A stretch of DNA of 64,000 nucleotides, from NCBI RefSeq assembly GCF_023055435.1, contig NW_025964223.1:25234001-25298000 (forward strand). The letters run 5' to 3'. The position numbers and the translations under genes were made by a program. The stretch is from Haliotis rufescens (lineage: Eukaryota). This document shows, one piece after another, positions 1-64,000 of this stretch; positions within the stretch are counted from its first letter, which is position 1, and every line of letters begins with the position of its first letter. The notes below the pieces were generated by a model. That model saw only the letters and a list, made by a program, of their open reading frames with translations. It made no database searches and was not told the origin of the DNA.

Positions 1-740
1 CAGCCCAGCCAGTTGAGCTACGGTAATACCACATTGAAACAAGATTACAAATTCTACAATGCAACTGAGGTTTGTGAGATAAGGAAGATATGAGAATTCA
101 CCATGTTATTCTAATACGAACAGAATATAACTGGCTAAAGTAATAAACAACAAAATAATTCATGCAAACAACACTAATACACATGCAAAATACAAACCAA
201 TCGTGTTAATGTTCAACAACATCAAATTACAGTTCAAGACACATTTTTATTTCTATGAGAGAAATTTGAAAATTATTCAGGGAAATCTTTAACCAATTGG
301 AATGAAATTAAAAACACAACAAGGGTTACTATACTCCATGGCCCATTTGTTCCAAGTGTATAGACGTTTACCTCAAGGAGTTTTGACAATCGTCATATAC
401 GTCTTGATATCACTGGTTCAAGTTGGTGAGTCAGTGAGCTATGTTTACTGCTGATGTAAACAATATTTCCATGACATCACTGCATCAAAGACAAACGTCA
501 TAAACGTCTACCACTTGGTGAAACTCACAAGGACCTATAGGAATAGGTGATATGGTGCCATCAGACTAATGATGATATCATAATCTGAGATTAGAAACCT
601 CTCTTGGCAGATCCTGGGTCAATATTCTATACAGCAAATATCAGCATCATAGGCCTCTGGGCAACAGGTGCCCCATGTTGAAGATACCACAAACCTTCCA
701 ACAGGGTTCAAAAAGAATAGTAGCTTTTTTTTAAAAAGAA

Positions 741-1001
741 GTCCACAGTATAGATAGTGTGTGACACTGGCAGAGGTTTTAAGCTACTGGGAGTGGTTGA
801 GGGTTTTGGTGTACTCAATGTAAGGTATGCTGGTCCACTGTATAGATAGTGGGTGACACTGGCAGAGGTTTTAAGCTACTGGGAGTGGTTGAGGGTTTTG
901 GTGTACTCAAGGTAAGGTGTGCTGGTCCACTGTATAGATAGTGTGTGACACTGGCAGTGATGTAAGCTACTGGGGGTGAGTGAGGGTTTTGGTGTGCTCA
1001 A
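741..1001. repeat. 92-bp tandem repeat, ~2.8 copies
   Basis: Unit starts GTCCAC at 741, 833 and 925. Confidence 0.9.
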
Positions 1002-1175
1002 TTTAACAAACACAAACATGCGAAGCAAAGGAACTAAAAAAATCTACCCAACAGAAACTATACTTCATCAACATGCTAACTCACTTCCTGACTTCTTAAC
1101 TCTTCTATGCATAACGACATGAGATTGTTATGGAAAACATCTTCCTCAATGTTGGTCATGATATTTCAGTGGAGA

Positions 1176-2245
1176 GTAAACATCTACCCACTCAACAACT
1201 CTACACGGCTCACAACAGAACACTGTACCCATGTGGGGAGTGGAAACACCGGGCATTGGAGGGTGCAAGTAAACAGCTACCCACTCAACAACTCTACACG
1301 GCTCACAACAGAACACTGTACCCATGTGGGGAGTGGAAACACCGGGCATTGGAGGGTGCAAGTAAACAGCTACCCACTCAACAACTCTACACGGCTCACA
1401 ACAGAACACTGTACCCATGTGGGGACTGGAAACACCGGGCATTGGAGGGTGCAAGTAAACAGCTACCCACTCAACAACTCTACACGGCTCACAACAGAAC
1501 ACTGTACCCATGTGGGGACTGGAAACCCGGGGCATTGGAGGGTGCAAGTAAACAGCTACCCACTCAACAACTCTACACGGCTCACAACAGAACACTGTAC
1601 CCATGTGGGGAGTGGAAACCCGGGGCATTGGAGGGTGCAAGTAAACAGCTATCCACTCAACAACTCTACACGGCTCACAACAGAACACTGTACCCATGTG
1701 GGGAGTGGAAACCCAGGGCATTGGAGGGTGCAAGTAAACAGCTACCCACTCAACAACTCTACACGGCTCACAACAGAACACTGTACCCATGTGGGGAGTG
1801 GAAACCCCGGGCATTGGAGGGTGCAAGTAAACAGCTACCCACTCAACAACTCTACACGGCTCACAACAGAACACTGTACCCATGTGGGGAGTGGAAACAC
1901 CGGGCATTGGAGGGTGCAAGTAAACAGCTACCCACTCAACAACTCTACACGGCTCACAACAGAACACTGTACCCATGTGGGGAGTGGAAACCCCGGGCAT
2001 TGGAGGGTGCAAGTAAACAGCTACCCACTCAACAACTCTACACGGCTCACAACAGAACACTGTACCCATGTGGGGAGTGGAAACCCAGGGCATTGGAGGG
2101 TGCAAGTAAACAGCTACCCACTCAACAACTCTACACGGCTCACAACAGAACACTGTACCCATGTGGGGAGTGGAAACCCAGGGCATTGGAGGGTGCAAGT
2201 AAACAGCTACCCACTCAACAACTCTACACGGCTCACAACAGAACA
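1176..2245. repeat. 93-bp minisatellite, ~11.5 near-identical copies
   Basis: Unit GTAAACAGCTACCCACTCAACAACTCTACACGGCTCACAACAGAACACTGTACCCATGTGGGGAGTGGAAACMCNGGGCATTGGAGGGTGCAA; starts at 1176, 1269 and onward. Confidence 0.97.
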
Positions 2246-2306
2246 GTTACATAAAATGGACAAAGAAGTCTTGATATCTCACTTTCTATGCAACACATTA
2301 AACCTT

Positions 2307-2988
2307 TTACTGAACCACCTGGTTGACAGAGGAAGATATAGTGGCTGTCTTGACATGGGCTGCAGTGAGTTTACTGAACCACCTGGTTGACAGAGGAGGA
2401 TATAGTGGTTGTCTTGACATGGGCTGCAGTGAGTTTACTGAACCACCTGGTTGACAGAGGAGGATATAGTGGTTGTCTTGACATGGGCTGCAGTGAGTTT
2501 ACTGAACCACCTGGTTGACAGAGGAGGATATAGTGGTTGTCTTGACATGGGCTGCAGTGACTTTACTGAACCACCTGGTTGACAGAGGAGGATATAGTGG
2601 TTGTCTTGACATGGGCTGCAGTGAGTTTACTGAACCACCTGGTTGACAGAGGAGGATATAGTGGTTGTCTTGACATGGGCTGCAGTGACTTTACTGAACC
2701 ACCTGGTTGACAGAGGAGGATATAGTGGTTGTCTTGACATGGGCTGCAGTGACTTTACTGAACCACCTGGTTGACAGAGGAGGATATAGTGGTTGTCTTG
2801 ACATGGGCTGCAGTGAGTTTACTGAACCACCTGGTTGACAGAGGAGGATATAGTGGTTGTCTTGACATGGGCTGCAGTGAGTTTACTGAACCACCTGGTT
2901 GACAGAGGAGGATATAGTGGTTGTCTTGACATGGGCTGTAGTGAGTTTACTAAACCACCTAGTGGACAGAGGAGAAAACAGTGGTTGT
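2307..2988. repeat. 64-bp minisatellite, ~10.6 copies
   Basis: Unit TTACTGAACCACCTGGTTGACAGAGGAGGATATAGTGGTTGTCTTGACATGGGCTGCAGTGAST; starts at 2307, 2371 and 2435. Confidence 0.97.
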
Positions 2989-3093
2989 ACCAATCCCACA
3001 GTGCAGCAACAGGAAACAGCCATGCACCATGCTCCAGGAAACAAGAACAGCGTGCTTAATAGAAAGATTTCTACTTGCATTTGGCACCGGTAC

Positions 3094-6000
3094 CTTCTCA
3101 GGGGTGAGACACTTCATGTTGGTGGTCCTCATCACGTGTTGTAGGAACTCGTGAAGGTCAAGGATGTTGGTGTTGACCGCAACCTTGTTCTCCCACTCAA
3201 ACTCCGCCCACATCTGGCGGAACTCAGAGTCGGTGCAGCTGGCGGGCACGATGTAGTCCATGATGTCAATGTGGATGTCGTTGAGGACTACACAGTTGCG
3301 GTCACTTGCTGCACCTGTCACATCGTACACTGTGGATAGGAAAAGGAAAAAGGTCAGATTAAACCATATATCACTATCAGTTGTGTGATAGTGGATCTAA
3401 TCAAATTTGTCACAGGAAAAATTAACATTCATTTCTTCTTTACATCATGACAATGTTAGATTCATCTGGAAGCCTTGTTGTTTATACAGCTCATAAGGGA
3501 ACTCTCACTTCAATTTGTTGGATGAATCATTAACCATGAACAAAGACAAAAATACATCAGTAAAACAAACACCTAACAAATCACATGTGAACAACAAAAA
3601 GCCTGGAAATATTAGTCTGCACTGAACAACACCAGTAACATATCTCACCAATATTTCCAAAGATGATTCCATTCTCTGTAGAGGCGACCTTGACATTGGC
3701 CTTGATGTTACAGAAGTCGTGAGGAGCCATGGTAAGAGGTTGGGGTTTTTCCACCAGCTTCAAGTCACCTGCAATGTGGGGTAGATATTACAGTCAAGTC
3801 TCGTTAATCCGACATTTGTTAATCCGACACTAATGATGGGAACTGTTTAAATCAGTGCTATTTTGACCCGTTAATCTCTCACTCCCGACTCCGACACACG
3901 TAATTTGCAACAAATTACTGAAATCACTCATATCTTGTTAATCCGACATAGTGATCAGTGTACTCCTCGGTCATCTGCCTGCGAGTACACAGCCCATGTT
4001 TTGAATAAGTCATAGAGTCCGTAACAGTTGTTTTGTGTTAAGCTTTAGAGGTTGCATGATTAGAAAACATATTCTGCTAACAATGTAACATAACAATATG
4101 AATATTTATTTTTTTATTACGTGTTTGTATCATTAGCTATTGTGTAGTTCTCCGATTTTATATCACGAACGTTGATACTACGTAGTTTCGTTAATCCGAC
4201 ATAATCACATTCAACCAACTATGTCAGATTAGCGGGACTTGACTGTACATGGTGGCGGTGAATGTTTCTTCATACTATTGTGGAAGGGAAAACCTAATTA
4301 TAGGTTTCTGTAAAGGTTGTTCTTCCTTGTTCCCCCAGTGATGACTAAATAGATCACCCAGATGTAGCATACCAAAGAGGAAGTGGATGCATCTGACAAT
4401 TTTCATCACCCAGCAGACAGGTGTATTCTGCCTCTATCCTTGAACTACTATTTACACTGCATGTTTCCAGGTGCAGTGGGCGTACAAAGAAAGTGATCAC
4501 TCTATGGCACATCCTACTTAAACACATACACAACCCTGACAAGACAAGTTCAGGAGTTGGCCCCTGGGATTCTGGCGATCTTACCAAGAGTAGCCAGCTC
4601 CAGGGTGAGGTTCTGCAGGGTGTCTGACGTCTGGTTGACAATGAGGACGTCCAAGACAATGTCGTACTGGTTCACGTTCACGTATGCCTCCGCGTACACA
4701 GGGTCGGAGAAGCCAGTCAGCTGAGTCACCTGGAACACAAAAGCTACTGCATTAAACATCACGTATCAGTGTTTCCTTGAATACTAGCTGGACACAAATA
4801 TCAGTATGAACTCTTCATATGATAAGACATAGCATGTACTGATCAGATAAAGCATCAATCGTTGAATGTGATATGCAGCAGTCAGCAAAATATTGTACGG
4901 TGCAAACATCAAGCCTGGACCAACCAAACCAGTGACTGACAGCATGAACAACAATCCATTAGGAAACAAACATTTGTACTTTGTTATCATCTGATCCCCA
5001 TATTATTCAGCATTGTGTCTCTTGCAACATCACAGCCGGTGTGTGTAATGTTAGAGGAAAGCTCATAGTGATGCAGGTCTTGAACCTTTACCTCTGTGGA
5101 GAAACTAGCGGGCACAATCTGGAAATTGAGTCCCAATCATAGGTGCATCGTGATTTGTAGCATGTTAGAAAGCTGTGCCACCTGAGCCTGCCCTACTGAA
5201 GAAGCCTGAAGTGTAACGTCACCTTGTTGAGCTTTGACGCTCCGGCAGGGTCGGCATCCTTCTTGTTGCTCATCCCAAGAGCCTGAGACAGGGTCAGCTC
5301 AAACATGTTCTGAATAATATAAAAATGATTGTTGAAAGAAAACATCATGTATACTAAGATAAAGAAAATACTGGAATCAGTGACAATAGTGGTGCAGGAT
5401 ATCACCAGAGAGAGGTAGTTTAAATATCATCCAAATTCCTAACATCTGGAACATGTCTTACTTACCTCCCCTGTGCCAAGTTCAGCCCTGTTGACGAGCT
5501 GGGTGAAGGAGATGGGGTCATCAGCTTGAACCTTCACCACTTTCTTCTGTGCAGCCTGAAAGATGAATTCCACTAATGACTTCCACAGAATGGCTGGATG
5601 TATAATGTCGAATAAAGTAAATGTTCAATTTGATACTGCCTTTTCTCTGAGGGCGGTTGCCTAGTGGTTAAAGCATTCACTTGTCATGAGGAAGACTCAG
5701 GTAAGATTCCCCACATGGGTACAATGTATGAAGCCCATTTCAGCTCCTACGTCATGATATTGCTCTGAGCCAGTGTTCCTTTGCTGGGATCATTATTTGC
5801 CATTGACATGATCAGTGTTAAATTTTTGTAAATTATTCTCATAATATCTGAAGCACTTGAAGATTCCTCTGTACATATGTTCAAGATATTCAGGATATTT
5901 GTATGTTCATTACCTCAATGTAGTCAGATCAGATCAGCCACATCTATTACCTCTTGCTGTGCCCTCTCCTCTTCAATCTTGGCTGCCAGCATCAGTGACA

Positions 6001-9000
6001 GGGACCCTCGACACTGGTTGTTGAAAATGTCGGTCATGAGCTCCGACTTCTCAGCCAGCACACGCAGGCACATCGCAATACGATCAATGTCATCATCTGT
6101 GATGGGCTGTAACACACAAACACAAACAACATTGATTTCATACAGAAGACTCCTGTCAAAGTTAGGGGAGCAAGGAAGACCTTGATATAAACAAATATCC
6201 TCTTTGTTTGTCTGACGTTGATATTTCCATGAGCCACGTCCGAGTCACAGGATGAGATAATGTTATTTAACACGAAAAGACATTGTGGTACAGAAGGGAG
6301 TGGTGTCATTCACTCAAGTGATATATCCATTTTATATTTTGTGACATATACATTTAATCATTTAATCACCAAATACATGATGAGTAAAGAAGATTGTTCA
6401 TTGACTCAGGCTGAAAGTTATGTGACATTGAACATTACTTTCTTGGAAAACACTGACCTTGGTAGGAAGTCCTGATTTGCCCAGATGGATGATGGTTGCC
6501 ATGATGAGCATGGACTCTGCCACAAAGGCCTGCACAGAGAGAAGTAGTTACAGTCAGGCTGGTGGAAGGGTCAGTATTAGGCAGGTTTCTTAAAACTTTC
6601 TGCACATCACTGTCCATACTTCACATACAGTATGATTCTCCATCTCAATTAACTATGTATGCTACTCACAACTAGTTAAAGAACACCCAGTATTGGAAGG
6701 CTGTGTTGCAATATCCACCAGCCATGACAGATTAACTATAGACATATGGAAAAATAAGTAAGGATAAGAATTTATGGATGAACAACTTCTTTTTTACAAT
6801 TAAGAGCGACGTTTCGGTGTAGGTTCTAACACTGTTATCAAGCAAGTGCAAGGTGTTAGAACCTGCACCAAAACATCGCTCTTAATTGTAATAAAGAAGT
6901 TGTTCATCCATAAATTCTTATCCTTACTTAGTACTCCAACTTCTAAATGCCTATCAAAGAAGAAAAAAAATCAGGTGTTGTTTAACTTCTTTTCAGCAGT
7001 ACATATATGTCCGCTTTGTGGTGTAGTAGCCACGTTTGTCTGTTTTAACTAACATAATGGAGCTATTTACAACACATGGAAATCCCCTGCACCCTACTCC
7101 TTGGGCAGCTCATGACCACTGCCTGAAACAATGTGTAGAGAAGATGTCTGCCAGGGTATCACTGGGTATGGCATGTGTTGCCATTTGTGTGATGCTGATG
7201 CAATCAGATCACTCACTTGTTTGAGCATTCATTGGTTTCACTGTCACTTGAACCAGGCCAAGCCTTGATTTGTTGGTAAAACTGCTAATCAGACAAGTGT
7301 ATTCACGGGTGCATGTAAAAACCTTTGAAGTATTGACGATGTCTGCAAAGGGATCAACCTTGGACCCATTCAAACATCCCTCCTCACCTGAGGAATGACT
7401 TCAATAGCCACTTCTCTAACAAACACTTAATACAGTCCATCACGAAAACTGCTTTGTGGATTGCTTCTCACCAGGAGTGAATGAGTGAGTGAGTGACCTT
7501 TCAGCAATATTCCAGCAACATAAATGGGCACACATTGTACCCATGTAGGGAATCAAACCCAGGACTTCGGAGTGAAGGGTAAATGCTGTAACCAATTGAC
7601 TACTCTACCATCCTTTCTGATAAGGAAGATGTTCTCACATTTTGTCTCTTGACATCCTTGTTGATGTTGATGTATCGGAGACACAGCTTGGTGAGAGTTG
7701 TGGCTAGGGCGGCACCAGTGAAGAACTCTCCATCCATCAGATACTGCCGCATGGTGGGTCTGGGAACACAAGCATAGGCTCATCACTGGTGCAAGCCAAC
7801 TGAGATGTAATGCTGCAGTTTAACATGAATACCTCACTCAGACACAGTATACTGACCCCGAGCCGACCAGTCCTTGTTTTAGCCCCTTAATGCCGAGTGC
7901 CAGACAGGGTAACAACAAGTACCATCTTTTAACGTCTTTTGGTATGACGTGGGGGAATGAACACTGGACCTTCCGCTCGTCCAGTGGACGCTTTACCACT
8001 AGACCACAGAGACGGTCTTAGGTATAGCAGTAACATAGAGTTATTAACTATTTTCAGGATTCAACCCATCCATATTACCTGCATTAAAAACTAATGATGA
8101 AAGTTCTCAATTTTGACGGGTCCTCAATTCACTAATGTTAAAACTTTAGGGTCCCTAATTAAACAAAAGCTTAAATAACCACAGGACCCCCAAATGACTG
8201 ACATTGACTTTTCAGCAGACTTTGATAGGTTAAATCACTTCACTGAATGCCATCGAAACAATATTTAAATGTGACACGAGCCAATCCTATGCTACCCTAC
8301 CACCCCTCAGTGAATTCAATATTAATGTTGAGATATACATTTGGTTGCATTAGAGCAGTGTCTGCTGAAGGATATCTTTCAGTTTGATGATGATTGGTGT
8401 TCCCTAAACTTCAGTTTCTGTGTTACCTCTCCTCCTTCTTGGAGCTGGATGTTGCGCTGAAAGCACTCTGGGTGGCGTACGTCCCATCAGCCGTCACCAG
8501 TCTCTGTACTCCACCGCCGGTCTGCATCTCTACACGGGGGAACAACAAGGGAAAGTGAGTTGAGATTAATGTTGCTTCAAGCATGATTTACTTACTTACT
8601 TAATTACGATGTCAGAGGAAAGTGATGTCCAAAGTGATGCAGGTCTTAGACACTTGCCACTGGGGAATGGTCCTCACCATGACCACTATAGTACATGAGG
8701 ACCTATTCTGCCACGACTGAGTGAGGAGATATCACAGCTTTGAACAGTATTTCAGTTATATCACAGCATGTCAGCTTGATGTGGGAGGGCCTGAAATGAT
8801 GCAGGTCTTACCACCTTGGTGAAATCAATGAGCACAAGTATGGCGCTGACAAACCAAGAAACAGTCATGATGATCCAGGACACAAATCCCAATTCACATC
8901 CAATGCCAAAGGGATGCAACTCTGTGCAGCAACTTTCAGGGCCTCAGATGTGTGGGCCACCCATGTCCCTAAGCTGGCCAGGAACCTATACGAGGAACAT

Positions 9001-12000
9001 TGATGACACATCTGTTGCAATATGGAGGCTACAAGTTTCCTCACCTTCCTCCTTCACTTCTCCAGCAGCCTTCTTGATCTCATCATCAACAATCGGGATC
9101 TACAACACAAACAACAACACAGATAACAAAAGAAGACAGTCATTTCCATGAGGAGGTTACGAGTTGCCTTTAGCAATATTGCAGGTATATCATTGCCTGG
9201 TGGTGGACAGCTGCTACAGAGAAGCAGGACATGTGAGGGCTGTGTGTACATACATCTCCCAGGGCCTGTCTGATGAGGGTCATCACCAGCTGGATGTCCT
9301 CGGAGCTTGTGCAGTATTCTCCCAGGATCCACAGCGCGGCTCGGTGAATCCTGGAAACACACATACATCCTGTTCAGCGACATCTTGTACAGCATTAAAA
9401 AACTAAGAAACCTAAGCACTGAGAAACCTGGTCCTATGACATGAAACAACCTAAATTCTCAAACAGAAGCTGATATATATGATAAAAATTTGCATTATCA
9501 GATAAAAAAGATGACTCAGTTGGAACATATGGTGAGAGTTGTACATTCTGTCGCGACCATACTTTACAATATAAACACGTCACTGACATTTTAGCAAAGT
9601 CAGAACTAAAAAGAAAGGCACATATTAAAATCTGCAACAAATATTGATATATTGCAAAAAACATCAATTGTTACCCCCCTGCAGTGGTATGGTAATAAAA
9701 AATGGGAATAGAAATTTTCTGACTTCAGACCAGGGCCCTGTTCCATAAAACCATCTCAGTGTTAAGACTTGTATCTGCGACACTCTAAGCCAGACTTCCA
9801 TCTAGCCGTGGAAGGGGGCTGAGGGGTGTTAGTTACAGACAGGGACTCACTTCATGGCCTTGATGGTGGGGAACACCTCCAGGAGCTTGCTGATGATAAG
9901 GGTACGCAGCTGCTCGAAGCGCTGGACAGCCTCTCGGACAAACACCAGCACGTCGGCAGCAGCCAGCTCGTTTTGGTCACCCAGGAACTCCATCAGCTGC
10001 AGGAGAGGCACATTACAGTCACAGTGCTCCAACAGGCATTTCTTATCGTTATCTACAGTAAACTACGGTTATGACCAACTCAAAGGGACCACCAATCTTA
10101 GCTCGATATAACTGTAGTTCATGATAAGCATTTTGACCTTTTTACTATTGTTAATTGAGGGTAAAATTGAGGACAAGGTGTTGGTACTTAATCCATCTAA
10201 TCACTTGCCTTCAATATTATTGCCATTTTGAACAACCGTGCGTGACCATGGATGTTTTGATAGGCTGACTGGTGACACATGAGCAGCTCAGAGATTAACA
10301 GTTTGTTTTAAACTGCATTGTCATCGAAAAAACAGTTTGTTATATCTGTCAATTCGTTCATCATAAACATTGTTTACTGCATATTAAATATAGGATGTCA
10401 TAATGCTGTATACAAATCATTTTAATATACGTTTGCTACAGTTTATATTAATGACTTAAACTTGAACTTGTTTTCTAATTTCAATTAAACAATGACCTGA
10501 AATAAGGGAACTCATTTTAGACGAGAGGTTGAAAGTTAACTGATGACAGCTGGATGAACAGAATGGACATTGTGCCTTGCAATAAGGTTACTTTGATTTT
10601 TGTTCCTGATGAGCTCAAAGTGCACATCATAAAGCAGCATTTACTCTATCCTTTAACTCAACTAATTACAAAAGTGAACAGTTGTATAAAGAGCACCACT
10701 GGTATGACTGCATGAGATGATGTTTGACTCACCACTGGTATGACTGCATGAGATGATGTTTGACTCACCACTTATATGACTGCATGAGATGTTTGACTCA
10801 CCCCTGGTATGACTGCATGGGATGATGTTTGACTCACCACTGGTATGACTGCATGATATGTTTGACTCTCCAATGGTATGACTGAATGAGATGATGTTTG
10901 ACTCACCACTGGTATGATGACTGGAGCAACATCGGGGAACTTGACGCTGCACTGATGGAGCGTGCGGACGAGGAGCTGGCGGTACTTCCCCGTGTCCTCA
11001 TGCTCAACATTGTTTGTCTTCACCACTTCCTTCTTCAACACCAACACCATCTGACAGACACAACATACAGCGCGTTACAACCTCTACACCAAGACATCCG
11101 GGTGTGACAGGGCGGGTACAGCAACATCAGTCAAACAGATATTCTGTAGCCTTGTTGTATGAAGTAGATGCCAGTGCAGTTGCATGGCAAGCTCTTGTAC
11201 AAGGTGACTGTAGGACTATGACATGCTATAACATAGGCTTGCAATGACCACAGCACTCCAGTTGCTATGTGCAGGTGGTCAATGAATGTAAGTCATGACA
11301 TGATAATGGTGTTTGAATTGTTTTATGATATTTGTATTCAGTCAGAGGTCAGATTAATGAAAATGCTTAGGATTACCAAAATATGGTGTCTCATCTAGCT
11401 TGTAAGATAAGGGTGCGTTGCAAATCACCAATCACTTGCAAGCTATGTACACCGATTGACCTTACCACGGGGTGACCAACTTTCGGAGGCTTGCAATCTA
11501 CCAATTGCTGGCTGAGGTGTCTTTGATATCAAAGCAAAATGGCGACAGAGTTTGACAGTGGAACAAGAAATTCTTGACTGGATCAACTGTCTGCTCCACA
11601 TCTTCGAAGTAGTCACAAATTCATCAGCTCCTCATCAAGCATCTTCTATTATGTTCTTCATTAGGTCAAGGCAACCAAGCAGTAGTTGCGCCACCATTTT
11701 GGAAGAGTGTGCAAGTGCTTCGAGCTGTTGCAGACCCTAATAAATAATTTGCTTACTCTAAGCCATTCATGGCTTGCAACGTGCCCAACATTCCTTGTGA
11801 ATGTCTCAACATTCCCTTTTGGAACATCCTAGTAACCTTTTCTTTTCATTCTAAATAAAAAGTCTCCTGATTCTAGACTTAACATTAAGTATTGACGTTG
11901 ATGTCAAAATGCAAGATGTGAAAGGTGTTGTCACAGAGTGTGAACCATTCATTCCGCACCACCTCTCACAGTCTATAACCATGAGAAGGAACTGAGGCTG

Positions 12001-15000
12001 ACAGACTGACCTCCTCGATGGATCTGGATGTGACGAGGTCGAGGGCAAGTCCGAGGGTCTTCTTGCGGACCTCCTGGTCTGGGGCGTTCAGAACACGCAG
12101 CACATCCATCACCAGCTCCTGCAACAATCAAGAGGATTCGTTTGTGTCGTGAGGAGCCATGTCTGTTGTGAACAGTCAAGTGTTGTAAGGAGCCATTTGT
12201 GTTGTGAAGAGTCATGTGTTGTGAAAAGTCATGAGTATATTGAGGAGTCGTGTGTGGTGAAGAGTTTGGGTACAAATGCTACTGACCTGCAGGACTTTCT
12301 CATGTGCAGCGACATCCTTAAGGTTGATGAGTCTGTCCAGGACAATCAGCTTGACATTGTTGTCACTCTCCTTCACAATCAGCTCGATGTAGCAGCTGGC
12401 GGCAGCCTACAGTTGGAAGCCACAGTATAAGCATCTTGTAGCACATTACAAATTACATGAAATTAAGTAAATATAAAATATAATAAATATAATTCACCAA
12501 AGAAAATATATAACATTGGGTTTTGATACAAATGACACCATAGCAACAAACATAACACAGGAATTGCTGTGGATAGTTCCCGAATAATTGAGATTGCACA
12601 CACTTGCCAATCTGTTAAAAGGAGGGAACATAAACCTAAAATTTGTAATCAAGTCCTCTTTATTATGTGCTACTAATGAAACTGAATTTGAGACAGTCCA
12701 CTTTTTCATGTAACTGATACAATACATGATACAATCAGAACAATTATTATCACAAAGATACTGGCCATGTTTGAGACGGAAGGACAGCAAGCCTCACCTT
12801 GATGGCCGTGGGGGCACTGGAGAGTGTGACGAGGGTGCCGGCGGCCTCGTACCTGACGGCGGGGCTGGACGAGTTGAGAAGGTTGTAGATGCAGCGGATG
12901 AAGCGGGCACGCTCAGAGGGGTTGGCATGGCAAACCTACAACACATACACACTTTCATGCACACCAGATGTCTTGAACGTTATCTGTGGAAGAAGTCACA
13001 GAAACTTCATCTGATTCATCTTACATTCAGAATTTCATGTGGCATTTAATCATATGAATGTATAATTTGAACAAACATCTGCTCAGTCATTGCTTCCTCA
13101 ATACCAGGTTGGATAGTACTTAAAAAACATGCATGTGATAATGACACCTCGGACACTGACACACCTATAACATACAAGGGAGACATTTTCTTCCACTTAA
13201 TCTATAATTTCTTTTGTGGTCACTTGAACATCCATTAGGACATTCACAAGAGACCTATCAATATAACTAGCAGTATGACAGCAAGTCTACTCTTCAATGT
13301 CAATATACATTCCCAGGCTGTGGCCTTACCTTGTAAATAAGTTCCACGATCACCAGCTGAAGGATGTCCCCGAAGGAGGTCACTTGGTCAATACAGCTGC
13401 TCAGGTAGTTAAGGGCACGCTCCTGGGGTAAAAAGAATCAGTAACAGATCATCTTCCTGACAATCACAGTCACCTAGATCACAATGACAGTCAGAGATCA
13501 CCTAGATCACAATAACAGTCAGAGATCACCTAGATCACAATAAGTCAGAGATCACCTAGATCACAATAACAGTCAGAGATCACCTAGATCACAATAAGTC
13601 AGAGATCACCTAGATCACAATAACAGTCAGAGATCACCTAGATCACAATAACAGTCAGAGATCACCTAGATCACAATAAGTCAGAGATCACCTAGATCAC
13701 AATAACAGTCAGAGATCACCTAGATCACAATAACAGTCAGAGATCACCTAGATCACAATAACAGTCAGAGATCACCTACCACACAATCAGAGTCAGAGAT
13801 CACCTAGATCACAATAACAGTCAGAGATCACCTACCGTAATCACAGTCAGGTGAGGTGAGGTGAAATGAGGTTTAACGTCGCGTCCAAGATTATTGCACT
13901 TATATAGCGACGTGTATGCACATGTGTGTGTGGCTGCTTGTACTAGTCCGGACTGATACCGATTTATAGTGCTAGCTCACTGAGATACCATGCCGCAGTT
14001 TAACATAAAACCCCACTCAGATACAGTATACTGACTCCGAGCCGACCAGTCCTTGTTTTAGCCCCTTACTGCAGAGCGCCAGACAGGATAACAACAAGTA
14101 CCATCTTTTAACGTCTTTTGGTATGATGCCGCCTGGGGATCGAACCCCGGACCTTCCGCTCTCCGTGCAGACGCTCTACTATTAGACCATGGAGGCGGTC
14201 CAATCACAGTCAGAGATCACCTAGATCACAATAACAGTCACATATCTTATACCTCACAACCACAGAGATCATCCACCTCACAACTGCAGTCAGAGCTCAT
14301 ATATACATCACAGTTACAGTCAGCCAGTTTCTACCTGCTTACCACTTGTGGATTTCAACCCACGATTAGCAGATCCAGCCAAGGTAGCAATGGACCTCTG
14401 TACAACTAGTTGTATCGAGATATATCAGCATAAGACAAAGATATAAATGTAACAAAAAATGATTTATTGAAACAGCAGCACCAACAGAAACTTCCAATCA
14501 CTTTTACTGAATATAAAACTTATCAATTAGAAATAACCAGTGCTTTATTATAAACAGTGTGTGAACATAAACTGACCTGATCAGCATGGATCAGCATCAT
14601 GAAGGCATTCCTCTTGCAGGACATGTCCTGTTCCCCCTCCAGGAAGTTAGCAATCAGTTCGGGGGCATCCGGGATCAGGAAGTCAAAATTCCTGAAAGAG
14701 GGATTTGGGAGTCAGTTGGGTATAATGCCATTTTCAGCAGTAGTTCAGTAATATCATGGGTTTGGTGAAACCCCTGAGTAGGACCATGGTGATGACAGAC
14801 AAGGGATCATAACTGTCAACTCTGCAGTGCCAGTTGCACCACCTTACAATGACATACAATTCCTGAAAGCAAACCTTTCATGTCCGTATATTTTGTTTCC
14901 TTAGAAGTCTCCTGCAATTTTACTGACTGTAAACAACCTGTTAACAGCATTGCAATCTTTTAGTCAGTTGGTGAGGTTATGATTTTTTTTATATCAAAGA

Positions 15001-18000
15001 TAACTCTCTACCCCAATAGGTAACTCTTATCAAGTGTTGGGTTGCCTTTATTTGTGAGCATGCTACACATGTAATTATCTTGTTGTCATTTAACAATGAA
15101 CTCCTCAATATTCCAGTTGTATGGCGGCGGTCTGTAAATAATCAAGTCTGGAAAAGACAGTCCAGTGATTGACATCATGAGTATCGACATGCATCAACCA
15201 ACAGCGAGCCCAACCACCTGATGCTGTTAGTAGCCTATTACGACAAGCATAGTTGCCTCTTACAGCAAGCATGGGTTGCTGAAGACCTATTCTCTACCCG
15301 GACCTTCATGAAAATATAGAGTGTCACTGTCAGTATGGAGAATGTATGCTTCATCTGCAGTTACATACCCTACTCCCAGAATGGTATACTTCTGGAAACT
15401 CTATGCATTTAACCTCAGTTTCTGAATATTTTACTAAGTGCATCATATCATCTATGTAAGTAACAGTGTTATATTAGAATTGAAGCTAAACGCTAACAAA
15501 ATGTTTTTAACTTCAGCGCAATAAAACAAACAGTGCCTTTCAGATCAAAATATCTAGGGTCAGCTGGTGCTGTTCCCCATTTGTAGGAAGACTAGTGATA
15601 CACAACAAACGCCTGTGACCTGACCTGCAGGTGATTACCATCATTACATGGGAAGTAATCACAGTCATAGAACTAGGTCCTTTATTACTTCATTTAGATT
15701 TATTCTCCAAACATAAGGTCAGTTGTTAAAATAATATTTTGCAAAACAATGTTTCTATGAAGCAATATCGAAAAAGCATAGTTAAAACATACAATACACG
15801 ACCTATTTTACAACTTTTAAAGCAAACTATTTGGAAACCAGTTGGCAATGGCAACAATTATTGCATACATACTCTCTTTTATACCATTTATATTACCATT
15901 TAAAAATGATAATTGCTGAAATTAGAAATTAAATGTATTTTCAAGTGTATGTGCTTATGTCAAAATTGTAACACAACTGTTCACAACTCCACCCTCAGAG
16001 TGGACAGATAGGATTTCTTTTTTCAAGTTACCATTACTTGGACAAGAAGATCTATGTTTAATGGTGACATTTGATCTCACATCAAGGTTTTCTCTACCAA
16101 TTTATTCATTCATTCAGCTTTATCATGTTTGACAGATCCTTCAATCCCTGAACACAAAGCCTGATGACAGGGGTATACTGTATCATGCTCTACGTTACAT
16201 TTCCCTATCTACTGGGGAATTACAAATTTGCAAATTGAAAAAGGATAGGTGTCTGTCTGCTTGACTGATATAAATAAATACAATTAAAACAATTAAAAAT
16301 AAATAAAATATCAAACACTTCAAACAAGATAACAAAACAAACATTTTAAAAGAGATGAAAGAAATATTTTAAAAAACTATGTCTTTCCCTTGAAACCACC
16401 GAGTTATGGATAAAAATATCTTTAAGTCATAGTTAAAAGTAATTTTCTCCTCAAATCACTAATAAACAACTGTTACACAGTAAAACTGTCAGGCAGCCTG
16501 CCCTGCCTAACATGAGCCTGCAAGATTGAATCAATACTGATCATGTGACTTAAGCTCAGCACATGATAGGGCTATTTTTAGATTTCCAGGAAGACAGGGT
16601 TTTCCAGGAAGAAGCTACTTTCACTTTTCAGTTTGCCACGAAGTGACGACACAGAAGGCTATCAACAGGATCAAGTAGGAGTGTATGCATATGAAATGAG
16701 TATTTGATCCAATATCTTGAGAATTTGACGTGTGAGATTACAACACACAGGTTTCAAGGAAAGGATTACAATCGTAACATATAAGATAGATGCATTGGGA
16801 TAGATAATGCCAATGTGAAGATAACTGCTGTTTGGTGAAATTATGGCCACATCAAAATCAGTGAGTACAACTTCAATCTTATTACCACAAAGGTAGTTGC
16901 TGAAAAAGGATATTACAATTATCAATTGACATTTATTCAGAAGATCACTGTGTAAAAGATGTTTTTGTGCTCCAATTACGTGTGAATTGCACTCATGCAT
17001 TGCATTCTCATCACAACAATTGTACTACTGAACATACAACACATAGACATTGAAATAAGGATCAAGGCTAATTCAGTTTTTAAGTGTGCTTAAACAATTG
17101 CATTTTCCCAGTTTGGTTAAAATTCCTAAAGGTTAAACATACTGGGTAAGCAAGGATAAGCTGAGTTATGGCCTCACAATTAACCCTATGAGGTCTGCCC
17201 ACTGGGGCATACCACTGACTGAAGAAAGGGGTAGCTGGTGGTCCTCCACAAGTAGTATGATGGTTACGTGAGTGTACTATTTTGGCTAACAAGTTCTAGT
17301 GGAAAGTTCATTAACACATAATCATGATAATAGTACATGCTGATGTCAGGTACCCCATGACTGGGTAAACGGTGACAGAAAAGGGAATTCATTTGCTTTA
17401 AAAATGGAATAATATTGTTTACACCAGAGAGCTTTAATGAATAGTGTTATGTCATTCATCAAATGATTGTGAAGGTTTAGACCTTAACATAGTGACAGTT
17501 ACTCAATGACATACTCCTAATTAATCCCATGTGATTGTTTATGGGGCTTCAGCATACTGTATGTTGCAATGTTGAGATAGGTGAGGTAAAATTGGGTTTA
17601 ACGTCGCGTCCAAGATTATTGCACTTATATAGCGACGTGCATGCACGTGTATGTGTGTGTGTGTGGCTGCTTGTACTAGTCTGGACTGATGCCGATTTAT
17701 AGTGCTAGCTCACTGAGATACCATGCCGCAGTTTAACATGAATACCCCACTCAGACACAGTATACTGACTCCGAGCCGACCAGTCCTTGTTTTAGCCCCT
17801 TAATGCCGAGCGCCAGACAGGGTAACAACAAGTACAATCTTTTAACATTTTTGTATGACGCGGCCCGGGATCGAACCCTGGACCTTCCGCTCTCCGGGCG
17901 GACGCTCTACCACAAGACCACGGAGGCGGTCCAATGTTGAGATAACTGGATTACCATAGCACATCCACTGTCACATACTGATGAGGTTTCTGTAGCTGAT

Positions 18001-21000
18001 CCACTTGTCAGACTAAGTGCGACAATGATCATGATGCTGCCCATTTCTCTTCTAACCGCTATTCCCCATTGCCTGTAGCCATCTTCAACACATCGTACAT
18101 GCTTACCTAGCTTTGACATGTTTAATTGTTGTAATTAATTTCTTTCAAACAACTTTTACAGAATTCTGGTATCGACTTATCACACCAACCTCTTAATAGT
18201 CAGTCTTATGAACAACTCATGTTTCCATGGGGGTTGTTGTCAATTTCATTGTCATGACCTGCACATGCACAACATGAGTACACCATCTCTACCTGTAACA
18301 AAGCATGTTTCCCCTAATTCTGTGCACTGCCTACTTGTCTCAAATGCATTTTGTGAGCAAATAAGATAATCAATAAAACAATAAACACAAATCCTATTTT
18401 CAAGGTTTCAGGGTGGGATAAATATCATGAAACATAAGATTCAAAAGGAAACTTTCATTTTGTCTTAGCTTTATTCAAAAAGTATTGTCAGCACAAAATA
18501 GATTTGTAAGTTCTGGTATGTATTTACATTCTTATGTAAAATCAGAAAGAAAACTTAATAAATGATATGATTTCTGTCATATTCAAGTAATTTAACTGAC
18601 TATTACAGATGAGGAAAGCTGTATTGAACTTCGCTACTGCAACCTCCAAGAACATTGTCAAACAAATCACAGTGGAGTGGAGCAAAAAGAAAGTGAAGAT
18701 CTGCAGCCTGTGTGTGTCAATATGTACAGTAAAGACTGGGGAAGTAGTCCTCATGTTCGTGACCTTGCAGCCAGGGGAGACAACTGTGGACCTGCCACTA
18801 CAGCTGGGAACAGAGGCAGGCACGGTCAGGCTTGTTGTCCATGGTCTGGCCGAGAAGGACTCAACACTAAGTCAGTACTACACCATTGCAGGAAGTTGTA
18901 TCAAACAGCTTACCAAGACTATAGCAGGTACAATAAACAATAATTCTTTGGAAAATGCAGGAAAAACATATATTTCTTGCCTCAGCTTTTGCTGAAGATT
19001 GCTTCTAATGTTTGCAAGGACATAATATTTTCCCTTCAACTGACTTTCATTACTAAAGCAGCCCTCATTTGACATTTTAATGAAATGTACATGGGTCATG
19101 GATACCATTTCACTTTGATAGGGCTTGAGATATGACACTAATTACATGTACATATTATAAGTAATCAGTCTTGTACATCTTCAAATAAAAGAAATATCTC
19201 TATGAAAAGTTCAATAGAATAAAGATCCATTGCTACTTAGACAGCTTCAGTTGTAAGAAACGTTTTATGAGAACAATATTTCTTGAGAATTACTATTTTT
19301 AACCAAAAATGTTTCAGAAACATCGGATGGGAAACTGACTCTCCAGTTATCGAACAAGCACACACTAGATGCCACATGTACAAAACTTCAGGAAAAAGTG
19401 GTAATTACATGTCGTTTTTCTATCTCATAAACAGTCACCACATGTATATAACTTCCTACATTAAGTTGGTAGGAAGATAGAACGAAGGAGTTTTGAATAA
19501 ATTGCTCATATGCATAAAAGTGATTATCAACGCTGATTGGTTAGTTCAGGCGTTATGGTTATGGTAAATAAATTACAAATATTACAAGTGATTACACAGC
19601 ATTTGATTGACTAAGCATGCAGTTTTTGGGCAATTATGATGCTCTAAACCTAAAACAAATTGGTCCACTGCCACTAGTGCCCCTGTTGCATTATTGCACA
19701 GATTTTGTGTTGTTGTCTGCAGTATTTGTGTTAATGATTAAATTAGCAGTCTGTGAAGTTACTATAGTTGACCTATTGGTCCATCATTGTTTATACAAGG
19801 GGTTAGACCGTATACATGCTGGTTCCTTTGTTCATACTTCCATAAAACATATTTAAGTCAGTTATTGATAACATCATCCATTGATCATGACATCACAAAT
19901 CGCTAACTTTATGTCATCTAAACATGTCACTGGCAAAGCTTGAGCATTGGTAATAAATGACATTACTAGTGAAAAGTACTAGCAGTGAAACGATACAGCA
20001 AGGTCACGATACAATGAGATTCACAATACATAGTTCACGATATAATATGTATCGCGACACACATATTTACATCAAATCACATGGAAACTTCTTGACTTTA
20101 AATATTTCATAGCAGGTTCAAACGAAAAGCTAGCTGTAGACACATGTTCGTAGTAGCTATTTTTTGTAGTGTCACTAATCATGCTAATTACAACACATTT
20201 TGGGATATTTGGCTTATTAAAATGCTGGGGGCGGGGGGATGTGTGTGTGTCATTCAACAAGTAGTAAGTTACAAATTTTAGCAAGTGTATCGTCTTGTAT
20301 TGATACAGGAAAATATGTATCATGTATCATATCGTGGAATGAATACCCCCTAAAAACTACATGAAGCAACACCTGTTTCCTTTCATCAACTATTGACACA
20401 CGTATCCCCCCACAACTGATTTCCGTTATCATGTTTTGTGGCCTTACAGGAGGAGTTTCAAATCGGCATCAAACAGCAACCGCCATCTTGGTACTACGTA
20501 TCTAATCTGCCAACAACAGGAAGCAGACAAAAGCCATCCACACGCCAGTTTCTGATAGTGCTTCAGCAGCGAGAGCCATTTGAAGAGTCACTTATGCTGC
20601 AATCAACAGCAAGCCCCTATGTCCAGATTCCTGTAGCACTGCCATCGCTGACTGACTTCGCCACCAAGGTGTACTGGGTGAAGTCAGTGCTACAGACCCA
20701 GAACTACGCACTGTACACAGTCTTCAGAAAGTCAGACACGCCTTGCTTCAGAACATGTGAGTAGGATGCCAGCAGTGTCAAATACACTTGCCTTATATGG
20801 CAACAAATAGTCTAGCTATATCACAGCGTGCTGCAAATAGTTGAGATTGGGACTAGCAGACCATTGGTTGATGGCATCATGTGGTACAGGGGACCCATCT
20901 TGCCAGGAATTCCAATGAGAGCGGGGGTGGGGCCAGTGATGGTAAAGTCCTGAAAGTGACATTCATAGTCTTAAACTAATCTACAAGACATGTAAGTCAT

Positions 21001-24000
21001 TAAAATTTCACAATCTATTTTCAGATTTATCCTTAGAAGAAATGACCACACTTCACACAAGAGCCACGTCTTTGGTGCCCAAGAACAAGAAGAAAGACTT
21101 TTACTATGTCATCCCCTACTTCTACAGAAACAAACCCCCGGAATACTACAGCAACATCTTCAAGAACCGTGGCGGCATCATGGAGACATACCGCAAAGAC
21201 TACAACGGTGACCGAGGCTCGCCAATCAATGGCAACATCGATGGTTTGTTCTTCGGGACAGGTCTTGATCCCAAAACACGTCTTCCTCCTGCATTTTCCT
21301 ACTATGGACGGCAACGTCTCTACATTCCAGCTGACATAATCTTCCACGACGCTGCCAATCTGTACTTTGCTGACTTCTACTGCCACTATGAAGTGCATTA
21401 TGTAACTCTGGTTCTCACTGAACCTGGTTCATCTGCTGATGTTTTCTGCCAAAACCGCTTGTTGAAGCTTGATCCCTACAACAACCCATTCCTGTTCAAA
21501 GAAGCCACGGTCCTCCCACTGTCCCGGCCCGAGATTTGTGTGACTCATAAACTACATGTGGAGGTCTTCTATACCGAACATGTCAACATTGGGGCATTGC
21601 AGAGATCAAAGCCCATGGATGTGTTCTTCAGAGATGTGCAACCCATGGGGGCTGGCAAGAGCAAACCTAGTGGAATCCCCAAAAATGCAAATTGCAAAAT
21701 ATGCAATTTGAAATGAAATATCAACTAAATTGTTATCAATTGATGTTCATGAAAAATTTCATATATTTTGTAATTCTACGATGAATAAGCTTTAAGAAAA
21801 TACTAAATGTAAGATTCTGAAAATATATACATGGGAGAAATTTGCTGTAAAAAACAATATTTTGCTGAAATCTCGCACATTTTTTCACGTCATTCAATAA
21901 CTGGTTACGTCTTCTACAGGTTATACATGAAGACATTTATAACATAAGGACAAGAACCCATTGACTTTATTTGAACACCGTGACTGTCATGATAACAGTA
22001 AAAACAGCAATTCATTCAACAGTGGTTCATCATTGTGTTCTCTTCCACTCATCCAAAGTGCTTTATTTCATTGTTTTATTGGTTTGACAGTGGTTGACAT
22101 GTTTCAAACAGGTGTTAGTGTTACATTTATAATTGTAAAAAGGTCAGGATCTGAAACAATCCACAGTATGATATGTAAAACCAGACTTTATTTTGTGTAA
22201 GATTTTAGTGCATTTGTAGGAATATTTTATCGTGGGTAATAATAACATGCAATAAAACACAACCAGTGCATCTAGTAAAGTGAACCTTCATTTTGATTGA
22301 GTAGTCAGTGTTAATCTGTTACATTTGTGTAAAATATCTGATTTTAATGAGATTGAACATAAATAAGCTGGCAAAATATACATTGTGTAAATGTGTCGCA
22401 AAATATACATTGTGTAAATGTGCCGCAGATTGCCAAAATGCTCATATTTTTACAGATCGTCATTCAATTGATCTCCATTTAAATTAATCACACTTAATAT
22501 CTTATTAACTGTAAGTAAACAGGCGGCGAAACCGCATTATCAAGGGTTCATACTGGGAAAGGGAGGTCACTCTAATTTCAAATGGGAGCCATCTCTGTTG
22601 TTTTCGTATTTGCGAGAAATTTCATCAGTCACGCTGTACGTTGTTGTTGGTCCAGCTATTAAATGCACAGCTTATCCCTAAGGTAAAACATATTCTTAAT
22701 TAAATGTTTGAATGCATTATATATTTATGTTTCCATCCGTACATCTTCTTAGATTGGTTTAGTGCTGATAACCATTTTCTAAAATGTGGGCCCACATTGT
22801 TCCCGTCATATATGGTGATCGAAACAAGTGGGGCCCTATATGTATATTCCCCTAGCTTCATTAGGTTGTTTAATTAGTGCTGATAATCAATTCCTAAATG
22901 TGGGCAGACGTTCTTCCGTCATATTGATTGCAACAGGAACGATCACATTTATTAATTGGGAAATTCCACTTAATCATTGATAACCATTTTCTAAAATGTG
23001 GGCCCACATTGTTCCAATCATATATGGTGATCAAAACAAGTAGACCCACATTTGTATATCGCCTTGTGGGCAGACGTTCTTCCGTCATAGTTATTGCAAC
23101 AGGAGGGACTACATTTATAAATTGCTAAGCTTCATTAGCTTGCCTTACTTATAACCATTTTCTAAAATGTGGGATCACTTCTTCTGTCATATAATGATCG
23201 AAACACGTGGGCCCACATTTGTAAATCGCTGGGTTGACTAAGTCGTTCAGTGGGCTCACATTTGTCATTACCTTGCACGGGTATGTAGCATTATATATTA
23301 TTCTCATGTTGTAACATTGATGGAAAATGTCTTTGTAAATTATTTAGTGTGACATTAGTTCCACGAAAGGCACACAAAGTCTTTGAAGTTTGAATAACGT
23401 CATTATAGCTGACCACATTCGTTCCATAATAGTTTTGCAAAAATAGTTACAAAGCAAGAAACTTAGATCTACTCCAAAATACATTTACAGAGGCAATACA
23501 ACTCATTCTACTTTTTCCAGTATAACAAATCAATCTAATCATAAGTTTTTGTGGCGATATAAGCCTGAAAATATGTCTACACTTGAATTGAACTCGGACA
23601 TGATACAAGCCTATCACCTCAAAATTGTTCCATAAACATGATAAAAGGAATTACTCATGAATATCAACGATCCCACAAACTAGTTTTGCGATGTTCGTAG
23701 AAGTGAGTTCTGCTGTAGTGTCTTCGCAGTTGTACATTCAAATCCAATTATAAGTCATAATACTTAATTTAAATAGACAAAATAGCAGTTTGTTTACGTT
23801 GTACATATTCTCAACAAGTGCGTTTAGTTTCGAATGTGGGCCCACCTAGAACTTTCGATAAGGCAAACAGAGTTAGCTCCAGGCAATGTGAAGCAGCTGA
23901 ACATACTGTATTTATATATATCAGCAAAGAAAGTGCTGTCTTGTAAATAAAACTGTACAAACAGACGATTTTTTCTTTATTATAGTTTTCTCCTCATTTA

Positions 24001-27000
24001 GTTTCATCACAACGGGGTAAGATATATATTGTGTCCTGTTACCATGGTTACTAATCTCTACTGGCACAATTAGGTGGCAACATCCCTGTCATCTGTCTCC
24101 TAATAATGCATATTACAATACATTCTTACTTCATTTTTTTATATGTGGAAACAACGCCATGCACAGTCAAAGCTCACTTATCCAGACACTAGCATTTTCT
24201 CAAATAGTGTCCAGATAAACAAGTTTCTGGATATCTGAATCCCTGGTAAACTGACCAGAGCTACATCCCATACCCAGATTCTACAGAGGATTAAAAAACT
24301 ATAATCCATAAAATCTTTATTTAATACACTGTTCATCCAAAATCAATAAATGAAGAAGGATAAATTGAATATACATGTAGTATGTTCATTCGTGTGCACA
24401 TCCAAGAGTCTTACATTATTGTCTGCATTACTGCGCAATTGCTGCAAAGCCAAATTTCCACAAAAATGCATCTTTCATGTTTTGATGTTTAAAATCTAAT
24501 GAACAAGAAAATTCTGACCAATCTTCAGATAAGTTCAATCGTTTTACTTATAAACATGATAAAATGTCACCTATCATTGATTTTCAGATGTTGAATATTT
24601 ACTCAAATATGCTTCAGGATTAGTATTCTTAAACTGACAGGATTCCTTCTTTTCACAAGCTCTAACTGCATGTTGTTTCTGCTTCACTGGTTGGCTCGTC
24701 CTGTTGACCTTGATCCTATGTACCAGTACTGTGTAGACACTCACATTGTTTTGTTAATTGATGTGATCATCTGAAACCTCACCTCAGTGTCAAATGACAA
24801 TGACTGCTCAACTAACTATCGAGACATGTAACTAATCAACACTGTGATCACATGATACCTGCACCCTTTGATGGTGGCTGTCGGGTGATGAATTGCAACA
24901 CAGACATCGTCAAGTGTGGCTGCTGTCCGTTAAGACGGACACAATGGTCTGTACTTCCACTGTTGGTAAAGGTAATTCAATGTCCAGATCCAGAAACTGG
25001 ATTTCCAGATAAAAGCAGCATTTTATGTTGAAAATATTTCGTATTATGTAAATATTGTCTGGTAGGCGAGGTTTCTTGGTATCTGTGGTCCAGATAAGCA
25101 GGGTTTCACTGTAGTCAGCTGAGTAATGGGAATCACATCGTCTTTTGCAAGCAATACACAACATGATTTCTCTTACATTATCACTACTTTAACAATTAAT
25201 GAATTGTTTCCATGTAATGATAAATGAAGGAGTGAGGGAATATTGCTTTATTCCTGCAGTTATTCATAGTGATGATCAGATCACTGTCAGTCCAACAAGT
25301 AAATAAGGAGTAACTTATGCCATTATTAACAATATTCAAACATTGCTAGGAGTTTTTTTTAAACGCCACCTCACTCCCAGCAATATTCCAGCTATAAGAT
25401 GTCAGTCTGTAAATTAGCAAGTCTGGACAAGGCAATCCAGTGATACGATGACAGGCTATCAACCAAAGGACCTACCCTGACCACTTGATCAATTTAGTCC
25501 TCTTTTGACCATCAAAGGTAGCTGTGCAATTCTAAAATTCCAGAATCTGGAAATTCCAGGACATCAGTGTGTGGAACACCACCAGTTTGAAAATCATGTG
25601 CTGTGTTCACTAGCAGTATCCTACCTGTAGATGGTGTAGATAGCCAGCACAGCATTCCGTCGGACATACGAGTGCCTATGCTCCAGACACTGTCTGATGG
25701 CCGGCATGAGAGGCTCCACCAGCTCAGGCTCCTTCAACTTGCACAGGAATCGGAGTGTGGAGCCACGAATGAACTCATTTGGATGTTGCAGGTCCTGTAC
25801 AGCCAAAAGAAACACTAAAGATTCTGCCGTGCAGACAAAAACAATAATCAGTATAATTTTGGCAGGAGCTGGCAAGCTGGTGATCATGAGACTCTTAAGG
25901 ATAACAAGGGACTTAACTTATACTTTTCTTATACACAAATATTCTGATATTTCAAGACACTGAAAGGCATTAAAAACTTCGAAATTGAAACATGTCATGG
26001 GTTTCTTAAATTATAAACAATAAGTCAAGAAATAAGAAACTGTCGGAAGTATGACTGTCACAAGTCTATGTTAGAGTATCAAGAGTTACAATGGTTGCAG
26101 TGTTGGTGAGCGGCAGCTTGGGACACAACTTGAAATCGTAGACCACTGGGCTACCTGAGGGCAAAGGCAGGTTTAACAGTCCTCAAGAACATTAGTGACT
26201 GAGTTAATCATGTCAATGATGCATTCTACCATGAATTTGGAAATTTGTCAAGTCTGATTGGTCAGTCAGAGGGGGTTAAATCACAATAACCCCGTGACTG
26301 AAACAGCCGATTTGACGGACGCATCACAGCGTAAGCCAATATTCATAGATTAGTACTTTTTTAAAGTCATTGGTTCCAAATTCAATTTAGCGAGGTTAAA
26401 TTTACAGGTAACCTAGGTCTAGATTGAAAGCACAGTATGTTTATCTCCTAAGTACCTACACTGTGTACATAGGCCTGCAGCAAACAGTACCGATTTATCA
26501 GCCACAATACCAATACTGCAGCAACCTCATCCCCATCTTACCATACAACATCATCAGAACCCACATCAGGGATCCAATCAGGAATGACCCAGTGAGTCAA
26601 TGCTGCATTAGTATAGCTGATATCCAAAAGGTTTACTCAGCTTCTCATCATGCTCATGGACATTCCTTATTTTTTCAAATTGTGTCTTTGTTACAATAAT
26701 GCAAACAGATTTCAGAAAAATGAACTGTATCTATGACTGAAACTGTGCGCACCTTTCTGTAGGCATCACAGACAAGGATCATCTCCTGCATGAGCTTGCC
26801 GTCGGGCGTGTACTTGGGCACCACCTCCCAGAAGATGAGCAGCATCTTCTTCACCATGTGGTCCTGCATCGGCATCACGAAGCGGATGATGGTCATCAGG
26901 AGAGATGGCATCTTCTCCCCATTCAGGATCTGCTGAATTGTCTTCTTCAAGGCTTCAACTTTCGTCTTTGTATCGCCCTTTTCTGAAAAAAGATGAATAT

Positions 27001-27375
27001 ATGCAAATACTGATTTCTTGCATTATCAGCCCTACAAGTGAGATTTAAGTCTTATCTAAGTGTGTCTACTTTGTGTTGGACATGATGGAAGAAAGACAAT
27101 ACTAATTCTCATCAAACAAGACAAGCACCCATATGATGCTGACAGACCAAAGACCATACTCTTACATGTCTAAGATTCAAAAACATAACTAATTTTTTTA
27201 CATGCAAATCAGCAGTTGTGTGGACATTATAAAAAGTTTACAAAACTTTCATTAACAATAAATATTTCAAAGCGTCTTGAGTAACAGTACCTAGGTCCTG
27301 CTTGAGCTGCAGTTCTGTTGGAGGCTCAGAATCCGAGGGGATGTTGATGAGCGTGTAGCAGCCCTGGTCAGACAT
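3094..27375 (-). CDS. COPB1: Coatomer subunit beta (beta-COP); 21 coding exons in window, C-terminal ~70 aa beyond the left edge
   Basis: Exons with GT-AG boundaries and consistent phases: 27375-27291, 26982-26753, 25794-25625, 14691-14577, 13422-13330, 12935-12798, 12406-12287, 12118-12011, 11050-10907, 9996-9851, 9350-9254, 9099-9045, 8529-8427, 7759-7639, 6529-6458, 6106-5951, 5555-5466, 5309-5223, 4729-4585, 3768-3649, 3329-3094 (2631 nt, 877 codons). Diagnostic peptides: [73 protein letters not shown]. Confidence 0.97.
3791..4245. mobile_element. pogo/Tigger-like MITE
   Basis: TIRs CAGTCAAGTCTCGTTAATCCGACA / TGTCAGATTAGCGGGACTTGACTG, TA on both sides, internal repeats of GTTAATCCGACA. 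Confidence 0.85.
6755..6930. mobile_element. Inverted pair of Penelope-like terminal fragments (78-bp arms) with a minimal hammerhead motif on the minus strand at 6808-6842
   Basis: Arms 6755-6832 and 6853-6930 are near-perfect reverse complements. The minus strand reads TTGATAA-C-AGTGT-TAGAACCT-ACACC-GAAA-C-GTC. Confidence 0.7.
10691..10916 (-). repeat. 33/36-bp minisatellite duplicating the COPB1 exon end and splice donor
   Basis: ACTCAC-type motifs at 10901, 10865, 10832, 10796, 10763, 10727 and 10691; spacings 36, 33, 36, 33, 36, 36. Confidence 0.92.
13463..13850. repeat. 26/28-bp minisatellite, interrupted by a SINE and resuming at 14202-14240
   Basis: Unit (AC)AGTCAGAGATCACCTAGATCACAATA, about 14 copies. 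Confidence 0.93.
13851..14201 (-). mobile_element. tRNA-headed SINE family A (Meta/MESC-like central domain)
   Basis: A/B boxes (TGGTCTAATAG, GGTTCGATCC), ATACCAAAAGACGTTAAAAGATGGTAC domain, (CACCT)n tail, TSD AATCACAGTCAG. Confidence 0.85.
16584..16648 (+). promoter_or_regulatory. Cluster of two STAT GAS sites, an NF-kB/Rel-like site, an IRF-E/ISRE and a CRE half-site; candidate promoter of the nested gene
   Basis: TTCCAGGAA at 16584-16592 and 16602-16610; GGGTTTTCC at 16597-16605; ACTTTCACTTTTCAGTTT at 16617-16634 (reverse complement AAACTGAAAAGTGAAAGT); TGACG at 16644-16648. Confidence 0.6.
17580..17931 (-). mobile_element. SINE family A, full-length copy
   Basis: 13-bp TSD CAATGTTGAGATA at 17567-17579 and 17932-17944. 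Further copies at ~7790-8017 (-), 36401-36752 (-) and ~47220-47500 (+). Confidence 0.88.
18609..21716 (+). CDS. Phytanoyl-CoA hydroxylase-interacting protein-like (PHYHIP/PHYHIPL family), ~466 aa, nested antisense in a COPB1 intron
   Basis: Exons 18609-18927, 19318-19400, 20450-20756 and 21025-21716 join with phases 1, 0, 1 into 1401 nt without stops. The last exon matches the PHYHIP C-terminal domain ([64 protein letters not shown]). AATAAA at 22251. Confidence 0.88.
22764..23270. repeat. Degenerate ~200-bp tandem array built around the palindrome AATGTGGGCCCACATT
   Basis: At least nine variants of TGTGGGCCCACA or TGTGGGCAGACG, plus an outlier at ~23835. Confidence 0.7.
24164..25111. mobile_element. 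Degenerate pogo-like MITE
   Basis: Imperfect TIRs CAGTCAAAGCTCACTTATCCAGAC / GTCCAGATAAGCAGGGTTTCACTG followed by TA. Confidence 0.6.
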
Positions 27376-30300
27376 CTTGCCTGATGGTTCCTGGAATGAT
27401 ATTAATGGGATATTATACATCATAAACCAGCTTTACAAAGCAGCCAACAATAAGAAGGGATTATTAACAAAAGAAGAAATGTTTATTATCTTAATTTACA
27501 TACTTCACCAAGTTCAAGCATAAGACCTTGTGGAATAGTTCTTTACCAAAGTTATAACTAACAAAAGGAGAGAGACTCACATGAAGCTTAAACGTGAAAA
27601 TTAATTAACAAAATAGGAGAACCATAGGGAAGTGTATAAACTCAAATATGGATCTGATTATATCTTTTAAGATGATCACGCATGTCAATTCATATCTTTC
27701 ATTAAACTAAGAATATCACACATTTATGAACAGGAATGAATCGATAGGATTACTGCTCTGAAGCTGGGTTTGATATAAGACAATATGGTAGCATGGTATA
27801 CCATTCATGCCAACCGTCAATGCTACATGCACCAAAGAAACGGTGGCTGCATCAGCAATAACCATGATCATGATGATACATGCAGCAACAGCAAATTAAA
27901 CAAGGCAGCTTTTGATCATAGTTCTTATTGTGATAACTGTTAGACAACCATCATCCTAGCTTCTTAAACTCAAAGAGTTGATACATGCCAAGTTTCAGTG
28001 AGTGACCGATTGGGTGAGTTGGGTTTAACACCGTTTTGAACAGTATTCCAGTTATATCAAGGTGTTTCAGCTTAATGTGGGAGAAAGCTGGAAGTGAAAC
28101 AGGTCTCAAACAATTACCACTTTGGTGAAAACCACAAACACAGGTGTGGTGCTAACAAACCTAGAAATGCGGCGAACTGGGATTCGAACCCATTGCCATA
28201 GGTTTCTGGCATTCTTAAGGGACACAACTCTGCACAGTGAATTGTGTCACCGTAGACGACTGGGCCACCCGTGGCCCCGTCAAGTTTAAGAGAAACCTGC
28301 ATTCCCAGCGCCATCAACTGTAGTTATTCAGGGCTCGAGATAATTCTTAGCCATTAGGCTTTACTCACGTTATCATTCCTTTTGGGTAGGTTTCTTTAGG
28401 TACTCAATGTACTTTTAATCCTTATATTATTAATCCAGTGTATTGGCTATTTTTTAAGCAAAAAACTTTCTAAACATGCTGAACTTATTCAGATTCAAAC
28501 GCCATTTCAGAATCAAACCACCTTAAATTTCCATCTGTTCATCATGTTCGTGTGCTGACCAAATGGAGTCTCATGTCACATCAGATAACAGCAATACACA
28601 AGTTACAAAGTGCTGTTTGTGCATTATTCACTGCAGTAGAGTTCATGTAATCAAGAATTGTGGTGCCTGCATCGGTTCAGTATATAATGTTATGTAAGGA
28701 CATACAGATACACAACCTGAAAGGCTACAATGGTTATACCATGATATACTAATGGGCTTTAAAATATTGTCATGTTTATATACATGCAAGCAAATAAAAA
28801 TGAATTGGGTCATGGTGGTTGATCTAGAGTCTTGTATTTGAGAAGTGTGTGCCAGCATACAGGGTGTAATAAAATAGCAATAACTGTCAAGTATCTACAA
28901 GGTCTCGGCAAGAGCAAATGTGCAGTAAGTCCTAGCAAGATATGGTCATTCAAACAACACATCACATGTTCTGCAAACTTCTGGGGATTTAATAGACTAA
29001 CATTTAGTCCTAGAAAAATAGTTATTCCATTCAAAAATATATATCCACAAAATACACAGTAAAGTTTTAATGGAGCCCAGACAAATGCTTAATTTCACCG
29101 GAGGCAAATGAAACTTGCCAAATCATTCAAGACTTGAGTTGAATTCTTTTTTGAATATATTCTCTATGGTCTGGGAGACAGACTTGTGTAAGGGATTCTA
29201 GGTAAGAATAGGTCCCTAGCAACATATGCTTGTTGCTAGAGGCGTCTAAATGATCAGGTGGTCAGGCTCAGTGACGTGTCTAATTGCGTGTCAATCTGTA
29301 CCCTGATGGCATAGGACATTTCTCATAATATCAATCACTGGTTTATTGGGTCAATTATGTACCATGTCCATAAGACCCAGTCAGCAATGGTCGGATATAA
29401 CTGAATTATTGCTGAGTGTAGCGTTACACACACAAAAACAAAATCTGTGGTTTGCATTGTAAGGGCAACATGCTCAGTCTGTGCCAAACACTTTTGAGGC
29501 CACTAGCCTGATGTTGGCTCTCAGCATCATCAAGCAACAAAACATGAGAGGATCATGATGATGTCTCAACCATAACCTGTCAACATGTTTAGTTACAGAT
29601 GGACACTGGAAGTGAAAGGTTTTCTCAAGGTGAATATGCGAGTGCATTGGGTTTCAGGTATTCAGAAACAAAATGTGCACAAAATAAATATCAGGTATGA
29701 AACAAGCATATATTATTATGATGGTATAATATAAAAGTACCCACAGAGTCTCAACAGTTAATGTACCAGTACCTAGCAATAACTTGTTGTGTAACTATTA
29801 TGTCAGTTCCATTACTGGTTCCGTTCATGACATCAGTAAAAGACTTGTTTATAGTTTTGAGACTCTGTGGGTACCTTTTAGTATACTCAAAAGTATCTGT
29901 TTACATAGTTGTTAGGGCTGGAACGATATACCAACTGTGTGATTTTATACGTATCACGATACTTGCATGTGCTCATATCTGTGGTGCGAAAGCCATCTTT
30001 TTCAAAGAATGGATGGCCAAATACCAAGCACAGAAGATTTACAGTTTGCAGTGCAATGGATGAGAATATAACGTTTTCACTACTTATTTTCACTACTCAT
30101 TAGTGCATAACGTAACATTATTAAAGTAAACATTTAAGGTAAGAATCAATACTTTATACCTAGTGCGTGACTGTCATCAAAACTTGTTTTGAAAAGTAAT
30201 AAAATTAGGACCCGACGATGCATTGTCTGACTTCTAATTTCGGTTTGCCGAAAACAACCTCATCAGCCTCGCGACTAATCATGCTAATAATCAACTGATT

Positions 30301-30471
30301 GAACGGTTTATTTTCAAGTAAGTGCATCGTCCCTTATTATTGCAGTAGCCATCTTAGCCAGAAGAAGCAGACACATGTGGCCAAGAACATGTGTCTGGTT
30401 AGCATGGGCACCCAGCATATTTGTCACGTCCAGTCCAGGCTACTGTTATCTTGAGCATCTGTCTAATGGTT

Positions 30472-30635
30472 GAGTGAGTGAGTTTGGTTTTATGCCGCTT
30501 TTAGCAATATTCCAGCAATATCACGGTGGGGGACACCAGAAATGGGCTTCACACATTGTACCCATGTCGGGATTTGAACACGGGTCTTCGGCATGACGAG
30601 CGTACGCTTTAACCACTAGGCTACCCGACCGCCCC
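30472..30635 (-). mobile_element. Short (~165 bp) tRNA-headed SINE family B
   Basis: A box TAGCCTAGTGG, B-box-like GTTCAAATCC, (ACTC)n tail, flanking repeat CATCTGTCTAAT. Confidence 0.85.
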
Positions 30636-32442
30636 ATCTGTCTAATACCTAGTGACTATCATAATACAAGCACATAGGTCACACAGAACACTTGAAAGTT
30701 ATACTTGGTTACCTGTACAACTTAATAATATATTTGGATTTTCAACACTGTATGTGTTTTCGATATTGTATGATCAGTGTACTTATTGTCGGTTCTGCTG
30801 ATGGCTAAATAGATACTAGGGGTGAAGCGAAACTGCGCACCACGAGTTTTCATGATACACTGTTATACGCTTTTTTTCTGTATCAATACAAGATGATACA
30901 CTTGCTAACATACATTACTTACCATGATTTACAACTCGTTTAATGACCCTAGCGTGTCTGTCAGTCAAATACTGCAAAATGTGTTGAAATTAGCGTTTCA
31001 AGTTCACCACTGGAAATAGCGGCTAGAACCCCCTTAAATATTTTAAATAAGGACACTGAATCCATCTCTATGTCAAAAGTGAACATCAGAGGGAAGTTAA
31101 GTGGTGCCTGCCATCTTGTCAGACAAAAACCAAAATAGCAGGACTATATACAGTTTACCAAACGTTTAACATGATTAAGATCTGGGTTAGAACCATGAGG
31201 ACTTCCTCATTTGTCATGTTTGTATTGCTGATTATGAATCAGAACAAAAAGCATCAAAACAAAGATTAAATTCCACATTATCTTAAGATTTATGTATGCA
31301 TGGTTTATCCATGCAATACGTATGATATATTTATTTATTCTGCATTTCAGAAAAAAACTTATTATTGGCATAAAAAAGAATAAACAAGTTAAATTTTCGT
31401 TTTCTTATGACAGTATAAATGTAACAAATGATCAACATTTTCTTAAGTTATGGTTTCACATGTACCATCCATTGTATAGGCATTAACAGATTTGTTGGCA
31501 TGAGATCAACCTGTGCATTGGACATAATTCACATGCTGAAAGGTAATTCTTCAAGAACACACAACCACCATCACCAATTCCATCATTCATATCATTCCAT
31601 ACGTATATAGCACCATGAGTAGTTTCTTTCCTGAATAATATATACAGCTTGTATACAATAAATACAGCCAGGATGATTACAGACAGACTTTTCATGCTGT
31701 CATCACATAATATAAAACAATTATGTGTTGCTTTGCATTTTCATACCAGGGATGAATTTTCTCAGAGAGAAACAACTACATTTTTCAGGTCATTGTAAAA
31801 ATAATTCTTCTATATAATAAACATTGCAAATAATTGTTAATGTTGTTAAAAGAATATACATGAAAATATTTTTGTTCGAAATATATTAGAAGCACAAAAA
31901 TTATGACTGCTCAAATATTAGCAAAGTTAACAAAAGTACACGGCATGTTTGGTACTAAGCTTAATAAATGATTGTAACTTCTACTTCATAATACACCATG
32001 ATAAATTTATATTTAGAGAATCACTGGTTAATATCACCATGGTACAGAAATGAAGCAAAGTCGATGTAAAGCTGGCAACAGGGTAAAATGTCAAAGCAAG
32101 TCTATATCACTCTATGACTGCATGGTGCTGCATATGTATGTGAGAGATGCTCCTTCTACTTCTATACCGAAGGAATAAGACCAAGGACCAAGGTGCTAGT
32201 ATCACACTCATGAGCAATGGTGAGTCTAACAGCTAAATGGCTTTCTCGATCTTACCCCCGATGTCGACATTTTGTTGTCGTAAATAGTATCTTGCTACTG
32301 GACATAAAAATAAAGACACACATTATAAGATAACTTAACAACTAATTATGATCATTACTGCTGTACCATGAGAACATGAACATACATGTATCAAAACATA
32401 CCCAAATCATTATCTTGATAATGCTGTATCATATTTGGACAG

Positions 32443-32709
32443 TGAGTGAGTGAGTTGGGTTTAACACCGCTTTTAACAGTATTCCAGTTATATCACGGCG
32501 TGTCAGCTTAATGTGGGAGGAAAGCTCGAAGTGATGCAGGTCTCAGACGTTTACCACTCCGGTGAAACCCACGAGCACGGGTATGGTGCTGACAAACCTA
32601 GAAACATAATCGGGGCGAACCCACAATCAGAGGTTTCTTGCGTGCCCAAGGGACGCAACTCTGCACAGCGAATCGCGGCGCCTTAGACGACTGGGCCACC
32701 CGTGCCCCC
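32443..32709 (-). mobile_element. SINE family C (tRNA-Leu-like head)
   Basis: TSD CATATTTGGACAG; head GGGGCACGGGTGGCCCAGTCGTCTAAGGCGCC; (ACTC)n tail. Confidence 0.85.
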
Positions 32710-33716
32710 CATATTTGGACAGCTTTCATTTGAACTTTTATGGCATATAACCATTACTGTCAACTATTTGATGACAGTTGAGTGACATTCAGGCTAAATG
32801 ACATTAGCAGACTGGAGATAAGCAGTGTATCAGCCTCAGCTGTTTTTTGGGGGTCATGGGTAGTCTGAAAAAATTTCAATTATTTGTCATACACCACATT
32901 AATATATTGTACATTCAAATCCAAATAAAAATTAGGAAACAATAACTTCATATTGACAAAATGGTAGTTTGTAAAACAGTTTATTGGACGTTGTATTGGA
33001 TACATATATTCTCTACAACTAAAATACTTGGTTTAATGTGTGCCTACCTTGCTCTTTTGATTAGGGAAGCACAGATAGTGCACTTTTGCAATTTTTGAGA
33101 AAACTGATTGGTGTGTATTGCTCAAGTATGTTAATAGCCAATCATTTAGTGAATTAATTCCTTAGCCTTGCCCTGTTCTAGCTGGCAAATTCCATTCTCC
33201 GGTAAGACTTCTGCCTGTATCCCCCCTCAAAAATATATATATATCTGAAACGACTAAGCGTCAATGCATACATATACAATTTTTGTAGAGGGGATACAGG
33301 CAGAAGTCTTTCCCAAATGTATTCATAAACATGAAATTCATACAGATGCTTCAAGAGATGGGCCTACTACTGAATACAAACAGCATAATATGCCTGTTAT
33401 TTCTTTCACAGTACATTCCCATCACAAACTTACTCTAAATTCTTCATCAATCAATCAATCAATAAAACAAAGTACCATTACAACAAAAGTAAGTCTTAAA
33501 TCAGATTTCACGAACAGATTAGAAACGGAAATAATGAAAGTTTATCATTGCAGGACGAAAATAGTGTAGTTTTATAGACCTAACTTTGATTTACAGAATG
33601 ACACTCGGCTGCCCACATTGTTTTTAACGCATCATTTAGCAATTCAATACACAATTACTACCATCTGTATCTAAGATAGTAAACCAATGAGCTAGGAAAT
33701 ACTGAAAAATACTCAC

Positions 33717-33895
33717 GAGTTGACAATATGAAGACTGTAATAAACACACTACGTCGAAGTGTCACTTTCTCAGCACGCAAATTACAAGGACGTGGCCGGC
33801 TCAAATTAACGCCACCTATATCCGGTTTTGCGTGGTTACTTCCCTTGAATGATCTGCACTTACATTCAGTCTCTTCATGAACCGTGACGTATATA
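33717..33895 (-). promoter_or_regulatory. Probable COPB1 non-coding first exon and promoter with CREB3/XBP1-type ACGT motifs
   Basis: The ATG exon starts at an acceptor (27391), so an upstream exon is required. Strong GTGAGT donor at 33716-33711 beside a CpG-richer patch, with GACGTGGC at 33789-33796 and TGACGTA at 33885-33891. Confidence 0.6.
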
Positions 33896-34111
33896 GAAAT
33901 ATTGTAGAAATATACAATATGGAACAGTCATTGGATGTAATGTGGATTAAATTTTCAGTAAAATGTGCCAACCCACAATCCTATTCCATTTAACAAAAAA
34001 AAACCAAAAAAAACCCGGATCGTATTTAGGCCTATATTAACTATGAATGCTTGGCTGCTTTAAACAGTGTCCCTTTCGTTGTGAATGATAATATGAGAGA
34101 TGCACGAATGT

Positions 34112-34384
34112 TTGTTGGTTGGTTGGTTTGTTGTTTAACGCCGCACTCAGCAATATTCCAGCTATATGACGGCGGTCTGTAAATAATCGAGTCTGGACCA
34201 GACAATCCAGTGATTAATATCATGAGCATCGATCCACGCAATTGGGATCGATGACAAGCATCAACCAAGTCAGCGAGCCTGACCACCCGATCCCGTTAGT
34301 CGCCTTTTACGACAAGCATTGTCGCCTTTTCCGGCAAGCATGGGTTGCTGAAGACCTATTCTACCCCGGAATCTTCACGGGTCC
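34112..34384 (-). mobile_element. SINE-like family D (no tRNA head; GTCGTAARAGGCGACTAA core)
   Basis: TSD GCACGAATGT; starts GACCCGTGAAG; ends GCGGCGTTAAAC followed by an AC-rich tail. Confidence 0.85.
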
Positions 34385-34944
34385 GCACGAATGTAATAAT
34401 GTCTACATATATATGGCATATCCTTCAAACTTAAATAAATATTATGATTAAATTTTGTATCGTAATGCTATATTCAGAGACCGTATCGGCATATGGTCTC
34501 TACTATATTGAATTAAGGCATTCATTAATAAAGGTATTGTGTATTCAAGTTAGCAGAATTAACCAGGGAAAGCCAATATCTACAGACCAAAACACAAAAT
34601 TCGGTGGGAAAGCGAAATTAAACACGCTCCACACACGTTCACTGCACTTTTACTGAAGGTTGTGCTTCCGCCTGTCTCACGACATTAGTTTGTAGTTTGT
34701 TTCTTGCTTAACGCCGCACTCAGCTGTATTCGAGTCTGGACCAGACAATCCAGTGATTTACATCATGATCATCGATCCATACAATAGGGATTTGATGACA
34801 TGCATCAACCAACTCAGCGAGCCTGGCCACCCGAACACGTTAGTCGCCCCCCCCCCCCCCCCCCCCCTTCCTTTTTTTAATTTCGAAAATAATCTTTATT
34901 TCTGTATAAATTATCACCAAAGACAATAAATAGATCTTAATTGT

Positions 34945-34945
<1 letters not shown>

Positions 34946-35007
<62 letters not shown>
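34946..35007. repeat. (CA)n microsatellite
   Basis: About 31 CA units. Confidence 0.95.
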
Positions 35008-35010
<3 letters not shown>

Positions 35011-35688
35011 CCCCCTTTTTAAAAAAAGCTGTATCCGCCCATGCGTCACACCAAAAGACGTTAAAAGATAGTACTTGTTGTTACCCTGTCTGGCGACTAA
35101 CGAGTCTATGCATAGTCCAATCAAAATCGCGCAACGAAATCGAAATCCGGTTCGTAAACTGTCGTGCAGATTTCGGTGGATTGCAGGATTTGTAAAGCAT
35201 GTGCACCGCCAATTCGTTGTCAACAGATATTTTTCAAACCTTTTCATGTTTTTAATCAAGGTGCTCGCGTGATTTGATGTACTTCGCGATGTAAGACCCG
35301 TTTTATTATTATAGATCTTTATTATCGGTCATAGCCGCCGTGATATTGCTGGAATATTGCTAAAAGCGGCGTAAAACCATATTCACTCACTCATATCGTC
35401 TTGACTGGGCGCCGTCATTTTGGTTGAAACAAATGCAAGTGATGGAATCGGAATGGTCCATAGGAGTGGCTGAGAAAGGGCATAACTCATAATAACCTTG
35501 GTGGCACTACGATCAAGCCCAGGGATTCCAGCCTAGTTCGGGACAGGTGGAAACTGGACTTTTATAGTCAGTTTACTCACTTGCCTCGGGAAGATGACAC
35601 TTCATGGAATGACAATACTATAATTCTATCAAGGATGTACATCAAGTTTACTTCCTTCGGCATCACCATCAGCCTTCTTAAAGTCGGT

Positions 35689-35853
35689 GGGCGATCGGGT
35701 AGCCTAGTGGTTAAAGCGTTCGCTCGGCACGCCGAAGACCCGGGTTCGATTTCCGACATGGGTACAATGTGCGAAGCCCATTTCTGGTGTCCCCCGCCGT
35801 GATATTGCTGGAATATTGCTAAAAGCGGCGTAAAACCATACTCACTCACTCAC
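35689..35853 (+). mobile_element. SINE family B copy
   Basis: GGTAGCCTAGTGGTTAAAGCG...GGGTTCGATT...(ACTC)n with TCTTAAAGT flanks. Other copies at ~5650, 7478-7610, 49239-49402, 51172-51908 and 53828-53990. Confidence 0.87.
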
Positions 35854-36400
35854 TCTTAAAGTGGGAAACATACGTAGGATAACGTGGTGAATGACACGAC
35901 AGTTTCATGGAAATGTCTTTGATGTAATTCCATATTAAGTTAAATGATCAATATTTCGGATCCGCCATCTGTAAATATGCTGGTTTAATGTGAGAGAATT
36001 TTCTTCCTAATATATCACGCTTTACAGACAATCTAATATGTTAAACGCCCATCACGCATATTGCGAACGTTGCATTTGCTTACTCACGATGGTGCAAAAT
36101 ATTAATAAATTATTGAACAGGGAGAATCCTCTTAACGTGCTGTTGATAGGTTTTAATGTAAGTTTATGTCAATATTGGAGTGGCTAAGCGTATGATAAAG
36201 ATCGATCTCGCACCAAACATATCAGTATATACACAGCCTTATAAATACTACAGAAATAAAAATGTTTCATTAAAACTATACTTTGCTCTAAAGATCGTTT
36301 AACTCAGTTCCAGATGAACACAGTGTGAACGATTCACCGTACACTCCATAACATGCTTAGGACACTGCAACCCATGACAAAATGACCCTATTAATATTAT

Positions 36401-36752
36401 GGTGAGGTGAGGTGAAATTGGGATTAACGTCGCGTCCAAGATTATTGCACTTATATAACGACGCGCATGTACGTGTGTGTGTTTGTGTGGCTGCTTGTAC
36501 TAATCTGGACTGATGCCGATTTATATTGCTAGCTCACTAACATACCATGCCTCAGTTTAACATGAATACCCCACTCAGACACAGTATACTGACTCCGCGA
36601 GCCGACCAGTCTTTGTTTTAGCCCCGTAATGCCGAGCGCCAGACAGGGTAACAACAAGTACCATCTTTTAACGTCTTTTGGTATGGCGCGGCAGGGTATC
36701 AAACCCTTCCGCTCTCCCTGCGGACGCTCTACCACAAGACCACGGAGGCGGT
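36401..36752 (-). mobile_element. SINE family A copy
   Basis: Same head, body and tail as 17580-17931; AATATTATG on both flanks. Confidence 0.85.
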
Positions 36753-38291
36753 CTATAAATATTATGAACAATTAAGGATCAACACCATCAACTCTACTAA
36801 GATCATTCTGAGGCGCATAAATTCAGATATTATTTTTGAAAAAGTAACCTTAACATTTTATTCAGAACACCCGCCATAAGAAATATTACAAATATTTCAA
36901 TCTCTAAAGACGTCATGTTGGAAACTATGAAATACAGACTACAGTTCTCATGATCCATGACAGTTCTCATGACAGGAAATAGATACTGAAGGAACCATGC
37001 GTATAACGCTATATGTGATGGAGAGTGGTGCAACCACGCCATCAACAGCACGCGTACATAGCAAGAAGTATGACCGTAGCAGACTATGGTCATAATTGAG
37101 GCGAATACGAAATACCAACCCACAATCAAAGTGAAAAAATTAATCAGGTAGTTTTCACCACTTGGACACTGTAATCTGTTTAAAACAAATAAAGCAAAAA
37201 CAATAATCGATAAATCGAAATCGATCGATCAATCAATTTTAATTTTGAAACTGTGACTTAACACTCTCATGTTAACATTGTTTAAATCTAATATTGCTCT
37301 GAGTATCGGTGTGCATGGCGCTGTTATTCTCCATAGTTAATATCCGCACCCTTTTCTTCAAAATGTGCTTCAGCAGCAAAGGGTTAAACTGACACCTCCT
37401 GCATCATTAGTGACAGGTCTAGAAATTGATTTCCAATGAAGACAAGAGCGTATGCATAAGTTTCCATGTACAATTTTGAATTTTTAAAACTAAAACAAGC
37501 GGATGTAATCCCCCCAAGTACATCGCTGTCGATATTTCAGTGATGTGTCTCTTGATCATCTCTATGATACTCCGCGTTCGTGATGACAAACACATGCTCC
37601 ATCTTCACCCTGTTCTATGCCAACATGGAACTAGCACCAACCATTAGCAAACACATGGCCTTAAAAAGATGATAGTTTAAACTTTCCAAAATCAATTGGT
37701 GCCATGGCAACATCTGATCTTGGAAAAAGAAACAATACTTGAGTAAATACTTTCTCACTTTGACTCATAACAAGTACGTCCTATGTGCGAAGTAGAACAT
37801 GTATAATAAATTATGCACACAGCCAGCACTGTCTGGGTAAACACCCTGTTTCAAGAATCGGGCGTGTTCGTAACGATTTTTAGCCTTTGTACGAACCACT
37901 GAGAGAGTTCGCCCATCAGCCCTAGGCTAAGTTACTATATAGGGCTTGTCAGTCTGTTTGTTTGGTATCCTTGGTTTCAAACCATATTATAATGACGTAC
38001 GGGTGTTTGGAGATACAAACTGTTCTTCGATTGGATGTGATTCTGCAGCATAGGAATTTATATGGTGTTAGCCAAGGTGTACTAAGTACCTACATATCGA
38101 CATCAAAGTCATCTTACTTTGATCGACGACAACTTAAAACATGGAACCTTAAATGTCTACAGACATTATTGGACATTGTTGGTGTCAGTATTTGTACTAA
38201 TCTGGTTCTTGAAACTTCTACAAGGATAACTGGGACAATCTGCGATTGTGAGTTTTATTTGTGCCAGAAGGTGTTAATCGAGATTGTCAAA

Positions 38292-39599
38292 ATGCGCACA
38301 CTCGTCTTTCTCGGTTTCTTTGTGATGCAGTCTGTCAACGCTGCCTACGTTGACGACCTTCGACGTTTGCATAACGAAGTGATTGACGTCAACAACCCCT
38401 GGCTGCGCCCCTCTCTGAACAGCAACCTCCCCACGAAGGTGTCCATCATTTTCTTCTCGCTGTCCTCCATCTCCCTGGATGACATCACGCAGACGATGTC
38501 TTCATCCGGGTATCTTGGTGTCACCTGGCGGGATGAGTTCCTGAACTGGCCAGCGAGTAATTACAGCGGTATAAGCAGTCTATATCCAAACCCAAACAAA
38601 ATATGGCGTCCGACACTGGCCGTGAAAAATTCCATCGAGAAGGCGACGCCATTCCGGGCCGACTTCATGTACACAACGGTCACAGCTAACGGGGAGGTGC
38701 TGTGGTACCCCGGGGACGTGTTTCAGACAGTTTGTGAAATGGACGTTTCAAAGTTCCCATTTGATACTCATGTTTGTAACATAGACTTTACTCTTTGGCG
38801 TTCAACACCAACGGAGGTAGACCTCCTCCTCTTAAGTCGTATGAAATTTAATATGGACGAATTCGTCGAGAATAATCTTTGGCAACTTGTTGATCAGAAT
38901 GCCGAACGAATCAACAATACAAATTCCTACCCTTTCGTGAGACTGACCTTCACCTTGAGACGGCAGCCTCGCACTTACATCACAAACGTCGTGGCCCCCA
39001 TCTTTGCAATCGCCCTCCTCAACGTCTTCATCTTCCTCATCCCTTCTCAGAGCGGGGAGAAGATCCAGTTTGGCATCCTCGTCCTCCTGGCTTACGCCAT
39101 CTTCATGAGCTTCTCCGCGGAGACGCTGCCTCAAAGCTGGAACACGACCTCCACCCTCGGTAACTACTTTCTTGTCCTGGAGGTGTTCTGCCTCATCTAC
39201 ATCCTCCTCAGCATCCTCTCCGCCACCATATACGCCCGCGAGGACTTCCACCACGGCATCTCACCAACCCTGGCGCGTGTGGTGGAGAACATGGAGAAGA
39301 TCTTCCTCTGTAGATGCTGTAAGAAGAGACCCTCTAGCTCATCCACCATTGAAGTCTCCCCCATGGATGAGCCGTGTTCACATAACGGTACAGAGATGGA
39401 GTTCGGGACCAAGAGACCGCTTCCAGTCAGACGTATTCCGGAGAGGATTGAAATGAACTGGAAGAGGGTGAGTAGAGCATTCGACATGCTCTTCTTCTGG
39501 CTGTTCCTGCTCATCGTCATCTGCAGCATGATTGGTGTCATGACCTACATCACACCAATGATCAACTTCGATAAGGTCGAATCCGTTTTTAAGAACTGA
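38292..39599 (+). CDS. Intronless Cys-loop ligand-gated ion channel subunit, nAChR-like, non-alpha, 435 aa
   Basis: Signal peptide MRTLVFLGFFVMQSVNA; WRDEFLNW and IWRPTL motifs; Cys loop CEMDVSKFPFDTHVC (C-x13-C); four hydrophobic segments; SGEK before M2; WKRVSRAFD before M4; no vicinal CC in loop C. Confidence 0.93.
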   Translation: MRTLVFLGFFVMQSVNAAYVDDLRRLHNEVIDVNNPWLRPSLNSNLPTKVSIIFFSLSSISLDDITQTMSSSGYLGVTWRDEFLNWPASNYSGISSLYPNPNKIWRPTLAVKNSIEKATPFRADFMYTTVTANGEVLWYPGDVFQTVCEMDVSKFPFDTHVCNIDFTLWRSTPTEVDLLLLSRMKFNMDEFVENNLWQLVDQNAERINNTNSYPFVRLTFTLRRQPRTYITNVVAPIFAIALLNVFIFLIPSQSGEKIQFGILVLLAYAIFMSFSAETLPQSWNTTSTLGNYFLVLEVFCLIYILLSILSATIYAREDFHHGISPTLARVVENMEKIFLCRCCKKRPSSSSTIEVSPMDEPCSHNGTEMEFGTKRPLPVRRIPERIEMNWKRVSRAFDMLFFWLFLLIVICSMIGVMTYITPMINFDKVESVFKN

Positions 39600-41222
39600 G
39601 AGGTGTTATAGAATTTCTTGTTGAAGGTGAAAAAAATGCTTTCTGGTACGACTGTTGATGCTTCATACCAAAGTCACTTGTTTTTGAACGGCGTTTCTAC
39701 AGAATCTGCTGGTTGTATTGCTTCGTGCTTGATATTCTATTGAATACTGACTGACCTTGGCCTTTGGAAGAATAACTTGTCGGTTAAATGTTGACGGTCT
39801 CATACGGATTATGTTAGAAAGACACAGCTGTTGTTCTAAGCCACACGTGACAAGGTTTGTACGTAAAAATAACGTATTTGTATACCAGTTATCCATCTGA
39901 AGATTGTAAATTGGCTTCGTAAGGTAGATCTATCAGCTGATGTATCATAAAACATAATTTAGTCACTCTTGCATATGAAAAAAATGGCAAGTAAGAAAGG
40001 GACCGACCATTTGCTATTCTGGGGACAGTGGGTTGGGATTTTATCGAAAAAAATAAATTGTCCTAGAAAAATCTTGAAAAAAAACAGAAATTGTCTGCCA
40101 CAAAAAATTACATGTTCCAAGGTGTTTTTAAGAAATAAATTAAATCATAGTTTAAATTAATTATGACCTATTTTGCAGCTGTAGCTCGAAACCTGCACCC
40201 GTTATATAATACCATCAAACGTTAATGTATTAAGTGAGAGGTAAAAATGACTTATCGCTAGGCTTGATGGCATGGCTGTTGAATATACTCTGAATATATT
40301 TCGTTTGAAGTGAAGCAGTTTGGTATGACATTAAAATATATTTCTACTGTACAAACATATATTTTGTAGTACCTTAAGGTTTGCCACGGTCACATGACAA
40401 CTCTGCCATGAATTTTGAAACTGTTCAAATATCAGTAGCCACCCCTGATTGAAACTGCAGATTTGACACTCTCGAAATGCAATATATATATGAAAGTACT
40501 TCTTTCTCAATCATTGTCAATCGGTTCGGTTTGAAATTTAATTTTTGACGGTTAAATCTACAGATATAATCTCCTAATTATGCACATACACAATGTTAGT
40601 CTTTTGTTTTTTATTTAATTTTGTTTAACGTTATTAAATATGTATTAATAAATGTCTCACTTTAGTTCTGTGTATAGAGTAAAAGAAATATTAAATTTAT
40701 TTCAAAGCATACCACAATCAGTGCCTCATGTTAACGATTCAACCACGTGTTTTAGATAGCGCTCTTGGGTCATATAGCGAAAATAGTACTTCTAGCTGTC
40801 GAGTCATGCACTTTTGCACTATTTGTATATCAATTTGTATATATCATATTGTAATACTATTTCATATATGATGAATTAATGTAACATTCCTTATTGTACA
40901 TGCTGATTATCTGTCATAAAATGTTGAAGTGAGATTGTGTTACATATTGCTGCCACGTCAGTGTTGTAATTGGAACATGTACATATTTATATTGAATACA
41001 CGTGGATGTAACTGGACTGGAAGCAAAAAGTATTGTAACTCGCTATATAATGTTGATAGCTAATTATGGGCAATATTAATCCATCTTTGATTGTTAGCTG
41101 CGATTTATGTAACCTATTGTTGACCTTAATGTTGATGTCAAGTCCATACTGTTAATTATTATGTTATTTTGTGCCATTAAAAAAATCGATCTACTATGTA
41201 TATTTTTCTCTTTTTTTTTATC

Positions 41223-41225
<3 letters not shown>

Positions 41226-41287
<62 letters not shown>
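41226..41287. repeat. (GA)n microsatellite
   Basis: About 31 GA units. Confidence 0.95.
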
Positions 41288-41290
<3 letters not shown>

Positions 41291-41413
41291 TATTGCCTCA
41301 ATATGACAGCCTTTATATCCGCTTCACCTATGTACTGATACAGTTATATTTACGCGATACCCTTTATATCCGTAGTACCTGACACCACCCTCTCCGTCCA
41401 TTACGCCCACGAT

Positions 41414-41660
41414 GACCCGTGAAGATCCGGGGTAGAATATATATAGGTTTAGTAACCCATGCTTGCCGTGAGAGGCGACTAACGAGATCGGGTGATCATG
41501 CTCGCTGACTTGGTTGATGCATGTCATCGTATCCCAATTGCGTGGATCGATACTCATGATGTCAATCACTGGATTGTCTGGTCCAGACTCGATTATTTAC
41601 AGACCGCCGTCACATAGCTGTAATATTTCTGGGCGCGGCGTTAAACAACAACAAACAAAC
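41414..41660 (+). mobile_element. SINE-like family D copy
   Basis: Collinear with the reverse complement of 59401-59665; single core hairpin. Confidence 0.85.
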
Positions 41661-42209
41661 GTCGAAGATACCTTTTATATCCGTTTATCAGATTCTGTCG
41701 AGTGAACACGAAATAGAACCCCATTATCCCTTCTTGTACTTAAAGCGACTGATGAGTTTTCGGTGGCTGCAATGTGTGACATTGTACGTAGACATACGCT
41801 CATGCTATCAACCCCTGGTTTGCATGACCCAGGCTGGATTTTTACAGGCCACTGTGATTTACCTAGCATATTGTGGAATGCGACGCAGAACAACATTCAC
41901 TCATCCCTTCGCCCTACTTCCGGAACCATAACTCTACTATTTTGTGGGAATTAAGTGGCGTCTCACATGGAAAGACAGTGCCATGTTCATGGCCATAATT
42001 ACAAAAAATATGCTTTATATCGTTGAAAAAAATGCCTGCCACCAAACTTACAGTGTGTTGGCTCCTAGTTATCTTTTTGTCTGGTCTCGCAGCTGTAGTT
42101 ATCTGTTATCTGGTCTCAATAGAAAATACCGTAGTTAACTTTTTTTGACAGGGAGCGTTTTTTTTATTAAAGTTAACTTTCACAAGGAACAATGTTTTCT
42201 GTAAAAAAT

Positions 42210-42241
<32 letters not shown>

Positions 42242-44106
42242 TCCTCGGGTAATCAGCTTAACCCGGCCAGGCTACCCCTCCACGCATGTATAACGCAACT
42301 GTAAAATCTGGTTGAGGGTAAGGTTATCTAATTCTCTCCGCTGCCCATCAGGAAATTGCTAATGATGTATTGTTGGGATTAAGACATACCAGACAATTCC
42401 CAGACAACACGTGCAGAGGTCTCACATCACTAGTCTGACCGACACGTATTGGTAATGTTCAGACAGAACAGCCACTACCCGGTCATGTGTGATCTTGGAT
42501 AGATGTATCTATACATATAACACTTCTCACATTAGCACGGTAAGTAACAAGTAGTGAATAAATATTGACTACCCACAGAACATTAGCAAAAATTGAGAAA
42601 TCTAACAAAGAAATGCAGAATTCAGGTCTCTGATTAACAAGGAATGTCGGGGTTTGTAACTGAATCAAATGGCCAATTATCTATGAATTATCACGTGTAT
42701 ACATACGTCTATATATATTCTATTTATCTTTGTATGTGTATGATAAATACACACATTTGGTTGTTTAGTGGGGATACAATCTCCAATCAACACCTCTTTG
42801 TTACTCAAACACGTGTGTTTGTCCGCCACGCGTAATGATCGCCGATGCCGACCGGCGTCCCCGTTATAACGCGTCACCGCTGCGAATGGATCCCAAACTG
42901 GATTTCTGTGAGCGGAGACGCACATTTGCATGATGCGGTGATATTCGGTACAGTCCCTCAAGACTAGTCGTTACAGCGAGGTATGCATCATGTCATAATG
43001 CCACTCACATGTCTATATGCATGCTATGGGTATATATTTACCGTCGTATATGTTTTGTGCGGTTAAGGGACGACACGAACGCAGACACTGCCAGTTGCGA
43101 TGTGACATTGAGTTTATGTCTCCCATGTGAATATGAGACTACCGATATAAGAGCATTTTTTCTCTCACACATAAAGACAGTGTTGACACGGTAATTGAAA
43201 TAGATTATATTAACTCATGATGGCTGTTTTTGTTGTCAGCGAAACTCGGCTAAATAACGCTGTTCTGACCGACGCCATTTTTAGAAGCAGTTATCGATCG
43301 GCCACTATATTATGTTGATTGCAACCATTGTGATGATGAGGTATCGCCGCAGTGCAGCTGGTATCTAGTGGCTATTTATAGTAACACGTTGTCACATGAC
43401 TAGACTCATGTGCCTTTAAAAGCACATGTATTCTTGCTGCTGGCTGGAACATCTGTCGCGATGTTCACAATATATAAATAATTTTAAATGTGAGTTTTAC
43501 AATCATATTAATGTTACATTATATTGCATTACACTCTAGTTTACAATCATATTATAAGATCCAGCTGCATGACTTTCCACTTGACAGTAAATCTTTGAAT
43601 TATTTATTTCGTAAGGTCCCGATGTCCAGCGTTTATTCAAGGATTTACGATGCTTGTCGTAAGAGGCGACTAACGGGATAGGGTGGTCAGGCTTGCTGAC
43701 TTGGTTGATGCATGTCATCGTATCCCAATTGCGTGGATCGATGCTCTTGATGTCAATCACTGGATTGTCTGGCCCAAACCCGATTATTTACAGACCGCCG
43801 TCATATATCTGGAATATAGCTTAGTGCGGCGTTAAACAAAAAACAAAAAACTATATTTTGGAACTGTCAGGCATTACATATGTATATCCTATGCAGTTCT
43901 GTATGGAATTAACGTACATGTATGTTGCACGGTGGGTTGCCTGAACACTGGCAGGGGTATACATGATAGCCTGGTTTGTTTAACGAATCACACATTTCTG
44001 TGGCGTAAAACAACATCCACTTACTCACCATTAAGCATTTCTCACGCAATCATTTCAGGAGAATCCCCCCACCTCATGACTGTCACGTCAGAGAAGGAGA
44101 TCCAAG

Positions 44107-53247
<9,141 letters not shown>

Positions 53248-55483
53248 CGTACAACATTGACACATACGAAACTGAAACTTTAACAAGAACTACTCTTTTC
53301 TATGACTCCATTATCTTTGATTTTGTAAATTGAACAATGGTCTGCACTTTATGCAAAAAAACAATAATTTCTTTGTACAATTATGCACTGCTACATATAC
53401 TGATTGATAAGGGCCGTCTACTGTTGCGTTTAAAACCAATACTTCATTTCAAAAAGAGAAGGTAAATCAGTTCTGGAACCACTTACTCAAAGCGACCTTA
53501 CCGATAAGACGGTCGCATCTGCTATTCTTTTAACATTGACTTAATTGATTCAAAGCATTTCGAATGGTATGGCTCCCGTTGATTGTGTTATTCAAGTATC
53601 CGAATGCTTACATACTTTGTTTGTGGACGGTGTTTGGATATTTGAGCCCTTCCGCACCCTTTCGCTACAACACAGTCTATAAGGAGGAGCGCATCCTCCC
53701 GGGGTAAGGGAGTTAACTGACTGGACGTTTATTGACAGTAAACTCCCGTGCCTCGGGACAAAGGGAGGAGCGCTGATACGACTCCTTTAGATCTATTCAA
53801 TAATACCCTTGAATGTACTTTTAACGAGGTGCGGTGTGGTAACCTTGTGGTTAAAGCGTTCGCTTGTCATACCGAAGAACTGGTTTGATTTCCCATATGG
53901 GAATAATGTGTAGTGCCCATTTCCGGTGTCCCCGCCGACAAATGGCTGAAATAATGCTCACAGCGGTGTAAATCCATACTCAATCACTCACCAACTACCT
54001 GACCTCGCATCTCCCCAATGGAGAAAAAACATAGAGGCTGATGTTCAAAGAGGCTGTCGCCTTATCACCTTTGTTTTATCCTGCACCTCCACACAGGGGA
54101 CCTCTGACCTTCTCTGGCTGATAAATTAAGCAACATTTCTATGCAAAGGGTGAATGATGCGAGAGACTTCATGTTATGTGTGATGGTTATAAGTGTACAT
54201 ATAGAATGGCTGTCAGTAGAAATATTCTAATTTGTAAATATCTTGTTTCATGTAAATAAACAAATCAATAAACCGTAATACCAGTTATAAGCGTGCTTGT
54301 AATCGATTGTCAAAGACTAAGATATGCAAAGATATAGCAAATGTGACATCTTCGTGCCATACACCTATGATTGTGGGTTCGGATCCCAGATATCTTGGTT
54401 TGTCAGCACTCCACCCCTGCGAGTTTCTCCAAAGAGGTTAATATCTAAGACCTGCACCACCCAAGATTTTCCTTTATATCAAGCTGACATACAATGATGT
54501 AACTGAAATATTGTTGAAATAAACAAAATTCATACACTTTTGTGTGTGGTTCAAACCAGAATAGGACTTCAGCAACCCATGCTTGCTGTAAAAGGCAACT
54601 CTGTTTATCGTGAGGGGCGACTAACAGGATCGGGTTGTCAGGCTGGCTGACTTGGTTTATGCATTTCATCGTACCCCATTTGCGTGGATCGATGCTCATG
54701 ATGTCAATCACTGGATTGTCTGATCCAGACTCGATTATTTGCAGACCGCCTTCATATGGCTGAAATATTGCTGAGTGTGGTGTTAAACAACAGTCAAATA
54801 AAACAAAACCATGGATCTACAGAGCTACATACTTCTCTGGCATATGTTGAAGCTTGCGCTACACGCGTCAGGTTTACCCAGGCACATTAATGCAGTACAA
54901 CCTTACAACAGAAAGTCCAATGCCTGTATCTACCTTAATGACATAGCCATGGGCACTTCCGGTTTAATGACATCACTCTCGGTTAGGGAAATACACGACA
55001 ACGTAATGACAGACACTCCCACGCCTCAAGCTACCCATAACAAGAACGAAGTGTGCACTCCCGCTGTAATTACCTTGATCTGAAGAATCCTGTAGGCCAT
55101 GGATGGGCTGAGAGAAGATGGAACCCAACAGTAGAGAATGAACCCACCTCAACTGTAGCGATATTTTTTGCAACGGATCACGGAAATGTCCCTGTCTCTT
55201 AGCAGGTCTTCCTTGCATGGAATAATGTTTCTGTACAAAGAGTACAACATCAGGAATATATAGATATGGATCTTGACATCAGAAATGTTATCACTGATAA
55301 CCTATGACCTATCGTTGTGTTCCCAGTAAATTCAGTTTTTCGTGATGTTATAATAATTCTTATGAATCAAATGGACTGAAAATCTAAACAATAAAAACAA
55401 AACAAGATTTGGGTCATCTTGGAAACGGTTTTGTACAATAACCCTACCACCAAATGAAACACCCACAACCACCCCTTTTCAGC

Positions 55484-56528
55484 AGTTCATTTAAGAATTG
55501 AACGTCAGTTTGAACCAATCCAAACTGACGTTCAATTCTTATAATTTCGGAGTCGAGAAAATATCCGTAGACGGAATTAGAAATGTACTATTCCGGTTTC
55601 TGAGTTGGTCGACCTTCTCCGTGCATTCTAGGCCGAGAAGCGGTGGCACATGAGGAGTGACGGGGCACAGTAATGAAGCTGGCATCAGGTCATACAGTAG
55701 GTCCATCTCAGGTGACAAGAAACACCAGCTAAGCAAAGTATTACAGCACACGCGACAAATCCCAAACTCCAAATATAACACACCCTGACGTTGAAAATTC
55801 ACACAAAAACACACAAGTGTCAGAGCACTCGGTTCAATCCCCACCAGTCCATTCCGCATCGTCCGAATTGGTTTGGGATTATCCAAACACAAGCAACACA
55901 TTCATAAATCGGTGATATTCCCAATTTGCTAGTGCCATGAGAGGGTTCACGCGTCGGGGTGTTTTCCATAACTGCTCCATAAACGTCATTTTCAACTGCA
56001 GTAAGTATAAATTTCATCCTCAAGCTCCCGTTCGACTCGAAATACACCTCTTTACAAACTTATGTGACGTCATGTATAAATCCGCGCTTGAAAATTGACC
56101 TCACCTCGGTGCATCGAGGTCATGTTTATATTTTTGTTCAACTTCCTGTAACCTATTTTTAAGATTTGATTAATCCCATATATTGTTTGTAAATTTGTTC
56201 AGAGAATGAAATTATGTTGACATATTCCTAGATTATGTTGTATATATTCAAAGAACTATTTTTCTTTGCGTAACTGAGTATGAGTGGGGAAACGTATGTG
56301 ACCGAGAGCCGGCAAATACCGACAAAATAACATTGTTGTAATGTTCTTCGGCGAAACCAGAGGACTTCAAATTTAAGCAAACATTGTTACAATATTATTC
56401 GGCGAAACTACAAAGTATGAAATTATAAGAATTTCGCAAGCTCGGAGGTTCACACAGTTTAACCAGCGCTTTTAAATCGTTCACACTTCAATCAACCCAT
56501 CCAAACTGACGTTCAATTCTTAAGTGGA
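55484..56528. mobile_element. ~1-kb non-autonomous TIR element
   Basis: GTTCATTTAAGAATTGAACGTCAGTTTG ... CAAACTGACGTTCAATTCTTAAGTGGAC; an extra inverted TIR copy makes a palindrome at 55491-55540. Confidence 0.7.
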
Positions 56529-56539
56529 CGACATTAATA

Positions 56540-59060
56540 CATTAAACGTGTGTCTAGAAGCATAGGTATAATATGTTTGCACTGTTAATTAGGCACTAAG
56601 ATCATCATAACCTGAACATAATACAAGCTGTCTAACTTTAGAGGCCCAGTTTGATTTACCGTTGTGCGAAGCAGTAAGTAACAAAATATTGGATTTTCTT
56701 ACAAACCTTGAGTCAGGCATATCTAAACTTTTACACCAATATTTGAAATGGTAATGGTTTTAGTATTGACAAACATTTAAAAGCACCATATAGAATCTTC
56801 TTAGCTTGCAAGGAAGCATCTTTTACGTGTTTTGACCATGATAGAAATTTAGTAAACGTTAATCCTCAGTATTTATATCAAGGTACACATACAAGCGGTT
56901 GTCCATCATACTTCCATTTCTCATAGTTAGATAACATTCCTCCATCCTTAAAACAATAACCTTGGTCTTTTCCAAATTAACACATAAATGGTAATTTTCA
57001 CAAAAAGATTTTAAAGCATCTATGCTTCTTTGTAGTCCATACACTGTATCAGAAATCAAAATAACATCGTCTGCAAATAATAATAAAAACAACTGTACAA
57101 GTTCAGGTTGGAACTGGATACCTGGTCCGCAGGGGGCCTCTACTTCAATTACTTATTCATTTATAAGAAAAAGTGAACAAAAGCAGACTTAAAACACTGC
57201 CTTTTCTAGCCCGAAGTACACTCAAAAGCATGGGAAGTAGTAGTATTAGCCCTAACACAGGCTTTAACACATTTGTAAATAGATTGTAAAGCTTGGAGAT
57301 ATTTTAAAGATGTGTACTTTTTAACACATGCCATAATTTAGGTCTAAATACCAGGTCAAATGCCTTCTTAAAATCAACAAAAACTGCATATATTTTTTCA
57401 TCTTTTTTAGACAGGTAAGTTTGGACGACTGCCTGTAAAGATTATTGTCGATAGAACTATAACCGTTTGGAAAACCTGCTTTTGACTCCAAAATATTATC
57501 ACAAGTGTACGTTGGACCAATAAGTTAACCTATTGTTTAGTACTGCTGTATATACCTTACTAAAAATACTTAACAATGTAATTCCTCTGTAATTGTTCGG
57601 GGAGTGAGTATCATCTTATATTTAGGCCTGTACACCATGAAGCTGGAAGGTAGCCTGTACGAAACAGTATATTAAATACAAGTTCCATATGTGGTACAAA
57701 AATGTCTTGTAAAGCATATCAATACCCGAGGAATTATTACATTTGATATCCCCAATGACTTTAAATATTTCCTCCTTAGTTATTGCAGAGTCTATTATAT
57801 CTTTAGTTATGTCTGCATTGTGACTGCATGATTCAGTTCCACTGGCAAAGGCACCTTCGCCGTCATCCTCATTCAAGTCATGTTCAGGAGTGTCAAATAA
57901 ATTTTAAAAATGTTCAAACCACTTTTCAGTCGTTACTGGCGATTTATATAAATCTGAAACCTTAAGCTGTTTTAGAGTCCACCGAAACCTTTTGGCATCA
58001 TGCGTGCTAGATAATAATTTATCTTTCATTTTATCAGAATATAGACGTTTCTTATCACGTACAATACTGGTATATATATTCCGAGATGTGATGTACAGTT
58101 GTAATGAGACATTTTCCTTGCAACGTCTAAAACATGTAAGTAGCCTGTCTCTTTCCATCCTATAAAATGTTATTGTTTTTTTAGTCTGTAAGATAATTTC
58201 TTCATGGATTCCCCAGCGTTACAGTTAGGATGATCAGGTGACTGCAACGTGTACGAGATCGGCAAATGAACGGACTCCGCACGGGAAACGATCAATCAAA
58301 TCAATAACGTAATCAATAAGGCATGTTCCTGAAGAACTGATCGTAAGATCGGCAATTCCTGCATCTGAACCGGATCTACCATTTAATATATTTAAGTTTA
58401 AGGAAGAGAATATATGGATGTCAACTTCTTTATTATGAGGAACACAACGTTTCAGAGCACATACTTACTCCTTCATCAGGTTTAAGGTCGCACATAATTC
58501 TAAAAGTCTTCTTCCAAACTTATTATTTATCTTATTACATGAATATCTGGTTAAGTTAAGGAATCAGCAAGAAAGTCAAATTGACCTACGCCTAGTTGTT
58601 CAGCAATATATGTCACCGACATCTACTCCAATGCAGGCGTTAAAATCTCCACCGAGGTGAAATTCGACATCCCCAACATCTAGCAGGAGTCCAACAAACC
58701 CTCTTGGAGCAATGTAATTACACACTTTGATCCACAGTGAATTACCCTATGGTCATACCAAATCATCTTCCCGAGGCAAGAGAGTGAACTGAGTCAACAG
58801 ACAGTATAAATATTTAAATTATTTCGAGTATTAGCCGCCACCCTACTTGAGAGAACTTCCCACGTGCAATCTAGAATATAAACCAAATGTGATTTCCAAG
58901 GTGGAATTTACTGTAAAAACAAACTATGGTATACGCTATTCATGTATCTATAAATAAGAACAAGGCGTTAAAGATGGACAGGATGTTACGAGAAACAAAG
59001 CAGTAATTCGCAATCACGATCAAGCATTGACCGGAAGAGTATATTTTTTGCACATGGGTA
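56540..59060 (-). mobile_element. Decayed non-LTR retrotransposon (endonuclease + reverse transcriptase), multiply frameshifted
   Basis: Minus-strand fragments: LGGDFNA (~58650) and LIDYVI (~58310) from the endonuclease; YRGITLLS (~57590), FVDFKKAFD (~57370) and LLLFADD...VNLEKTKVIV (57090-56950) from the RT. Confidence 0.85.
58441..58480 (-). ncRNA. Minimal type-I hammerhead ribozyme motif (Penelope-like)
   Basis: Minus strand CTGATGA-A-GGAG-TAAGTATGTG-CTCT-GAAA-CGTT, followed by AATAAAGAAGTTGACATCCATA, a tail shared with the 6755-6930 element. Confidence 0.7.
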
Positions 59061-59400
59061 GGTTTCCATCGGTTTTTCTTGAGTCAGATAGTAATAATTG
59101 CAGACCTCTCTGATTTTCTGAAAAAACACAAAAATACCATAATTAATTTACTGATGCTAAATAACTTATGACAAGATAGTATGGATGATCAACTTATTAT
59201 CACAATTGCAGCGATGTTTCACCACTTGCTTGATAACAGTGTTAGCATCTACATCCAACATTGCCACAACTCAAATATCTTATACGAACCAGCAAATACA
59301 AGAAGCATTTGCTATTTTATTTGAAGAAAGGGGAGAAATATGTAAGTCCAAAGACTCAAACCACTTTACCCTCTCACCTAATTTGCCTTTTCCCATTAAG

Positions 59401-59665
59401 CTGGTTGGTTTGTTGTTTAACGCCGCACTCAGCAATATTCCAGCTATATGACGGCGGTCTGTAAATAATCGAGTCTGGACCAGACAATCCAGTGATTGAC
59501 ATCATGAGCATCGATCCACCCAATTGGGATCGATGACATGCATCAACCAAGTCAGCGAGCCTGACCACCCGATCCCGTTAGTCGCCTTTTACGACAAGCA
59601 TAGTCACCTTTTACGGCAAGCATGGGTTGCTGAAGACCTATTCTACCCCGGAATCTTCACGGGTC
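59401..59665 (-). mobile_element. SINE-like family D, full-length copy
   Basis: TSD TTTCCCATTAAG at 59389-59400 and 59666-59677. Other copies at ~15100-15310 (-), 41414-41660, 43648-43845, 46358-46625, 54558-54790 and 63725-63965 (+). Confidence 0.88.
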
Positions 59666-60060
59666 TTTCCCATTAAGAAACAAATATGATTATATTTAGC
59701 AGTTTTAACCCATGACACAGTCGCTTAAAGGCTCTCCATCAAGAAACTGAAGAGGTTTCTCTGCTAAATAATTGCAAGGTGATTTAATCATTCATTCCTT
59801 CACTTTTAAAAAAACATTAATTTGCATCACTAATCGTTCTTTACAATTTTCTCTAGTTTTGCATGCGAATGTTTGTTTGGCTCGCTCCTCCAGGTGTTGG
59901 TCCACGCTGTAGCAAGTGTGTGGGAGTGCGTTGGGTTTAACACCGCTTTTTGCAATATTATGCCTTCGAACAGGGTACCAATGAGGAAATCGAAACCTGG
60001 TGTTGGACAAATTAATCCAGTGAGGGAAACAACCGTAAAAATATGGATTTGACAATTTAC

Positions 60061-61760
60061 CTCCCGAAACTTCACCTGCGGATCTTAGTCGTAGAGGTTG
60101 CCTGTGAAAAGCAAACATGATCAGTTAATTTATTTTCATATCAATAAATATTTTTTAATAACAGAGTTGAACATATAGAAGCAATTGAAGCATTATCATT
60201 CAGGATATGCCTTGGTAATTGTGAAGATTCATTTTGCGCTTTTATATGACGTAGGTAAGTCTGTGAGAGATGAATTGAGAATGAGAACTGACAGTGTGAA
60301 TCTGATTATCCATACAAAATACATACAAGAGTCATAACATATACACTTCTCAGTATGGGTTTCACTTTCCTGACACAACCGGGTATTACCACATTTGTTC
60401 CGATCAAAGATTAATACGTTCATTATTCTACAATTAAAATACTCCAAAGCATGAAATGTAAACAGGGGTTCCAAGAAGTGATAATGAGTGCTAAAAACTG
60501 GAGAACATTCGCAACCAAGATCGGCCGAAGTGCATTTTATACCTCCCGAACTGGACCCCGTCCTCGATAGTTTCCGGCAAGTCTCTGTCGAGTGTCTCCG
60601 GCAGGAAGAGGGCCAACAAACCTACCAGGACGGCCAGACTGCCAAACATCAATAACGGTAGGACACGACCGAAGTCCCCACCAACAAACTTGCCCTTTAT
60701 AAGAAAGTGGTTGTAATAAGAGGTATGTCATTGGTCAATTTCAAAACAGTGACTTTGATTTAGGATCGCTTGACCAGTAAATCAGTTATATAAGTATATT
60801 TGATGTGGAATGAGAGCCCGAAGTAATGCAGGTCTTACAATGACACCAGTGAGGAAACAACCTGGGAAGCTAAGGAAACTGTACCTCTCAGTTGATTTTA
60901 TTATCTGTTTGATTTTCAATTGAAGTTAGCCACATTACATCTTAAATATGAACTCTACTGTTGCTTAGTCAGCAATCAATGAATACTTCTGCATGGCTTT
61001 AGATTTTTAAAATTATAATTTGATTTAAAACTTTTAAAAGTTAGTATTTAAAAATATAATACGAATAAAACATAATATAATCGCATAATACACAGTAGGG
61101 TAGGGAGCCATGTGGTTGCTAATTCATTTCTTACTCCAGTCTTCATTGAACCAATTAATTTTTTTTTAAATTATCCAGCTACATGTTACTTTTTACAAAC
61201 TGTTGCTGGATTGAGTAATTGTTAAATAGACATAAATATATAATAAAATTTAACCACAGTTCTTTCAATTACAAAAAAAACTCGGTATACTGTCCTTTGT
61301 TCCTGAGTGTACAAAATGGCACTGTTTGTACATGTCTTAGTTATGTTGCTATCCCGCTATGTATGTCCTGACCTAAATTGTCCATTAACAGTACACATCT
61401 CAGCGAACCCGTCACCACCCCTCCTACAAATGACCCCGTGTCTCCCTCGCTCAGGGTTCAATGAATATATATCATATATTCCATAAGTGACAAAATCGCA
61501 TCTCAACACCAGATACACATCAGGAACAAAATGCAAATTAAGAAAGACTTCACCAATCCTAAAGGACAAACCCCTTACCATGTCGACAACATAAGGAGCG
61601 ACCATGGCCCCTGCCCGTGCACAAGAGGAGCTTGCCCCGGTGGCAGAGTGGCGGATGACAGTGGGGAACAGTTCTGAGGAGAAGATGTAGATGATCAGAA
61701 AGCCTCCCGTGGACCCCAGCTTTCCTACCATAGCGAGCAGGACCGTGACCCACTGTAATG
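60061..61760 (-). CDS. SLC22-family organic cation transporter-like MFS protein, 3' exons (5' part beyond the right edge)
   Basis: Exon 61760-61579 (LAMVGKLG...IYIFSSELFPTVIRHSATGASSSCARAGAMVAPY) and exon 60694-60543 (PLLMFGSLA...LFLPETLDRDLPETIEDG). A 41-nt exon at 60101-60061 and a terminal exon starting at 55230 are plausible but unconfirmed. Confidence 0.88.
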
Positions 61761-62029
61761 CTGAAGAAGAAATACGTTTCTGTTTACATTATTCGGTTGG
61801 TACCAGTGAGTGAGTGAGTTAAAGCTTTACGTCACATCGGCAATATTTCAGCCATATCGTGGTTGGTACCAACACACATATAACGTGTTATCTCAAAAGG
61901 ACCTAAAGTCCAAGTGAGCTATTACTAGGTGCGTTTTCCGTTGTCCTTAATTAGACCTTTGCTCTTTGCACGGTCTCCCCTGAACAGCTGGCCTGATGAA
62001 GGGGACGTGCGTGTTCCTTCTTATAAATA

Positions 62030-63535
62030 TACTCAACAACAAAAGTTCCCGTGACATCAATATGTTACTGTAATTTTCAAACAAGTAAAGTTTGGTTTTC
62101 AATATTGTAGTACATGTATGGAATCAAGTCACAAAAACGCAACTGCTACAGAAAAGCATGCATTCCATTCAAAACATTTATGCAAGCCCCAGGCATTTCA
62201 CTGCCTAACAATGGGTATAAAAACATGTGAGTTAACGGGATTCCATATGCATTGTTTAGCATCGTGATGACAACAACCACTCAGAAAAACAACAAAATTA
62301 CGCAATTATTCAACATTACGAAATGCCACGCCTGTCCGAAAATGAGCGTCTGCGAGCCATTGGTATGCTTGAAGCAGGATCGAGTCAACTTGATGTTGTA
62401 AGACAATTTAACGTCCATAGAAACACCATTTGGTGCTTATGGCAACGTTGGCAACAGGCGCATACAGTCAGAGACCATCCTCGGAGTGGCAGGCCACGCG
62501 TAACCAATAATCGACAAGACAACTGGATTCGAACAACACACCTACGAAATCGATTCCAGCCAGAAACAGAGACTGCAAGAAGCATCCCTGGCCTTCGACG
62601 AATATCTTCACAACCCTTACGTCGCCGCCTCAGATGTGCAGGGATTGTCGCCAGAAGACCCGCCAGACGTCCCATTTTGACAGGAAACCACCGTCAAGCA
62701 CGCCTACAGTGGTGCAGACAGCGTCTACGCTGGACGGCCATGCATTGGGGACAAGTTCTATTCACTGACGAGTCTCGTTTTCACCTCAGCCACAGCGATG
62801 GACGGATTCGAGTGTACCGACGTCGAGGTGAACGTTACATAAATCATTGTGTCATGGAAGAAGATCGGTTCGGGGGCGGCAGCGTTATGGTATTGGGTGG
62901 GGTTACAGCAAGACAGAGGACCCGTTTGATAGTGGTAGAGGGAAATCTCAAAGGACAGCGCTACCGCGACGAGATCATCGTCCCTGTTGTTCTACCGCCT
63001 TTGCGTCGTCATGGCCCAGGCATTACCTTTCAACATGACAACGCCCGGCCTCATATTGCTCGACTTGTTCAGGATTCACTTCAACAAAACAACGTCAATG
63101 TCATCCCCTGGCCGGATCGCTCCCCTGATCTCTCACCAATCGAGCACATGTGGGATGAGATGGATCGGCGCCTTCGACGTCAGCCACGTGTTCCACAGAC
63201 ACTCCAGGAACTTCGAAACATGCTCCAGCAGATATGGACATATATCCCACAGGACTTTGTGCGACGCCTGGTCCATTCCACGACACGAAGATGTGTTGCT
63301 TGCATCGCAACCAGAGGGGGAAACACACGCTATTGATTTGTAAATTGACATTTTGGCATGTTCATGTTTGTTTATGAAATCACGCATTTTCTGAAGTCCG
63401 TATGGCAAATTAAACCATTTGAACACTTACAGGAGTCTTTTATCTGTTGCAAACCGAAATTGTTTCAGATTTGGTAAAAAACATATCTGTGCATTAAATC
63501 TTATTCAATGTCACAGGAACTTTTGTTGTTCAGTA
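62030..63535 (+). mobile_element. Full-length Tc1-family DNA transposon (~1.5 kb) in an SLC22 intron
   Basis: 28-bp TIRs TACTCAACAACAAAAGTTCCCGTGACAT / ATGTCACAGGAACTTTTGTTGTTCAGTA (2 mismatches), flanked by TA on both sides and enclosing a transposase ORF. Confidence 0.95.
62323..63336 (+). CDS. Tc1 transposase, DD34E, 337 aa
   Basis: N-terminal HTH with RSGRPRVT linker; FTDESRF, FQHDNARPH and SPDLSPIEHMW; 34 residues between the second D and E. Confidence 0.93.
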   Translation: MPRLSENERLRAIGMLEAGSSQLDVVRQFNVHRNTIWCLWQRWQQAHTVRDHPRSGRPRVTNNRQDNWIRTTHLRNRFQPETETARSIPGLRRISSQPLRRRLRCAGIVARRPARRPILTGNHRQARLQWCRQRLRWTAMHWGQVLFTDESRFHLSHSDGRIRVYRRRGERYINHCVMEEDRFGGGSVMVLGGVTARQRTRLIVVEGNLKGQRYRDEIIVPVVLPPLRRHGPGITFQHDNARPHIARLVQDSLQQNNVNVIPWPDRSPDLSPIEHMWDEMDRRLRRQPRVPQTLQELRNMLQQIWTYIPQDFVRRLVHSTTRRCVACIATRGGNTRY

Positions 63536-63724
63536 TACTTTATATTTTGTTCAGATAGTTCTGACATCAGGTGTTTTTTAAGTTTAATAATTTTAGGAAA
63601 GTCCGCTTTGTGTAAGGACTTTTGTAAGGAATCGATTAGGAGGGCATAACATCCGACCACAGCGTCCAGCTGTACATCCAATTTCGTAATCGAACTGCAC
63701 TCCTGACATGGTTAAGAGGTTCAG

Positions 63725-63965
63725 GACCCGCGAAGGATCCGAGTTAGAAAAGGTCATCAGCAACCCATGCTTGTCGTAAAAGGCGACTAACGGGATCGGG
63801 TGGTCAGGTTCACTGACTTGGTTGATGCATGTCATCGTATACAATTGCGTGGATGGATGCTGTTGATGTCAATCACTGGATTGTCTGGTCCAGACGCGAT
63901 TTTTTTAGACCGCCGTCATATAGCTGGAATATTGCTGAGCGCGGCGTTAAACAACAAACAGACAA
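63725..63965 (+). mobile_element. SINE-like family D copy
   Basis: Starts GACCCGCGAAG; AGGTTCAG on both flanks. Confidence 0.82.
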
Positions 63966-64000
63966 ATAAAACAAATTCAGACAAAAACAGGTTCAGGTTA

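Follow-up and report, generated by a model that had tools for sequence, protein, structure and literature searches.

A GAS-ISRE motif cluster ahead of the nested PHYHIP_C gene LOC124111115 makes it a candidate infection-induced gene in Haliotis rufescens

The promoters of vertebrate interferon-stimulated genes of the GBP and IRF1 type carry adjacent GAS and ISRE sites. The IFN-beta enhanceosome (PRDIV-PRDIII/I-PRDII), by comparison, is built without STAT sites and requires a full kB site. Molluscs respond to poly(I:C) and to viruses with an antiviral state, and to our knowledge no true interferon is known in this group; abalone are farmed and are affected by herpesvirus disease. Excerpts of the relevant invertebrate papers describe oyster antiviral axes that run through RIG-I/MAVS-IRF and cGAS/STING-TBK1-IRF-IFNLP (PMC5557890, PMC8218723), oyster IRFs that activate mammalian ISRE and IFN-beta reporters (PMC5557890), and an IRF-Vago antiviral axis in shrimp (PMC4602278). 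As far as these excerpts go, native IRF/STAT promoter elements of molluscs are barely described, because the oyster study used mammalian reporters. The oyster and shrimp systems in these excerpts resemble the case presented here in that mollusc IRFs recognise a vertebrate-type ISRE in reporters and the abalone genome has IRF, STAT and Rel, and the oyster work differs from it in that mammalian reporter promoters were used there, whereas the abalone candidates are native promoter elements known from sequence. In agreement with an earlier sequence-only reading of this DNA, which had stated that molluscs have all three factors, we found at least two IRF loci, with loci on C79 and C595, at least one STAT locus, on C334, and at least two Rel-homology loci in the H. 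rufescens genome.

In the whole stretch of DNA that we analysed (64 kb, hereafter the window), two identical copies of TTCCAGGAA, a palindromic STAT-type site of the form TTCN3GAA, occur at 16584-16592 (GAS 1) and 16602-16610 (GAS 2), 18 bp apart as had been stated, and both lie inside a repeated 12-mer, TTTCCAGGAAGA (16583-16594 and 16601-16612), with a period of 18 bp. After a gap of 6 nt, GAS 2 is followed by an ISRE / IRF-E at 16617-16635 with three half-sites, which on the minus strand reads AAACT-GAAAAGT-GAAAGT. Here ACTTTCACTTTTC (16617-16629) is the reverse complement of GAAAAGTGAAAGT and fits the ISRE / IRF-E consensus, and its AGTTTG extension to 16635 provides the third half-site; the full IRF element with an additional half-site that was described earlier is indeed present, in minus-strand reading. 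A weak kB-like 9-mer, GGGTTTTCC (16597-16605, plus strand), overlaps GAS 2 as reported, but does not fit the NF-kB 10-mer GGGRNWYYCC, of which the window holds three consensus matches, all elsewhere; it agrees at 9 of 10 positions with the insect Dorsal/Dif-type GGGAAAANCC. The TCAGTT (16628-16633) and the TGACG half-CRE (16644-16648, plus strand; weak) are both found where they had been placed, but such words are frequent, TCAGTT occurring 3.3 and TGACG 1.5 times per kb. TCAGTT at 16628 was rejected as an initiator, because the GAS and ISRE sites would then fall within the core promoter. Further downstream we located a CRE-like site, TGACGTGT (16726-16733, plus strand), and a palindromic GAS 3, TTCAAGGAA (16753-16761), which the earlier account lacked, giving three TTCN3GAA sites in total (16584, 16602 and 16753). 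These are followed by TATAAG (16780-16785, plus strand), which by its position, 63 bp ahead of the start codon, is a candidate TATA box and would predict a transcription start at approximately 16808-16815. On the upstream side, the cluster is preceded by a single copy of a 17-nt repeat unit, TGAATCAATACTGATCA (16527-16543, plus strand), and by an inverted E-box pair (16542-16565).

Like vertebrate interferon-stimulated-gene promoters, this region has an IRF-E/ISRE that fits G(A)AAA(G/C)(T/C)GAAA(G/C)(T/C), and tandem palindromic TTCN3GAA sites, all of them no more than a few hundred bp from the presumptive start of the gene, with a TATA-like box downstream. Unlike those promoters, it belongs to a gastropod without recognised interferon, it would serve a PHYHIP_C gene and not a known interferon-stimulated gene, its ISRE is reversed and lies 6 nt past the GAS, and it is known from sequence alone. 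With the IFN-beta enhanceosome it shares an IRF core, AAGTGAAAGT, that resembles PRDI, as well as the packing of its sites within ~65 bp; it differs in having no consensus NF-kB 10-mer beside the IRF sites, a TGACG half-site where the enhanceosome has PRDIV (ATF-2/c-Jun), three contiguous IRF half-sites compared with four, and a predominance of STAT-type sites. The enhanceosome-like label under which the cluster was first described is therefore not supported, since the abalone cluster has STAT-type sites and lacks a full kB site.

The GAS/ISRE cluster precedes the start codon (16843) of LOC124111115 by 210-260 bp, with GAS 3, the CRE-like site and TATAAG in between. This H. rufescens gene has five exons and 472 codons on the plus strand: the coding part of exon 1 (16843-16860; MATSKS, the ATG and five codons, residues 1-6 of the RefSeq protein P0157), exon 2 (18609-18927; residues 7-112 and the first base of split codon 113, behind an acceptor AG at 18607-18608), exon 3 (19318-19400), exon 4 (20450-20756), and exon 5 (21025-21716), which encodes the PHYHIP_C domain (Pfam PF19281) and the stop codon. 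We checked this model by exon-by-exon comparison with P0157, the RefSeq protein of LOC124111115, and found the translations of all exons in order; all introns are GT-AG. The start codon has an A at -3 and a G at +4, with an in-frame TAA at 16822, exon 1 ends at a canonical GTGAGT donor (16861-16866), and the N-terminus of the H. asinina orthologue, XP_067675667.1, reads MATSKT. An upstream exon had been implied from the acceptor at 18608/18609, and this is the exon at 16843-16860, which splices to that acceptor, equals the RefSeq protein and has the cluster directly ahead of it. The weak donor suggested at 16675 found no support, the canonical GTGAGT at 16861 taking its place, and the ATG at 18609 that had been taken for the start is codon 7. 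Another, non-coding 5′ exon may lie upstream of the cluster. The gene belongs to the PHYHIP_C family, the PF19281 match scoring 114.3 bits where the cut-off is 27 (E 8.2e-33), and the PHYHIP_C protein has 594 relatives at E<=0.001 in a representative library; a Pfam search of exons 2 and 4 returned no family.

From this arrangement, and from the similar IRF sites of related genes in this genome, LOC124111115 appears to be a good candidate for an infection-induced gene, and we lean towards the reading that its proximal promoter has the cluster as its upstream part, immune-switched via the GAS-ISRE composite, which we consider somewhat better than an even prospect. An IRF protein would bind the three-half-site ISRE and STAT would bind the tandem GAS sites, whose 18 bp centre-to-centre spacing could permit cooperative STAT binding. 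In that case, immune signalling would turn the gene on through the GAS-6 nt-ISRE composite, in the manner of vertebrate interferon-stimulated genes whose GAS and ISRE lie side by side. The IRF part of this proposal is better supported than the weaker STAT part, and an NF-kB part is doubtful. The locus offers a compact test case: its GAS-GAS-ISRE module is single copy, and the start codon 210-260 bp downstream is defined. If induction is true, PHYHIP_C would represent a new effector family in lophotrochozoan antiviral defence, and native elements would become available for abalone reporter assays; without induction, what remains is an ordinary promoter whose motifs are suggestive.

The PHYHIP_C family comprises at least 22 loci in the H. 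rufescens genome, in tandem arrays, and the upstream regions of 19 paralogues (175 kb) contained 16 strict ISRE matches, compared with 4 in a reversed control, with at least one strict ISRE in 12 of the 19 regions. Six short PHYHIP_C paralogues on three contigs (the C179 array, C445 at 44.9 Mb, and C112 at 68.1 Mb) have a promoter module of ~110-150 bp in common, which exists in only six copies genome-wide. The best-conserved 21-mer of this module is the ISRE, in which 20 of 21 columns are invariant (background invariance 0.48; ~1e-3 after correction), and the module lies 130-190 bp ahead of a mini first exon (ATGGCTGAAGG..., followed by GTAAG). Such an ISRE footprint in the paralogue promoters supports function. 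We observed that the layout of the module, a TTCCAGGAA-type GAS and a multi-half-site ISRE located 130-230 bp ahead of a mini first exon with an MA.. start and a GT donor, is also that of the window gene. The modules differ from the window promoter in that their ISRE has the opposite orientation and their GAS spacing is different; the GAS is intact in only three of the six, and the short paralogues are without the long N-terminal region present in the window gene. The window promoter could not be aligned to the six-paralogue module, and only site types and layout are common to both. The site types that the earlier account suggested looking for upstream of paralogues do recur there, above all the invariant ISRE.

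When the window promoter was compared by blastn with all paralogue upstream regions, only the 21-nt ISRE and the 17-nt repeat unit were matched, both in the closest paralogue. That paralogue has a GAS after its ISRE, which is nearly identical to the window element (95% across 21 aligned positions), and the TGAATCAATACTGATCA unit (17/17 by blastn) is tandemly amplified there (L035, oriented 880-1040 and 6290-6625), preceding the ISRE just as it does in the window. The TGAATCAATACTGATCA match is weak evidence for homology of the two promoter regions. No mini first exon was found for the closest paralogue, and tblastn of window-gene exons 2-4 against the paralogue upstream regions gave no match; other family proteins placed N-terminal exons for some paralogues.

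Across the genome, TTCCNGGAA followed by a reversed ISRE within 40 nt gave 30 matches compared with 14 in the control, and the opposite orientation of the GAS-ISRE composite gave 35 compared with 15. According to spacer classes counted by hand from the match listings, the spacer was 12 nt or less in 21 of 30 composites (16 of 24 after collapsing duplicated families), compared with 2 of 11 in the control, and the GAS-6 nt-ISRE spacing of the window falls within this genome-wide preferred class. The two-GAS composite (GAS-GAS-ISRE) had ten genome matches versus two in the control, which are small numbers; there was no evident coding sequence within 1.5 kb of any of these ten loci (L024-L033), and a scan of metagenomes for the same pattern returned no match.

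That the invariant element of the paralogue promoters is a textbook ISRE, that GAS-ISRE composites are over-represented genome-wide, and that the family has expanded in tandem arrays to at least 22 loci, as is common among immune gene families, all make it rather unlikely that the region is a genuine promoter whose sites are used by other factors or another programme (ETS-type, BCL6-type, or tissue-specific or developmental IRF/STAT), with no response to virus or dsRNA. Such a promoter would nevertheless accord with the TTCC/GGAA cores, which could suit ETS-type or BCL6-type factors, with the inverted E-box pair (16542-16565) and CRE-like sites close by, with a GAS that is poorly kept in the paralogue module (three of six), and with the retrieved papers on vertebrate PHYHIP/PHYHIPL, which concern brain and glioma contexts and not immune ones; moreover, the evidence here consists of position and motif content only.

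We similarly regard it as improbable that the cluster is a chance gathering of short AT-rich/GGAA-rich words that regulates nothing, with the real signals lying in the TATA-proximal ~60 bp or elsewhere. The TTCCAGGAA word occurs three times in the 64-kb window against 0.51 expected, and 2 of 100 shuffles reach three. In 2000 first-order Markov simulations of the window, using RAAANNGAAAST as the ISRE pattern, 5% of runs produced an ISRE that had one or more GAS no further than 60 bp away, which speaks for chance, and 0.05% produced one that had two or more within this distance, a rarity in favour of the promoter reading; the true chance figure lies between these values, because both GAS sit in one 12-mer duplication and are not independent. 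Chance is further favoured by the origin of the second GAS in that duplication, by a genome-wide two-GAS composite with just 10 matches against 2, and by the fact that the cluster was singled out post hoc by a motif-seeking reader who had looked for such motifs across many windows. However, the cluster lies less than 260 bp from a start codon that this reader had not identified, its site types and layout recur in paralogues where the ISRE is footprinted, the ISRE of the closest paralogue is nearly identical (95%, 21 aligned positions), and the 6-nt spacer belongs to the enriched class. Positions 16450-16750 have one match in the 1.33-Gb genome; the cluster is therefore single copy and not part of a high-copy repeat, a possibility that had been raised at the outset.

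As described in the sequence-only reading, the plus-strand PHYHIP_C gene is nested within another gene, in a minus-strand intron of COPB1. On the minus strand, COPB1-like open frames extend from ~27400 to ~2960, and we take them, by eye, to be coatomer beta; the host intron of ~11 kb (approximately 14712-25623, minus strand) is bounded by exon-bearing open frames at 14526-14711 and 25624-25917. Although the cluster lies inside this intron, ~1.9 kb from the nearest COPB1 exon, a role as an intronic enhancer or alternative promoter for COPB1 or a more distant gene is highly improbable, given that the nearest correctly oriented exon is exon 1 of the nested gene (~210 bp away), that a minus-strand start here would yield COPB1 without its first exons, and that paralogues outside COPB1 have a like module directly before their own first exons.

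Going beyond the proximal-promoter reading of this single locus, we tentatively raise the possibility, which we would not yet favour, that the PHYHIP_C family of molluscs consists of effectors induced by infection through IRF/STAT and built on a divergent ADP-ribosyltransferase-like fold, and that the GAS-short spacer-ISRE composite is part of a genome-wide abalone cis-regulatory code. If this were true, an ISG-like promoter grammar would have existed outside vertebrates, wired to other effector genes. Our literature search found no link of PHYHIP/PHYHIPL to mollusc or invertebrate immunity, nor to ADP-ribosyltransferases, and for the PHYHIP_C domain a protein atlas and a profile search of solved structures gave nothing usable. 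The predicted structure of the domain has a pLDDT of 96, and Foldseek with this model returned nothing at E<=0.001. With VIA-align, nearly all 35 rows belonged to the ART superfamily (Tpt1, DarT, PARPs, diphtheria-/pertussis-type toxins, and OspC3), with a best Z of only 4.0, a weak structural hint that the product may be a NAD-using, ADP-ribosyltransferase-like effector. Within the domain, R29 is invariant, and S86 and E174 are near-invariant.

LOC124111115, the plus-strand gene downstream of the GAS-ISRE cluster, has a last exon that encodes a PHYHIP_C domain (PF19281, E 8.2e-33), and a search of protein representatives returned an H. asinina orthologue (XP_067675667.1) of 472 residues with the N-terminus MATSKTTRRAVLNF. 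MATSKS is encoded at 16843-16860, with GTGAGT directly after it, and MRKAVLNF is encoded right after the acceptor at 18608. We located the Haliotis rufescens RefSeq protein of this gene, P0157, by a word search and compared the exons with it one by one, not as a joined model. All five plus-strand translations were found in it, in order: exon 1 (ending at 16860, coding part 16843-16860) at residue 1, exon 2 (18609-18927) at residue 7, exon 3 (19318-19400) at residue 114, exon 4 (20450-20756) at residue 141, and exon 5 (21025-21716), which carries PHYHIP_C, at residue 244. Every intron is bounded by GT-AG and the coding sequence comes to 472 codons; the start codon at 16843 is preceded by A at -3 and followed by G at +4, and a TAA lies in frame upstream of it at 16822. 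The upstream exon implied by the sequence-only reading therefore exists as the MATSKS exon, with its donor at 16861 and not at 16675, while the ATG at 18609 is codon 7.

The gene is nested in COPB1, whose minus-strand open frames, assigned to coatomer beta by eye, run from ~27400 down to ~2960. Because exon-bearing COPB1 frames flank it at 14526-14711 and 25624-25917, LOC124111115 and its promoter lie inside an ~11-kb intron. The ISRE stands 214-226 bp and the two tandem GAS sites 233-259 bp upstream of the start codon. Should TATAAG at 16780 act as a TATA box, the predicted transcription start would be near 16810, which would place the ISRE at about -180 to -195, a typical position for a proximal regulatory module given that predicted start. 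We regard the cluster as very probably belonging to the proximal promoter of LOC124111115. Just past the COPB1 3′ end we also observed a long tandem repeat (1107-2390) with a unit of ~31 residues, which keeps three reading frames open for 350-427 codons on both strands.

By reading 16300-17000 and locating motifs by script, we recovered every element listed in the sequence-only reading: GAS 1 and GAS 2, both TTCCAGGAA (16584-16592, palindromic, and 16602-16610; STAT-type), a kB-like 9-mer, GGGTTTTCC (16597-16605), an ISRE that is the reverse complement of GAAAAGTGAAAGT and is read on the minus strand (16617-16629, with a third half-site ending at 16635), TCAGTT (16628) and TGACG (16644). Three further elements had not been listed: a third GAS, TTCAAGGAA (16753-16761), a CRE-like TGACGTGT (16726), and the TATAAG. 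The proposed NF-kB component is doubtful, since the kB-like 9-mer fails the GGGRNWYYCC consensus. About 20 bp upstream of GAS 1, at 16540-16567, lies an inverted pair of E-boxes (ATCATGTG ... CACATGAT), the first of which we take to resemble an MITF/TFE-type box.

That the cluster belongs to a high-copy repeat, an objection that the sequence-only reading had itself raised, was ruled out by the single match of 16450-16750 in the 1.33-Gb genome. As to chance, TTCCAGGAA was found three times in the window where 0.51 would be expected, and among 2000 windows simulated under a first-order Markov model an ISRE fell within 60 bp of one GAS in 5% and of two GAS in 0.05%; both tandem GAS sites belong to a repeated 12-mer (16583-16594 and 16601-16612) and so are not independent events. 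TGACG and TCAGTT are common words.

PHYHIP_C loci number at least 22 in the genome, and most sit in tandem arrays; for 19 of them we examined upstream sequence of up to 10 kb (175 kb in all). These regions contained 16 strict ISREs, compared with 4 for the reversed control, and 12 of the 19 had at least one. A promoter module with only six copies genome-wide, all of them upstream of a PHYHIP_C exon, is shared by six paralogues on three contigs (C179:2788039, 2799700, 2806413 and 2822724; C445:44917552; C112:68134753; among them L043:3897-4046, minus strand). At pairwise identities of 69-84%, the best-conserved 21-mer of this module is an ISRE (AAATCGAAAG.GAAAGTAACA), in which 20 of 21 columns are invariant, whereas the background invariance is 0.48 (about 5e-6 per window, about 1e-3 after correction); only three of the six have an intact adjacent TTCCAGGAA-type GAS. 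A mini first exon (ATGGCTGAAGG..., MAEGG.., then GTAAG) follows 130-190 bp downstream of the module, the same layout as at LOC124111115, and family proteins of several species begin with MA.., which would fit an old mini first exon. A TG microsatellite also lies downstream of the module.

The closest paralogue, 50% identical to LOC124111115 in the domain, has ACTTTCACTTTCAGTTTGC, which matches the window ISRE at 95% identity over 21 aligned positions and is followed by a GAS. Its upstream region and first intron carry a 17-bp repeat in tandem arrays, each unit made up of AATCAATACTGATCA and two variable bases (L035, oriented 880-1040 and 6290-6625), and a single such unit occurs in the window at 16527-16543, in the same order relative to the ISRE. 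This shared order hints weakly at homology of the two promoter regions; beyond the ISRE and the repeat unit, we found no alignment between the window promoter and those of the paralogues.

Genome-wide, GAS-GAS-ISRE in the window arrangement gave 10 matches, compared with 2 for the reversed control. In one, L027:1500-1590 (minus strand), two GAS sites spaced 9 nt apart as in the window are followed after 4 nt by a reversed ISRE, with a full, perfect TGACGTCA ~40 bp upstream and, in the flanking 1.5 kb, no recognisable coding sequence. A search for TTCCNGGAA with a reversed ISRE at most 40 nt downstream gave 30 matches against 14 in the control, and GAS-ISRE in the other orientation 35 against 15. 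Counted by hand from the match listings, spacers of at most 12 nt made up 21/30 of the former composites, or 16/24 with duplicated families collapsed, compared with 2/11 in the control; the window spacer, at 6 nt, falls in this enriched class. Near-identical composites with short spacers recur at several loci, some as local arrays or an inverted pair (C594:16991242, 22134744, 22147988, 22164672 and 39764029; C112:4491430, 4507871 and 4508338; C2:30012631; L024; C35:37812997/37814069 and 523247), and are likely to mark the promoters of other duplicated gene families.

IRF, STAT and Rel-homology genes are all present in the genome, at no fewer than two, one and two loci respectively, and mammalian ISRE and IFN-beta reporters are activated by oyster IRFs (PMC5557890). 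Our literature searches found no link between PHYHIPL-like genes and mollusc immunity. The enhanceosome analogy does not hold, since the IFN-beta enhanceosome combines a consensus kB site with an ATF-2/c-Jun site and lacks STAT sites, whereas the arrangement in the window resembles a vertebrate interferon-stimulated-gene promoter, with GAS adjacent to ISRE. Our best reading of the cluster, with moderate confidence, is a putative inducible promoter that would be IRF-dependent and possibly STAT-assisted.

The 236-residue N-terminal region of the protein (exons 2-4, 18609-20756) had no family in Pfam, and tblastn found no match to it upstream of the 19 paralogues. H. asinina shares this region (59-78% identity across three exon matches), as does a Gigantopelta protein (37% identity over the whole protein). 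The PHYHIP_C domain (21042-21713) was modelled at pLDDT 96 from a 51-sequence alignment. Foldseek matched it to no solved structure at E<=0.001, and DNA polymerases lambda and mu were among its weak top rows together with diphtheria toxin, exotoxin A and tankyrase. Against 48,161 chains, VIA-align returned 35 rows, nearly all of ADP-ribosyltransferase fold (Tpt1, DarT, PARPs, toxin ARTs and OspC3), with a best Z of only 4.0. The consistency of this list is suggestive of an ADP-ribosyltransferase-like fold in the model, at scores too low for a claim, and a literature search found no link between PHYHIP_C and ADP-ribosyltransferases. Invariant residues of the domain include R29, C114, C136 and a C-terminal CxxC (C218, C221).

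Follow-up and report, generated by a model that had tools for sequence, protein, structure and literature searches.

A predicted, covarying pseudoknot at the head of Haliotis SINEs, a Nimb-type LINE and viral RNAs as a candidate exonuclease-resistant RNA

How does a retroposon that carries neither a recognisable promoter nor a recognisable ribozyme gain a precise 5′ end? The question is raised by a SINE family, here called family D, in a 64,000-nucleotide stretch of the Haliotis rufescens genome (the window). The element is non-coding, about 265 nt long and flanked on either side by target-site duplications. Its full copy at 34112..34384 (minus strand), a probable Haliotis-type LP-SINE, lies between 10-nt duplications (5′ at 34385..34394 and 3′ at 34102..34111, minus strand) and is 97% identical to the copy at 59402-59665. 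The first-pass annotation had named five copies that begin at a common (G)ACCCG (34383, 41414, 46358, 59665 and 63725), and all five were recovered with that start. Three of them had been placed directly against a target-site repeat; the copies at 59402..59665 (minus strand, 12-nt duplication) and 63725..63988 (plus strand, 8-nt duplication, one hairpin only, at the window end) are indeed flush, and the one at 34383 is so with one extra G. The copy at 41414..41660 (plus strand) has, as had been cautioned, 40 extra nt between duplication and head, enclosed by its 11-nt duplication, and the copy at 46358..46625 (plus strand) has a doubled hairpin and no detectable target-site duplication. The extra 40 nt are single-copy in the genome, with no source locus there that would show a 5′ transduction. 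A covariance model located 11 heads within the window, six beyond those already named, and the hairpin motif, with up to two mismatches allowed, occurred 10 times in the window against 0.08 expected.

The start of the element is precise genome-wide, as had been claimed. A tight head pattern gave 22,136 exact matches in the 1.33-Gb genome and none in a reversed control. GA precedes CCCG in 56 of 77 distinct heads from fetched loci, and 33 of these 77 are bounded by a target-site duplication of at least 9 nt. Among these 33 family D copies, chosen for an intact head so that 5′-truncated copies were excluded by design, 27 start 0-3 nt before CCCG and 18 exactly 2 nt before it. No tRNA or 5S head lies upstream that could account for this: the 27 bounded copies begin at the head itself, ARAGORN found no tRNA gene in the window and Rfam gave no match, so family D falls outside the tRNA- and 5S-derived SINE class. 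The same start position is seen in other SINE families, and across families the distance from head to core varies from about 45 to 188 nt. The element start tracks stem 1 of the fold described below, not the conserved core.

From comparison of sequences, the head is predicted to fold as a covarying H-type pseudoknot followed by a conserved hairpin. In the 34112..34384 copy (all minus strand) the 5′ strand of stem 1 (34378..34381), with the element start 2 nt upstream, pairs with the 3′ strand at 34365..34368 (34381-34378 with 34368-34365). The loop of stem 1 (34369..34377) is also the 5′ strand of stem 2, an assignment that comes from covariation; 34377-34370 pair with the 3′ strand at 34349..34356, with 8/8 pairs formed in this copy. 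Loop 3 (34357..34364) lies between, with a conserved AGAATA at its end, and tolerates long insertions in other families. The first, divergent copy of a duplicated hairpin module follows (34321..34335), then the conserved 4-bp hairpin with a 7-nt loop and a TAA (34296..34313, hairpin proper 34313-34299), the conservation of which is partly due to selection by the search pattern. Stem 1, stem 2 and the hairpin are therefore present as originally proposed. The proposed CCC/GGG closing stem was upheld as to pairing (3′ strand 34290..34294, partner 34342-34344) but amounts to only about 3 bp in family D. Across families this stem varies in its complementary letters and in length, between 2 and 11 bp, and it has 2 bp in three viral records. 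The 22-nt hairpin module is duplicated, as reported, yet not merely in some copies: the doubled form is the majority among 30 unbiased copies. Finally, the 3′ tail (34114..34187, minus strand) aligns as a homologue of an intact Nimb-type LINE's tail.

Covariation in stem 2 carries the case for the pseudoknot. Of 27 chosen representatives, 26 yielded a hairpin for stem 1 under a rule that took no account of stem 2; poor parses were retained. With stem 2 held in a fixed register, 152 of 208 cells were paired across the 26, against 140 in the best of 100,000 permutations; the representatives were the cleanest per family, hand-picked and related, and these shuffle figures are not probabilities. 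Shifted registers gave 37-53% pairing. In a 17-row alignment of non-viral sequences five stem-2 pairs had changed on both sides (20 cells), a level reached in 0 of 500 shuffles. G-U pairs are frequent in the stems and are compatible with the SINE strand only. Stem 1 is near-invariant and the hairpin is invariant through selection, and neither was counted as covariation. The only compensatory change seen in the hairpin is in a LINE subfamily copy (L230), where it accompanies one in stem 2. Together the compensatory changes in stem 2 across representatives bear out the claim of a conserved pseudoknot.

Long loops fit the same fold. Loop 3 always ends in AGAAT and accepts insertions, which in some SINE families are stretches of simple sequence 60-140 nt long. 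Of 29 loci that at first appeared headless, 16 proved to have the head upstream of the core by 83-188 nt, and the 11 long-loop loci that could be scored kept 5-7 of the 8 stem-2 pairs. The 5′ end had been called highly structured, and this stands by covariation but not by folding energy: nested folding of single window copies left no signal (z 0.55 and 0.39). Automatic parsing of pseudoknots under loose settings told true from swapped halves only weakly (median 9.9 against 8.1, with 13% of swaps at or above the true median) and was replaced by the fixed-register test of stem 2.

Family D is most likely the published LP ("LINE promoter") SINE of Haliotis type, to judge by head, length and layout. 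Matetovici 2016 described LP-SINEs, two 255-nt Haliotis families among them, with a head of about 70 nt (PMC4758252, consulted in part), which is common to the LINEs Nimb-17_LMi, I-3_DR and RTE-9_CPB; the SINEs were named Hdi_LP, Hmi_LP, Oco_LP, Sgl_LP and Lsa_2. Family D likewise has a LINE-derived head of about 70 nt, no tRNA head, flanking target-site duplications and a short tandem-repeat tail, at about 265 nt against the 255 published. The scallop LP head (Fig. S2 of that paper) shares the core motif and, as read by eye, the layout of the pseudoknot, though its complementary letters differ. The SINE family and its shared LINE head are thus already published. The accessible part of the 2016 paper does not deal with RNA structure, viral copies, the partner LINE or the arrangement of ribozyme plus head. 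The head was presumed to be a promoter, by analogy with the trypanosomatid promoter-plus-ribozyme Pr77, and that part of the paper calls for experiments and leaves the presumption untested.

The same genome contains an intact Nimb/I-type LINE (L194) with the same head, an ORF1 of 453 codons and an ORF2 of 1229 codons encoding endonuclease, reverse transcriptase and RNase H. Its tail and the SINE tail align with a score of 53, against a maximum of 37.5 in 1000 shuffles, and this homology makes a LINE of this Nimb type the likely mobiliser of the SINE. The target-site duplication of this LINE adjoins not the head but a module of about 59 nt placed directly before it (9114-9172 of the locus; G000:C2, about 22565610-22565670, minus strand). 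The module matches the HDV-like family RF02682 (E 0.0023, below gathering) and a descriptor search, and has the HDV-like layout: a 7-bp P1 from G1 with a G-U wobble, P2, a 3-bp P3, L3 and a C-x-A-A joiner. G1 is flush with the junction. All 30 best copies, and likewise all 30 unbiased copies (taken in genome order with a head-only pattern), start at the module's first G, and none of 30 starts at the head. The last 7 nt of the module are exact in 838 of 877 exact head matches, and the three sampled exceptions were point variants in which the module is still present. The canonical core persists in only 1 of 30 copies of the HDV-bearing LINE, whose stems still show compensatory changes. Upstream of other families an HDV-like module was found at 0 of 348 cores, many of which are copies of the same families. 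As side observations, the 5′ UTR of L194 about 75-260 nt past the head is conserved with a Nimb-like LINE in a bivalve-symbiont scaffold (L226) and has hairpin-like segments. The ribozyme-headed copies are clustered (G000:C1, C12, C14 and C24, many tens of kb apart or less), which suggests a preferred target region.

A 17-nt core pattern matched 545 genome stretches with different 3′ neighbours, 122 metagenome stretches and nine viral stretches. The matches fall into many families with unrelated bodies, and the cross-lineage homologues that the first-pass annotation had advised collecting do exist, as viral, metagenome and other LINE and SINE copies. Six matches in prokaryote genomes (L221-L226) are symbiont or metagenome-assembled records. 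Bacterial membership was rejected on the eukaryote-like flanks of L222, L224, L225 and L226, and such records are likely contaminated public assemblies; L226 has Nimb-type ORF1 and ORF2, and L222 and L225 contain simple repeats. Satellite-like tandem arrays of the head, with periods of about 48, 82 and 22 nt, were also seen (L070, L071, L072 and L290-L292).

The fold lies in the sense strand, 3′ of the last ORF, in five distinct RNA viruses supported by Pfam (RdRP_4, RdRP_3 and capsid families) and in one unclassified viral contig; the motif takes this position after the last long ORF in six of the first nine viral matches and in one later match. The five comprise a toti-like RdRp record (L034), three records with tombus-like RdRps and capsids (L036, L038 and L320) and a near-identical pair with a tetravirus-type capsid (L032 and L037). 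The unclassified contig (L031) has no Pfam match and carries two divergent copies of the fold in tandem. The motif lies 25-221 nt past the last stop, a spacing on which a role in stop-codon readthrough was rejected, and 14-119 nt from the record end. In every viral copy the complementary letters of stem 2 are its own, and no SINE body lies downstream. Built from 15 non-viral sequences and with the search motif absent, a model covering only the pseudoknot half found five viral copies at E 7e-6 to 4e-3 (L034, L038, both copies in L031, and L033) and missed L032, L037 and L036. It gave no match in 13 chance-match loci and two phage-like chance matches, and no useful E-value in 20 further loci that included the weak L320. 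One phage-like sequence (L035 and L039) was rejected as a chance match, and looser viral patterns, drawn up for hairpin-stem covariation, were discarded as mostly chance matches lacking the pseudoknot. A further copy (L033, about 2950-3030) was noted in a DNA virus record of 212 kb that has an NAD-dependent ligase; it sits between two genes, with a long ORF following after about 140 nt. Since the fold is kept with compensatory changes in viruses that have no DNA stage, it must work as RNA.

Our best reading, which we hold with no more than even confidence, is that the LINE-derived SINE head is a putative block to 5′-3′ exonucleases of the Xrn1/Xrn2 type, an xrRNA of an undescribed class by which read-through transcripts of the host would be trimmed back to the first base of the element. 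A SINE copy would be transcribed as part of a longer Pol II transcript of the host; once the RNA is decapped or the intron released, an exonuclease would digest the flank and stall at the pseudoknot, so that the surviving RNA would begin at the SINE's first base. The tail of this RNA would then be bound by Nimb ORF2 protein and the element reinserted. The viral counterpart of this block would shield a short 3′ fragment, of about 80-185 nt to the record end. A ribozyme-generated 5′-OH end is not known to be a substrate for Xrn1. HDV-like cleavage would therefore leave an end closed to the enzyme, and copies would start at the ribozyme as the head core relaxed. A somewhat more tentative extension is that this xrRNA class is common to animal LINEs and SINEs and to unrelated RNA viruses, and that it forms a third route to an exact retroposon 5′ end besides promoters and ribozymes, interchangeable with an HDV-like ribozyme or placed behind one. 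Both the step from fold to resistance and the step from resistance to the SINE 5′ end are ones we infer.

The exonuclease block would cover the starts fixed to stem 1, the function at the RNA level, the viral 3′ position (once in tandem) and the silence of the head behind a ribozyme. The reading draws on known xrRNAs, which, in the parts of the literature consulted, are pseudoknots that lie where viral 3′ UTRs begin and halt Xrn1 at the first stem's 5′ base (PMC11702639), one class of which, coremin, consists of a small pseudoknot and a required downstream hairpin (PMC10321173). The head shares the pseudoknot, as judged by covariation. It has no sequence motif in common with them and differs in having an 8-9-nt loop and an AGAATA linker instead of the YGAD loop and CUAC spacer of coremin or the L2B and AGY of class 3, the class of Tombusviridae and Solemoviridae (PMC11702639). 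By-eye comparison with the descriptions available, and an empty Rfam scan, likewise place it outside class 3, coremin and classes 1 and 2 with their three-way junction. Furthermore, viral xrRNAs differ from the head in that it stands at the 5′ end of cellular retroposons and its resistance is only predicted.

Several observations count against an exonuclease block. No sign was seen of a ring encircling the head's 5′ end, and floppy loop-3 insertions of 60-140 nt are hard to reconcile with a compact brace. According to the part of PMC10321173 consulted, Xrn1 is not stalled by plain H-type frameshift pseudoknots. The absence of head starts among 30 copies of the HDV-bearing LINE also tells against the block, which might be expected to yield a few, and the viral fragment predicted is short. 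Finally, most retroposon heads, including those of families D, F1, F2 and F3, have a +1 purine, which viral copies lack, and such a start resembles polymerase start sites.

This purine leads to the strongest competing account, which we consider unlikely though credible: the published LP reading of the head as an internal DNA promoter starting at the first base, combined with an RNA fold that binds a host factor and is kept by viruses for translation or stability. The position of the head at the 5′ end, the purine in the four families and the intergenic position of the fold in a large DNA virus are all consistent with it, as is the Pr77 analogy proposed in the accessible text of Matetovici 2016 (PMC4758252). 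However, the start-to-core distance is not fixed, the junction of family F1 has no extra G, covariation is useless to a DNA promoter and the HDV-bearing LINE starts elsewhere than at the head. A cutter or promoter acting at the head's 5′ edge would lose the upstream module from new copies; its retention therefore argues both against a promoter with a fixed start there and against an efficiently self-cutting head. An RNA role of the kind that this account adds would also suit the viral position, as cap-independent translation elements are typically located just after the viral stop.

The lead idea of the first-pass annotation, by which the head represents a new class of self-cleaving ribozyme and cuts at its own 5′ edge, fares less well and appears improbable. 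The precise 5′ end, a small core conserved at sequence level and the relaxation of that core where an HDV-like module has been gained, as if the head were then redundant, would all suit a ribozyme, as would the fact that HDV-like and twister ribozymes do the same job in other LINEs. The LINE copies speak against it: an intact LINE with the canonical core starts 59 nt upstream of the head, at the HDV-like G1, and the module is kept ahead of the head in 30/30 copies by start position and in 838/877 by sequence. In addition, the head occupies the sense strand at the 3′ ends of linear RNA-virus genomes, where a cut would remove the replication end, and it has a duplicated hairpin module and a freely expanding loop 3. 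Rfam scans by E-value were empty over the head in the window, viral and metagenome loci (in particular, no head match in the window at gathering, in the single copy at E 5, in nine viral loci or in seven other loci), in agreement with the original finding that HDV, hammerhead, twister and pistol do not fit; hatchet was not found either. The head likewise does not match the twister layout in Table 1 of PMC8501958 or the cores of pistol and hammerhead. The HDV-like class, with P1 from G+1 closing P3/L3, P1.1 and a nested double pseudoknot, does not describe the head, and the same Rfam search that matches the separate upstream module leaves the head unmatched.

About as improbable is a head that serves solely as a cap-independent translation or ribosome-binding element, with the 5′ end set otherwise, for example by ORF2 binding in second-strand synthesis. 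This would suit the retention of the head immediately after an HDV-like ribozyme, which yields an uncapped product, and its placement past the last stop in viruses. By analogy with Alu, a SINE would also be helped by ribosome binding in capturing ORF2. This account nevertheless leaves unexplained that the first base pair of stem 1 is where several non-coding SINE families begin, and a block to reverse transcriptase would cut at the 3′ side of the fold, not the 5′ side. Passive inheritance, by which old LINE 5′ sequence without RNA function was taken up by viral assemblies or recombination, can point to public assemblies that mix such repeats and to prokaryote-labelled matches that look like eukaryotic contamination, but is scarcely credible against the covariation and against viral copies with their own stem-2 letters, no SINE body and, in one record, two divergent copies.

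Among the nearest known systems are the 5′ self-cleaving ribozymes of non-LTR elements, for which Ruminski 2011 is reportedly a source. The HDV-like ribozymes of R2, RTE and L1Tc and the twister variants of Perere-3 likewise define the 5′ end of a promoter-poor retroposon with the duplication flush (PMC3774820, PMC5786205 and PMC8501958, each consulted in part). The fold of the head is different from theirs, and here the HDV-like module is a separate unit ahead of it. The bipartite non-autonomous LINE derivatives of Kojima 2018 (PMC5786205) also join a LINE 5′ part to a LINE 3′ tail without ORFs, but those in the text consulted derive from RTE, Ingi, Vingi and R2, whereas family D has a Nimb/I-type tail and a middle unrelated to that LINE.

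In the literature searched, taken outside bioRxiv supplements and subscription papers, no account was found of the fold, its viral copies, the partner LINE or the arrangement of ribozyme plus head. LP-SINE terms led to the 2016 paper alone, apart from unrelated mentions, and no paper combined Nimb with HDV-like. The core motif string was likewise absent from that literature, which included part of the supplements of a viral structured-RNA survey (PMC10690425), a source that could contain it. The fold is kept by LINEs of two clades, many SINE families and unrelated RNA viruses. If Xrn1 stalls at the head, it would be the first xrRNA with a role in a cellular retroposon, as far as this literature goes, and a new scaffold protecting RNA 5′ ends. 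If Xrn1 does not stall, the head would still be an unlisted conserved RNA motif that moves between viruses and host mobile elements.

Small-RNA mapping from three runs of a species under the same label placed 9, 113 and 13 reads on the SINE, almost none of them at the head. The few reads are about 30 nt long and piRNA-like, with 5′ ends at 34180 (plus strand) and 34222 (minus strand) in the SINE body. Elsewhere in the window, a single-exon ORF of about 430-550 codons (37926-39599, plus strand) resembles, by eye, a ligand-gated ion channel subunit of the nicotinic receptor-like kind. An ORF of 358 codons (62260-63336, plus strand) similarly resembles an intact Tc1/mariner transposase, and two neighbouring minisatellites with periods of 93 and 64 nt occupy 1082-3117.
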